NCBI GenBank assembly: GCA_951406725.2
Contig: OX597824.1
Span: 82,832,001-82,896,000 of the forward strand
Source: Octopus vulgaris
Taxonomy: Eukaryota
Reading direction: 5' to 3'
DNA: 64,000 bases
Shown here: in pieces, positions 1-64,000 of the stretch
How the letters are laid out: the number at the start of each line of letters is the position of its first letter
Position numbering within the stretch: position 1 is the first letter of the stretch
The notes under the pieces: model-generated
Told to the model about the DNA's origin: nothing
The model's database searches: none
The model's input: only the letters and a program-made list of their open reading frames with translations
Translations under genes and position numbers: made by a program

Positions 1-554
1 TTGCTACACGATTTTACCTCACGGATGCTTTTTAGCAAACGCCATCTGATGCATGAGAGAGTTCGATGCAGCTGAAATACTTATATTTTTAATATTTTTA
101 TATTTTTAATTCGGTTTCTAAAATAATTTCCAATTTCAAATTCTAAAAAGCTTGTTTAAGTTTTTTATTAGCTAGATTGGACAAATTTGTTTGGAAATTT
201 GGAAGCTAATGTAATAATCAGATCCGACACATAGAAATTAATTCATTTTTAATTACTGCTAATTTAATAATTTAGACAGCTAAAAGAATCATGTGATTCA
301 AGCAGTGGAGTTAGGAAATATTAAACTGTTTTCAGGAAAGGGTTTAAATCGATGAATTTAAAATATATATTGAAAGTAAAATTTTTATAAAACTACAATA
401 CGTGGCCTTGTGGCATATATATATATATATATATATAGGGTTAGGGTTATCTATATAAACACAAGGCCGTATTTTAATACCACATTAAAGAACTGGAGTG
501 TCTCAATTAGCTTGGCTCGTGTATTTATGAATTTAAATGGATGAAAAACCAATC

Positions 555-609
<55 letters not shown>

Positions 610-845
610 ACCCGTTCAGATACTGAGGGTTTAATTTAAATTCAAGCTATCTACAAGTCCTTCACTTAGTGATGTTTCGTTCCAGGTCGAAAAATTAAAT
701 CTATATGTTATGTATATGATACAATATCTAGCTCATCAAAAGGCGTCAAGGTCGACGTAGCCACTCATCCTTCCGGAGCCAATACAATTAAAATACCAGT
801 CAATCCTGACCAAAAAAAAAAACTGGGCCTCTTACGATTTTGCTC

Positions 846-879
<34 letters not shown>

Positions 880-2426
880 CATGGTTGTGTGCCCGCGTCA
901 TTCATTCATTCATAAAGACTCGCTAGTTTGAAAGTCGATAAATTATAGTACAGCTCCTGCTCAGGTCACGAGATAGTTTTTAAACAAAGAATCTTTACAA
1001 ATAAAGAGGGGAAAACGAAGAATGCTGTGAAATTTACGAACGTTTTTGAAAGATCTAGGCAGGGAAATTATAGTCGGTGGTTATAATATTGTTCCCAACA
1101 AAAGAAAATTTTTTCATTTGTTTTAAAATTTAGCACAAGGCCATATTTTAATGCCAAAATCGCATTCAAATATGGGAAGAAAGAATAAGCTTGGATCGCG
1201 CCTTTGCAGAAATAATGGTGGGAAGAAAAAAAAAATCAATTTTTAATGAATGAAGTGAAGGAAAATCCCTGAGGAAAAGGGGCCTACGCACATTTTATAG
1301 TCGAAGGGGGAACAGCAAAATTAAAACATTCATGCCTTGCTCTGAAGGTTTTTAATTAGAAATTTAACAAAAAGCTGATAATGAATGGATCATTGAATTT
1401 GGTTAGAAATTTCAGCCAAGATTGAATCGAAACGTTTTAGGATTAAATCGCTTCCAGGGAAATGGTTAAAGGGAAATTAGGGGGATAAGGCCGAGGGGGA
1501 GAGGTAAGACAGGGGACTAGTAATTTGAGTTCGAGAGTAGGGTTGTTCTTGTGTAACCCATGATCAGACCCGATCAAGAAAACCTAGGGTAAAAAAGAAT
1601 CCAGCCGTGACCAATCAGTCTTGTTCTGGTACGTTATCCATTATACAAGGATAAAAGGCCAAGCTGACCCGGACAAATTTGAACTCGGAGACGTGGTGTA
1701 TTTTGTCCAACCATCTGAGGGAGATTTGGGTTGCTGTTTCATGAAGGCCACTGAACATTTAGAGGTGTCGTCAGCTCGGATCAAGTGGCATTCCAGCCAT
1801 GACCAACTCGTCGTTTTTTTATTTGCCAAACGCAGTACATCTAAGACAACCTTATTCAATGTTCTGTCCTTTAACTCAGTAGAGTGCAAGCGATTTCAGG
1901 GAGGCTCGGTTATTATTTCTAGCAAATCGAGCGATGAAAAAAGGGAAAAGCGATTTAGGAACGGTTAAGGAGAGGAAGAAATCCAAGCCATTTCCTAAAA
2001 GAATGAAAGGAGAAATACCCGGCAGATAGAAGAAAAGGGATCGAGACATCTGGACGTAGCCAGAAGGGGGAAAATATATATATATTATTACGAGATATAT
2101 ATGTGAGATACAGACAACAAAGGAAAAAGAATGTTCGCTTTCACCTAGAGAGGAATTAGGAAGAAGAAGAGATAGGGAGTAAAAATAAGGTCGATACTTC
2201 TAAGGGAGGAATCGCCATTCCAGTCAGCATAGAAAGAGAAAGGGACAAAGAACAAGAAGGGTTTTCAACCGGCTAAATAGTCTGCAGCTGGTTTTAAGCT
2301 GAAGGAATACGATTCTACATCCAGGAAGGAGGGAAAGGCATCAATGAAAATAAATTATACTACAGATACACATACACATATATATATATATATATTCATA
2401 CATATACACATAAATATATTCATACA

Positions 2427-2462
<36 letters not shown>

Positions 2463-2720
2463 CACACACACACACACACACAAATGCATTGTTCTTTGTA
2501 ACCGGAGATATAAATTAAATCTGTAAATTGCATCTATCACATGATTTTAAATGAGATGTTAAGCCTGTTTAGAAGTGTGTGTGTGTGTGTGTAGACAGAC
2601 AGACAGACAGATAGATATTTATGTACGTGTATAAGGAAATATAGCAATCTTTCTTCAAATTACTATATATATATATACACATATTGTTCTGAATATACTA
2701 AAGTATATTTTCCTTTGTCT

Positions 2721-2779
<59 letters not shown>

Positions 2780-3045
2780 ATTATATATATCGTTTTAATT
2801 AAAGCCTTCTTGCTATCATCACGATATCCAAAATGTTGTTTTACTGATTCTATACAGACGGACTTTTCTACCATACACCCTGGGTAGAACAGAAAAAATG
2901 GGGAGAAAAAGAAGTGGACATATGTTCGGAACAAAAAAAAGGGAGGAGAAGCCCTTTTAATTCCATTCCCCATATGTGAGTAAAAGAAGCACCAATGTAA
3001 AAGTATGACTTCTTAAACTTAACATATAAGTGCCAAAACGCGCGC

Positions 3046-3078
<33 letters not shown>

Positions 3079-3083
3079 TGTGT

Positions 3084-3122
<39 letters not shown>

Positions 3123-3185
3123 ACCCGAATCTCTAGGTCCCTGGGTAATTTGGAACATTTCCAACCCAAAATATGTATTACATGG

Positions 3186-3224
<39 letters not shown>

Positions 3225-3225
3225 C

Positions 3226-3257
<32 letters not shown>

Positions 3258-3301
3258 ATACATATATATACATATATATATATACATACATATATATATA
3301 C

Positions 3302-3334
<33 letters not shown>

Positions 3335-3355
3335 CATATATAACATATATATATA

Positions 3356-3421
<66 letters not shown>

Positions 3422-3450
3422 CATACACATATATATACATATATACATAT

Positions 3451-3485
<35 letters not shown>

Positions 3486-3872
3486 GTAAAGAATGGTGAA
3501 ATATTATAACATAGCAAAAAGCTGAATTAGATCATGTGAAGAATAATAGGAACAATGGTAAGGATGATGACGACGACGATGATGATGATGATGATGATGA
3601 TGATGATCTGCCCAGTCACACTAAGATATTATTAAGAGGGAGAGAATGAGAGAGACAACAGAAAATTAGAGAGAGGGTGAAGAAAGAGAGGTGACATGTG
3701 ACGGCGCCATTCTCTCTCTCTCTCTCTCTCTCTGCCAAAAAGACCAGATTCCTTCTTTTTTTGTAATGGAACCAATTTAGAACTTCGGTATTAATTTTTC
3801 CTCACACAGCTCTCTATTACGTTTGCTGTCTTCAGAAATACATCCAACTTGAAGAATTTTAGGGAAATAAAT

Positions 3873-3922
<50 letters not shown>

Positions 3923-3966
3923 CTTATATAATATACATACAATATACTGTATATTATGTAAATATG

Positions 3967-4021
<55 letters not shown>

Positions 4022-4172
4022 CATATACTGCGTATATTATGTATATTCATACTGTAGTGTGTGTGTGTGAATATATATATATATATATATATGAATATAC
4101 ATATATGATATATATATATATAGATGAATACATATATATATATGATATATATATATATAATATATATATATA

Positions 4173-4286
<114 letters not shown>

Positions 4287-4853
4287 CATATGTATGATGT
4301 GTGTATGTGTAATTTCTCCATACTAATTCTTCCAAATACATCCAATTTTCGCATTCAAAGAACAAATATATATATAAAAATATATATATATATCAGACTT
4401 CTTCGCTTCCGTCTTGGTGTGTGTGTGTGTGTGTGTGTGTGTAAATATATCATCTTTGTGTGTGTTATAATATATATCCATACAAAACATCCATCAAGGT
4501 ATTCCGAAATAATTGAAAATGCGTAATACTTTTTTCCCTTCGACAAAACAGGGTCACTTAAAGGTGACTACGAAAAATTCCATTTGTTGTAAGCTGCTCT
4601 GTGTGTGTCTTAACATTTTCCCCTACCGCAATAAAGAAAAGATCTGTCCTGATCCAAACAGACACATGACGAAAGACGTTCCAATCGTGACTATCACGTC
4701 ATTTTTTTTTTAATACTTCCTTTTTTTCTTCTTCTTTTTCTGGGTTTTTTTTCTGGACTATTGGACTACTTTTATCCAATGATTTCTTTTTTTTTATGTA
4801 TATACTAGGTTGTGATTTGGCTGTTATATAAGCCAGTGTGTATGTATATATAC

Positions 4854-4894
<41 letters not shown>

Positions 4895-5046
4895 TATATT
4901 TGCATGTATGTATATGTGTGTGCTTATGTGTTGTATATATATATATATTATATATATATATTTGTATGTGTGTGTATAGATGTATGTATAGGTGCGTGCT
5001 TATATGTGTTGTATATATATATGGATAATTATCAATTATTCAATGG

Positions 5047-5078
<32 letters not shown>

Positions 5079-5569
5079 ATATATATGTATTTATATATTG
5101 CTTGTATGTATCTGTGTGTAAATGCAGAATATGTGTGTAGAAATTTGGCTTCTTCCTTTGTGTGGAAGTTTAAGGAAAACATATGTATATATAAGAAAGA
5201 AGAAGTAGAAAAAAATGGCACAGAAGAGAGTTTTGATAATTTTTAGTCGTAGATATTCCGCTCTTCACAGAACAAATACTCATGAATCGAGCGACGCCAA
5301 GAGAAATCGGTAATTCCAACATTGAAAAGGGTTGTAAGAGACCTTTGTTCCCACGAAGAAAAGGGGATTGAAGAGAAGAAAAGTATAGATAAAACGTAAA
5401 ATTTGTAGGCAAAAAGAAAGACCCCGGTCAGAGCAAATTTCGACTAAAGCCATCTTCTTCCTTGTGATTCGAGTCTTGTGCTTTGCCAGCCCGGTAACAT
5501 CAAGGGAGGTAAGTAGGTTGCCGCTACTGATGAATTAACATCGTGAAGGATACATACACAGATATATAA

Positions 5570-5632
<63 letters not shown>

Positions 5633-5894
5633 TATATAGATATATATATATATATATAAGATATATATATATATAAGATATATATATATATAAGATATAT
5701 ATATATATATAAGATATAAGATATAAGATATATATATATATGTATGTGTGATATACACTGATACTATATATATATGGCTATCTCTCTGTCTCTCTATATA
5801 TATATGTATATACATACACTCATATGAAGACAACATACTCTAGTATATAATATACATATATATGTATTTAAAGTGAAAAGATCCACAAATATAT

Positions 5895-5972
<78 letters not shown>

Positions 5973-6087
5973 GTATATATGCGCATGCTCTGCATGCGTG
6001 GGTGGGCTGAAGACATTTCATAGCTTTTTACGCACATATATATATACATATGTAACAAAGTAGTGTGTGTGTGTGTTTATATATATA

Positions 6088-6119
<32 letters not shown>

Positions 6120-6723
6120 CGCTGAGCTATCAGCATGCGTGGGTGGGTTAAAGATGTATTTGGCGCCTGAGTGAGCTGGGGACGATGGCAGGCAGAGATA
6201 ATAGTAATAAAAAAGAAAATAAGAGAGGTTTGCTGGTAATGGTGTTTGGATATAGAGAATGTAAAGAATTTTGGTGGATCTGAGAACAAGAGCACATGAC
6301 TTGCGTATAATTAGGACACACACATTCACACACACACACATATATATACAGTATACATACTATATATGAGTAGTTTAGTCTCTGTTATCTGTAGCTTTCT
6401 GTAAGTCAAAATGCAGGGGCAGAATAATAACGGACCACAAGTTGACATTAGGGGGAGTTTTTCGATTAACGAAACAGGAATGTGGAATCTATCAGGGAAA
6501 TATGGAGAAAATATTTGCGAAACTGTAAAGGAATTTAGTGTCATTTCACGATTCTTAAAGTGGAAACGGAAGTTTTTATACACCCGGATTTGGCAAGAAA
6601 AATATGTCCCTCGGAGCTGTTAAAACAACTAACTAAAAATTTGATAAATTTTTTCCTGTTTCAAAACAATGCAAAATACAAAAATATTTATTTTTGAAAA
6701 TATAACACAATTTTAAAGAAATA

Positions 6724-6860
<137 letters not shown>

Positions 6861-7840
6861 CATGTATGCATTATGTCCATTCTGAAATTAAGCATAATTT
6901 GTTTCATCGTTTTTTTTGTCTTTGTTTTTCTTGACTAAATTAATAAATAGCTTCGAAGTCAGTTTTTCATAAAATGAGGGAATATTTTAGCTCTCTTTTC
7001 TATTATTCATTTATAAGATTTTAAAGTTTGATGTTAATATTTAAAAAAGAAAAGAAAGCCATATGGATGAAGATGCTGAAAATGGTATTCATTTATCATC
7101 TTCACGTCATTCCTTTCATACTGTTTTGTCAAACTTAATGGTTTTGATTTAATTCCTGTGATTTTAATTAAATGTTAATTTAACATGATTTAACGCGATT
7201 TTTCTTTCATTCAAACAGACTCCAATGCATTTAAATGTATATTTGCCAACGTATACTTAAGTGTATAAAATTGATGTATTCTATTGAGGACAAGGTCAAA
7301 TGAACAACTGGTATTTGGAGTTTTAAATTAAATGCTTTATATGTCTATATATACAAACTGATCGCGTTGAAAAACAAAATAGAAAAAAACGAACATGTTA
7401 TGCTTCAGTTATTTAGGAAGTTTAAAACGTATGGCCTAGATAAATGAAATATTTGTTCCGATTTATATATAAGTTTATTTGCGTGGGGGGTGGAAATTAA
7501 AATCGATATCTTTTTTTGTACATGGAGAATGAAATCCCAAATTTTATAGTACAAAAAAAAACTAACAGTGCAAACACCAATCGAAGAAGGAAAACATGTA
7601 AATAACATTCAAAGGATTAAGATTGAGATATTAAAAAAAAAAAAAAATTTCCTCTCGATATTAACAGAGAAGAAAAAAAATTTTTTTTCAATGAGAGATA
7701 TTAGGAAGAATTTGGAGAAAAAGTCTTGTGACACTTTCAAAGCAGGGGAGATAAATTAATATAAAAATAGAGACGTAGGTGGCGATAGTGTGAAATGAGC
7801 AGAGTTCAAGGTGACATAAATACAGAATTCTTATAACTTT

Positions 7841-7866
7841 TACAGTACAGCTGATGGCCTATGTAC

Positions 7867-7910
<44 letters not shown>

Positions 7911-7948
7911 GTCTACATCAACGTACACGGGCCATCAGCTGTACTGTA
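7841..7948. mobile_element. Small MITE-like inverted repeat (Tc1/mariner-type ends)
   Basis: TA|CAGTACAGCTGATGGCC ... GGCCATCAGCTGTACTG|TA: perfect 17-bp TIRs beginning CAGT, flanked by TA, around a (TA)n core. Confidence 0.55.
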
Positions 7949-8075
7949 TATATAATTTTTTAAAATCTTAGGGTAGCAAAAATATTTATAAAAAATTCTT
8001 TGCTACCAGTGGTCGAGTGAGAAGGAAAAATTTAGTCAATAGACTATATATTATTCATAGAAAAATACAGTGCAC

Positions 8076-8274
8076 ATTCAAACACATAAGAGATAGCCAA
8101 ATAATAGGATATCTGACTCACTAGAAATAGCAGTTAAAACTCCAAGCTACTATTAGTTTAATCACTTTTCCTGCATATCTGTACTTCAAATAAATATTAG
8201 TGGCTTCGAGTTTTAACTGCTCTTTCTAGTGAGTCAGATATCCTATTATTTGGTTATCTCTTATGTGTTTGAAT
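8076..8274. repeat. Long inverted repeat (about 80-bp arms, about 30-nt spacer)
   Basis: ATTCAAACACATAAGAGATAGCCAAATAATAGGATATCTGACTCACTAGAAATAGCAGTTAAAACTC is reverse-complemented at about 8208-8274 with two mismatches, and weaker pairing continues inward. Confidence 0.9.
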
Positions 8275-9862
8275 ATATATATATAGTATGTGTGTATGTA
8301 GTATACTGCACACATGTATTCTCAACACAGTCGCTTGATATGCTGGAAATGCAAACCACACACACTACTGCCCTCAAAGAATGGAAGAACACTTTGAATA
8401 ATTTAGTCCTAAAGACACTATGAAAACATAACACTATAAGGTGACTGCAGTTGAAAAACTTCTGACATCAGGATTCTCGATAGGGGTCACCTAGGGCTAA
8501 AGAGCAACACCCGATAATGTCGTTGAAAAAACTCAACACGATCGCTAGTCGTTTTAGAAATAGCAGCTAAACCACTCTTCACTGGTGTTCTAACTGCTTT
8601 GGAAAGCAATAGCCCAACAAACTTCTAAACACCGAAATCCTTTTGAATATAGTTCAGATGGATCAGAGCTGATCAGGAGCTAAACGACCAGACAACTACA
8701 TACATTAGATATATGCAGGCCACACCTCACATTTGGAGCCAACGATGAAGCCTCTACGGGGTCGTTCAAAATGCTAGAAATAACAGAAAAGTTATTCCGT
8801 GTAATCAAACCTAACACCCTTTCAAAATCGCTATACATTGTATAGCTTCTCGGGTTACAGTGTAAATGAATAAGAGACGAGATAGTCTTGGTTAGAATGC
8901 TCTTGTTATTAACAAAGGTGTGTGACATGGGCAAAATAACAAAGGCAATCACTACCCACTCGCACGCGTACATCACACATACACCACAAACCGCACATAC
9001 TAAAAATAAACCAGAAATAACACACATACACCTACTGATTTTACCTGACTGAAAATAACTGAAACGCAAATTAATTTTAGATCGATTAAACAATTGTACA
9101 AATGCACAAGTGCGCATACGAATATATGGAAATAGAGAGAGAGATACACAAAGGTTGGTTGAGATTTGGCAGATAAACGAGGAAGTACTCAATACATGTT
9201 CTATATTTGGTTTATTCAAACTAAGCATACATACTCGCACACAAACATTTAATGAAGGATTAAAAGCATGTATTTTAACACCTCGAATTTCGTTTATGGT
9301 AAATTGTATAATATAGAACAGTGTCTTAATTATCACAAAACTCGCTAATTTGGAGCGCAATTTGATAGACTATTTAAGAGAATTAACAATAGGGGTAACA
9401 AGCTAACAATATCATTCGTTAGGGGATCTGTTGAAGGGAGAGAGATGTCATGCGGTATTTGTTCCGATTTTTTACATTCTGAGTTCAAATTCCATGGAGG
9501 GCAACTTTGCTTTTCATCCCTCCGGGGTCGAAAAAATTAAATACCAGTCTGGTACTAGGGTTGAAGCAATCAACAAACACTTTCTCCTAAAATTTGTTGG
9601 CTTTGAGGATAAATTAGAAACATGTTAGGAACAGACGATGTAAGAAGGAAATTGCTCGCCCAATATTGTTAAGTACAAGCTGTCAATACCCCCTTAGCAT
9701 CATTATAGACTCGGGCTGAATAAACCAATGTACTGGGGCCCTATAGTGTCCATTAGCAGCAATCCACAGCATACATAGAATAAAATCGGGACCCTAGATC
9801 CGTGGGGTCCCTGGCCAGCCCTGTTAATAAGAGGTAAGAACTATGTAGCCCTGTATTATATT

Positions 9863-10093
9863 CATTTCGTTACTACCCACAAGGGGCTAAACACAGAGGG
9901 GATAAACAAGGACAGACAAACGGATTAAGTCGATTACATCGACCCCAGTGCGTAACTGGTACTTAATTTATCGACCCCGAAAGGATGAAAGGCAAAGTCG
10001 ACCTCGGCGGAATTTGAACCCAGAACGTAACGGCAGACGAAATACGGCTACGCATTTCGCCTGGCGTGCTAACGTTTCTGCCAGCTCGCCGCC
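9863..10093 (-). mobile_element. Full-length tRNA-derived SINE, family B (GGCGGCGAGCTGGCAGAA... head)
   Basis: Sense strand has A-box-like GAGCTGGCAGAA, B-box GGTTCAAATTCC, central GCCTTTCATCCTTTCGGGGTCGATAAATTAAGTACCAG block and tail GCCCCTTGTGGGTAGTAA. It is flanked by a direct repeat CTGTATTATATT (9851-9862 and 10094-10105), read as a TSD. Confidence 0.9.
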
Positions 10094-10496
10094 CTGTATT
10101 ATATTATTTAGATACAGAGTTCAAATAACGCCGAAGTCAAGCTTTTCTTCCATCCTTTCGGGGTCGATAAAAAAAAAAAAAGCATCACAGTTGTGCCCTG
10201 GATTTCGATGTATTCGATTCCCTCTACCCTCAAAATTGTTGCACTTGTGCCAAAATTAAAAAAGGATTATTAGATAGACTTTGTAAGTCTATCAATAATG
10301 TTGGTGACCCTACATAATTGCAAAACTTACATGAAAATTTATTTCAAGTACAGATATGCAGATAAGTGGTAAAACTAGGTTTTTCGTTTCGTTCTGCATA
10401 TATATATATATATATACGTTATTAAAAGCAGTAGAAAATCACAAAAACTGTCAGTTTTATGTTCCCATTTGTCGGGCAGGGTAGAATATATATATG

Positions 10497-10577
<81 letters not shown>

Positions 10578-10821
10578 GAATTAATAATAAAAGGGTAAAA
10601 TTAATCTAATTAATTAATCAATCAATCAATTAATAATTTTACCAATGATTCATTATTTTTCTCTTTGCCTACGTAAAAAAATAAAGTTACTGTCTGGGAG
10701 ATTCTTACGGTAGTAGAAAAGGAATTTTAACTCCTATTTCTAAATTCGGTAGCAGACTCCTAATTATAATTATGTTTATGATTATAGAATATTTGAGTAT
10801 ATATATATATATGTATGTATG

Positions 10822-10870
<49 letters not shown>

Positions 10871-10889
10871 ATATATGTATGTATGTATG

Positions 10890-10921
<32 letters not shown>

Positions 10922-12992
10922 TGTATGTATGTATGTATGTATGTATGTATGTATGTATGTATGTGTGCGTGTAATTATAATTACTATTTGTCACCAATGC
11001 TAACATTACTCCTTAGTAAGTTATGTGAGGGTTTGCGGTTGTTTACGAACTTGCCTTTATTTCTATTTTAGCAAAGGTGCGGACAAATGATGAGGTAAGT
11101 TTTACCGAATGCCTCCTTTGACCTCGATAAATGCACCTTGAGTTTTTTTTTTTTTATATATATATATTTCTTCCTGATCAAAGCGAGCATAATTTATTCC
11201 ATTCCATATGTCGTTACGCATTACATACATACATACACGTGAGAGCGACATAGACATCTGTGTGTGTATATACAAATATGTATCCGTGCCTCTGTGTGTG
11301 TGTGTGTTTATGGGTGCATAAGCTTGTATGTATGTATGTATGTAAAATAATAAATAAAGGTGCGCCAGCTCTTCGTGAGATTGCCAACTAATGTTGAACG
11401 CAATGACACTAGATCCAAACAAACGAATCGGACTTCAAAACATCCGGAGACTGACACCCAACACCGGTTGGTTGCTAACCACACAGCGAACGTTGTCAAA
11501 GATACCATGCACCAGTTTGTTACCCAAAGCTATGTTGCGTAAATAAATACCCTCAAATCACACCCTATCGTCTGAAAACATGACGAAGGCTACATTATTA
11601 AATGCTGATATTAATGATTTGATTTATTGCACGATAACATTTAATAATGTTCCTATAATATATATACAGGTGTTTTCGTATATAATCAACGTGCGATGTC
11701 TATAGGTATATGTTTGTACACACACGCACGTGAGCGCGCTCGAGTACATGCGTTCATGTTTTTTGTATCGCTGTGGAATTTAGGGCCCAGAATGGAAGAA
11801 CTCATTGGATACTGTACTCTTCGGTAGACTATGCCTAGGGAAAAAGAGGGTCATAGCTGAAACATCTTTGACCGCAAATCTGTTCAGTCAGGTCCGAATT
11901 AGGGCTAAGCAACAACAGCTAAATATTTTACAGGCCCCGAGGAGCCAGTAAAATGCAAAATTCACCCAGGCAGATATTGAACTCGGCATGTTAAATTATG
12001 GAAGTTAATAGCGCAAAAAGCATTTAGTCCAACGCGCTTCCGATTCTGCATTCAAAAAAAAAAAAAAAAAGACTCGCCCTGCTAGAAATAGCAGTTAATT
12101 CTCAATCAAATCACAAGTGACAGTCTCAGAAAATGGTCCCCAGTTCCTTGCACACGAATGGCGCCAAAATACAAAAATGAACGAGGCTAACAAGGGAGCC
12201 CCTTTCGTGATTGATCGACTAGAAATCGCAGTCAAATCGCTCTCAAATTGCACTCTACGGACTTCAGAAAAAGAAGGACACATGGATGTTCCGACTGACA
12301 CAAGTACTGAAGGAAAATAAAAAAATTAAAAATTAAAAAAAGGAAAGAAATCAAATAAATAAATACGTGGCATGGTTCTTCGGCTTCAAATGCTTTTAAA
12401 GGTTAAGTCTGTCTCCTCGACAAGAATCGACTTGGCGTTAAAGAACAAAAACAATAACACGCAATAATAATCGAAACACAGGTAAGAGAGAGAAGAGAGC
12501 GGTTTGGCTTGAAGTCCAGTGAAACGATTCTGATAATGAAACCCATACTACAAAGGTTTTATAAACTTTAAGTCACGTGCTTAGGTAATAAGTTTTAAAT
12601 AACCCTTCGTGTTTCCGCTACGTCACTGCTATTACAACTAAACTACAGGTTGCTTGTACATAAAATGAAAGTGTTTATTACTCGTATATGTAACGCCTGC
12701 GTGTGAAGATACATATACGTTCAGTCTAGCGAAGACTAAGAAGACGATACTTTTTAAAAACTTTTACGTTGTAACAATAAATGTGATAATCAGATTTATC
12801 GAACGATAAATTAATGTCAATTAATGTCATTTTTTTGTTTTTTGTATTTTGTATGTATATGCATTCATTCTTAGTGTTCGTGCACACACGAACGTGTAAT
12901 TTCTGCCTATCAAAAATTATACACACACACACAAACATATATATATATATATAACAATGATAAATCTCAGAGCGAGTTATATATGCATCACG

Positions 12993-13025
<33 letters not shown>

Positions 13026-13926
13026 AATCAAATCCATTTGATAGATTCACATGTCAAAATAATTGTGCGGTATGTTCCACAAATCCACATGTGAACTGCA
13101 AAACCAAGAGCACTGTATACCAATATATATATATATATATATGTACACGCGCACATATTATATATACACATGCACACTGTTAACAATATATAATCACGGA
13201 TCATGAATAAATAAATATTATACAAGGCTCATATTCTAATAAGCATTTAGTTTCTCGGGGCAAATTAGGAGCTAATACACGCGCGCAAAAATGAATAAAT
13301 AATTATAAAAAGCAACAGCGAAACGAAGTACCGCGCAGCGAAACGAAACGATACTAATTGACGATAAACATTTTAGAAAGCTCCCTGGCAATTGCTTCTC
13401 TTTCTCTCTCTACTTCTTTTACATTCGTGCTGGTTTATTTACAAAACAATATCACATGTTGAAGCAAGATTTTCGTTGTTTATTTTCTTCTTTCTATCTT
13501 ATTTTCATATTCTTATCGTTACTTTCTGGTTACGTTTTATCGTTTTGGGGTACTTTTTATCGTTAGTTTTGGGTTATTTTTTTATCGTTTACTGTCATCA
13601 TGTTCCTATCATTACGTTATTTTTTTTCTTCGTTTTTCAATATTTTATCGTTACTTTGTTTTGTTTTTCTTCTGTTTCTTTGCAAATAAATAACAACAAG
13701 CAAGCATATACATAGAAGGAAATGAGTTTGCGTAACATACATGCTTTGAAAAATGCGTTTGTGTAACAGTCATGCCTTGAAAACACAATTTTCTGCAAGA
13801 GAAGAATTTCGTGCGGATGGGTGAGGTGACATACATGGGAAAATAGTCTGTAGCTATATTAGCTGGCTTCATTTTTGACCCCTCTCTCTCTTCATTTGTT
13901 GTTTAGCATTAAGGACTTTGAAAGCA

Positions 13927-14384
13927 CTCCAGCCTATGCCGTGTTAAGGCACGGCACATTGGAAAGTTTTCCGAGTGGGCTCGCGGGTTTAGAGACCCAA
14001 GAACTCCAACCTATGCTGTGTTAAGGCACGGCTTACTGGGAAATTTTCAGAGTGGGCTCGCGGGTTTAGAGACCCAAGAACTCCAACTTATGCTGTGTTA
14101 AGGCACGGCTTGTTGGGAAGTTTTCCGAGTGGGCTGGCGGGTTTAGAGACCCAAGAACTCCAACCCATGCCGTGTTAAGGCACGGCTTATTGGGAAGTTT
14201 TCCGAGTGGGCTAGCGGGTTTAGAGACCCAAGAACTCCAACCCATGCCGTGTTAAGGCACGGCTTATTGGGGAAATTTTCCGAGTGGGCTCGCGGGTTTA
14301 GAGACCCAAGAACTCCAACCCATGCCGTGTTAAGGCACGGCTTATTGGGAAGTTTTCCGAGTGGGTTCGCAGTTTTAGAGACCT
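13927..14384. repeat. 77-bp GC-rich minisatellite, 6 copies
   Basis: Unit CTCCAACCCATGCCGTGTTAAGGCACGGCTTATTGGGAAGTTTTCCGAGTGGGCTCGCGGGTTTAGAGACCCAAGAA; starts at 13927, 14004, 14081, 14158, 14235, 14313. Confidence 0.95.
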
Positions 14385-15175
14385 AATTCTGATCTAAAGC
14401 TTGGGGTCTAAGGGCTCAGAGCATTGATTTGTCTGGTGGCGGGAGCTATATCTATAACTAATTACATTCGTTACTTAAAGACTGCAGGCTATGTGGCTTA
14501 AGAGAGATTTTAGTGGTTACATTTAGCAGGTCCTTCAAACACCTTTAAAACAAGGTGGTCTTGTAAAAGTCATGTCATTGTTTCATTATAACCGCATTGT
14601 TGTCGTGTGGCCCACTGTGACGTATATTTCTCATTCAACTAGGAACTGCTACACAGACACATGTCGCGTTATAATTATTACATGGTTCATGCTCTCACAA
14701 AAAAAACTTCGGGATTAGTAAAAAGCAGATTTTTACATGTATCATCATTGTTATTGTGTTGGTGATGGTTCATAGATTTCTATGTTGTTCGTTTTGTTAC
14801 TCTTCCTGGCAAAGGATTAAATCCAGTAATAGTCGACTGTGTGATACATCGTCGATTAAGAAGTTGGGAACGCGTTTTGCCATCCGTTTTTTGGGGTTTT
14901 TTTTCTCTCTTTAGAGAGAGAAATTTTGTTGTCATATTCACTGCGTTGTCATCAAGCAGCACTGACCATTTAGTTCAGCTTGTTTGCGTTCAAATCCCGC
15001 TGGGGTAAAGTTTGCCTTGCATTTATTTCATCCTCCTGAGGTCAGATAGAATCGAGTGTTCCGTCCCCAAATCCCTAGTTTTGTGTGTGCGTATGTGTGT
15101 GTCTCTGAGTGAGATTTTGGAACAATAGCATTCCTTAATTACGCTAACGAAGGCTTCAAGAACTTCTTCAGTCAA

Positions 15176-15248
<73 letters not shown>

Positions 15249-15929
15249 CACACACTACATATGCGCACATAACATTCGTTGTATCATTCAACGTATTTAG
15301 GGGGGTCTTTTTTTTTTTTTTTTTTTTAAATTTAAAACAGTTATACTCATTTTGTCTTTTTATTTTGTTTTTCCACGCTGAATGTAAGCCTCAACATCTC
15401 ATTTGTAAAATTAAAACCATGCAATCTTAGCAAAAAAAAAATTAAGCTTAGCCAATATTTTTCATTCATCCGACCCATATTTGATTTCTTCTTTCTTTCA
15501 ACTTCTTACTTTCAGTTTTTTTAAATCTATTTATTTATATATTTCAGTTTTTAACCTCTTAACATATTATGCCGTATATTTTCGTTCAGATATGTCTAGT
15601 AAATATATATTTGAACGAGAATATACGTTCACTATATACTTTGAGACATCTATCACTTATTTCTAACCAGAAATACTTCGTTTACGATGGCATTCCCGTT
15701 TTCTATGGTTAACCGATCCAAAATAACTTATGAACTTATTCTTCCTAATATACAGATTCAAAATAAACAATAAATAAAAGAAACATATATTTTTTGCATG
15801 GATATTGAAAAAAGATGTGTATGTTTTAAGAGGTTAAGTTTAATCAGAGATATAGGAAAAACAAGCGCGATCGAGATGGAATTAAAAGCGAACAGCGAAA
15901 GAAAGAGAAATAAAAGTTTTTCTTCCTAC

Positions 15930-17061
15930 CTGTTGAGCTGATGATTGCGCGGATGCTGGATTGGTTGTGTAAGTGACAGGCAGTTTGAATTCCAAACAAT
16001 GCGCCGGTTCTTCTAAACATGGGGTAGGTTTGTGTTCCGATAGTGCGCCGTAGTTCCGATCCCCAGCTACAAGACACCAAAATGTTCCCCGCCTGGCAAC
16101 AGTCGGGACTCATCCCGGGAGGTCCTTGGAAATGTTGCGGGAAATTGTTTCGGAAGTTGGCCATAAAATGATGGTCCATGCTCATGGGGAAACTGCTCGG
16201 ACTTCCGTAAGAAGAAGTAGAACCGTTGTTGTTGTTGTTGTTGTGGTTATTGTTGTTGTGGTGGTGATGATGATGGTGGTGGTTCATCGTGTTCAAATCG
16301 TTTGTTCTGTTTCTTCTGGCAACCGATCGAATCGGTATTGGTCGGCTGTGAGACACACCGTGTCGTTGCGAACTCGGAAATGCACTGTTCCCACTTACTC
16401 CGTCTTTGGAGAAGACATCGTCGTCGTCATCCTCATCGTCGTCGTCGGCGGCGCCTACCACTTCGTCTTCGTCGTCGACGTCATCGTTATTATCGCCGTC
16501 TTCATCGTCGTCGTCGTCCTTGTCCAAATCTCCATCGACGTCGTCGTCGTCGTCGACGTCGCCAACGACGACATCATCGTCGTCGTCGTCTTCGTCGTCG
16601 TTTTCGTCAAAGTCGTTCGAACTCCTCTCTCGCATCGAGTAATCGCTCATACTTTCTACACTACACAGACTGGTCGATATGACAGCTGGGCCACGGCGAC
16701 GACCACCGCCGCCGCCGCCGCCCACAGCACCGATAGCAGCAGTTGTATTATTTCCTATCGACAGAGCCTGGAACTGCTGTTGAAGATGATGATGGTGTTG
16801 CTCCTCCTGCTGCTGCTGTTGCTGCTGCTGTATGTGCTGCGGGAAGTAGAGAGGATGGGAGAGCTGTTGTTGTTGTTGCTGCTGCTGCTGCTGCTGCTGT
16901 TGCTGCTGGTTGTGGTAACGGTGGGGATAGTTCTGCGGACCTTCGAAGAGCTGGCGGCGGCAGACAGAGCGGCAATAGTGCTGCTGTTGGCGATATTGGT
17001 GCAAGTGGTACTGCTGCTGCTGCTGTTCTTGCTGATGTTCTTCGTCTCCCTTCTGCTGCTG

Positions 17062-17093
<32 letters not shown>

Positions 17094-17400
17094 GGTGGTG
17101 ATGGTGTTGAAGATGTTGGTCTGGTTCGAAACTGAACGTAAAACCAGGCGAAATATTAGAAGGGGAGTCGTCAGTAGCGTAGCTGCTGTCGAAAGATCCC
17201 ACCGAGGGCGTGCAAGGGGTCATACTGGACAAGTTCCGAATGGAATCGTCGTCGTCGTCGTCTTCGTCGTCGCCCCCGCCGTCTCCGAAGGGGCCAATTG
17301 TTGTGTCTTCGACGGCAACTTTTGTCTTGGGCTGGGTAGGTTTTTGGTTGGAGTTCAGTGAATCGTATAATTCTTCACTGATTGGAGCAGATTGCATCAT
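15930..17400 (-). CDS. First coding exon (490 codons + 1 nt, phase-1 donor) of an intrinsically disordered protein; candidate BIM/BMF-like BH3-only protein with an LC8-binding TQT motif; downstream exons not found in the window
   Basis: Only long GC/CpG-rich ORF with non-microsatellite peptide. It starts MMQSAPISEELY (ATG at 17400) and its informative sequence ends at a donor ACAG|GTAGGA (GT = 15929-15928), after which the ORF runs into AT-rich intron-like sequence. Motifs: DSSYAT/GFTFSF, CRRQLF, DDVF, SRPIPIR, CC, RRTIGTQT. Coding status is well supported; the family call is motif-based inference only (about 0.45). Confidence 0.8.
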
Positions 17401-17827
17401 AATTGAACCAAAAAGCAAAAAAAAAAAAAAAAAAATTTTTTTCACTGAATTCTTTAGTCCTTTTTAGTAAATATCAAGTGTTCTCAAACACACACACACA
17501 AAAAAAGGATTTATTTAAATCAAACGAAGCGAGACAAATACTGCAACAAGTTTTTTTTGTCTTTGTCTTTTCAAGATCCAAGAACCAATGTTCAATAATA
17601 ACATGAGAACTTTAATCTGATAATAATGGAATAGTGGTAAATCCTTTTTTTCTTTTCTTTTCTCTTCAATAAATTGTCAGTGAAAAAAAAAGGGGCAAAC
17701 AAAGTTATAACAAGTAAATAATAATAATAAGTATTTTTTAGTCTGTGTGCGTAATGTTGATAATGATGTAATTTCCCAACTGAATTCTTCACAATTCTTG
17801 TTTCCTATTCAGGGTCCACACTGTATT
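17401..17827 (-). other. 5' UTR portion of the coding exon, with 3' splice acceptor at 17827
   Basis: Minus strand reads ttttcttttcttttcatatttctttcag|AATACAG (long pyrimidine tract + CAG; AG = 17829-17828), 427 nt upstream of the ATG. This implies at least one non-coding exon further upstream. Confidence 0.6.
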
Positions 17828-17853
17828 CTGAAAGAAATATGAAAAGAAAAGAA

Positions 17854-18075
17854 AAATTATAGATAAGGTATATCGATAGATAGACAGACAGACAGATAGA
17901 TAAAGAAAAAGAATAAAGGGGAAAAGATGAACGGTAATAATAGATATATCGGTGACGAAAAGATGAGTAAAATTATAGACAGGTACATCGATAGACAGAC
18001 AGATAGATAGATAGATAGAGAAAGAAAAAAAATAAGGAAAAAAGGTGAGAACGGTAATAAATATATGGGTGACAG
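17854..18075. repeat. Two diverged tandem copies of an approximately 115-bp unit just upstream of the splice acceptor
   Basis: AAATTATAGA(T/C)A(A)GGTA(T/C)ATCGATAGA...GAACGGTAATAA...GGTGAC occurs twice (about 17854 and about 17970). Confidence 0.7.
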
Positions 18076-19485
18076 TTTAGGAATAAGTTTGTTGTAACTG
18101 CTTTAAAAAAAAAAGCAAAACGAAATAAAAACCCACGAAAAGGACAGAAGGAGAGACAGAACAAAATCGCAAAACAAAGCATGTAATTTGCTCATATGTA
18201 TATATGCTGCGTATATATATATATGTGTGTGTATGTGTGTATGTGAGTGTGTGTATTAATACCACAGTGTGACCAGTGACTGAAAGTTCTAAAGTTGTAT
18301 ATATAGTATATTTTCATAAACATTGGTGAGATAAGAAAATGTAAACAAATTCTACGAGAAACGATTCTTGCTCTCTCTTTTTTTTTTTTCGTATCGATAA
18401 ACAGCAAAACGTGAACAGAGAATGCGAAAGTAAACTAAAAGATTTATTTACTAAGTTTTCGATATTTTTTTTCCTCGCTCTCTCTCTCTCTCTCTTTTCG
18501 CACACTTTTTTCCAGCCATCCCAAGAAATATTAAAATTCGTCACAAAATTTAACACAAATGCGTCTACACACACATATAAACTGGATTCATTTAAAATAT
18601 ACTAAAAAAAACAATTTCTTTCTGTTCGCCGATGTACATGATTCCCCATCTATACCCACGTCTGACTCTTTCACACAGCATGTGTGTGCTAGTTACATAG
18701 TTTAAATTTTAGCTTCTAAGACAAAATGAAACGTGAAAAGGGTTTATCTAATATTACGCTTAAAAAGTCGAAATTTTAAAGTAATACAAGTAACTTTTTT
18801 CTAGCAAAAAAAGTTTCAGATAAAGAAAAATTACTTGAAAAACATGTATCTATCGCTTAGTAACAACTATATTTTTTTAATTTAAAGCAAAAACTTTTTC
18901 ACGCGAAAAAGAATTACTTTAAAACAAAACATACGTGTAGAAAATATTTAACACGGTTTAACTTAGTAAGCGATAATATTTTTTTAAGATATAGTTTACA
19001 ACAAAAACGAAAAAAAAAACTACGCGTATATGATAAAATATAATTGTATTAATTAATACATGTTGGCGATAAAAAATATCTTTAACATGAGAAAACTTTT
19101 TTCATACGAAATATACAAAAAAAAAAACATTTTTTTTTTTTCATATATAAAACCTTTTACAAAAAAAGATTTTTCTATGTACCTTTATATCCTTGAATTT
19201 CTTTGGAATATATAACCAAAACGTCACTTTTTTTTCCCCCTTAAATTAAAAGCAAGTCCGCGCAACTTTCAAGAAACTTTCCTTTTAAATCCAGTTAGAG
19301 CGTGTGCAATAAATATAAATAAATAGTTGTTCAATTGTAAATGTTGTGATTATTTTTTCCTGTTAGTCGCTATAAATATGTAAGCATATATTGTTATTTC
19401 ACTTTTTATAAATATATAAATATAATTGTAGGTTTTTCTTTTTCTTTGTGTGTTTCTTTCACTTTGTAAAGATAATATAAAAATG

Positions 19486-19519
<34 letters not shown>

Positions 19520-19604
19520 TAAATATATGCTTCTCTCGTGTGTTTTCTGATTTTTTTCTTCTTCCCTTAGAAGTTTCCCAAACAAATACCTTATCAGAAA
19601 TGAA

Positions 19605-19655
19605 GCTAGATTGGTAAGGAACGCTATAAATAACAATAAAATATTACGTCATCAG
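19605..19655. promoter_or_regulatory. Cluster of CCAAT, MEF2-like and CRE/ATF-like sites about 2.2 kb upstream of the ATG
   Basis: ATTGG (19610-19614), CTATAAATAA (19624-19633, fits YTA(W)4TAR) and TTACGTCAT (19644-19652) within 45 bp. Motif match only. Confidence 0.35.
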
Positions 19656-19924
19656 ATGTGAGTAAGAGTTATAGAGTGGCGGTGGCAGTGATGTGCTTAT
19701 TAAGATGGTGGTGGTGGTGGTGGTGGTGGTGGTGGTTGTGGTGGTGATGCTTATTGCCGCGGTACCTCTTGTGTGTGTGAGTGAGTGTGTGTGTGTGTGC
19801 GAGAGTGTGTGTGTGTGAGCGTGAGTGTGTGTGAGGGGAAGTGAGAGTGAGCGGGAATTGGCTATTTAGCGATGGTATTATTGCTTAATACAGTTGGTAT
19901 ACTTCGTATATGTGTGCGTGTATG

Positions 19925-19955
<31 letters not shown>

Positions 19956-20012
19956 ATTTGCACATATTTGTGTACCCCTCTCTGGCTGTGTGTATATGTA
20001 CGTGTGCGTGAG

Positions 20013-20055
<43 letters not shown>

Positions 20056-20624
20056 AAGTTTGTGCGTATGGTAATGTCATAGATTTGTTTACCGATGCGT
20101 AGCGTGTTTTGTATGTGTGTGTAGTTATGTATGTATGTGTGTTACATGCGCGTGCGTGCAACAGCATTTCTGCGCGACACACAGACAGACAGACAGACAG
20201 ACTGACTGAGAGATAGAAAGAGACAAAGGTAAAAAAAACACATGCGTGTGTATTATAAGTGCGTAAACATACGCACATGTGTAGCTATGTACATAAAACA
20301 TCGACGATTGACGCTCTGTATGTGTGTGTGTATGTGTGTGTGTGTGTGTGTGCAAGCATGCCTTGTGGGTGTGTCTTAAGTTAACTTCGGCGTGCGCGCG
20401 CATGCGTGTGCATACTGGTGTGCGCGCGTAAATTTTTTTTTGTTTGTGTACGTTTGTGTATATATATATATGTGTGTGTGTGCTTCGAGATGAGAATCTT
20501 CCAGATATATATGTTTATATAGACTCGCCCTACCCTTTCCCAGGACAGTGTCTTTTGATTATATCCACACACACACACACACACACACACGTGTGTGTGT
20601 GTGTGTGTGTGTGTGTACACATAC

Positions 20625-20872
20625 AAACATACACGCATACATTACATGAATATATATATAGATAGATATATATGTATACAATTATACATATACATACATA
20701 TATATGCATACATATAGTACACATACATTCATTCATACATACATACACACATACATTACATGAATATATATATATATATATATATACAACCATATATACA
20801 TATACATACTTATATATGTATACATATAATACACATACGTTCATACATACATACATACACACATACATTACA

Positions 20873-20906
<34 letters not shown>

Positions 20907-20975
20907 ACCATATATACATATACATACTTATATATGCATACATATAATACACATACGTTCATTCATACATACATA
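20625..20975. repeat. About 3 tandem copies of an approximately 120-bp microsatellite-derived unit
   Basis: CATACATTACATGAATATATAT...CAA(C/T)...ACACATAC(G/A)TTCAT recurs near 20636, 20750 and 20862. Confidence 0.7.
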
Positions 20976-21224
20976 CACACACACACAATAAACATCATAT
21001 ATACGGTAGGTTTGTGTGTGTGTGTTTATGAATAAAGAGGAAGTGAGGTTGGAGGGGAGGAATTCGTTGGAGTGAGAGTGAGAGTGAAACTTTAGACGGA
21101 AAAGCTATATGACAGGAGTAGGAGGGAGAAATAGACGGAACAGAGAAAGGAGGAGGAGGAGAGGAAAGAACTAATGAGTTTAAACAAGTCCACACGCCGA
21201 CAGTGTGCATATGTGTGTATGTTA

Positions 21225-21256
<32 letters not shown>

Positions 21257-21668
21257 GTGTTATGTGACAGATAAATTTTGATAAGACATAGAAAGAGTGT
21301 GTGTATATGTGAGTGTGTGATATATGTGTGGTGTGACTTGGGGAAATAGAGTGTCGGTGTAAGTGTGTGTGTGTGTGTATGTGTGTATGGGAGATACAGC
21401 GATAGGGGGGAAAATACAAAGATAGATAGATAGGTATATGTACATACATTGTGTTATCTGGACACTGTGTGTGTGTGCGTGTGTGTAACAATGTTTGTGT
21501 GTGTGAATAATGTTCGAAGACGTCAGCTTTCACTTTTGAGGGACGCGTGAAAAACGACTTTGTTGTTTATATACTATTATAAACATAACAATTACTTAGT
21601 TACAGGAAAATAAGTTATACACACACGCACAGACGCATAACTACATAAGCATACATACACACTACATA

Positions 21669-21836
21669 CATATATATACATTCACATATGCACACACACA
21701 CACACACACACATTGTACATATACACAGTTACATATGCACACACACATTATATATATATATAATGTGTGTGTGCATATGTAACTGTGTATATGTATAATG
21801 TGTGTGTGTGTGTGCATATGTGAATGTATATATGTA
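21669..21836. repeat. Spacer-less palindrome centred on (TA)n
   Basis: ...CATATACACAGTTACATATGCACACACACATTATATATA|TATATAATGTGTGTGTGCATATGTAACTGTGTATATG...; arms about 80 bp. Confidence 0.85.
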
Positions 21837-21966
21837 TATATATATAGTTACATATGCACACACACACATTATAAATATATACATTTACATATACACACGC
21901 TGTTGCCGATATTTAGACATGTCATTTTCAACACTCACAACCAGATGGACAGACAGACAGACAGGC

Positions 21967-22059
<93 letters not shown>

Positions 22060-22807
22060 CACGAACAGAATTCAACGAGAACTGGTAGAGACCTGTACTG
22101 AACAAAAGTGATGTTTATTGCGAAAAAAGTATAATTAGATAGGTATGTCGTTTATGGGGAGGCAAAATCCCCTTTCTTTGGCGGGTAGAGAAAAAAAAAA
22201 AAACTGCGTTCTTTATAAATAATGACAAATGCACCAAACCTTTTCGTTACCCCCATGAAGGGAGGCTTTGCCCCCAAGATGATCTCAGTTCGCTGCACAA
22301 CGGCACACCTACCTAATTGTTGCATGTGCGCTTGTGTATATTGGTATAACGCACGAATGTATTGTTTTCATGTAATCTGATGTTTGTGTAGGTGAATATG
22401 CACAGAATACATACACACACACATACACATACACACACACATACACACACACACACACATGCGTATATTACCAGCAAATTAGGTGGAGAAGAAAACGATA
22501 ATAACAACAATATTATACAAGCGTTAAGTACTAAACAATCTCCACATGGTTAGGACGCAAAGAGCGCATGCGTGTGTATACATAACACAAGTTAACGACT
22601 GGTTATATGACGTTTAATAATATACACTCGTATCCATTCATATATAAATGCACACACATATATGATATAATACAAATATATATATATATCGAGGATGATC
22701 CGGTTCTTGACTGAAGATTGAAGGGTTCGAATGTCTCGTCCGTGTTTTTTGTATCGTCTTCTAAATGTTTTGCGTTCTTGTCCCAGTTTGTATTTTTTTA
22801 CATATAC

Positions 22808-22899
<92 letters not shown>

Positions 22900-23487
22900 A
22901 TGTATGTATGTATGTATGTATGTATGTATATGTATGTATATGTATATATATCGTGTGTGGTTTTCAACATATCAACGTTGTTTAAAGTCAGTGACTAATT
23001 GGGCGGGGGCATGATTGTGTGTGACTAACAAGGTTCCTGTTTATCAACGTTGTTACGGGTTCAATCCCAGGGCGTGGCAAAGTGGACAAATGTTTTCTGC
23101 CATGTTTTTTTTTTTTTTTTGCGCTAACCAAAATTATGCGAATAAGAATTTGGTTAGCGGAAACTATACGGAAGTTATGGGAAGGGAGAGCCTTAAACTC
23201 TTGATAAGAATCAACAAAGTTACCGTTGTACCCTGGGCCCTCGCCCCTGAAGGGATCATAAGGTCACCGTCGTGTCCTAGACCTTAAAGTTCTGATGGAG
23301 TGAGAGAGAGGGTTACGAATGCTAAACTGGGCTTTAAAAACATCTGATATGTCACAGAGCCACCGTCGCACCTTCTTGGGTCTTCAGCCTCCTCCCGAGG
23401 GAGTCTGATGGCCAGTATTGGGTAGGCGAGATGCATCCCGAATTTTATGAGTTGAAAAGGTTTAAGCTTCCCATTTGCAATGTACTC

Positions 23488-23527
<40 letters not shown>

Positions 23528-23751
23528 ACCCCTTTTACTTTTATCTGGCAAGGCCCTATTTGCAGTTGAAGTGGGGATTGTGATAACCTCACACCCAAAA
23601 ACTCAGTCTTCGGTAAGTAATAGAAGCTACGTTTATTTCTGTTAGGCAGTTTGTGTACAATAGCGTCGTCGCCAGTCATAAATGCAAGAGGAAATTTTCG
23701 TTCCAAGCATTTATAGATAGATAAGACAGATAGAACGACAGACAGACAGAC

Positions 23752-23848
<97 letters not shown>

Positions 23849-24258
23849 TGTATGTATGTAAATAATACTTTCGCCGATTTGCACTCGTATGTGCACCCAA
23901 ATATATGAACGTATGTTTGTATGTATGTATGTTAAAAAAAAATCAAATGTGAGCGATTCGCTACGAGGAGTGTCACAGTTTGTTTTTGTTTTTGTTTTTT
24001 TTCTGTTTTTTGTTTGTTTTCTCTTTTTCTTCTCTTTTTTTTACACAAACTTCGGGTAAAGAGATCAGGTGACAACTGAATCGCCAATTGAATGGCTCTG
24101 TTTGTATGACGAGGCTGAAAGCAATTTGGCGGGAAATCAGTTTACTCTACGTAATGACGTCGTTTGACAACAACGCGGAAATAGACAGAATGATTGCAAA
24201 AAAATGTTACACACACACACACACACACATAATTAATGTATATATAATATGCGTGTGT

Positions 24259-24422
24259 GGAGGTGCAATGGCCCAGTGGTTAGGGCAGCGGACTCGCGGT
24301 CATAGGATCGCGGTTTCGATTCCCAGACCGGGCGTTGTGAGTGTTTATTGAGCGAAAAACACCTAAAAGCTCCACGGGGCTCCGGCAGGGGATGGTGGTG
24401 ATCCCTGCTGTACTCTTTCACC
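24259..24422 (+). mobile_element. tRNA-derived SINE, family C, 3'-truncated
   Basis: GGAGGTGCAATGGCCCAGTGGTTAGGGCAGCGGACTCGCGG...GGTTTCGATTCCC (A box TGGCCCAGTGG, B box); near-identical to 34565-34725. Confidence 0.85.
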
Positions 24423-24669
24423 TGGTGGAGGCGCACACCCGCTAACCACTAAACCACGCACCTTCACGCACACGCGCGCGCAAACATATGCACACACACA
24501 CACACACACGCACACACACACACACTCACACGAAAAGCCTGTTTTAATCCGGCATTGAAAGCAGACAGACATACAGACAGACAGGCAAGCAGACAGACAG
24601 ATATATATAGTTAGACATGGATAGATAGATAAATTGACAGAGACAGACAGACAGACAGACAGACAGACG

Positions 24670-24852
<183 letters not shown>

Positions 24853-24908
24853 CGACAGACAGACAGACAGACAGACAGACAGATAGATAGATAGATAGAT
24901 AGATAGAT

Positions 24909-25010
<102 letters not shown>

Positions 25011-25011
25011 C

Positions 25012-25057
<46 letters not shown>

Positions 25058-25078
25058 TAGATAGATAGATAGATAGAC

Positions 25079-25127
<49 letters not shown>

Positions 25128-25419
25128 CCGAAGTAGGGCGTTAGGATATATATTATACGTAAAGATCGAGTATCAATAAATATAAGGAAAACCCAGCGAC
25201 TGCGAACAGCTGTTTTCATTGGTATTATGTTTAGATAAGTCACAACTTCATACACACGTGCGCGCGCGCGCAGAGCTATGTCAAACACTGTGATTTATGT
25301 AAGTCGACTTTTATTTATTGTTCAGCTTTTATTTTGCAGCGGCCATGCTGGAGCACCGCACCGCCTTGATGGGTTTTAGTCGAACAAAATCGACCACAAT
25401 TTTTTAATTATTTCATTAC

Positions 25420-25635
25420 TTTTACTCTCTTTACTCTTTTACTTGTTTCAGTCATTTGACTGCGGCCATGCTGGAGCACCGCCTTTAGTCGAGCAAATCG
25501 ACCCCGGGACTTATTCTTTGTAAGCCCAGTACTTATTCTATCGGTCTCTTTTTGCCGAACCGCTAAGTTACGGGGACGTAAACACACCAGCATCGGTTGT
25601 CAAGCAATGCTAGGGGGACAAACACAGACACACAA

Positions 25636-25692
<57 letters not shown>

Positions 25693-25858
25693 TACGACAG
25701 GCTTCTTTCAGTTTCCGTCTACCAAATCCACTCACAAGGCATTGGTCGGCCCGGGGCTATAGCAGAAGACACTTGTCCAAGATGCCACGCAGTGGGACTG
25801 AACCCGGAACCATGTGGTTGGTTAGCAAGCTACTTACCACACAGCCACTCCTGCGCCT
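25420..25858 (-). mobile_element. Full-length tRNA-derived SINE, family A
   Basis: Sense head AGGCGCAGGAGTGGCTGTGTGGTAAG...GGTTCAGTCCC (A/B boxes), internal (TA/TG) microsatellite, tail GGCGGTGCTCCAGCATGGCCGCAGTCAAATGACTGAAACAAGTAAAAGAG; several near-identical copies in the window. Confidence 0.9.
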
Positions 25859-27312
25859 ATCATTAGCCTCGGAAGAATGAAGAACTAAAACAATCCGGGT
25901 GAGATTTAAGCTTAAGTAGGTGTTGTTGCAACTAAAACCATAGCACTTCACCCCTTTCAGTTAGAAAATCGTCCATTATCGACCCCCTAAAGAATGAAAA
26001 GCAAAATCGACCTCGGCAGAATTTGCATCGAAATTTGCATCGAAATTATGAAAAGCAAAGTTGATCCCGGCGGGATTTGAACTCAGAAGGTAATTTGTTG
26101 CGTAAATTTAAAAAACAGTAAAGTATTTTGTTCGACGCTCTAGCGATTCAGCCAAGCGAAGGGGCCACCCCATACCAACTCTCGGTAACTGATTAGTAAC
26201 TTTGATTATGGGAGGATAATAAGGCATAGTCGATATCCAAGAGGATTTGAACTCGGGGACCTAAAGGGCCGTATCCCGTAGCTCTACGTATTCTGCCAAT
26301 ACACCGCAGTGATGATGGCCATGATGATGATGATTTCATTTTCCACCCGGAGCGACGGATGAGGAGGGGATGGGTGATGCAAAGACAAGAAATAAAGTAA
26401 GGATTTTCATAGAATGGTATGATTTAGGAGAATAGATGTATGTGGTACAACAGTATGCGTATGTGGAAGAAGAAGAAGAAGAAGAAGAAGAAGAAGAAGA
26501 AGAAGAAGAGAAGAAGAAGAAGAAGAAGAAGAAGAAGAAGAAGAAGAAGAAGAAGAAGAAGAAGAAGAAGAAGAAGAAGAAGAAGAGTAGTAGGTAGTTT
26601 TAACGTAAAGTAGACATAAGGCCAGAAAGGGATTAATTGATTAAATGGGTCCAGTACCTGAGTACTTGACTGGTACTTTAATTTATTGACGAAAAAGAAC
26701 AAAAACAAAAAAAAAAAACAAAAGGATGAACAAAAAGCTTGACATCGGAGGAATTTGAACGCAGAACGTTCCGAGTCGAAACAAATACTTCAAGGCATTT
26801 GTCCGACACTCTAACAAGCTCTGATATATATTTTTTCCCCTTTTAGAAAGGGTTATAACGAACCAAGGATATTACTTGTACCAAAGCTTACATCTACGAA
26901 ATAACGATCATCGAACGCAGGGTGATGGTACTAAATACGACAGATTTATACCTAAGATAGTGTATCTTTACCTGTTATGAGCAACAACGGTGATATGCCT
27001 ACAAATAGGGCCTGTAGGAGAAGATTGGGGCTGATACATCGTTCTAGAAACCGGTCAGGTGAAAAAGGGACAGACAGATGTCTAGTTTCCGGGTCCGTCC
27101 CCCACCAAAAAAAAAAGAGAAAACATCATAGCTCTCGTGTATTTTGGTACACACTCACACACGCATTCCTCGGGTCTTAAAGCAGTTTTGCTACAACTTG
27201 CTGAATTTCTCTCGAAGACTTTGCCCAGCCTCATCATCACCACCACCACCACCACAGCCGCCACCATCACCACGACAACACCCGTACAGAGATATCAGTT
27301 ATACGTACAATC

Positions 27313-27362
<50 letters not shown>

Positions 27363-27994
27363 GAAGACAGACAGACAAGCAGACAGACAGGCAGACAGAC
27401 AGACAAATAGATGGATAGAAACATTTATACATACATACACACATGTATACATACACATGCATATACACACACATACACAGATACATACACATACGTACAC
27501 ACACATACATGCATACATACATACACACACATACATGCATAAGTACAGACATACATACATACATACATACATACATACTACATATGTGCATACATACGTA
27601 GACCCTAGATCCGAAACATGAACCCTCTAGCTCAACACTGCATAAGAAAGGTATTTTCGGTTAAACTTCGAAATTTCCATACACTTATTCTATGTGGGCG
27701 TATGTGTATGTATGTATGTATGTATGTATGTATGTATGTATGTATGTATGTATGTACGTACGTACGTATGTATGTATGTATGTATGTGTATGTATGTATG
27801 TATGTATGTATGTATGTATGTATGTATGTATGTATGTATGTATGTATGTATAGACATCTGACGAAAACCGCAACTACCTTATCTGTCGATTGTGCATATA
27901 TGCGTTGAGTATGATTCATAGGTGGCTATTTTAATTTAATTCTGCTTCAATGACGAATATACTGGCCGGCAACTATTCGCATTATCATTTAACT

Positions 27995-28350
27995 TCTTTC
28001 ATTTGTTTCAATCATTCGAATGCGGCCATGCTGGAGCACACTTTAGTCGTTAAGCCTGATACTTGTTCCACCGGTCCTTTTGGTCGAACCATTAAATTAC
28101 GTGAATGTAAACAAACTAACACCGGTTGTCAAGCAGTGGGGGAGGGACAAACACATACACAAAAGCGTGCGCGCGCGCACACATACACGCATACATATAA
28201 CTTTATATATATATATGTGTGTGTGTGTGTGTTTATGTATATATAAATATGATGAGCTCCTTTCAGTTTCTACCAACCAAGTCCGCTCTCAAGGCTTTGG
28301 TCAGCCCGGAACCATGTGATTGGGAAGCAAAACTTTTACTTCACAGCCCA
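27995..28350 (-). mobile_element. Degenerate family A SINE
   Basis: TGCGGCCATGCTGGAGCAC...CCGGTTGTCAAGC...TTTCAGTTTC...CCCGGAACCATGTG...CACAGCC in the same order as the intact copies. Confidence 0.75.
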
Positions 28351-28689
28351 CACTACTTCCCATATATCGGAGGTGACAAATTTCGTTCAGGCATATAACT
28401 AGGAGTACACGTTATTGACAGAGCTCAAGAGGGCCGAAATGCATCTCGCGTTTTCGCTAGACATTTCTGGGGCAAAAAACTTTGTTTTGGGGCCTCTCTG
28501 ATATATATTGTTTTTTAACACAGCACGTCTATAAGAGATTTTTATTTTGGATGAAAACTGTACTATCTTTCTTCCTCGTCAATCATGTAAAGATGTTGAG
28601 TAATACACATAGACGGCTATAGTGTGTGTATGTGTGTCTGAGTGTGTAAAATACATTATTTATTCGAAGTTGAGTGCAAATGAGTCGCA

Positions 28690-28790
28690 GCCCGAACTTT
28701 CTCTCTCGGGCCAAGCCCTGCTCCATCAGTTTCTTCAAGTACCTCTTCGAGGGGAAGGTGAGACTACCTTGCAGTACATTCTCTGAAAGA
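28690..28790 (+). mobile_element. Degraded fragment of the ORF2 C-terminus of an L1/Tx1-like LINE
   Basis: Translates FLSRAKPCSISFFKYLFEGKVRL...FSER, which aligns by eye with FHLKRKMRVEREVLSDGKFNERW at 30520. Confidence 0.45.
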
Positions 28791-29354
28791 AAGCTTGTTG
28801 TGCTTTTTGTCCTCTTCTTTTTTTTCTTTTTTTTCTTTCTTTCTTTTTACTTTTTAGTCCCACGTCAACCTTGAACTAGGAGACCTTATGATCAAAGACA
28901 TTCTAGCAGTGACCATCCTGTGTTTTTAACAAGCTCTAAGAATACATTTCAGAGCTTTTTTCCAACCAGCATTGCGGTTTATTTTTATACTGAGTAAAGA
29001 CCTGCAGGTGTGTCGCGAATCATTTGAGGCCCGGTCGGAAATGCCAGGTATCTAAATAAAAATAAAAAACCTTGAGTGATTTTTAATTAATTGCACAGGT
29101 GCATGTGTAATTTTTAGCAGCATAGTGCAATGGGTACATCCTTCCCTGTTTTAAAGCAATTTCTTTCGTTGATTTCGACGTATTAGTGCCCCCAGTCCGT
29201 TGGGTCAGCTGGACAACCTATTCCCTTAATTAGCGACCGAAGCCGTTGAGTTTTTAACGGACCTATGTACCCCTCGACGTAATTCTCAAACACATATAGC
29301 GTTACGCAAGGGGACGGGATTGAGCCTTTTGTGAATTAGGGATATAGTTCATCC

Positions 29355-29520
29355 GGCAGGCTTCATTACAGTTTCCGTCTATTCATATTGATTGATTCAC
29401 AAAGATTAGGTCGACCTGAAGCTACAGGAAAGGCATTTATTCGAGACGCCACGCAGTGGAATTGATCCTAGGTCCTCACGATTGCGAAACAAATTCCCTA
29501 ACTACTGACCCATGCGCCTG
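29355..29520 (-). mobile_element. Highly degenerate 5' half of a family A SINE
   Basis: GGCAGGCTTC...CAGTTTCCGTCTA...GCCACGCAGTGG...CATGCGCCT. Confidence 0.6.
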
Positions 29521-29532
29521 TATACATGTTCA

Positions 29533-29616
<84 letters not shown>

Positions 29617-29686
29617 TATGTGTGTGTGTGTTTGTGTGTGTGTGTGTTTGTGTGTGTGTGTTTGTGTGTGTGTGTGCACATTCGTG

Positions 29687-29721
<35 letters not shown>

Positions 29722-29782
29722 TTATCTATCTATCTACCTAACTATCTATCTATCTATCTACCTATCTATCTACACACACACA

Positions 29783-29872
<90 letters not shown>

Positions 29873-30189
29873 CACAAGTACATATGTGTGCGTGTGTGGC
29901 AACCTAATACTTTTAGATTGTTTTTCTTCGGTTTTCTCATGAGTCAGTGAAGGTTCTTTTTCTTTTATTTTTTTTAAGAGTCACAAGTCTAATGTGTATT
30001 TCCTTATACAAGACGATAAAAATACGATTTCAGGAAGAAATCGGCACCTATTTTTAGCAGATTACGGCTACCACATGCGAAAACACTCGACTATATTAAC
30101 GAGCTTAGCTAAACGGATTTATTCAAAAGAAGTTGTAGATTAAGCAGTAACTAGGTGAAGGTGCTCGCTTTTAGTGAGTCAAGGTTAAT

Positions 30190-30440
30190 CCGGGGTTTCG
30201 AGTGGGTGTACCCACCGATCGTCTACGCACGGCTGTGGGTTGCTTCCTGTTTTTATTTTGATTTGAAGGTCTTTACCACGATTGCTGTTTATTTATCATT
30301 GTTCTTTATCGTGTTGTTGACTTAGTCTGTTCAATTTAAAACCCACAACTCCTCCTTTTTTTTTTTTGTTTTCGCTTTGTTTGTTATTGTTTCGTCCTTG
30401 TTCTTGTATCTAAGGTCCTTGTGACTAATAAAAAAAACAA
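30190..30440 (+). mobile_element. Probable LINE 3' UTR remnant
   Basis: Ends GTCCTTGTTCTTGTATCTAAGGTCCTTGTGACTAATAAAAAAAA, similar to the tail at 30850-30910. Confidence 0.4.
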
Positions 30441-30475
30441 TCATTATCACCATCGTAGTTATTATTGGTTATTGT

Positions 30476-30514
<39 letters not shown>

Positions 30515-30519
30515 TATAG

Positions 30520-30930
30520 TTTCATTTGAAAAGGAAGATGAGAGTAGAGAGGGAAGTGCTGTCCGATGGCAAGTTTAATGAAAGGTGGATAAATGTCGCA
30601 AGAATGGCCAGTGTGAAAGGAGCCATTCTGAGGTTACACCTGTGATTTAAAGAGCTAATATAAAAGGAAAAAGGGGCTCTCTACCCCACTTTTGACCAGG
30701 CTCCCGTTGACTTTTATGGGTTTTTTTTCCACCAGGAACCTTTCGTAACGCCTGCCCCTATCGGGAGATTTTCATTGTTATAATCTTTCGTTGTTTAAAC
30801 TGTTTTTTACTCGATTTTACAAACGGACAAAACCCTTTGTAACCTTTCATCCTGTTTTGTCCCTTTATGTGATAATTGATTTTTGTCAGCCCTTGTGGCC
30901 AATAAAAGAATTAATTATTATTATTATTAT
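30520..30930 (+). mobile_element. 5'-truncated LINE 3' end (L1/Tx1-like ORF2 C-terminus + 3' UTR + (TTA)n tail)
   Basis: 30520-30645 reads FHLKRKMRVEREVLSDGKFNERWINVARMASVKGAILRLHL*; the F-x-x-R-W ending is typical of L1/Tx1 ORF2 as I recall it. The 3' UTR ends GCCCTTGTGGCCAATAAAAGAA(TTA)n, and the same tail occurs on the minus strand at about 45608-45626 and 58090-58145. Confidence 0.65.
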
Positions 30931-31516
30931 TCTATTCTATTTTGTTTTTCTTCTTTATTTCAAGAATAACAAGCTGCCCTTCAGACGTCTCGTAATGTCA
31001 CAAACTCAAAAGAGATCGTTAATCAAGACAGACGAACCAAGTTATTATGAAACATGTTGCGGTCTTTTCTTGTTTTCAATCTTTCATTCTTTCCCTTTCG
31101 TTGTTCTCTCATTCCTTTATTCATATGTTCTTTAATTCTATCAATCTTTTCATTCATTCATTCATTCATTCATTCAGTCATTCATTCGACGGACTTTGAG
31201 ATTGTTATTGTTATATGAGGTCACAACCAACTTGAGATAAGAGGCGGTGGGATAAAAACGAAAATTATACGCAAGCAATTACACAACAGACATACGTATA
31301 TAGATAAATACATACAACCACACATACATACATGCGTGACAGAGAGAGAGAGAGAGAGAGAGAGAGAATGTGTGTGTATGCGTGTAACATGTATTTGCAT
31401 GCGTATATATGTATGTATGTATATACGTCCTATATAAGTATACGCACACATTTTGCCTATACATAAAAATATACATAAAAATATAATGCGTGTGTATTTA
31501 TGTGGAGCGGGGGGGT

Positions 31517-31555
<39 letters not shown>

Positions 31556-31689
31556 GAAAGAAAGAGAAAGAAAGAAAGAAAGAAAGAAAGACAAGAAGAA
31601 AGAAAGAAAGAAAGAAAGGAAAGAAAGAAAGAAAGAAAGACAAAAAGAAAGAAAGAAAGACATGAAAATATGTCCATCGCAGCGTTACT

Positions 31690-31887
31690 CAAGAAACAGG
31701 AAGAAAGAGTGAGAGAAAATTGGGGCGAACGAGTATAACAGGGGTCGCCACCACCCCCTGCCGAAGCCTCGTGGAGCTTTAGGTGTTTTCGCTCAATAAA
31801 CACACACACAGCGCCCGGTCTGAGAATCGAAACCGCGATTCTCCTACCGCGAGACCGCTGCCTTAACCACAGGGCCATTGCGCCTCC
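31690..31887 (-). mobile_element. Family C SINE, 3'-truncated
   Basis: Reverse complement of GGAGGCGCAATGGCCCTGTGGTTAAGGCAGCGG...GAGCGAAAACACCTAAAGCTCCACGAGG. Confidence 0.85.
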
Positions 31888-32109
31888 ACATCACTCTTAA
31901 CTTACAGTCATTATATTATATTCGCGGTTGACTCTGAAATACGAACCAGCAGTTTGAAAAGAGAAGAAGTGGTTCACTACTGGAATTCTTGTTTCGGTGT
32001 CAAGTGTTGTAATATTATTGTACTGGTAGTTACTATGCAAGCATAGCAACACCGACAATGCAAGTGCTAGAAATAGCAGCTAAATCTCTCTCCCAAATCA
32101 CACACTCTC

Positions 32110-32335
32110 TCTTTTACTCTTTTACTTGTTTCAGTCATTTGACTGTGGCCATGCTGGAGCACCGCCTTTAGTCGAGCAAATCGACCCCAGGACTTATTCT
32201 TTGTGAATCCTAGTACTTATTCTATCGGTCTATTTTGCCGAACCGCTAAGTTACTTGGAGGTAAGCACACCAGCATCGGTTGTCAAGCGATGCTGGGGGG
32301 ACAAACACAGACACACAAACATATACACACACAGT
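32110..32335 (-). mobile_element. Family A SINE, 3' half
   Basis: CTTTTACTCTTTTACTTGTTTCAGTCATTTGACTG...GGGGGACAAACACAGACAC; the head is missing. Confidence 0.85.
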
Positions 32336-32603
32336 CGCGTTTTCTTTTTTTCTTTCTTTTTTTTGCCTTTTTTGTGTTTTTTTGTTTTTCAGAGAAAGAA
32401 AATATATTTTAATGAATATATTTGGGTAAATACATTCATAGATAAACTATATCCCCCAAAATATAGGGTGGTGGCCATGGTTAGAGCTAGAGAAACTTCC
32501 GATTATGGATAGGTCTTACGCGGTAAAATCTGACCCAGAAATTAATCAACAGAATATTATTGTTCTTCTATGTCCTCCTTATCATTGTCGTCGTCATCAT
32601 GAA

Positions 32604-32636
<33 letters not shown>

Positions 32637-32744
32637 TATCATCATCATCATCGTCGTACTCTTCCTGGTCATCAACCCCCCTCCCTCCGCTGTCGTCCAT
32701 CTCATCGTCCGTCGTCATCACAAGTTCTAACAATGCCTGCCTTT

Positions 32745-32781
<37 letters not shown>

Positions 32782-32867
32782 CCCTCTCTCTCTCCCTCGC
32801 TTTTGCTCTCTTTCTCTCTCTCTCTCTTTCTTTCTCTCACTCCACCCTCTCTCTCTCCCTCGCTTTT

Positions 32868-33025
<158 letters not shown>

Positions 33026-33148
33026 CAAACATCTCTTGTTATGACAAGGTTTAAACGAACTTTAACACTTTCGAAATACAAAAACTGTCAACACACACAC
33101 ACATGGTCCTACTACGTACGTAATACACACCGTCACATTTACATAGAG

Positions 33149-33195
<47 letters not shown>

Positions 33196-33812
33196 CATAC
33201 ATATACATTTGCAGACACACACACACACAAATATACACACACATACGTACATACAATCACACAATCACAAACGTCTGTACACACACACACATATATTTAT
33301 ATGTATGTTTATATATATACATGTAAACATATACGTTTGACATATATACATATGTGTATATAAACTTAAATGTATACACACACACACATATATATTACGT
33401 GTGTGTGTGTGTGTGTATGTGTGTGTTTGTATGTGTGTGTGTGTGTCCATGAGTGTGTATACCGAAAAGTGATCTGGATATTTTATCTTGCGTGGATGTC
33501 CTAAAAGAAAGCTACCTCTTAAGAATGCGTCTCATACAAACATTAAAAGTGCTCAATAGCGCAGAAGTGTGTCACTAGCAGACGAATACTTTCCAGATAC
33601 ATGCACACATACGCGGACGTACGTACGTACATGCGTGCATACATACTTCAGGCTATGTCGATCGGGTGATATCGTTTTTATTTGTTTCTGTGTAGGAAGA
33701 GATAAACGCTACGATGTTAAACACTGTTTACTTTTCACAGCGAGGCTAAAATCATAAAGTTTTCGGCGTATTGAAAAAGTTACTTCATTTTTGAATAAGT
33801 TTACATATATAT

Positions 33813-34211
33813 ACTCTTTTACTCTTTTACTTGTTTCAGTCATTTGACTGCGGCCATGCTGGAGCACCGCCTTTAGTCGAGCAAATCGACCCCGGGACTT
33901 ATTTTTTGTAAGCCCAGTACTTATTCTACCGGTCTCTTTTGCCGAACCGCTAAGTGACGGGGACGTAAACACACCAGCATCGGTTGTCAAGCAATGCTAG
34001 AGGGACAAACACAGACAAGCATATACACACACATACATATATATATATATACATATATACGACAGGCTTCTTTCAGTTTCCGTCTACCAAATCCACTCAC
34101 AAGGCATTGGTCGGCCCGGGGCTATAGCAGAAGACACTTGCCCAAGATGCCACGCAGTGGGACTGAACCCGGAACCATGTGGTTGGTTAGCAAGCTACTT
34201 ACCACACAGCC
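33813..34211 (-). mobile_element. Near full-length family A SINE
   Basis: Near-identical to 25420-25858. Confidence 0.9.
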
Positions 34212-34564
34212 ATATAATTTCGGTTTTAGATTTGGTTTGCAAGATTCTTTATGTGAGTTCGTGTGTTGAAGCATATTCTGTTGTGTCTGGTGAATGTCAT
34301 TCTCTTTTAGTGCCTTTTAACACACTCACCGGTAAATTTTCCACTCATTTACTTACTTATTTTTGTAGAAGTTTATAAAAATCAATCAAAACGCACTCGA
34401 TAATACAGACGTTGAGTAAAGCATCCGTATCGATACAGCCCTCGCAGAACTGCTAGGCTGAAGTTCTATATTTGGATTCTTACAGACAGTCGTCAGATAA
34501 CATTATAAACAACATGCATTTCGCTCCGACGTAGCCGACATACGGCGATATTTTGGCTATCAGT

Positions 34565-34949
34565 GGAGGCGCAATGGCCCAGTGGTGAGGGCAGCGGACT
34601 CGCGGTCATAGGATCGCGGTTTCGATTCCCAGACCGGGCGTTGTGAGTGTTTATTGAGCGAAAACACCTAAAGCTCCACGAGGCTCCGGCAAGGGGTGGT
34701 GGCGATCCCTGCTGTACTCTTTCACCACAACTTTCTCTCACTCTTACTTCCTGTTTCTGTTGTACTTGTATTTCAAAGGGCCGGCCTTGTCACTCTCTGT
34801 GTCACGCTGAATATCCCCGAGAACTACGTTAAGGGTACACGTGTCTGTGGAGTGCTCAGCCACTTACACGTTAATTTCACGAGCAGGCTGTTCGGTTGAT
34901 CGGATCAACCGGAACCCTCGTCGTCGTAACCGACGGAGTGCTTCAAAAA
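34565..34949 (+). mobile_element. Full-length family C SINE with TSD
   Basis: tRNA-like head with A/B boxes, about 380-bp body and short A tail; direct repeat ATTTTGGCTAT at 34550-34560 and 34950-34960. Confidence 0.9.
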
Positions 34950-35393
34950 ATTTTGGCTATATCATTCGGCACCTATACGATATAGGGTTTTGCTTGGACA
35001 TTGATTCAGGAGGCGGCCCGTAGATATGTGATGAATCCGTCCCTAAAATAGATTAAACATTCACCTCTATCCCTGAATTTAAAGAAGACTCGCCAAACCT
35101 GGCCCCCAAGATAGTGACTTCTTTCACCTTGCACCAATTCTCTTGGAAACCCTGGTTATACCAACCCCCAAACTGAATAATTCGCAAATTTTATTGGCCT
35201 ATTTGCCTATACTAGACAGATCGATTATTCTGAGTTGTGATAAGGACTCAACAATAGCCTTCTGTTCTCTCAAAATGATCTCTCAGCGACGCTAGACGGG
35301 TTTATACATTTATACGTAAAAGAATGTAAACAAATAATTTTGTGGACAGAAAAAGGGGGGCCAATATGAGAGAGTTTGATTTTATTTCGTAAG

Positions 35394-35807
35394 CTCTTTT
35401 ACTCTTTTACTGGTTTCAGTCATTTGACTGCGGCTATGCTGGAGCTCCGCCTTTAGTCGAGGAAATCGACCCCCAGGACTTATTCTTTAGTAAGCCTAGT
35501 ACTTATTCTATCGTTCTCTTTTGCCGAACCGCTAAGTTACGGGGACGTAAACACACCAGCATCGGTTGTCAAGCGATGTTGGGGGAACAAACACAGACAC
35601 ACAAACACACATACACACACACACATATATATATACATATATACGACGGGCTTCTTTCAGTTTCCGTCTACCAAATCCACTCACAAGGCTTTGGTCGGCC
35701 CGAGGCTATAGTAGAAGACACTTGCCCAAGGTGCCACGCAGTGGGACTGAACCCTGAACCATGTGGTTCGTAAGCAAGCTACTTACCACACAGCCACTTC
35801 TGCGCCT
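35394..35807 (-). mobile_element. Full-length family A SINE
   Basis: Near-identical to 25420-25858, with subfamily variants (GCTTTGG, GAGGCTATAGTAG). Confidence 0.9.
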
Positions 35808-36112
35808 AAAAAAAATTCGCAAAAAGGCCTGGTGTGTGTGTGAAGGCGTGTGGCCTGGTGGTTAGAGTGTTGCACCCACAATCGCTTGATCGTGGGTCCG
35901 GTCCCCAGATTGGGCGGCGCGTTAATTGTTCTTCATCAAAGCAAATGCTTGCCATTCCAATCAGCTGTAAATTGGTAATTCTGCGACGGAGTAGCCTCCT
36001 GGTCAGGAGGAATGTTGTCGGCCAGCTTGATTATCTAGCAAAGTGGTTATTATTCGAAAGCTAAAACAATGTAAAGTGTATTGTAGTCGAACAAATATGT
36101 AATGCTCATCTG

Positions 36113-36242
36113 CATGTATGTATGTATGTATGTATGTATGTATGTATGTGTGTATGTATGTATGTGTGTATGTATGTATGTATGTGTATGTATGTATGTA
36201 TGTATGTATGTATGTATGTATGTATGTATGTATGTATGTATG

Positions 36243-36273
<31 letters not shown>

Positions 36274-36494
36274 GTATGTATGTATGTATGTATGTATGTG
36301 TGTATGTATGTATGTATGTATGTGTGTATGTATGTATGTATGTATGTATGTATGTGTGTGTGTATGTGTGTATGTATGTATGTGTGCATGTATGTATGTG
36401 TGTATGTATGTATGTGTGTATGTATGTATGTATGTGTGTATGTATGTATGTATGTATGTATGTATGTATGTATGTATGTATGTATGTATGTATG

Positions 36495-36528
<34 letters not shown>

Positions 36529-36550
36529 TGTGTGTATGTATGTATGTATG

Positions 36551-36582
<32 letters not shown>

Positions 36583-36600
36583 TGTGTGTGTGTATGTATG
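36113..36600. repeat. (TATG)n microsatellite tract
   Basis: About 490 bp of TATG/TGTG repeats; representative of dozens of SSR tracts in the window. Confidence 0.95.
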
Positions 36601-36944
36601 CCATTATTCAGTTTATTTCAAGATTTCTTGCCGATAGAGAAAGAACTAGTTTCTAACCCAGATCCAAGGGTCCTTTTCTGGAATTTCAACATCAACAACA
36701 GGGTATTTTTGTATGTATGTATGTATGTATGTATGTATGTATGTATTTGTATGTATGTATTTGTATGTATGTATTTGTATGAATGTAAAGGCGTGGGTCT
36801 GTGTATGAGCCGTCAATAGATTTGTCTGTTTATGTATGTACGCATGTATGTATAGATGGATATATTTATTATTATTATTTAGCGGAAGCAACAGTGATTC
36901 AAGTGCCGACGCTTTCGTGCACTAGCACTTACCAAAGATAAAGC

Positions 36945-37015
<71 letters not shown>

Positions 37016-37389
37016 TTCACATACAAAGTGGTTTTGTGTTTCATGTCAATCGCTTCCTACGCATATGTTATTCAAATGAGTTTGAGAGGGGGAAAAAAAG
37101 CATGTTATAAAACTATGGCCCACCTACGTTAATTATAGAGTACAACTGTACTCAGTGACACACACACACACACACAAACACACACACCTTGGATGAATAA
37201 TATATATCTACCTGTAAAAGTATATTAAGACATTATTTGCAGATGTAAGTGAATGTGCAAATGCGGGCGTACGTACGTGTGATCGTGTGTGCGTCTGTGT
37301 GTGTGTGAACGCATGTGTGTGTGTTCTTTAATTTTTTTTCAGCTATCGCTAACTAAACCAAACTGGCGAAAAACCTTCAGAGTTGCTTA

Positions 37390-37806
37390 TTTTACTCTCT
37401 TTTACTCTTTTATGTTTCAGTCATTTGACTGCGGCCATGCTGGAGCACCGCCTTTAGTCGAGCAACTCGACCCCCGGGACTTATTCTTTTTGTAAGCCCA
37501 GTACTTATTCTATCGGTCTCTTTTTGCCGAACCGCTAAGTGACGGGGACGTAAACACACCAGCATCGGTTGTCAAGCAATGCTAGGGGGGACAAACACAG
37601 ACACACAAACACATACACATACATACATATACATATATATACACATATACGACAGGCTTCTTTCAGTTTCCGTCTACCAAATCCACTCACAAGGCATTGG
37701 TCGGCCCGGGTCTATAGCAGAAGACACTTGCCCAAGATGCCACGCAGTGGGACTGAACCCGGAACCATGTGGCTGGTTAGCAAGCTACTTACCACACAGC
37801 CACTCT
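37390..37806 (-). mobile_element. Near full-length family A SINE
   Basis: Near-identical to 25420-25858. Confidence 0.9.
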
Positions 37807-38205
37807 TTTTTTTTTTTTCCTGTTTTTCGTCTATCTTGGGCTTCAATGCTTTCATGCCATTTTTTGCAATGTGCGAGGTGTCTCTGATTGATAGGTCAAC
37901 GAACTATTAGAGGTAGTACCTTCTGTTTTGTTCGTAACATCCTGCAGAGAAAATAATCCGGTGTGCCAGAGAGGAAAAGAAAAATATTCATCACATGCCT
38001 TGATTTATTATCCATCTTCTATTACTCGTCTAAGGCATTTGGACGGCTGCGGCCATACTGCAGCACCGCCTTGGAATATTTAGTCGAACAAATCAACCAC
38101 AGCACTTAATTTTTTAACTTCAATTTTTAAGCCTGATAATTATTCTATCGGTTTCCTATTTGCCGAACTGCTAAATTTGTGGGAACGTAAACATACCAAT
38201 ACCGG

Positions 38206-38255
<50 letters not shown>

Positions 38256-38411
38256 CTTCCATCACGTTTTGACAACCGGTATTAGTTCGTTTACCTTCAC
38301 AGCTAAGTATTTTTATATGCTACATAACGGTTGTTGCTGAACAGATATTTCTGATGCCAGGACCTTTGGGGGAATCAGTTTTGGAGATCTAAAGGAATTT
38401 CCATTCTTTAT

Positions 38412-38447
<36 letters not shown>

Positions 38448-39179
38448 GTGTGTGTGTGTGTGTGTGTGTGTGTCGAAGTCTAGAAAAAGATTTTCAAAAA
38501 TCTTTCATAGGTACTCTCCCACAGACACACATACGCACACGTATTTGCGTGTGTGTGTGTGTGTATGTGGTTGTGTGTGAATGTGTGTAAGTATATATGT
38601 ATTAATAAACGAATAACAAAAGAACAAGTTACGCGTAATCACTTTCGTTAGCTTACAGCTGTTTCAGTTACAGAAAACCGAGTTAGAAGCCAGTGCGACA
38701 TCTTATAGCTTCTTGTGAACCAATTCATAGACACACTCACACACACATACACATTCATGTATTTATATATATATTCATATATATATATATATATATAGGT
38801 GTGTGTGTGTGTGTGTGTATAGAGAGAGAGAGTGTGTGTGTGTGTAATATCCTTTCCATTGACATCCCAAGTGGTGCAGACGCATTCGGCGTAATTAATG
38901 TCGCCGAGGTTTCCTTTTTATTTTCCTTTATACCATTTACGTGTAAGTAGCAATTTGTGTGTGAGTGTGCAATTTCTCGCGTAGGAAAGATAAAAGCCTA
39001 AAGATTTATAGAATGCCAACATCATCACTATCAGGTCTTTGATAATAAATGCTCTTCAATATCCAACCACTGATCTTTTGATGGCTTGTTTTTAGCGGTG
39101 TGTGATTTGTGCAAGAATAGCAGCCGACCGAACCGGTTATAGAAAGTTTGCCACCCAATGCACAGAACAGCGTAAGAGG

Positions 39180-39742
39180 ACCTAATACTGGTTTCGAGTC
39201 TTAGCACAAGGCCAACGATTTCGGGTGAGGGACCGGGTCGATTACATCGACCCCCAGTGCTCAACTAGTACTTATTTTATCGACCCCCGAATGCATAAAA
39301 GGCAAAGTCGACCTCGGCGGAATTTGAAACCAGAACGTAAGGACGGACGAAATGCCGCTAAGCATTTTTATTTGTTTCAGTCAATTTAGACTGCGGCCAT
39401 GCTGGGGCACGCCCTGAAAGCGTTTTTAAAGAAACGTATCGACACCAGTACTTGCTTTTTAAAAACCTGGTACTTATTCCGTCGGTTGTTTTTTCCTGAA
39501 CCGCTAAGTTACAGGCACGTCTGCGCACCACCACCGGTTGTCAGGCAGTGGTGGTGGGTAAACACACACACACACACACACACATACTTATATATATAAA
39601 CACACACGCACAACGGGTTTCTTTCAGTATCCGTCTACTAATTCACGTCTCACACTTGCCCAATTTGGCACGCAGTGGGACTGAACCCGGAACTATGTGA
39701 CTGAGAAAGAAACTTCTTACCACCATAGCCACGCTTGCTCCT
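39180..39742 (-). mobile_element. Adjacent older family B-like (39180-39365) and family A-like (39370-39742) SINEs
   Basis: GTCGATTACATCGACCCCCAGTGC...GGCAAAGTCGACCTCGGCGGAATTTGAA followed directly by TGTTTCAGTC...CTGCGGCCATGCTGGGGCAC...CACGCAGTGGGACTGAACCCGG. Confidence 0.75.
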
Positions 39743-39962
39743 ATATATGTATGTATGCATGTATGTATGCATGTATATATGTATGTATGTATGTGTACGA
39801 ATGTAGTCACAAATACATAAATATGTGTACACACACACACCACACACACTCATACCACACACACACACACACACACACTACACACACACTACACACACAC
39901 ACACACACACACACACTACACACACACTACACACACACGCACACACACTACACACCCGCACA

Positions 39963-40012
<50 letters not shown>

Positions 40013-40444
40013 CACACCCGCACATACACACACTACACACCCGCACACACACACCACACATACACACACCACACACACACACACACACACTACACTCACC
40101 ACACACACACTACACCACACACACGCACACACGCACGCACACACCACACACACACATACCACACACACACCACACACACACACACACCCACACACACACA
40201 CACTACACACCCGCACACACTACACACCCGCACACACACACCACACACACATACACACACACACATACACAAACACCACACACACACACACACGATCAAA
40301 TACGTAATCACGCTTTCGCCAATCGTTTTATCCACAGAGTGTTTTGCAAGTAACTTGATCTCGGATCGGGTTTTTGCAAACGAAAAACTTACAAAACAAC
40401 AAGAAGCGCTTGAATCTTTTCAGAAAATATATTAAAAAATATGA

Positions 40445-41030
40445 TTCTTTACTACCCACAAGGGGCTAAACACAGAGAGGACAAACAAGGACAGACAAAC
40501 GGATTAAGTCAATTACATCGACCCCAGTGCATAACTGGTTCTTAATTTATCAACCCCGAAAGGATGAAAGGCAAAGTCGACCTCGGCGGAATTTGAACTC
40601 AGAACGTAGCGGCAGACAAAATACCTATTTCTTTACTGCCCACAAGGGACTAAACACAGAGAGGACAAACAAGGACAGACAAAGGGATTAAGTCAATTAT
40701 ATCGACCCCGGTGCATAACTGGTTCTTAATTTATCAACCCCGAAAGGATGAAAGGCAAAGTCGACCTCGGCGGAATTTGAACTCAGAACGTAGCGACAGA
40801 CGAAATACCTATTTCTTTATTACCCACAAAAGGCTAAACACAGAGGGGACAAACAAGGACAGACAAACGGATTAAGTCGATTACATCGACCCCAGTGCGT
40901 AACTGGTACTTAATTTATCGACCCCGAAAGGATGAAAGGCAAAGTCCACCTCGGCGGAATTTGAACTCAGAACGTAGCGACAGACGAAATACCGCTAAGT
41001 ATTTCGCCCGGCGTGCTAACGCTTCTGCCA
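40445..41030 (-). mobile_element. Head-to-tail trimer of family B SINE (184-bp unit) with one 5' head
   Basis: Junctions AAATACCTATTTCTTTA at about 40619 and 40803; the 5' head (GGCAGAAGCGTTAGCACGCCGGGCGAAA) is present only once, at 41000-41030. Confidence 0.9.
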
Positions 41031-41465
41031 AAGATGCTATACTTTCTATGTATCTCCCAATCGTGCTGTATACTATGAAGTGCCAAAAAGTTTCATTGCC
41101 CTACTGCGACCTAATATCTGATTGAATTTGAAGTGAGTCACAGAGATAACGGGTGAACTGTGTCAGTGAACCAGCTTGCAGAAGGACGACGAAACTATTC
41201 GGCACTTCATAATAGACAGTAATATTAGAAAGTTAATTAAAAGAGAAATAGTTCCTGTGACTTCTTAAACGGATAAAATCATTTTTCTTATATTCTTTTT
41301 TTTCTTTTCTTTTCTTTTATACATACGTTTCAGCCCTAAGGCTGTGGCCATGCTGGGGCACCGTGAGTGAGAGAGAGAGGAGGAGGAGGAGGAAGAAGAG
41401 GGAGAGCGGAGGGGAAGATGGGGAGGGAGAGACAGACAGACAGAGACAGACAGACACGGCTATTA

Positions 41466-41501
<36 letters not shown>

Positions 41502-41761
41502 CTTATCTGCTTCGAGATTCACCGTTGCTAAAAAAAGATATACTTATGAGTGCGCGAGCGCTTGTGGGTGTCTGGCTGCACTCACACACGCACACACGCA
41601 CACACACATACACACACACACACACACACGTTCATACATGCATTCGTATGTATTAGTGTGACCTATTCATGTTCTTCAAAAGCCCTGGCACTCCCTCTTT
41701 CTCACCCCCACCCCCACCTCCTCCGCTCTCTCCCTGCCACTCTCTCTCTCTCTCTCTCTCT

Positions 41762-41804
<43 letters not shown>

Positions 41805-42215
41805 GCTGACCTGTCTTTCAAATCCACGACATACACCCCCAATTTAAAACAGGCAAGTTGAGGACATCTCTCGCTACAGTGGAGCGCTGTTTAAACAGCA
41901 GCAGCAGCAGCAGCAGCAGCAGTAGCAGCAGTAGCAGCAGCAGTAGTAGTAGCAGCAGCAGTAGTTGTTGTTGTAGTAGTTGTAGTATCATTAGAAAAAT
42001 AAACACACGCTAGCAACATTTAGCAACAGATTTACAAATTAGCAACAACAACAACTAATAACAATGACTACAGCAGACCCCTGTTACACAAGCAGTTAAC
42101 AACATAGCAAGCCAGTAAGGGAGGGAACGTCTATAGGCTCGCTAAAAATAGCAGCCAAATCTCATCCCCGCCCACATCCCCAAACATACACTAACGCTCG
42201 CGCGCACACATACAT

Positions 42216-42782
42216 TACCTATTTCTTTATTACTCACAAGGGGTTAAACATAGAGGGGACAAACAAGGACAGACATAGGTATTAAGTCGATTACATCGCC
42301 CTCCCCCCCCCCCCAGTGCGCAACTGGTACTTAATTTATCGATCCCCCGAAAGGATGAAAGGCAAAGTCGACCTCGGCGGAATTTGAACTCAGAACGTAG
42401 CGACAGACGAAATACTTATTTCTTTATTACCCACAAGGGGCTAAACATAGAGGGGACAAACAAGGACAGACATAGGTATTAAGTCGATTACATCGACCTC
42501 CCAGTGTGCAACTGGTACTTAATTTATCGACCCCCGAAAGGATGAAAGGCAAAGTCGACCTCGGCGGAATTTGAACTCAGAACGTAGCGACAGACGAAAT
42601 ACCTATTTCTTTATTACCCACAAGGGGCTAAAGACAGAGGGGACAAACAAGGACAGACATAGGTATTAAGCCGATTACATCGACACCCCCCAGTGCGCAA
42701 CTGGTACTTAATTTATCGACCCCCCCCCCCCCGAAAGGATGAAAGGCAAAGTCGATCTCGGCGGAATTTGAACTCACAACGT
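42216..42782 (-). mobile_element. Second head-to-tail trimer of family B SINE, 5'-truncated
   Basis: Junctions at about 42410 (one base change) and 42597 match the first array; all three units share the variant CAGACATAGGTATTAAG. Confidence 0.9.
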
Positions 42783-42965
42783 TACCGTCTTTAAATATTG
42801 AAGGGTGCTGCGTTGAATAACGTAGTCTGTGTGATACACATTATACAAAAGTAAGGGGTGATAGCCACGGCTGGGAATCCTTTTCTGAGCAAATGTCATC
42901 TCCATCAAAAACCTGACCTGTTGCTGAACAATAACAACAACAACATCAGTAATAGTGGTAGTAGT

Positions 42966-43031
<66 letters not shown>

Positions 43032-43129
43032 TGTTGTTGTTGTTGTTGTTGTTGTTCCGTAACAGAACATCAACGACTGTATAGCAACATGTTATGATCA
43101 TATCAACAACGAGGGGAATTTTCACTCAA

Positions 43130-43464
43130 CGTGGACGTTACGCTTGCTAGAAATAGTAACCAGCCACCACCTACCTCATCCATAAAATCGCATTCTTGCT
43201 GCATCACGAAAGGAAAAAAAAAAAAAAAAAAAAGGAGAAAAAAGTGTGGGGGGGGGGGGGGGGCGATACCTTAGATAATGCAAACCAAATCTTCATACAC
43301 TACGCTATTTGTTTAAAAAATACTATAAATAATAAAAAAAAAAAAAAGCGAGACGGCCACGGCTGGAATGGAATACCTTTGATCAAGTGACCCAGGGACT
43401 TTTAAATAACCAGAAGTCGTTACTGCAATAATAACATCGCCTACTACTACTACTACTGCTGCTG

Positions 43465-43496
<32 letters not shown>

Positions 43497-44345
43497 GCTG
43501 CTACTACTACTACTACTACTAAAAACAACAACAATTATATCAAGGATACCAGCATCGAGAACTGCTACGGAAGCATTCTAAGGGGTTCTGTGTACGTGGT
43601 CGCCCGACCAGCTAGAAGTAGCAGGCAAAACTTCTTCCTAAGGATCATACCTTAGCGCTATGAAAGCAATTTAAGCTATGACACATTTGCAGAATGAAGT
43701 CCTAGGTATACTTAGTGGCTGGCTGTTGTGACTGGAAATTTGAGACAGGATGGTCGTGAGTGGAACGTCGTTGATTGTAAAGGTTTGCTCGATCGTGGCT
43801 GGTTGACCTAGCATTAAATACAAACAACAACAGCTATAATTGCTACTGCAGCAGTGGACCTTCGACTAGCTAGAAATAATAGCTAAAATCCCTGAAACGT
43901 CTGCGCACCGACTTTGAAAACAATAAAAAGAAAAAAGAAAGAAAAGAAAAAGAAGACACTGAAATACATTTCTAGAAGTGGTACAAAAGTCGAGATGGTC
44001 ATGGCTGGAAGGCCCTTTGATAAGAAGGTCTACACACAAATTTAGACTTGGAACTAAATCACAACAAACAGCAGTAAAAAAAACTATAGTAGCACCGCAG
44101 GAGTCTCTACGTGGCTGTTCGATCCGCTAGAAATAGCAGTTAACTATCCCTCCTTCAAATAAGTGGACACGAAAAAAAAAAAGAAGTAAACATTCGTTAT
44201 AGTTTTTGTTTGTTTCCTGTAGTATTTTTTTTTTTTCCAATCGATTATACATTTCCTGGACGCAAAACAGATGGAATTGTCATGGTTAGATTGCCTTATA
44301 ATCATATAAGCTAAGCCCTGTCAATATTTTAGCTGGCGCTAAGAA
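43130..44345 (+). repeat. Cluster of 4 diverged copies of an old dispersed repeat (GCTAGAAATAGCAGCCAAA...GGATGGTCATGGCTGGAA...CTAAACAACAAC)
   Basis: Core motif at about 43147, 43611, 43869 and 44127. Other copies: about 8121, 8555, 12081, 12219, 32066, 42142, 53071, 61044 on the plus strand and 1914, 45135, 47575, 51349, 51625, 61686 on the minus strand. Confidence 0.75.
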
Positions 44346-44400
44346 GGAAAAAAAAAAACCCCAACAAAAACCCTAAAATACAATGACTAGTAGTAGTAGT

Positions 44401-44540
44401 CACTTAGCGGTTCGGGAAAAGAGACCGATAGAATAAGTACTGGGCTTACAAAAGAATAAATCCCGGGGTCGAGTTGCTCGATTAAAGGCGGTGCTCCAGC
44501 ATGGCCGCAGTCAAAATGACTGAAACAAGTAAAAAGAAAA
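44401..44540 (+). mobile_element. Family A SINE 3' fragment
   Basis: CACTTAGCGGTTCGGG...GGCGGTGCTCCAGCATGGCCGCAGTCAAAATGACTGAAACAAGTAAAAAG inserted in a (TAG)n tract. Confidence 0.85.
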
Positions 44541-44545
44541 AAAAA

Positions 44546-44607
<62 letters not shown>

Positions 44608-45183
44608 AGGGCCACCGACTGTAGGAATAGCAGTTAACTCTAAAAACTACTACTGCTACTACTATAGTAGCAGCAGTCCCCTAAAGACGAGTGATGTTTA
44701 TGTGGAAGACGAGAATAGGCGGAGGGAGGGAGGGAGGGAGAGGGCGTTAGACCAGGAAAAAAAAATAAGAGGGAGCCATGAGAAATGACTCCTTAATAAT
44801 AATAATAGCAAAATGCAATAGAATGCTGATGACGATGACGATGATGATGATGATGATGATGATCTTGGTTTAACTGTAAACTCGATCAACTCCGATCCAA
44901 CCGTGACGATCTCTTCTGTTTAGTTGCATGACTAAGACCAAAGTATACATACACACTCACACACACACACACGCACACACAAAAAAAAAACTATATACTC
45001 AATAATGACAAAGGGTAAAATATTAAGATAGTAAAATTAATTAATTTCTAAACTTTGGTATGTAAAAATCTTTGCTGAACCCTAATTATAAAGTATATAT
45101 ATATATATATATATATATTGGTTGTGGCCCTGGCTGCTATTTCTAGTGGGTCGAACGGCCTATTATAGCCGTTCCTCAATTAT

Positions 45184-45258
<75 letters not shown>

Positions 45259-45913
45259 TGCATGTATATATATACATACACTTTATCCAATGTGTGTTGA
45301 TTTTTTTGTATTTAAAATTAGTAAGGCAAGAGTTGGGTGTGGATGAAATAAGGATAATATGAGGGAGAAATTGGTTGCTATTATTAGCATTATCAATAAA
45401 CGAGTTTTTAAAACGACTCCCGAACAGCAAACGCAAAAAGTTAATAAAAACCTGGGTAGGAATTCGAACTAAGAAAGTAATGAGTCACAGCAAACCGAAT
45501 ATACTTTTGTTTGTTATTAGCGAACGTAGGATTGTGGAATCTCCTATTCCGCAATCCTTAACATTGCTCCCTCACTCAATAATAATAATAATAATAATTA
45601 ATTCTGGTTTATTGGCCACAAGGGCTTACATGGAGTAATAGTAATAATAATAATAATATTATTTATTTGCATAAGGCAATGGGCCCAGTCGCTTTTATCA
45701 GCCTCGGTACGTGGATAAGTACCTCGTTTCGTTATCTCCGATAAGATTTTAAAAGAAACAAAAAAGTGGGGGGAAATTCGCCCCGAGTATGATTCGAACT
45801 GAGACTATAGACGCACAGAAGTGAAGGTATTTTGTCCACAATCCATCATCCACAAAAAACAAATATTTGTATTAATAATAATAATAATTGTTATTGTTGT
45901 TATTATTATTATT

Positions 45914-46030
45914 AGCGGCGAGCAGGCAGAACCGTTAGCAACGTTCTGAGCTCAAATGTCGCCTAAGTCGACTCTACTTTTCATCCCTTTCGGGGTCGAT
46001 AAAAAAACAAGTACCAGTTGCAGTTTCCCC
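45914..46030 (+). mobile_element. Degenerate family B SINE
   Basis: AGCGGCGAGCAGGCAGAACCGTTAGC...TTTCATCCCTTTCGGGGTCGATAAA...GTACCAG; similar relics at about 9455-9560, 10115-10170, 14985-15050, 25975-26150 and 26660-26810. Confidence 0.7.
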
Positions 46031-46641
46031 ACCCCTCAAAATGTCAAGCCTTGATCCTATAATTGGCAGAGAATTGTTAGACACTTTATATCCTGAGTTC
46101 GAATCCTACCCAGATCAATTTTATTTATCGTCTTTCTGGGCTCGGTAAAAATAAATTACTGGTCGACCACTGGGTCGAATTAATCGCCTAAACACCTTTC
46201 CACAGATTTCAGAACTTATGCCTGGCCACATATTTGCAGGACAGAGTACGAGTAGTTTGTACTTCATTACATAGAACTCCGTGGACTGTTAAAAAGCTAT
46301 AGTTGACCTTGGCGGGATTTGAACCCAAAATCAAAAATATCGCTTGACAATAAATTAAGTCCGAAGCTTCTGTACGTAAACAGATTGTTGAGAAATGTTA
46401 GATTGTTGCTTTCAACCAAGAGCCGAAGCTGAATTTAATATAAATTAATGTCGTTATTACTTTTTTTTTACCCATGGGTTGTTTTAAATTCAGCCTTTGG
46501 TGTAAGTTTTTGTAAAGTAGGCGGGTGGGAGCGTATACGCGTATGCGTGTATGTTCGTCCATCCATAATCGCCCCTATTTTATTATAAACCATATATATA
46601 TCCGTATGTAAAATTCGTTTGAGCAGTTTATGAGTGCGGAC

Positions 46642-46704
<63 letters not shown>

Positions 46705-46731
46705 TAGAGAGAGAGATAGACAGATAGACAA

Positions 46732-46784
<53 letters not shown>

Positions 46785-47149
46785 TAGATAGATAGATAGA
46801 GAGATATGGAGAGAGAGACAGATATATTGACAGACAGAGAGACAGATAGAAGTATGTGTTTACATACACACACGCTCATGTGGGCGTAAGAGCGTAGAAA
46901 TATATGCATATATATATATATATCTGTGTGTGTGTCTGTGTGTGTGTCTGTGTGTGTGTTGATGTTTATGTTTATGGTCTTGAAACCGGTGCAGTTCGCT
47001 CTATATTCCTATATATAAAACTCGTAGCAATAGAAGTTGGACAAACAGATTTCTTGGGTCGGAATGACTGACTAAAAAACACTCGATTGTCAGAGCCTCC
47101 AGAGAGTCGCCAGAGTTCATTGACTGAAACCGATAACAGACAGACAGAC

Positions 47150-47246
<97 letters not shown>

Positions 47247-47263
47247 CAGACAGACAGATAGAC

Positions 47264-47314
<51 letters not shown>

Positions 47315-48116
47315 CAGAGAGATGCGCGCGCATCATGTGTGTGTTCATTTATACACAGTGTATGTGTGCGCGCGTTTGTTTATATGAAAATGCATTTGAT
47401 TGCATATAAAATGGTTAAGCATGCGTATGTAGCTTTGTTGTTTAGTTTCAGATCAGCTAGGTCATTCGAATCATGACCATCCAGTGTGAATATTTCAGTC
47501 GTTGCCGACTCAAGGCTGCATTATCCAACGTATTCTGTTCAAGACGGTTGAGTATAATCTATCTATAGGTGATTTGGCTGTTGTTACTAGCAATCAATTC
47601 GACCGACCACCTGCAGGCACCTTCAATGACTCGTGTGTGCGTTTACAAATAAACATGTATGCGTGTATGTCTGCGTGTACGCATGTACGTATGTATGTAC
47701 GTATGTATGTATGTATGTACGTATGTATGTATGTATGTATGTATGTATGTATGTATGTATGTATGTACGTATGTATGTATGTATGTACGTATGTATGTAC
47801 GTATGTATGTATGTATGTATGTGTATGTATGACGTATGTATGTATGTATGTATGTATGTATGTATGTATGTATGTATATGTGCGTGTATGCTAACTATAG
47901 TAATATGAACGCGTGTGTGTGTACGCGAGGGTATGTGTGAATGCGCATATATATTTATATTTATATATACGCATGAATGTGCATAAGCCTGTAACTGAAA
48001 TATATACAAAACAAGTGTTTATATGCGAACGTATAAATGGATGTTGAACGTGCGTGTGTGCAGTCGGGCGCAAGTAAGAAATGTGGGCGTGTATGTCAAC
48101 GGGAGTTTGACTATAT

Positions 48117-48195
<79 letters not shown>

Positions 48196-48250
48196 TATTT
48201 GTGTTAAAATATATAGAGATTATCGTATGTATAAACGCATGTGAGCGTCT

Positions 48251-48299
<49 letters not shown>

Positions 48300-48759
48300 C
48301 GCACGTTACTTCGGTAAAAAAACTCGTATATACACACATGTGCGTATATGCAAATATGTTGCTGCTATTGTTTATAACACATTCGATATATTATTACGCG
48401 TACGTGCATATTATTGCGTGTAGTCGAATGAGTACATACGCGAAGTCTGTGCGTGTTTTCCCGTAAAAAGCAAAGTAATTTATATTTATATGTATATATA
48501 TATATATATATATGGATATATATACATATCTGTATGTGTGTGTATAACCGTGTCTAATAAAATGTATCGTGTGTGTGCGTGCGTGAGTTTGTGAGCGTGT
48601 TGCATGTGTTTTAGATATATTAAAAAATGAAGTGTGTTCGTTAGAGAGCGTATGAATGTGAGTGTGCGTGTGTGTGTGTTTGTGTGTGTGTCTGTGTGTG
48701 TGCGCGCGCGTTATTTTTCACGCGTATTTGTGCCTCCCCGCGCGCGCGCGCGTGCGTGT

Positions 48760-50830
48760 GTGTGTCACAGAATGTAAATATAAACAAAATTTTCGAAATG
48801 GCGGGTGTGCTAGTGTATGAATGCGCATGTAAATTTGTTGTTGTATATGAAGATATTTCACACAAAAAATACGCGTCCGCGAATTAGAAATACGTGTATG
48901 TGTGCGTGCGTGTGTGTGTGATTTGTATATATACGTATATGTCGGCGTGTGTATGTGCAACCAAATGCAAACATAAAAAATAAATATGTTGAGTTCGCGC
49001 GTATATTGAACGAGCGTGTATACGCTGTATACATCGCGTAAAGGCAGTGACTATATAAATATGTGTGATTTGCACACACGCATTCATGCGCGCGCGCGTC
49101 TGCTACAAAATGTAAATACAGACACAAATTTGTAGTGCGTGTGTGTATGCATGCATATGTATATGCATATGATGTGTGCGTTTAGATATTTTTAAAGCGT
49201 GTGTATGTATGTGTGTATGTTACGCATGCATGTATGTATGTATGTATGTATGCGAATAAATGTATATGTGCGGGTGTGGCAGCACGTACGTATATGTGCG
49301 CGCACAAGTGCTACAAAATGTAAATACAAAACATTAATTTTTGGAGTGTGTGTGTGTGTGTGTGTGTGCGTTTATGCGTGCGCGTGTGTGTTTATGTGTG
49401 TATTTGCATGTACGTATGTGTGTGTGTGCGTTTTAGCATTAAAAATGAGAGTGAATGAGTGCATATATATATATATATGTGTGCGTTTGATGGAACACAG
49501 GTATGTGTGTGCACGCGTGTATAATCAAATGTAAAATGTAAATATAAACACATTTGCAGTGCGCGCCTATGTGCGTGTGTGCATGTTTATGAGTAAACGC
49601 GCGCGTATATGTTGTGTATGCGCGTGTATTTGTGTGTGTGTGTGATTCTGTGTGTGTGTATGTATATCTGTGTATGTGTGTGCGTATAATTAAATGTAAA
49701 TATTAGCAAATTTGTAGTGCGCGCCTCTGTGTGTGTGTGTGTGTGTGCGTGTCTATGAGTAAACGCGCGCGTATATGTTGTGTATGCGCCTGTATTTGTG
49801 TGTGTGCGATTCTGTGTGTGTGTATATATATGTATGTGTGCGTTTAAATATATTTTTTTTTAAATGGAAAACGTGTACGTGTGTGTGCATATGTGTGTGT
49901 GTGTGTCTGATCGTGTCATTGCACACACGCATATAAACGCGCGTGTGTGCAACTAAAGGAAAATGTAAACACGAATTTCTGATACGTGTAGGAGCGTAAT
50001 GGGTGCGTGCGTATGCCCGTGTGTGTATATGCGGGTGCGTATTTAATTATTAACGCAAACATGCATATGAGTATGCGTTCATATATGCTGTGCGTGTGTG
50101 TGCGTGTGCGTGTGTGCATTTAAACAATTTTTTTTTTAATGAGAGAGTGTATAAGTATGTGTGTGCGTGATTGCACACACGCGTAAATGCGCGTGCGTGC
50201 ATGCTAAATGTAAATATAAACATAGAGATTTGTGCAGGGCTTCCGTGTGTGTGTGTTTGTACACACATATATGTGTGTGTATTATAATGTGTACATTTAA
50301 ATATTTTAAAAAAAAGCAAGCGTGTGCATGAGTATATGCGTGTGTGTGTGCGTGTGTGTGTGAATGCGTTGCACACACGTATTCGTGCGTGCGCGCGCAC
50401 TACTAAATGTAAATACAAACATAAATTAGTGGTGTGTGTGTATGAATATATGTGTGTGTGCGCGTATATATATGTAAGTGAGCGTTTAAATTTCTGTTTT
50501 GAAGTGTGTGTGTGTGTGTGTGTAAGTGCCTGCAAAAACGTGTATGTGTGTGATTGCATACGCGTATACGTGCGTGCGTGTGTGCAACTAAATATAAGAA
50601 GAAACATAAATTTGTACTACGTGTGTGTGTGTGTGTGTGTTGTGTGCGTGCATGCGTGTGTGTATGTGTGTGTGCGTTTGATAATGTAAAACAAAACATT
50701 GAAATTTTAAAGCGTGTGAGCGTGCGTGTGTAAAATGTGTGTGAGTGGTCACACACACGTATGTGTGCGTGCGTGCGTGTGTGCGTGTGCTGGTAACGAA
50801 TGTAAATATAAACACGAACGTGTCTGTGTA
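48760..50830. repeat. Degenerate tandem array, about 200-bp period, with conserved AAATGTAAATATAAACA core
   Basis: Core recurs at about 48770, 48962, 49107, 49316, 49533, 49692, 49960, 50206, 50405, 50589 and 50799, separated by TG/CG alternating sequence. Confidence 0.7.
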
Positions 50831-50838
50831 TATGTATT

Positions 50839-50875
<37 letters not shown>

Positions 50876-50998
50876 ATATGCGCACGCGTAACGTCTGGAT
50901 GTGTGTGTGCGTGCGTATACGTATACGTACGTTCAAATGCATGTTTTTAAATGTACGTGTGTGTGTGTGTATGTTTGCGTGTGTGTGTGTATGTACGC

Positions 50999-51029
<31 letters not shown>

Positions 51030-51097
51030 CACGCGTGATGTGTGGATGTATGCGTGCATATGCGTGTGTGTATGTTCAAATGCATGTTTCTAAATGT

Positions 51098-51185
<88 letters not shown>

Positions 51186-51759
51186 TTTTCCACGTATGAA
51201 TGTTATTGTGGTTCAATCTCAGGTCAGCTTTGATTGGCTCGACGTATGACTAAAGGAAATCCAGGCATGCCCAACCCGTCTTTTCATTTATTATTTCCAG
51301 ACTACTAAAACGTCCTTTAGAAAACGTTAAGGGATTGGAGGAAGACTTGGCTGCTATTTCTAGCAAGCCAAGCGACCACTGCTGATTTGTGTATATATGT
51401 ATTTAGATATTTATGTATATACTTGCAAATATGTGTGCGAGTGTGTGTGTGTGTAATGTTTGTCGTTTAACCTCAGATCATCGCTGACTGACCAGACTTA
51501 TGATTAAAACCGTTCCAGCCATGGCTGTCTGGTCTTTCTTTAAGTACACAGCATGTCTAGAACCGTAATTCTCCCAGTGCGTTCCTCTCTTTCATAGGCG
51601 GCAGAGCGTGTTTTACAAGAGATTTGGCTGCTATATTCAGCAGATTGGGCGACACAGGAAAAACTCGTATATATGTGTGTGTGTGTGCAAACACATGTAT
51701 AACTATTAAATTTATGAAGATGAATGCATGTATGTGTTTATGTATGCGTTAATGTATTT

Positions 51760-51801
<42 letters not shown>

Positions 51802-52402
51802 CTATGTGTTCACACACGCATACAGTGAATTCTAAAAGGGTACGAGTGTTTGTATATCTGTATTTATTCATGCATGTGTGGGTGTGTGTTTTTGTATTTA
51901 TAACTAGCCTCTGTGTGTACGTGTGAGTAGACGTAAATCTGTGTCTGTCTTCATTTGTATAGGTGTGAGTGCGTCTGCGAAATATATGCATGTATGTAAA
52001 TGTACGGACGTACGCGACTTTGTGCATACACGTGTATGACTGAGTGTATATGTGTTTGTGTGTGTTGTTGTGTATGTCTGTATATGTATGATATATATAT
52101 ATATATCTGTGCATGTATGTAAGTGTATGCGTTGAGGTGTGTATTTGTTTACGTATATGCGCGCGAATGTATGGATTTTACGTGGGTATGGGTGTGTGTG
52201 TATATTTCGATGCGTGTATACGTGTATGCACGCGGGAGAAAGGCTGAATGTGCGTATGCGTGAGTGTGTGCGAGTGCGTATGAGTGTGTGTGAACGCGTG
52301 CACATGTGTGTGAGTGCGTGTGTGCGTGCGAGTGTTTGTGTGTTTACGCTTGTGCATGCGCGCGACTGCGTGTGTGTGTGTGTATCTGTGTGTGTGTGTG
52401 CA

Positions 52403-52442
<40 letters not shown>

Positions 52443-52594
52443 TGTGCGCGCGCGCGTCTGCGTGTATGTGTGTGCGTGCGGCGTGCGTTCAGCCAATGGA
52501 AAGGTGGAAGAAATGGCATGAGATTGTTGAAGACCAGAGAAGAGTGAGCAGTGGGGTGAGTGTGAGAGAAACAGAGAGAGAGAGAGTGAGAGAC

Positions 52595-52627
<33 letters not shown>

Positions 52628-53530
52628 GTCAGATAGATAGATAGACAGAGACAGAGATAGAGGCAGCGAGGCAGTGAGAAAGAGAGAGGGGAATACAAGG
52701 GAGACTGAAGGAGGAAGGGGGAGTTAGCAAAAGGAGCAGTAGCAGGATGGCTGGATCGGAAGATGGAGGGGGAGGGGGAGGGGGGAAAGAGCATGGCACA
52801 GAGGGAGCGGACGGGAAGTAAAAATATCCAAACATGTATAGAGATAGATAAAGAGTTCAGACGACGGATATGGAACGAGCAACTGGCATTAAAATATATA
52901 TCCAAAAGCATGTCTCTATCTCTCTCTCTCTTCCTCTCTCTCTCTTTCTCCCACCTCTCTCTCCGTGTCTCACACGCACGCACACACACACACACACGCG
53001 CGCTATTTCCTTTGCACTCTAAATCACCAATGAGTCAAAAAAGGGAACTACTACGTGGTAGCATGGCCTACTAGAAATAGTAGCTATATCTCCCCCTCAA
53101 ATAATTTTCTACCGTCTTCTTAAAAAAAAAAGAGAGAGAGAGAGAGTGAGTAGAAGCTTTGAAAGAAAGAAAAAATAGAATGGTCACGGCTGGAACGCCT
53201 TTGACTATTATAACCTCTGCTTTATCAAATTTGACTAGGGTGGAAAAAATAACAAAAAAATAGGGGGAACATAAAGGGCCCCTATAGTCCGACAAAACTG
53301 CGAATATTGTTTTGTTTTGTTGCTAAATTTTAAATAGATAAAGACAAGAGAAAATATAATATCTGATATATTGTTTGACTAAAAGGCGGGGTGGTCACAA
53401 CTGGAATATTTTTTTCATCATAGACCTACATACAGAAAAGATAAGCAATAATGCCTAGATTTCCTTTAGTTGTAGGTCTGGCCAACCAACACTGGACCTG
53501 GAGTTAAACGGCAATAACATTCGTACATGG

Positions 53531-53590
<60 letters not shown>

Positions 53591-53864
53591 GCACACACGC
53601 AAACACACACACGTACATTTAAAAACATGCATTTCAACATAGTAGTCAAATCTACAAATTACAATATAATGTCTTTAAAAAAAAAAAAGAAACAATAAAG
53701 TAGAAAGAATCCATGGGTCAATGTACTCTTCGATACACTATGACAACATTAAAAAAGACGGGATGGTCGTAGTTGGAAAACTTTCGATCATAGGCAACTG
53801 TACTGGATCAGGAATTTGATTAGTGAATAAGCAACAATAATAAAAAGTAGGATACAGGCTGTAC

Positions 53865-53900
<36 letters not shown>

Positions 53901-54090
53901 GATGCTTGAGCTATAGGAAATTATAATGGGGCATATCTGATCGTAGGACGGTCGATCAAGATTGACCTGTGGCTAAAAACATCTACAAGTTTGTGGGGCG
54001 ATTGGAGGAGAAAAACGGCTGCAAAGAGAATGTGTAAATTCAGCCCAAAGACATGGTCTGGTCGAGCAGGCATACATATGTACGCGCATG

Positions 54091-54133
<43 letters not shown>

Positions 54134-54373
54134 GTATGTATGTATGCATATGTATATAGCTTGTAAGAAGGCGGGCGGTGTATAGTCTTTTGGCTACCAA
54201 AATATAGTATTGACTTCTGTACTATAAACCACTCCAGCGCGCGCACACACACACATACACGCACTTACGCGCGCACACGGATATATACACATGTAAACAT
54301 ACAGTCCGTATACACGCACTACACACGTGTATTGATTGTGGTATTATGTACATCCATACATACACGGATAGAT

Positions 54374-54465
<92 letters not shown>

Positions 54466-54470
54466 TAGAC

Positions 54471-54529
<59 letters not shown>

Positions 54530-55043
54530 ATGATAGATAGATAGATAGATGCATAGATAATCCATTTTAAAATAAATTGAAAAAGCTTACTGATGTTTCG
54601 ACAAAAAAGAATCAGTCGTTGACATTGTTGTTGTTGTATAGTAATAGTAGTAGTAGTGGTAGTAGTAGTAGTAATAACCTCAGAAGCAGCAACAGTAGTA
54701 GTAGTAGTAGTAGAATTAGTTGTCATAGTTGATTGTTGTTCCTTCTCTTGGGTCCGTCGTTAATAATTAACCAACAGTAATAAAACTCCACGTTTAAGGT
54801 ATGTGTGGTCTGTATAAATTTCCCTGGACTTGAAGATGTTAATAATAAAAATAATAATAATGATAACACACCATCATCATCATTATTTATTTATTTATTT
54901 AATTAATTTATTAATTAATTTATATATATTTATTTATAATTGTTATTTTTAAATAATCCGCAGGCGTACGTACGATTGTCCTTCCCTCGTAAACTCAAGA
55001 TAGGTATGTATGTATGTATATATGTATGTATGCATGTATGTAC

Positions 55044-55077
<34 letters not shown>

Positions 55078-56229
55078 GCAATGTAAATAATAAATTATAT
55101 ATATATACTCATTAGGGAGATTTAAAGTCTGTATACATTGTAAAAGACATCATGGTGGTGATGATAATATATATAGCAGTCGGATAAATATTATGGCTGT
55201 TGATGATGTTGATACTGATGTTGTTGTTGTTGATGGTCGTCGTCGTCGTGATGGTCGTGGTAGTAGTAGTAATAGTAGTAGTAATAATTATAGCAGTGGT
55301 GGCGGCGATGAGGGTAGTGGTGGTGATTGTGGTGGTGGTGCTTGTTTTGTTTGTTTTTTAAATATATCTCGTTTGTGATTTCGCTGTTGTTATTATAGTT
55401 ATTGTTGTTGTTGATATTGATGAAGTAGTTTCGGTTGTTGTTGTTGTTGTTATTGTTGATGAAGTTGTTGTAGTTAGTGTTGTTGTAGTTGTTGCTGTTG
55501 TTGTTGTAGTTGCTGTTGTTTTTGTTTTTGTTGTCAACCGAAGCACCTAACATGTTAAACACTTTTTCTGCTATTTTAAATTTTTCCTTTCGTTTTAAAC
55601 AACAAATAATTATATATAAATATATCCACAATATATATATAATAAGTATATACTTAACTCTGTGTATATATAATATTACACATACATAAATATATATTTA
55701 TATTATATATATATATATATATATTACCAAGTATATATGTATATAGATATATGTGTGATTCTTATATTCTTGCTGTTGATTTTCTCCTGGAGTTCTTCTA
55801 ATAAAATCAGTGTAAAGGTATGTCAAAGGTAATATAATTAAATCAACTGTTTTCAATTTCAATTCAAGGTAGAAATAAAATTTTCATTTTAGCAATAAAT
55901 TTGTCTTTGCAGTTTTGTAATGTTTGTATAAGGAAAATGGTTATAATTTTTTGATAATACGGTTCCTTTGTTGCTGTAGGTGTTGTTGTTGTTGTTTTTG
56001 CAAAGAAAAATATATATATATAAGCATCAGATGAAGTCGAACCAATGTGAAAATGAAAAATTAATCAGAAGAATCTGAAGAAGAAGAAGAAGAAAACTTT
56101 TTTTCTTTTTTTTTTTTTTTCCTGGTGTAATGAAGTGAAGTATAATGAATGAAAATAGATGATAAATTGCAATTCTTTGAAACTATTTATAGTTTCAAAA
56201 AAGAAAAAAAAGGCAAAAAAAAATTCTGC

Positions 56230-56460
56230 TAATTTTGTATTTTGATTTTCTTCTTCCAAACGAAGCAGGCTTCTACAAGAGTTTTGGAGAAAAAGCGAAG
56301 CGGTGCTTGATGCGATGTTGTCGCTTAGACTCAGAATGTAAACAATGGCGCGTGGTTCTCTAAATGGCTGTGCTATAAATTCTACCTCCCTCCGCATAAA
56401 AAAACCCCAGTTACCATCTTTTAAGCTGTTCTGCTAATCGCTTAGTACTCCCTACATCAA
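56230..56460 (-). promoter_or_regulatory. Candidate core promoter
   Basis: Unique, complex island between SSR tracts. Minus strand has TTTATAG (56379-56373) about 31-33 nt upstream of Inr-like GCCATTGT (A = 56346), overlapping a FoxO-type GTAAACAA (56338-56345). Direction is ambiguous because TATAAAT also reads on the plus strand. Confidence 0.35.
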
Positions 56461-56868
56461 CAACGACATCATCCATCTCCTCCTCCTCCTATGCCGCCAC
56501 CGCCGCCCTCTCCATCGCCTCCTCCACCTCCTTCATTTTCCTCATCCTCCCTTTTCTTCTCCTCCGCCTCCTCCCTCAAAACACGCCACACGTTCTGCAC
56601 TAGCGCCGCTACTACTACTGCTGCTAGTTTCACCACCACCACCACCACCACCACTACCACCACCACTACAACCACTGCTACTACTACTACAGGTTATTGC
56701 TGCTGCTGTTACTACTGCTGCTACTACTGCTACAACTACCACCGTCTCCACCACCTTCATCATCATCACCACCACCACCATCACCACAGCTACTAAGTAC
56801 CACGACGGCTACTACTACAACCAATACTACTATTACATGCTCCTCTACTACTACTACTACTACTTCAG

Positions 56869-56917
<49 letters not shown>

Positions 56918-56979
56918 AGCTACTACTACTACTACTACCTCTACTACAACTACTACTACTACAGCTACTACTACTACTT

Positions 56980-57028
<49 letters not shown>

Positions 57029-57417
57029 AGGTTACTGCTGCTGCTACTACTGCTGCTGCTTTTAACAGTCCAATTACAAGGAGCTCAACTACCACCACTA
57101 GTACTGCAACCACCGCCACCTCCACTACCACCAACTACAACTACTACTACTACTGCTTCCAGCTCCACTACTACTACTACTAACAACGCCACTGCTCATA
57201 CTAATACTACTACTACTACTAGCACAGCAACAGCTACTACTACTACTACTACTGTTATTACTACTATTGCTACTCCTTTCGCATGTCGTGTATTCATCCT
57301 TTTCATTTTTCGACCACCATCTTCTTTCTTCTCTCTCTCTCCCCGCATATATGCATATATATATATACATGCATATATGCCTATATATATATACATGCAT
57401 GTATATATATATACATA

Positions 57418-57451
<34 letters not shown>

Positions 57452-57712
57452 TATATGTGCAATACATGTATGTTATATGTATATATAGTGCCTGTCACAT
57501 TTACAAATATGGGTTCGTGTCCCGTCCGTCGGCAACCTTCAACTTTTCTCTTTTTCCAAAGAGGTTGTTAACCCAATATTTACATGTCGTTATTTATAGC
57601 CTTATCCGTTTCAAGATCCACCACCCCTCATACATATACATACATATATATACATATATATATGCATATATGTGCATACATGCATATATATATGCATATA
57701 TGTGCATACATG

Positions 57713-57743
<31 letters not shown>

Positions 57744-57834
57744 GCATGTATGTGCATACATGCATACACACCCACACATATATATTTATATATAGCAAAA
57801 AAGATCACGTCTGAGACTGGTGCCCTTTCTTGTC

Positions 57835-57874
<40 letters not shown>

Positions 57875-57921
57875 GCTTTCCTACTGTTGCTACTACTTTT
57901 GTCACTCAACACTCCCCCTTA

Positions 57922-57953
<32 letters not shown>

Positions 57954-58209
57954 TTCTTTTGTCTTGGTGGTCACTCTTCATCTTTACTCTCACTTCCTTT
58001 ATATCTTCACTTAACGCCGTGTATTAAAAGACACATAACGTCATAAGCAGTTGCTGTTGCGTCACCAACGCCACTACCAAGGACAATGCCTTCTTTTATT
58101 GGCCACAAGGGCTTCCATAAAACAACACAGGGGCACATAACAAACAGGACGATCCAACGGGTTCTTAAAACTACTACTAATAATAATAATATTAATAATA
58201 ATTATATTG

Positions 58210-58243
<34 letters not shown>

Positions 58244-58779
58244 AACTACAACACAGGAAAAACTTTTTCAGTCTCTTTATTTAAAAAAAAAATGTACCAG
58301 TCTCATAATAGATAGATAAATAGATAGACAGAAAGACATCTTTTCTTTTTTTCCAGGTAGCCATTCCCTCAAAGCACGTCAAGTCCCTTGTTGCAAACTA
58401 CTAGCATACAATCTCCTAATACTTCTATATCTCGTTTTTCTTTATCGCTCTCTCTCTCTCTCTCTGAGGTATCTATCCCTCTGTCTATCAGTCTATCTAT
58501 CTCTTGCTATTAATCCCCTATCACTTTCGTCTCTCCATAGCAGTAGCCATTATTTCTATTCTATCTCCCTCTCTCTCTCTCTTTTTCTTTTTTTTTTTCT
58601 TTCTCCTATTTAACACGTCCAGGCGCAAAATTGGTCATTTCCTATCCCTTCTCCAAAACACTCTCTGCCTTTCTAAATATATCTATCTATCTGAATTCTC
58701 TATCCTCCCCTCCTTTCCGGACACGCGCACGCACTCTTCAAACGACGCCAACACACAAGCACGCATGTATGTATATATT

Positions 58780-58846
<67 letters not shown>

Positions 58847-59225
58847 TTGAAAAGACATACACCATGTATGACAAATACACCCAACTTAGTTCATATACAG
58901 AGCTTCATTGTATACATACAAACAATTATCATTTTATTTGCATGCGTAGGCATATAGCACAAACGGTTATATTCACAAGTGTGTGTATATATATATATAT
59001 ATATATATGGAGGAAGGGCTATGCATGTATGTTTACGTGTGCGTGTGTGTGTAAATACAAATTTACAATCTCGTGTAAAGTATACTTATGAAATTATAGC
59101 AAGTGACAACTTTAAAAATCTCTATTTAATGTCTCTCGCTGCCGATATTCACACGATTAGTAAAAAAACGGAACGTACATTTAGGTTCTGTTTCTCTGAG
59201 CCGCCAGAAGATTGGATCAACGTCT

Positions 59226-59315
<90 letters not shown>

Positions 59316-59501
59316 TGTGTCCTTTTACTTGTTGGAGTCACTGAACCCCCTAAGGCATCGCCTTGGGGGGTTCAGTGCAACAAATCGATCTCAGTCTCTT
59401 CTAAACTGCTACGTCACAATGACGCTAACAGATGATTGTCAAGCAGGAGGGACGCCGACAAACGAAAAACTTAAATACATACATACACACACATACATAC
59501 A

Positions 59502-59533
<32 letters not shown>

Positions 59534-59569
59534 TACATACATACATACATACACACACACATACATACA

Positions 59570-59603
<34 letters not shown>

Positions 59604-59621
59604 CATACATATATATATATA

Positions 59622-59757
59622 TAGGGAGAATTCACAAGAAAAAAGACGAAGACATGTGGTGTAAATGAGAAACCGATGAATTAGTATAACGCTCGGGTAG
59701 TGAAAACGTCTTTAACGTTTCGAGCCTACGCTCTTCCCCAGAAAGGAACACAGAAAG
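59622..59757 (-). mobile_element. Probable Penelope-like element terminal fragment with degenerate hammerhead-like motif
   Basis: Inserted next to (TA)n; minus strand reads CTGGGGAAGAGC-GTAG-GCTC-GAAACGTTA. The family assignment is inferred. Confidence 0.4.
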
Positions 59758-59800
59758 CTTTGTTTGGGATTTGGTAGACGGAAACTAAAAGAAGCCTGTC

Positions 59801-59839
<39 letters not shown>

Positions 59840-60063
59840 TTAGAGATTCAACTATAACCCTCTAAAGCGGAGCACCAGCATGGCCGCAGTCTAATGACTG
59901 AAACAAGCAAAAGATAAAAGATTATACATGCATACATACATACATACATACATACATACATACATACATACATCATACATACATACATACATACATATAT
60001 ATATGCATGCATACATACGTCCATATGTGTATATGTATGCATAGATGTATGTAAGTATGTATG

Positions 60064-60094
<31 letters not shown>

Positions 60095-60491
60095 GCGAAG
60101 ATGTATGTATGGTATGTATGTATACATGTATATATACATGCATGCCTATATGCATTGTATATATGTATGGATGGATGCATGCATGTATAATGAAGGTATA
60201 TGTGTATGTAGGTATACATCTATGTATGTATGCATCAATGTATGTACGAATGGTATGTATAGATGTATGCATGCATGTATGTATGTATGCATACATGTAT
60301 GCATGTTTGTATGTATGTATGCATGCATGCATGTATGTATGTATGTAAGTATGTATGTATGTATGTATGTATGTATGTATGTATGTATGTATGTATGTAT
60401 GTATGTATGTATGTAGGGTATGTATGTATGTATGTAGGATATGTATGTATGCATGTATGTATTTATGTATTCATACATGTATATATGTAAT

Positions 60492-60583
<92 letters not shown>

Positions 60584-60594
60584 CATATACACAC

Positions 60595-60685
<91 letters not shown>

Positions 60686-60789
60686 TATACATGTCGATGG
60701 ATGGATGCATGCATGCATGTATGTATGCACGTTTGTATTATGTAATTATGTATGTAAGTATATATGTATGTATGTATGTGTCTATGTAC

Positions 60790-61407
60790 CTATGTATGCA
60801 TAAATAAATTATGCGTACGTGTGTAATATATGCACGCGATATGATACATGATACAAGCGTTTTACCACCCAAAAAGCTTTATTTCTGCAAAAAGTTTTCC
60901 CCTAATAAAATCTTATGAAAGTGAATGTAAACATTTGTGCATATTTACTTCTTTCCAATTTCACGTGTGTTTATATAAACATGCATATTGGCATGTCATG
61001 CATGTTCGCAGCAGGGAGGAGAGTCGATGTGGTCACTAGGCATGCTAGAAATAGCAACAAGTTTCCTAACAGTTACATCATGTCGTTCTTTGAGACAAAC
61101 TGAGAAGCCAAAGTTGTGGGGGGGGGGATGTGGCTATTGTAGTCCCTGATATACTGTGTCTTGGGGGGGATGGTCATTGCTGGAACGCGTTTGGTCATTG
61201 CAGGCTTGTGTGGTGTTTGGAAGCATGTATACAGCTATCACTACCGCTCTCTCTATATATATATATAGATGTATATGTGTGCGTGTAGTTGTATACGTAT
61301 GGAGAGACAGAGTGAGAGACACAGAGAGAGACAGACAGACAAACAGACAATCAGACAGACAGACAGACAATCAGACAGACAGACAGACAGGCAGACAGAC
61401 AGACAAT

Positions 61408-61452
<45 letters not shown>

Positions 61453-61910
61453 AAGAGAAATAGGCAGCTACATGCAGGCTTCCATACATAAATGCTTGCA
61501 TACACACACACACACACAAAATACAAGCGACAGACAGGTCTACAAACCAAACGTGTTCCAGCCATGACCATCCTGCCTATTAGTCAAAGCATAGTAATAT
61601 CAGTGACTGCATTACTCTCTGTGTCTTTGCTTTGGGGGTCGGGAGGGGGAGTGCCATGTTGTGATTGCGAGGCAAGACGCAGAGGTTGCTATTTCTAGCA
61701 TTCCTACCGACCACATTCGCTTTCCTTCCTGCTGTGAGCATGCATTAACATGCTAAAGTGCATGTTTATATATAAACACGCGTGAAATTTGAAAGATGTA
61801 AATATGCGTATATATTTACATGTCCTTTCAGAAATTCCAGGGTGGGAAACGCATGTATGAAATCGCGTGCAAATATATTACTTGCACGGATGAAATATAT
61901 GTGTGCATAC
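60790..61910. repeat. Old inverted duplication (arms about 450 bp) around a (GACA)/(GA) core
   Basis: 60939-61058 is the reverse complement of 61685-61807; similarity continues outward (60795-60890 vs 61825-61910) and inward (61165-61230 vs 61480-61575). Confidence 0.8.
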
Positions 61911-61978
61911 GTATGTATGTATGTATATGTATGTGTATGTATATACACACACACACACATATATATCTATCTATATAT

Positions 61979-62024
<46 letters not shown>

Positions 62025-62139
62025 CATATATATATATATATATGTATGTATTTATATATGTAAGTATGTATGCATATATGTATGCATGCATGCATGCTTG
62101 TATGTATGTATGTATGTAAATATACATATATATATATAA

Positions 62140-62207
<68 letters not shown>

Positions 62208-62954
62208 CGACATGTGCGCGGACTGCTACATTAATTTCAGATGCACGTGTAGAAAATTTTTTAGGCGTGCGTAGACAGCTTTATATGAAATTCTTTCGAT
62301 ATACAAATATTGTCAACATCACACATACATACATACATTCATACATACATTCATACATGCATACATGCATACATACATACATACATACATTCATACATAC
62401 ATACATACATACATACATACATACATACATTCATACGTACATGCATACATACATACGTACATACATACATACATACAAACATACATACATACATACATAC
62501 AAACATACATACATACATACATTCACACATACATACATACATACATACATACATATGTATACACACACATACATACACACACACATACATACATATATAC
62601 ATGTATTCATACATGCATTTATTTATGTATGTTTACATGCACCACACATACACCCAAGCATGCATACATACGTACATGCACTAACACATGTATTCTTTAT
62701 GTGCATATACGATAACTGTATTGCAACATTGAGGTACGCGTGCAATTTAAGGGTATATATATATATATATATATATATATCCAGTGTATAGCATACACAC
62801 ATACTTGCATTCAATTTGCGTGCACTGCTGAACACACACCCACACACACATACACGCACAGGCACACGCGTAAATTACAGGTGTACAGATTGTTAAGCGG
62901 ATATGAAATGTTCAGGAAAGCACCACCAGATGAGTAACAGAGCTCGCCACTTGA

Positions 62955-63893
<939 letters not shown>

Positions 63894-64000
63894 CTACGTA
63901 AGCTATTTGCAGTCTTAATCAAAGAAGCAGACGACAAGAAAAATCATAAAATTTTCTAAACCTTTGGACATGTTGAATATGTCTGGGTCAAAGGTGTCAG

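Follow-up and report, generated by a model that had tools for sequence, protein, structure and literature searches.

A probable BH3-only gene of Octopus vulgaris with BIM-like and BAD-like motifs and relatives across Bilateria

The gene and its exons

The window, a 64,000-nucleotide stretch of the Octopus vulgaris genome (G000:C11:82832001-82896000; genome size 2.8 Gb), holds on its minus strand the first of three coding exons of a gene whose product is 609 aa long. Coding exon 1 occupies window positions 17400-15930 (orthologues P0002-P0004). Its single open frame, 17400-15931, encodes aa 1-490, one further base brings the exon to its end at 15930, and the donor GTAGGA starts at 15929 (phase 1). 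Positions 15929-1 are the first 15.9 kb of intron 1, which measures 73,916 nt in all, and the remainder of the gene lies beyond the window. Exon 2 (215 nt, minus strand, G000:C11:82774013-82773799) is found about 74 kb downstream of exon 1, and a further intron of 26,922 nt separates it from exon 3 (minus strand, C11:82746876-82746733), which is single copy in the genome and encodes 47 aa that include SFPG and an amphipathic helix. Both introns are canonical GT-AG and their phases match, 1 and then 0.

Splicing is documented by transcript contigs, which were assembled from runs guessed to be RNA and give no level, strand or ends. The junction of exons 1 and 2 appears in contigs of all four runs when approached from exon 2 and of three of the four from the exon 1 side; that of exons 2 and 3 appears in three of four. 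A preliminary description of exon 1 as part of a BIM/BMF-like gene had predicted that mRNA crossing the donor at 15930 would lead to a BH3 motif in the next exons, and the contigs do join it to an exon 2 carrying IGLELRRISDEY. A six-frame scan of the window agreed with that description in finding no BH3 exon in 1-15929. Because no single contig spans the poly-Q stretch above 16772, aa 1-210 are linked to the BH3 through the open frame and NCBI models.

At its 5' end, coding exon 1 is preceded by a 5' UTR portion at 17827-17401 (minus strand; acceptor TTTCAG at 17828), in which one upstream ATG at 17604 (minus strand) opens a 29-codon uORF, a possible translational control. Judging from loose contig ends behind 17827 (runs X1 and X2), an upstream exon of the 5' UTR has its 3' end at 54620-54591 (minus strand; donor GTAAGC at 54590), and judging from those behind 17829 (runs X7 and X11), an alternative 5' UTR exon has its 3' end at 19214-19183 (minus strand; donor GTACAT at 19182). 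With these alternative exons ending at 54591 and 19183, the gene spans about 140 kb. Long trinucleotide-repeat tracts (55194-55697 and 56400-57300) closely precede the distal 5' UTR exon, and the low-complexity open frames within them are probably non-coding.

The 3' end is variable as well. Contigs of three of the four runs read through into intron 2, giving a tail VSRWNMH... that agrees with the X1 tail of O. bimaculoides, and the X2 tail of that species, EKHGINWKMLLFMI, known from the O. bimaculoides model only, is encoded by a small internal exon about 1 kb into O. vulgaris intron 2. Both alternative C-terminal tails (L014:8950-8991 and L003:1250-1506, intron 2) retain the BH3 and alter the tail. 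The protein tail contains no stretch of transmembrane strength.

Exon 1 carries a series of short motifs, which the preliminary description had placed in order within one exon. All are in one minus-strand frame, at or within nine bases of the positions given there; the coordinate 17190, offered for the first motif, is in fact the D of DSSY, and GSFDSSYATDDSP begins at 17199 (17199-17161). Within it, DSSYATDDSP (17190-17161) is the octopod variant of a family motif DSGYxTDxSP, a predicted beta-TrCP-type phosphodegron in which Gly has become Ser. GFTFSFEPD follows at 17145-17119, and FTF within GFTFSF (17142-17134) is a predicted FxF docking motif that is missing from the O. bimaculoides model. 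DDVF (16422-16411) closes an acidic tract and takes the form [DEN][VIAMC]F in the family, SRPIPI (16347-16330) is a conserved SxPIxI motif that had been overlooked, and PDCCQAG lies at 16107-16087. RRTIGTQTY (16050-16024; TQT at 16035-16027) is a predicted LC8-binding site, 385 aa from the DSSY-type degron. Its family consensus, RSVGTQTP, fits the preferences of LC8 for a large residue at -3, a small one at -2 and Pro at +2 (PMC3078936, PMC6607443). Octopod sites read TQTY/H, of which Tyr at +2 is less favourable; a hydrophobic residue at +2 is poorly accommodated by LC8, and many TQT peptides fail to bind it (PMC6607443).

Exon 2 lay outside the view of the preliminary description and is BAD-like. 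RDRAHSLP (aa 521-528; minus strand, C11:82773924-82773901) is a predicted 14-3-3 site, and the BH3 motif IGLELRRISDEY (aa 541-552; minus strand, C11:82773864-82773829) has the full pattern of hydrophobic positions h1-h4 with L-x3-[GAS]-D (I541, L545, I548, S549, D550 and Y552). S526 of the RxRxxSxP motif precedes the BH3 serine S549 by 23 aa. The BH3 sits on one exon, the second-to-last of the gene, as in the rule described for BH3-only proteins (PMC7022251). Two residues before the BH3 leucine O. vulgaris has Leu where other species have Gln; the genome and three runs of organism A concur in this Leu, and the run of organism B has a Gln codon.

The octopus copy departs from the family consensus at three sites, namely DSSY (the degron Gly being gone), TQTY, and RRLYS (S499) in place of RxRxxS at the upstream basophilic position, and because of these deviations BIM-type controls may be weaker in octopus than in bivalves. 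Among 5000 shuffles of the 609-aa protein the generic BH3 pattern arose in 0.6% and RxRxxSxP in 1.3%; TQT arose in 9.6% and so, taken alone, is weak evidence.

Over residues 395-490 the protein is 100% identical to that of Octopus sinensis, 96% to that of O. bimaculoides and 72% to that of Argonauta hians. The O. bimaculoides and Argonauta proteins extend beyond the donor into the same exon 2, with RDRAHSLP and IGQELRRISDEY. The O. sinensis model P0002 (XP_036354419.1), on a 17-kb contig, continues past the 15930 donor into intron sequence, so that the BH3 is lost. In NCBI the octopod orthologues go under misleading names (homeobox 13-like, mef2A-like, hypothetical).

Low-complexity sequence (poly-Q/H/D/N/G) makes up 51% of the O. 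vulgaris protein against a family median of 10%, and the octopod protein has become nearly twice as long through its long Q/H/D/N repeats. This composition, together with the meaningless database names, could suggest that the motifs are a chance cluster in a microsatellite-rich open frame, and unmasked exon 1, at -32.5 bits on a profile built from 39 relatives outside the cephalopods, indeed does no better than its shuffles, 473 of 500 of which score as high. Collapsing the runs brought no improvement, with 277 and 594 of 1000 shuffles as high on that profile. Once the low-complexity segments are removed, exon 1 scores 9.6 bits against the same 39-sequence profile and only 1 of 1000 shuffles is as high for each of two shuffle types. 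A less expanded, unnamed protein, P0025, which is probably from a cephalopod and retains DSGY, links exon 1 and the non-cephalopod profile (E 5e-15 and 3e-6). A chance cluster is refuted by the splice joins and by conservation, both among the octopod orthologues and across phyla, and we give it practically no weight. The gene is real and very probably encodes a BH3-only protein.

A family with a shared order of motifs

With the C-terminal 148 aa as query, one distant unnamed protein, P0007, was found (one of 26 candidates, E 0.037). A three-sequence profile, searched at E<=0.001, retrieved 84 representatives, and one made from 31 sequences had 26 matches among 7991 candidates scored, none of them a named vertebrate BH3-only protein; for this reason, kinship with BIM and BAD rests on short motifs. 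Members occur in the molluscs Haliotis, Babylonia, Lottia, Bradybaena, Mytilus, Crassostrea, Mizuhopecten, Solemya, Mya, Ruditapes, Mercenaria, Mactra, Dreissena, Potamilus and Sinanodonta. Outside the molluscs they were found in Lingula (brachiopod), Owenia (annelid), Tubulanus (nemertean) and Watersipora (bryozoan) and, among deuterostomes, in Ptychodera (hemichordate) and in Asterias and Apostichopus (echinoderms). Names were looked up for 20 matches (19 from the first search, one from the second) and for those in the second listing, and all named relatives are annotated as uncharacterized or hypothetical. Two unnamed, mostly arthropod ESM Atlas clusters (247 aa with 119 members; 246 aa with 61 members) rank at or nearly at the top for a scallop query, and the 247-aa cluster also ranks at or near the top for the octopus query, with scores of 0.84-0.88; the two may be arthropod members of the family.

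The BH3 pattern is present in 72 of 97 matches (73 with a slightly wider pattern), and 42 of the 72 are at least 270 aa long. The 25 matches dropped for want of the pattern are mostly 5' fragments, and 30 more fall below 270 aa. P0080 and P0091, from the 84 matches, look like noise and left the motif counts along with the sequences that have no BH3 pattern. The median length in the family is 330 aa, as against 609 aa in O. vulgaris, and the ends of fragments, read as read-through, suggest that the same two intron positions are used across the family. Heterodont clams have two divergent paralogues (P0059 and P0113 in Mya, P0088 and P0114 in Ruditapes, P0044 and P0060 in Dreissena), and one group of the Ruditapes type is without TQT and retains the degron and the BH3. 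A bivalve-type query turned up no second paralogue (one match, among limited candidates).

The motifs follow one order throughout the family: a DSGY degron-like motif, FxF, acidic-VF, SxPIxI, GTQTP, RxRxxS, PLPD, RxRxxSxP and BH3. In all 31 members scored, the degron precedes TQT, TQT precedes RxRxxS, and RxRxxS precedes the BH3. Counted upstream of the BH3 in the 42 full-length members and set against shuffle means, the degron type [DSE]SG[YC] is present in 39 (0.9), LPD[VIL] in 40 (1.4) and RxRxxSxP in 37 (1.1). Because the degron and the PLPD-RxRxxS-BH3 blocks were part of the first search profile, these counts are partly selected. FxF is found in 31 (11.7), acidic-VF in 33 (12.1) and SxPIxI in 25 (1.7). 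The TQT motif is the freer test, since it was misaligned in that profile. [TS]QT occurs in 36 of the 42 (6.2) and TQTP in 26 (0.5), and TQT is found in 27 of the 30 full-length members of the 84-match search, at least one of them by chance. This conservation of TQT, a predicted LC8-type site, is strong, and the family bears out the earlier proposal in its comparison of the degron and FxF with those of BIM, the O. vulgaris protein itself having DSSY. The other motifs on which that proposal relied fare differently: exact DDVF occurs in 5 of 42, and CC before TQT in 1 of 36 relatives, so that CC is octopod-specific and was rejected as a family feature.

In 67 of 73 members an RxRxx[ST] site precedes the BH3 serine by 19-27 aa, and 49 of these 67 have a second RxRxxS 16-40 aa farther upstream. 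The small position of the BH3 is Ser in 68 of 73, and LRRxSD, a basophilic kinase site within the helix, is present in 65 of 73. All four hydrophobic positions of the BH3 are conserved along with its Asp, as the search pattern largely dictates. The distance from degron to TQTP varies, from 15 aa (SSGY) in three echinoderm-type members to more than 100 aa in molluscs.

Outside the BH3 helix the protein is predicted to be disordered. The AlphaFold model of the O. bimaculoides orthologue has a mean pLDDT of 54, with 440 of 533 residues below 70 and a pTM of 0.31, and forms helices only at the poly-Q, the BH3 (489-520) and the tail, with no helical bundle; a scallop member has a mean pLDDT of 0.45. 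The Bcl-2 domain itself (PF00452) was matched neither by the octopod proteins nor by the 31 members. In the genome, five Bcl-2-family matches (L008-L012) were found, of which L008, a candidate partner exon, looks Bcl-xL-like by eye and L009 Mcl-1-like; the Bcl-xL-like protein maps to C9:36.587 Mb and the Mcl-1-like one to C2:74.943 Mb.

Origin and proposed mode of action

We propose that the window holds exon 1 of a spliced 609-aa gene with a conserved BH3 on exon 2, likely an apoptosis trigger of the BH3-only class, from a bilaterian family of ancient origin that shares its descent with vertebrate BIM and BAD; we put the probability of this reading at roughly 0.72. In such a protein, the BH3 helix would insert into the groove of pro-survival Bcl-2 proteins and set Bax/Bak free. 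Restraint could take two forms. In the fashion of BAD, survival kinases would phosphorylate the RxRxxS serines and recruit 14-3-3, and then phosphorylate the BH3 serine. In the fashion of BIM, an FxF-assisted DSG phosphodegron would drive turnover, and the TQT site would permit dimerisation or sequestration by LC8. In octopods, with DSSY and TQTY/H, the BIM-type controls may be weakened.

It is also conceivable that the protein is a true BH3-only protein that resembles BIM and BAD by convergence, its invertebrate family having gathered the motifs independently. Most BH3-only proteins are described as mutually unrelated, with BH3 motifs held to be convergent, the BH3 being a short linear motif that can arise de novo (PMC10107002), and BAD is tagged SINGLE among ohnologue families (PMC3411107). 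The absence of named vertebrate proteins from the 26 profile matches fits this account, as does the fact that no vertebrate counterpart could be shown for PLPD and SxPIxI. Against it stand the hemichordate and echinoderm members, with a compact SSGY-TQTP as in BIM and RxRxNSAP as in BAD, the joint retention of order and spacing by several motifs, and the position of a PLC-beta exon 0.66 Mb from the window. We consider convergence unlikely, and descent from a common ancestor with BIM and BAD is the reading we carry forward.

A more specific form of common descent is that vertebrate BIM, BAD, BMF and PUMA have their unduplicated pro-orthologue in this family. In other words, one ancestral bilaterian BH3-only gene with degron, ERK-docking, LC8, 14-3-3 and PKA switches would later have been parcelled out among four whole-genome-duplication copies; to this we give even odds. 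The genes for BIM, BAD, BMF and PUMA have in common a phase 1 and then a phase 0 intron, and older papers reportedly proposed kinship among the four. We take BCL2L11, BAD, BMF and BBC3 to be located on segments of human chromosomes 2, 11, 15 and 19 that belong to one paralogon. Paralogon 3 of Lamb 2021 (PMC8040251) has its four quads on these chromosomes, with the markers MERTK at 111.9 Mb (2), PLCB3 at 64.25 Mb (11), PLCB2 and PAK6 at 40.2 Mb (15) and EHD2 at 47.7 Mb (19); BCL2L11, BMF and BBC3 are absent from the part of the paralogon 3 listing covered here.

As synteny markers, seven families were picked that neighbour the four genes in human, and five could be located in the octopus genome. 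The PLC-beta PH exon near the window (C11:83555728-83555886, L023) was identified by PDB matches to cephalopod PLC-beta (3QR0/3QR1); other PLC-beta genes may have been missed. CCDC9 is also on C11, which makes up 3.6% of the genome, as are three of four InaF matches. An InaF-motif match lies 76 kb from CCDC9 at C11:32.89-32.97 Mb (L020), and owing to this closeness it is not independent of CCDC9; the human genome presumably has INAFM-CCDC9 pairs as well, which the closeness on C11 would echo. BUB1 fell on C9 and EHD on C8, not on C11, and PLC-beta_C and PP1_inhibitor had no match in the genome and are uninformative. The marker linkage on C11 is suggestive support for a single ancestor and not proof.

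The candidate itself was probably glimpsed before. According to an oyster paper of 2022, no BH3-only protein had as yet been identified in molluscs (PMC8917759), and a squid study named BNIP3 as a BH3-only protein and did not find Bid (PMC9389742). The Fig. 5 legend of Suraweera et al. 2022 (PMC8998228) already lists a candidate BH3-only protein of O. bimaculoides, along with candidates from Crassostrea virginica, C. gigas, Mizuhopecten, Lottia, Lingula, Capitella, Saccoglossus and echinoderms (two, of 350 and 373 aa), so that novelty is lower than the preliminary description implied. C. virginica, Mizuhopecten, Lottia and Lingula are common to that legend and to the family here, and the size class is the same; the candidates are probably the same family, and the O. 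bimaculoides entry the gene described here. The text of that study on these candidates compares the BH3 region and disorder only, and does not take up a degron, LC8 or 14-3-3 sites, a gene model or synteny. In the literature searched, which covered few subscription journals, we found no description of the composite architecture, of these BH3-only genes as ohnologues or of a single ancestor, and the gene model, the motif set and the case for a single ancestor appear to be new.

The outcome is a complete model of the gene and, for the stress sensor that has been missing from apoptosis in molluscs, annelids and echinoderms, a named and testable candidate. If the family is of the type ancestral to BIM, BAD, BMF and PUMA, control by survival kinases (AKT/14-3-3, the ERK/RSK degron and LC8) would be older than the split of protostomes and deuterostomes, and the vertebrate division of labour would have arisen by splitting the switches of one protein.

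Comparison with vertebrate BH3-only proteins

Searched against the PDB at E<=10, the family profile gave 29 matches, all of them BH3 peptides or foldamers of BAD, BIM or PUMA (best 9e-5). The top two are BAD, five PUMA peptides and one PUMA foldamer are included, and no BMF peptide is among the 29. Among the 31 members, Pfam matches at E<=1 number 22 for BAD, 18 for Bclx_interact, 8 for PUMA and 1 for BMF. The Lingula and Asterias members exceed the Bclx_interact cut-off. The Bcl-2_BAD cut-off is 28.2 bits and relatives reach 25.8-27.2, and the best of the 31, at E 1.1e-6, may exceed it. Pfam cut-offs are not reached by the octopod proteins (E 0.017-0.036), which leave Bcl-2_BAD unmatched. O. 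vulgaris exon 2 alone has no Pfam match and no relevant PDB match, exon 1 yields nothing useful in Pfam, and single octopod sequences give tag or chance matches only in the PDB. Those ESM Atlas neighbours that carry a family label belong to BH3-only clusters (BMF, BIM, PUMA, BIK) or to PXT1; all score below 0.9 and are to be read as leads only.

With BMF (EDKATQTL; PMC3078936) the family shares the TQT before the BH3. A BMF-type protein or a BIM/BMF hybrid, as the preliminary description had it, could further draw on the acidic-VF motif, on a minor tail KMLLFMI encoded in intron 2 and on the top Atlas clusters, which are part-annotated as BMF (16-23% of members; 92% in the sixth-ranked cluster). 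We regard it as very improbable in view of the octopod-specific CC, the rarity of exact DDVF, the single Pfam match and the absence of BMF from the PDB matches, and the BMF-like half of that proposal is not supported. PUMA likewise shares a weak Pfam match and peptides among the PDB matches.

The TQT site leads in another direction as well, since RSVGTQTP resembles the GLCCI1 site SSTRSIDTQTPSV (PMC6607443). With this resemblance and the kinase site inside the helix, the protein might be a non-apoptotic, phospho-regulated LC8/14-3-3 scaffold of the FAM117/GLCCI1 kind, its BH3-like helix serving another role. The FAM117 Pfam domain was matched by none of the 31 members and by none of the octopod proteins; the downstream exons, which had been named as a possible source of such a family, encode a BH3 instead. 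Its hydrophobic positions and Asp are conserved (within the constraint of the search pattern), and all 29 PDB matches are to BH3 peptides or foldamers. We find a scaffold of this kind improbable and continue to read the protein as BH3-only.

The resemblance to BIM is in the front of the protein. Human BIM has a degron at 90-SRSSSGYFSF-99 (PMC10317156) and the LC8 site APMSCDKSTQTPSP (PMC6607443), and in echinoderm-type members SSGY precedes TQTP by 15 aa in a similar arrangement. The family differs from BIM in that Bim_N (PF06773) is found in none of the 31 members and in none of the octopod proteins, the BH3 mostly has Ser instead of Gly, the octopod degron is DSSY, and degron and TQT are farther apart, by over 100 aa in molluscs and 385 aa in O. 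vulgaris.

The resemblance to BAD is in exon 2. BAD and the family have in common a BH3 that reads G-x-E-L-R-R-x-S-D-E-F/Y, its small position being Ser. An RxRxxSxP precedes it by about 20-25 aa and, in most relatives, another basophilic serine lies about 16-40 aa before that; BAD has the widest Pfam coverage of the family. BAD phosphoserines are numbered 112, 136 and 155, the last being a PKA site inside the BH3 (PMC6193418), and the spacing of the basophilic serines in the family agrees with these. The human BAD sites are IRSRHSSYP and FRGRSRSAPP (PMC3411107), and RxRxNSAP of the deuterostome members resembles RGRSRSAP. The family is far longer than BAD, with a DSGY-type degron and TQT in its first exon and a PLPD motif, and O. 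vulgaris has RRLYS at the upstream site. Judged by these motifs, the front of the protein, with its degron and LC8 site, resembles BIM, and exon 2, with its two basophilic serines and the serine in the BH3, resembles BAD; the character of the protein is, in its sequence, BIM-plus-BAD and not BIM-plus-BMF.

Follow-up and report, generated by a model that had tools for sequence, protein, structure and literature searches.

Several described systems resemble the tandem SINE units analysed here, and each of their elements taken singly, namely target-specific SINEs with sequential insertion (PMC4494074), annealed R2 junctions and SINE-derived satellites (PMC10702118), is already described in the accessible parts of the literature. 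According to the available text on crocodilians, SINEU-3/Tx1-Mar prefers another repeat as its target, inserts sequentially in tandem and is presumably driven by a Tx1-type LINE (PMC4494074), all of which recalls the octopus SINE family called B below. However, the SINEU-3 target is a Mariner transposon and the target site duplication (TSD) is sandwiched between the tandem copies, whereas B is found in its own head, mostly without a second head or an inner TSD. In the 'Anneal' 5′ junctions of R2, as portrayed in the sections at hand, the cDNA pairs with homologous upstream target and the shared sequence is not duplicated (PMC11331408, PMC6895275); we liken the B junctions to these. R2 uses a restriction-like endonuclease and deliberately includes rRNA sequence, whereas B would be the passenger SINE of an APE-type LINE, homologous because its target is itself; unlike in R2, stalled cDNAs are apparently rescued too.

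The squamate sSat elements, in the accessible portion of their description (PMC10702118), share with the B arrays a dispersed tandem SINE part, a longer terminal unit and growth by unequal recombination. Their first duplication, on the other hand, is attributed to unequal recombination and their units are variable, whereas B shows one fixed junction set by insertion, mostly 2–3 units and tens of thousands of loci. Finally, metazoan non-LTR retrozymes are presented in the consulted excerpts as 150–450 bp tandem units occurring as dispersed dimers to multimers (PMC7229834; bioRxiv 10.64898/2026.07.22.740005). The 184-bp units of B comply with this size, but B differs from retrozymes in having no hammerhead, a Pol III-type head, a tail shared with a LINE and heterologous units. 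We found no account of a SINE inserting seamlessly into its own head, or of the arrays described here, in the open-access papers searched.

Two SINE arrays in the window

The window, a stretch of 64,000 nucleotides from Octopus vulgaris (GCA_951406725.2, contig OX597824.1, positions 82,832,001 to 82,896,000), contains two arrays of three units each on the minus strand (41030–40445 and 42785–42220), with a period of 184–187 bp. Two families are distinguished, A and B, which have the head and core in common (monomer positions 1–165) and differ in their tails; B is the family of the first-pass annotation. The parts of the two arrays and of the B monomer in the window are the following.

40810–41030, minus strand: array 1, lead unit; starts at monomer position 11 and comprises a tRNA-like head, the core common to A and B and a family-B tail
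40626–40809, minus strand: array 1, unit 2; monomer positions 48–231
40445–40625, minus strand: array 1, last unit; monomer positions 48–228
42604–42785, minus strand: array 2, first unit; 5′-truncated near position 63–70, upstream sequence without a host head
42417–42603, minus strand: array 2, unit 2; positions 48–231, array-2 subfamily
42220–42416, minus strand: array 2, unit 3; positions 48–231, with a poly-G expansion
42207–42219, minus strand: array 2, putative TSD, 3′ copy; begins with the preferred GGTA and matches 42775–42786 in 11 of 13 columns
42775–42786, minus strand: array 2, putative TSD, 5′ copy; microhomology overlap with the truncated first unit
9863–10093, minus strand: family-B monomer; head of the 43G/48C variant, without the GGTAT site
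9848–9862, no strand assigned: monomer TSD, 3′ copy; 15 bp, perfect
10091–10105, no strand assigned: monomer TSD, 5′ copy; 15 bp, perfect

The first-pass annotation had described two separate SINE multimers with one common junction, and this is real: in all four joins the tail end is fused to monomer position 48, with single-base variants in two of the four. It was also right that the lead unit of array 1 alone keeps the head (clipped by 10 nt), that a B-box-like motif, visible in the alignment, is kept in every unit and that the monomer is flanked by a TSD. The A- and B-box-like motifs of the head can be seen in the alignment and may be such boxes, judged against the consensus; ARAGORN found no tRNA gene in the window. 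The palindrome claimed at the junction is present but weak, the unit folding no better than its shuffles (z +1.0). Two other claims were not confirmed. Array 2 was thought to run 4 nt into a further unit, yet the sequence leaves the unit at the base that follows, and these 'extra 4 nt' probably belong to the target DNA, since the 13 bases past the tail match the 5′ end of the array in 11 of 13 columns, as a target duplication would. The variants said to be shared within an array fared no better: that of array 2 is a subfamily mark found in 16,611 exact genome copies, all three units belonging to this one subfamily, and the lead unit of array 1 has 14/181 and 11/180 differences to its two neighbours, which falls in the range of 9–19 seen between the arrays.

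Units 2 and 3 of array 1 have four rare variants in common and only 7 differences in 180; unit 2 was therefore likely duplicated from unit 3. The lead unit, unlike these two, is likely the newest insertion and the last unit the remainder of an older host copy, so that array 1 would fit the route that we consider common below; no TSD was found around it. Array 2 is a headless exception and probably a read-through multimer that was copied whole. When array 1 was compared with four contig sets from other organisms, the matches were swamped by the repeat family; the flank of array 2 matches two contigs, the junction not being in view, and neither result was used. Older fragments of the SINE group, 75–92% alike to the monomer, lie elsewhere in the window (736–800, 9472–9574, 10119–10171, 25976–26093, 26721–26769, 39237–39367 and 45915–46019), as does a GC-rich 77-bp tandem unit repeated six times with 92% likeness (13922–14383).

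The junction as a target site

Free copies of B have a constant last base, at which the TSD sets in. Of the bases at −1 in 34 TSDs, 27 are pyrimidines and none is G; there follow G (19), G (19), T (25), A (23) and T (18). GGTA directly follows the terminal B tail in 39 of 131 cases, and the SINE head itself carries C followed by GGTAT at position 48. Because B prefers targets with a pyrimidine before GGTA, and head position 48 offers that motif, the junction is the B tail plus its target motif.

B demonstrably inserts into older SINE copies. An antisense GGTAC site in older SINEs accounts for 932 exact B junctions, with both host halves present, and 29 of 41 full-length B copies nested in antisense have a perfect TSD of 9–17 bp; nested B copies with target duplications of 13–17 bp exist as well. 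In the sense orientation, a search for loci with two heads gave 149 matches. Among 29 distinct double-head loci, 14 consist of host head, B and the rest of the host, and five are insertions at an existing junction. In five loci (L253, L263, L276, L277, L278) a full B running into non-SINE DNA is preceded by part of a head or by a complete B unit plus positions 48–65; this may be an additional template copied at the 5′ end. The 43G/48C head without the GGTAT site, present in the window monomer (10046–10051) and in 37 of 136 monomers, possibly represents an escape from being inserted into.

Number and form of the arrays in the genome

The genome-wide count proposed in the first-pass annotation yields 39,269 exact 20-mers of the junction and none of the reversed control. 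Out of 118,389 exact family-B tails, 32,812 (27.7%) run into head position 48, a share of about a fifth once later-duplicated units are removed (1.4 junctions per array); more than 20% of flanks in one repeat, a mark of the SINEU-3 type, is thus found for B tails. The register is fixed: in loci not chosen for a junction, 31 of 36 tail-to-unit joins are at position 48, four at 15 and one at 42. The rarer second junction at position 15 (1,950 exact 30-mers) is re-hit at position 48 in 10 of 25 loci. It is used (L221–L250) mainly by an older tail of the 219C/221A type, which favours AGAA targets. A position-48 unit after an A tail was seen in 0 of 13 cases.

The common array form is a head plus B unit, optional further B units, and then a terminal unit that belongs to B, to A or to an older relative. 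Arrays of 2, 3, 4, 5 and 6 units number 63, 19, 5, 1 and 1, respectively, a distribution based on 89 fetched arrays found regardless of length; most of the loci analysed were selected by exact patterns, mainly from contigs C1–C3. Family B as a whole is interspersed and of high copy number, and 23 of 39 monomers have a TSD within 2 mismatches in 12. The suggested check for TSDs around whole arrays is positive in 36 of 70 by the same measure, against a background of 5%. Repeat libraries may list such arrays as separate dimer families. Octopus tRNA-derived SINEs named OR1 and OR2 are on record (Ohshima and Okada 1994, as cited in PMC4758252 and PMC3531059). OR1 and OR2 are two abundant families with a tRNA-like head, a shared core and different tails, and families A and B may resemble them.

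Host and newcomer units

Among 35 arrays, the older 219C/221A subfamily occupies the last place in 16 and the first place in 1 (p 0.0003), and its greater age is indicated by a rare-allele load of 0.029 versus 0.013–0.020; the last unit can therefore be taken as the host. In 69 B–B dimers the units are 0.100 apart, compared with 0.108 for shuffled pairs, and only two dimers are under 0.04. In a set of 237 arrays with one head, at least three rare alleles are common to 5 of 10,524 pairs of last units; in none of these does the first-unit match exceed one allele, so that no siblings were found in this set. A fixed unit pair descending from a dimer master, as in Alu, is thus not what these arrays show: their units are independent. 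Some observations run against the nested reading favoured below. For B hosts the age gap in the core is small (rare-allele load 0.019 vs 0.017), the hosts of arrays do not exceed antisense hosts in age and may even be younger (0.027 vs 0.037, p 0.10), and mismatch in the outer TSD (0.121 in A-ended arrays, 0.093 in B monomers) does not discriminate between the two. Head position 19 was discarded as a host/newcomer marker, being confounded by the frequency of the B allele in young A hosts.

A head-bearing first unit is found in 154 of 177 arrays. Headless arrays are array 2 and about 6–8 of 174, while 5–6 of 233 arrays not chosen for this feature have double heads, and these are no younger than the single heads (p 0.27); a hint of youth obtained with 64 columns was gone when 163 columns were compared and a matched control was used. 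First units starting at positions 67–165 are rare in arrays (5/174) as compared with free or antisense-nested copies (20/126; p 8e-5), a test from which tail-only matches (start >165; 9 monomers, 3 arrays), possibly LINE ends, were omitted; with these included, the proportions are 8/177 in arrays versus 19/79. A host head together with a truncated newcomer occurs at only three loci. Host-type alleles at 59–63 are found in 15 of 84 first units (A-type host) versus 5 of 136 monomers, and the concordance between first and last units declines from 5′ to 3′. The 43G/48C head, which lacks the site and therefore must be the newcomer's and not a host's, is found in 26 of 191 arrays versus 37 of 136 monomers (p 0.003). 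To judge from these alleles, the heads of the arrays are a mix, about half host and half newcomer. The single head, the few 5′ truncations and the host alleles together point to homology-based joining during insertion, as in R2, although truncated newcomers do remain visible at the position-15 site (3/25).

A model for the origin of the arrays and its alternatives

In the explanation that we favour, with a probability of about 0.7, the junction would be made anew each time a new B copy is reverse-transcribed into position 48 of an older copy, the cDNA pairing with the homologous host and leaving one head. The mechanism is read wholly from fossil genomic copies. It starts from what is observed: B ends at a fixed base and prefers a target motif present at head position 48, and B enters older SINE copies, leaving TSDs of 13–17 bp. 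The enzyme would be supplied by an L1/Tx1-type LINE with a matching 3′ tail. The sense-oriented cDNA would then anneal to the host, a full-length one to the head and a stalled one to the core, the latter going on to copy host DNA; such annealing would hide both a second head and a 5′ truncation. To judge from mosaic patterns, dimers may subsequently gain units by unequal crossover, slippage or further insertion. Some multimers, finally, may be read through by Pol III, the unit having no T4 run, and be re-inserted whole, as array 2 probably was.

This last step could be extended to most arrays, if a few thousand double-head loci were transcribed from the inner head to the host tail and the retrotransposed read-through multimers made up the bulk. 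The absence of a T4 terminator from either unit would allow it, sense-only amplification and newcomer-type heads would be its outcome, and there are headless arrays whose flanks resemble TSDs (array 2, L106). However, 5′ truncation of first units should then occur at the normal 16%, whereas 2.9% is seen, which limits the route to a minority, and the sibling arrays to be expected are missing from the pairwise comparison given above. As an account of most arrays we hold it unlikely. The concatemeric master transcript proposed in the first-pass annotation is accordingly given up in the form of a single master, there being no siblings among 237 arrays, and kept in that of read-through multimers from many sources, probably a minority; because headless arrays suggest this route, such multimers probably account for roughly a tenth to a third of arrays. 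The copying of two RNAs in one event, either by re-nicking of fresh cDNA at position 48 or by a stall of the reverse transcriptase at an anticodon-like hairpin and a jump to the 3′ end of a B RNA, is in our view improbable. It would explain the sense-only excess, the unrelated units and the one TSD without any homology, as well as the three different templates in 11 of 89 arrays, and LINE reverse transcriptases are described as able to jump without homology in the part of the report at hand (PMC6895275); on the other hand, it predicts exchangeable units of the same age, normal truncation and pure newcomer heads, whereas the old subfamily is last 16:1 and host alleles are seen.

Ordinary nesting could also have produced double heads whose two 63-bp head copies collapsed later by recombination. 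Head repeats do recombine, as head-only tandem arrays show (L260 and L274 among them), but we give this later collapse a very small chance, because it could not erase loci with a host head and a truncated newcomer, which are nearly absent; furthermore, double heads are as rare and as old as stated above, and longer repeats of 118–184 bp remain uncollapsed. Local slippage, called unlikely in the first-pass annotation, cannot have produced the same junction twice. Its alternative proposal of rolling-circle reverse transcription from a circular, retrozyme-like 184-nt RNA is largely refuted and keeps scarcely any credibility. Unit size and dispersed short arrays do recall non-LTR retrozymes as far as the available text describes them (PMC7229834), and the middle units of long arrays are near-identical. 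Nevertheless, no CTGAnGA core was found in the array or the doubled unit, with both strands searched and one change allowed, and no Rfam ribozyme at E up to 10; the head, which lies outside the 184-nt unit, is present in 154 of 177 arrays; dimer units are unrelated, only 2 of 69 dimers being less than 4% apart; many arrays are of mixed family, ending in another family's tail; array ends fall at the tail and not at random phases; and the middle units, mosaics of first and last units, are closer than age allows. An assembly artefact or a single segmental duplication, the remaining objection, deserves practically no weight: the long homopolymer runs of array 2 would invite it, but the loci number tens of thousands, are spread over many contigs and have unrelated flanks, and the two arrays belong to different subfamilies with 9–19 differing sites per unit pair.

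A candidate partner LINE

The B tail motif ends 12 of 20 fetched LINE loci with a zf-RVT domain. A full-length B-tailed LINE has an ORF1 with a zinc knuckle and an ORF2 with APE endonuclease, reverse transcriptase and zf-RVT domains; it is similar to human L1 ORF2 (E 2e-12), and its assignment to the L1/Tx1 type is by the Pfam domains and that similarity. No LINE was found at position 48 or 15 in the 20 loci fetched as top-scoring zf-RVT matches. Looking for tails other than B at position 48 yielded eight matches, six of which are B variants; in L417 a non-B tail is present without an ORF, and L140, considered as a LINE tail candidate, was a one-off. An L1/Tx1-type LINE family with an intact ORF2 of 1140 amino acids has five copies stacked about 5.4 kb apart (G000:C2:73046133-73068136; L421, L426–L429, L431), and it looks site-specific for another repeat because six copies share one downstream sequence. 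Three LINE copies with a B-like tail (L435, L437, L438) also have one common downstream sequence, likely a further specific target.

Insertion rates and homology

Random tiles totalling 560 kb contain 75 heads, of which 12 (16%) carry an array, compared with about 0.7% of generic YGGTAT sites occupied; these per-site rates are rough and based on small counts (12 arrays in 560 kb), and they were computed with 17 generic B insertions per 560 kb, where the script count of 13 would raise the enrichment. For the antisense site the rate is about 0.2%, comparable to generic YGGTAC (0.4%), and for position 15 it is 0.5% or more versus 0.04% for its motif. Since both same-strand sites are enriched and the antisense site is not, homology is favoured over a longer endonuclease site. 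Annealing alone does not explain the 12- to 20-fold per-site excess, because in R2, on the evidence of the accessible text, it altered the junction and yet was no major determinant of efficiency (PMC11331408). Re-mobilised multimers also add to the array count.

A tentative proposal, which we lean somewhat against, is that homology to a resident same-strand copy steers the SINE: pairing of RNA or cDNA might lift success 10- to 20-fold at the unrelated positions 48 and 15, though not at the antisense site, and rescue stalled cDNAs by a switch to host DNA. If true, this would be a natural RNA-guided, self-homing mode of an APE-type retrotransposon, with tens of thousands of events on record. The completion of the 5′ junction is a poorly understood step for LINEs, and R2 has been the main subject of its study. 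In the present genome, about a fifth to a quarter of the insertions of one SINE family landed in homologous targets, and the role of homology can be measured within one genome because the antisense site is a built-in non-homologous control.

Longer arrays and satellites

In arrays of at least four units (n=21) the middle units have a median distance of 0.021. Across 49 arrays, derived alleles in the 5′ third of middle units are shared with the last unit in 36 cases versus 9 with the first, while in the 3′ third they are shared with the first in 30 versus 8 with the last. From these mosaics, longer arrays likely grew later by unequal crossover or slippage. Among 26 arrays of at least three units, 15 have the appearance of duplication and 11 contain three templates. 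As to the features of squamate sSat, a longer terminal unit is found here as the head-bearing first unit, and four or more middle monomers occur in 1 of 89 arrays, although rare long ones exist.

The arrays thus offer a concrete route from a dispersed SINE to a tandem satellite, and they give an insertion-order clock for subfamilies. Head-only tandem arrays with a period of about 64–69 bp (G000:C10:17996026-17996501, C14:84691114-84691406, C13:69036080-69036318, C5:87874785-87875484) apparently grew from double-head loci; because they have no tail, they indicate that growth at the DNA level occurs. The longest case noted, L373 (G000:C2:9366500-9373500), has 19 units, 18 with a B tail followed by one with an A tail, and looks like a nascent satellite from the position-48 junction.
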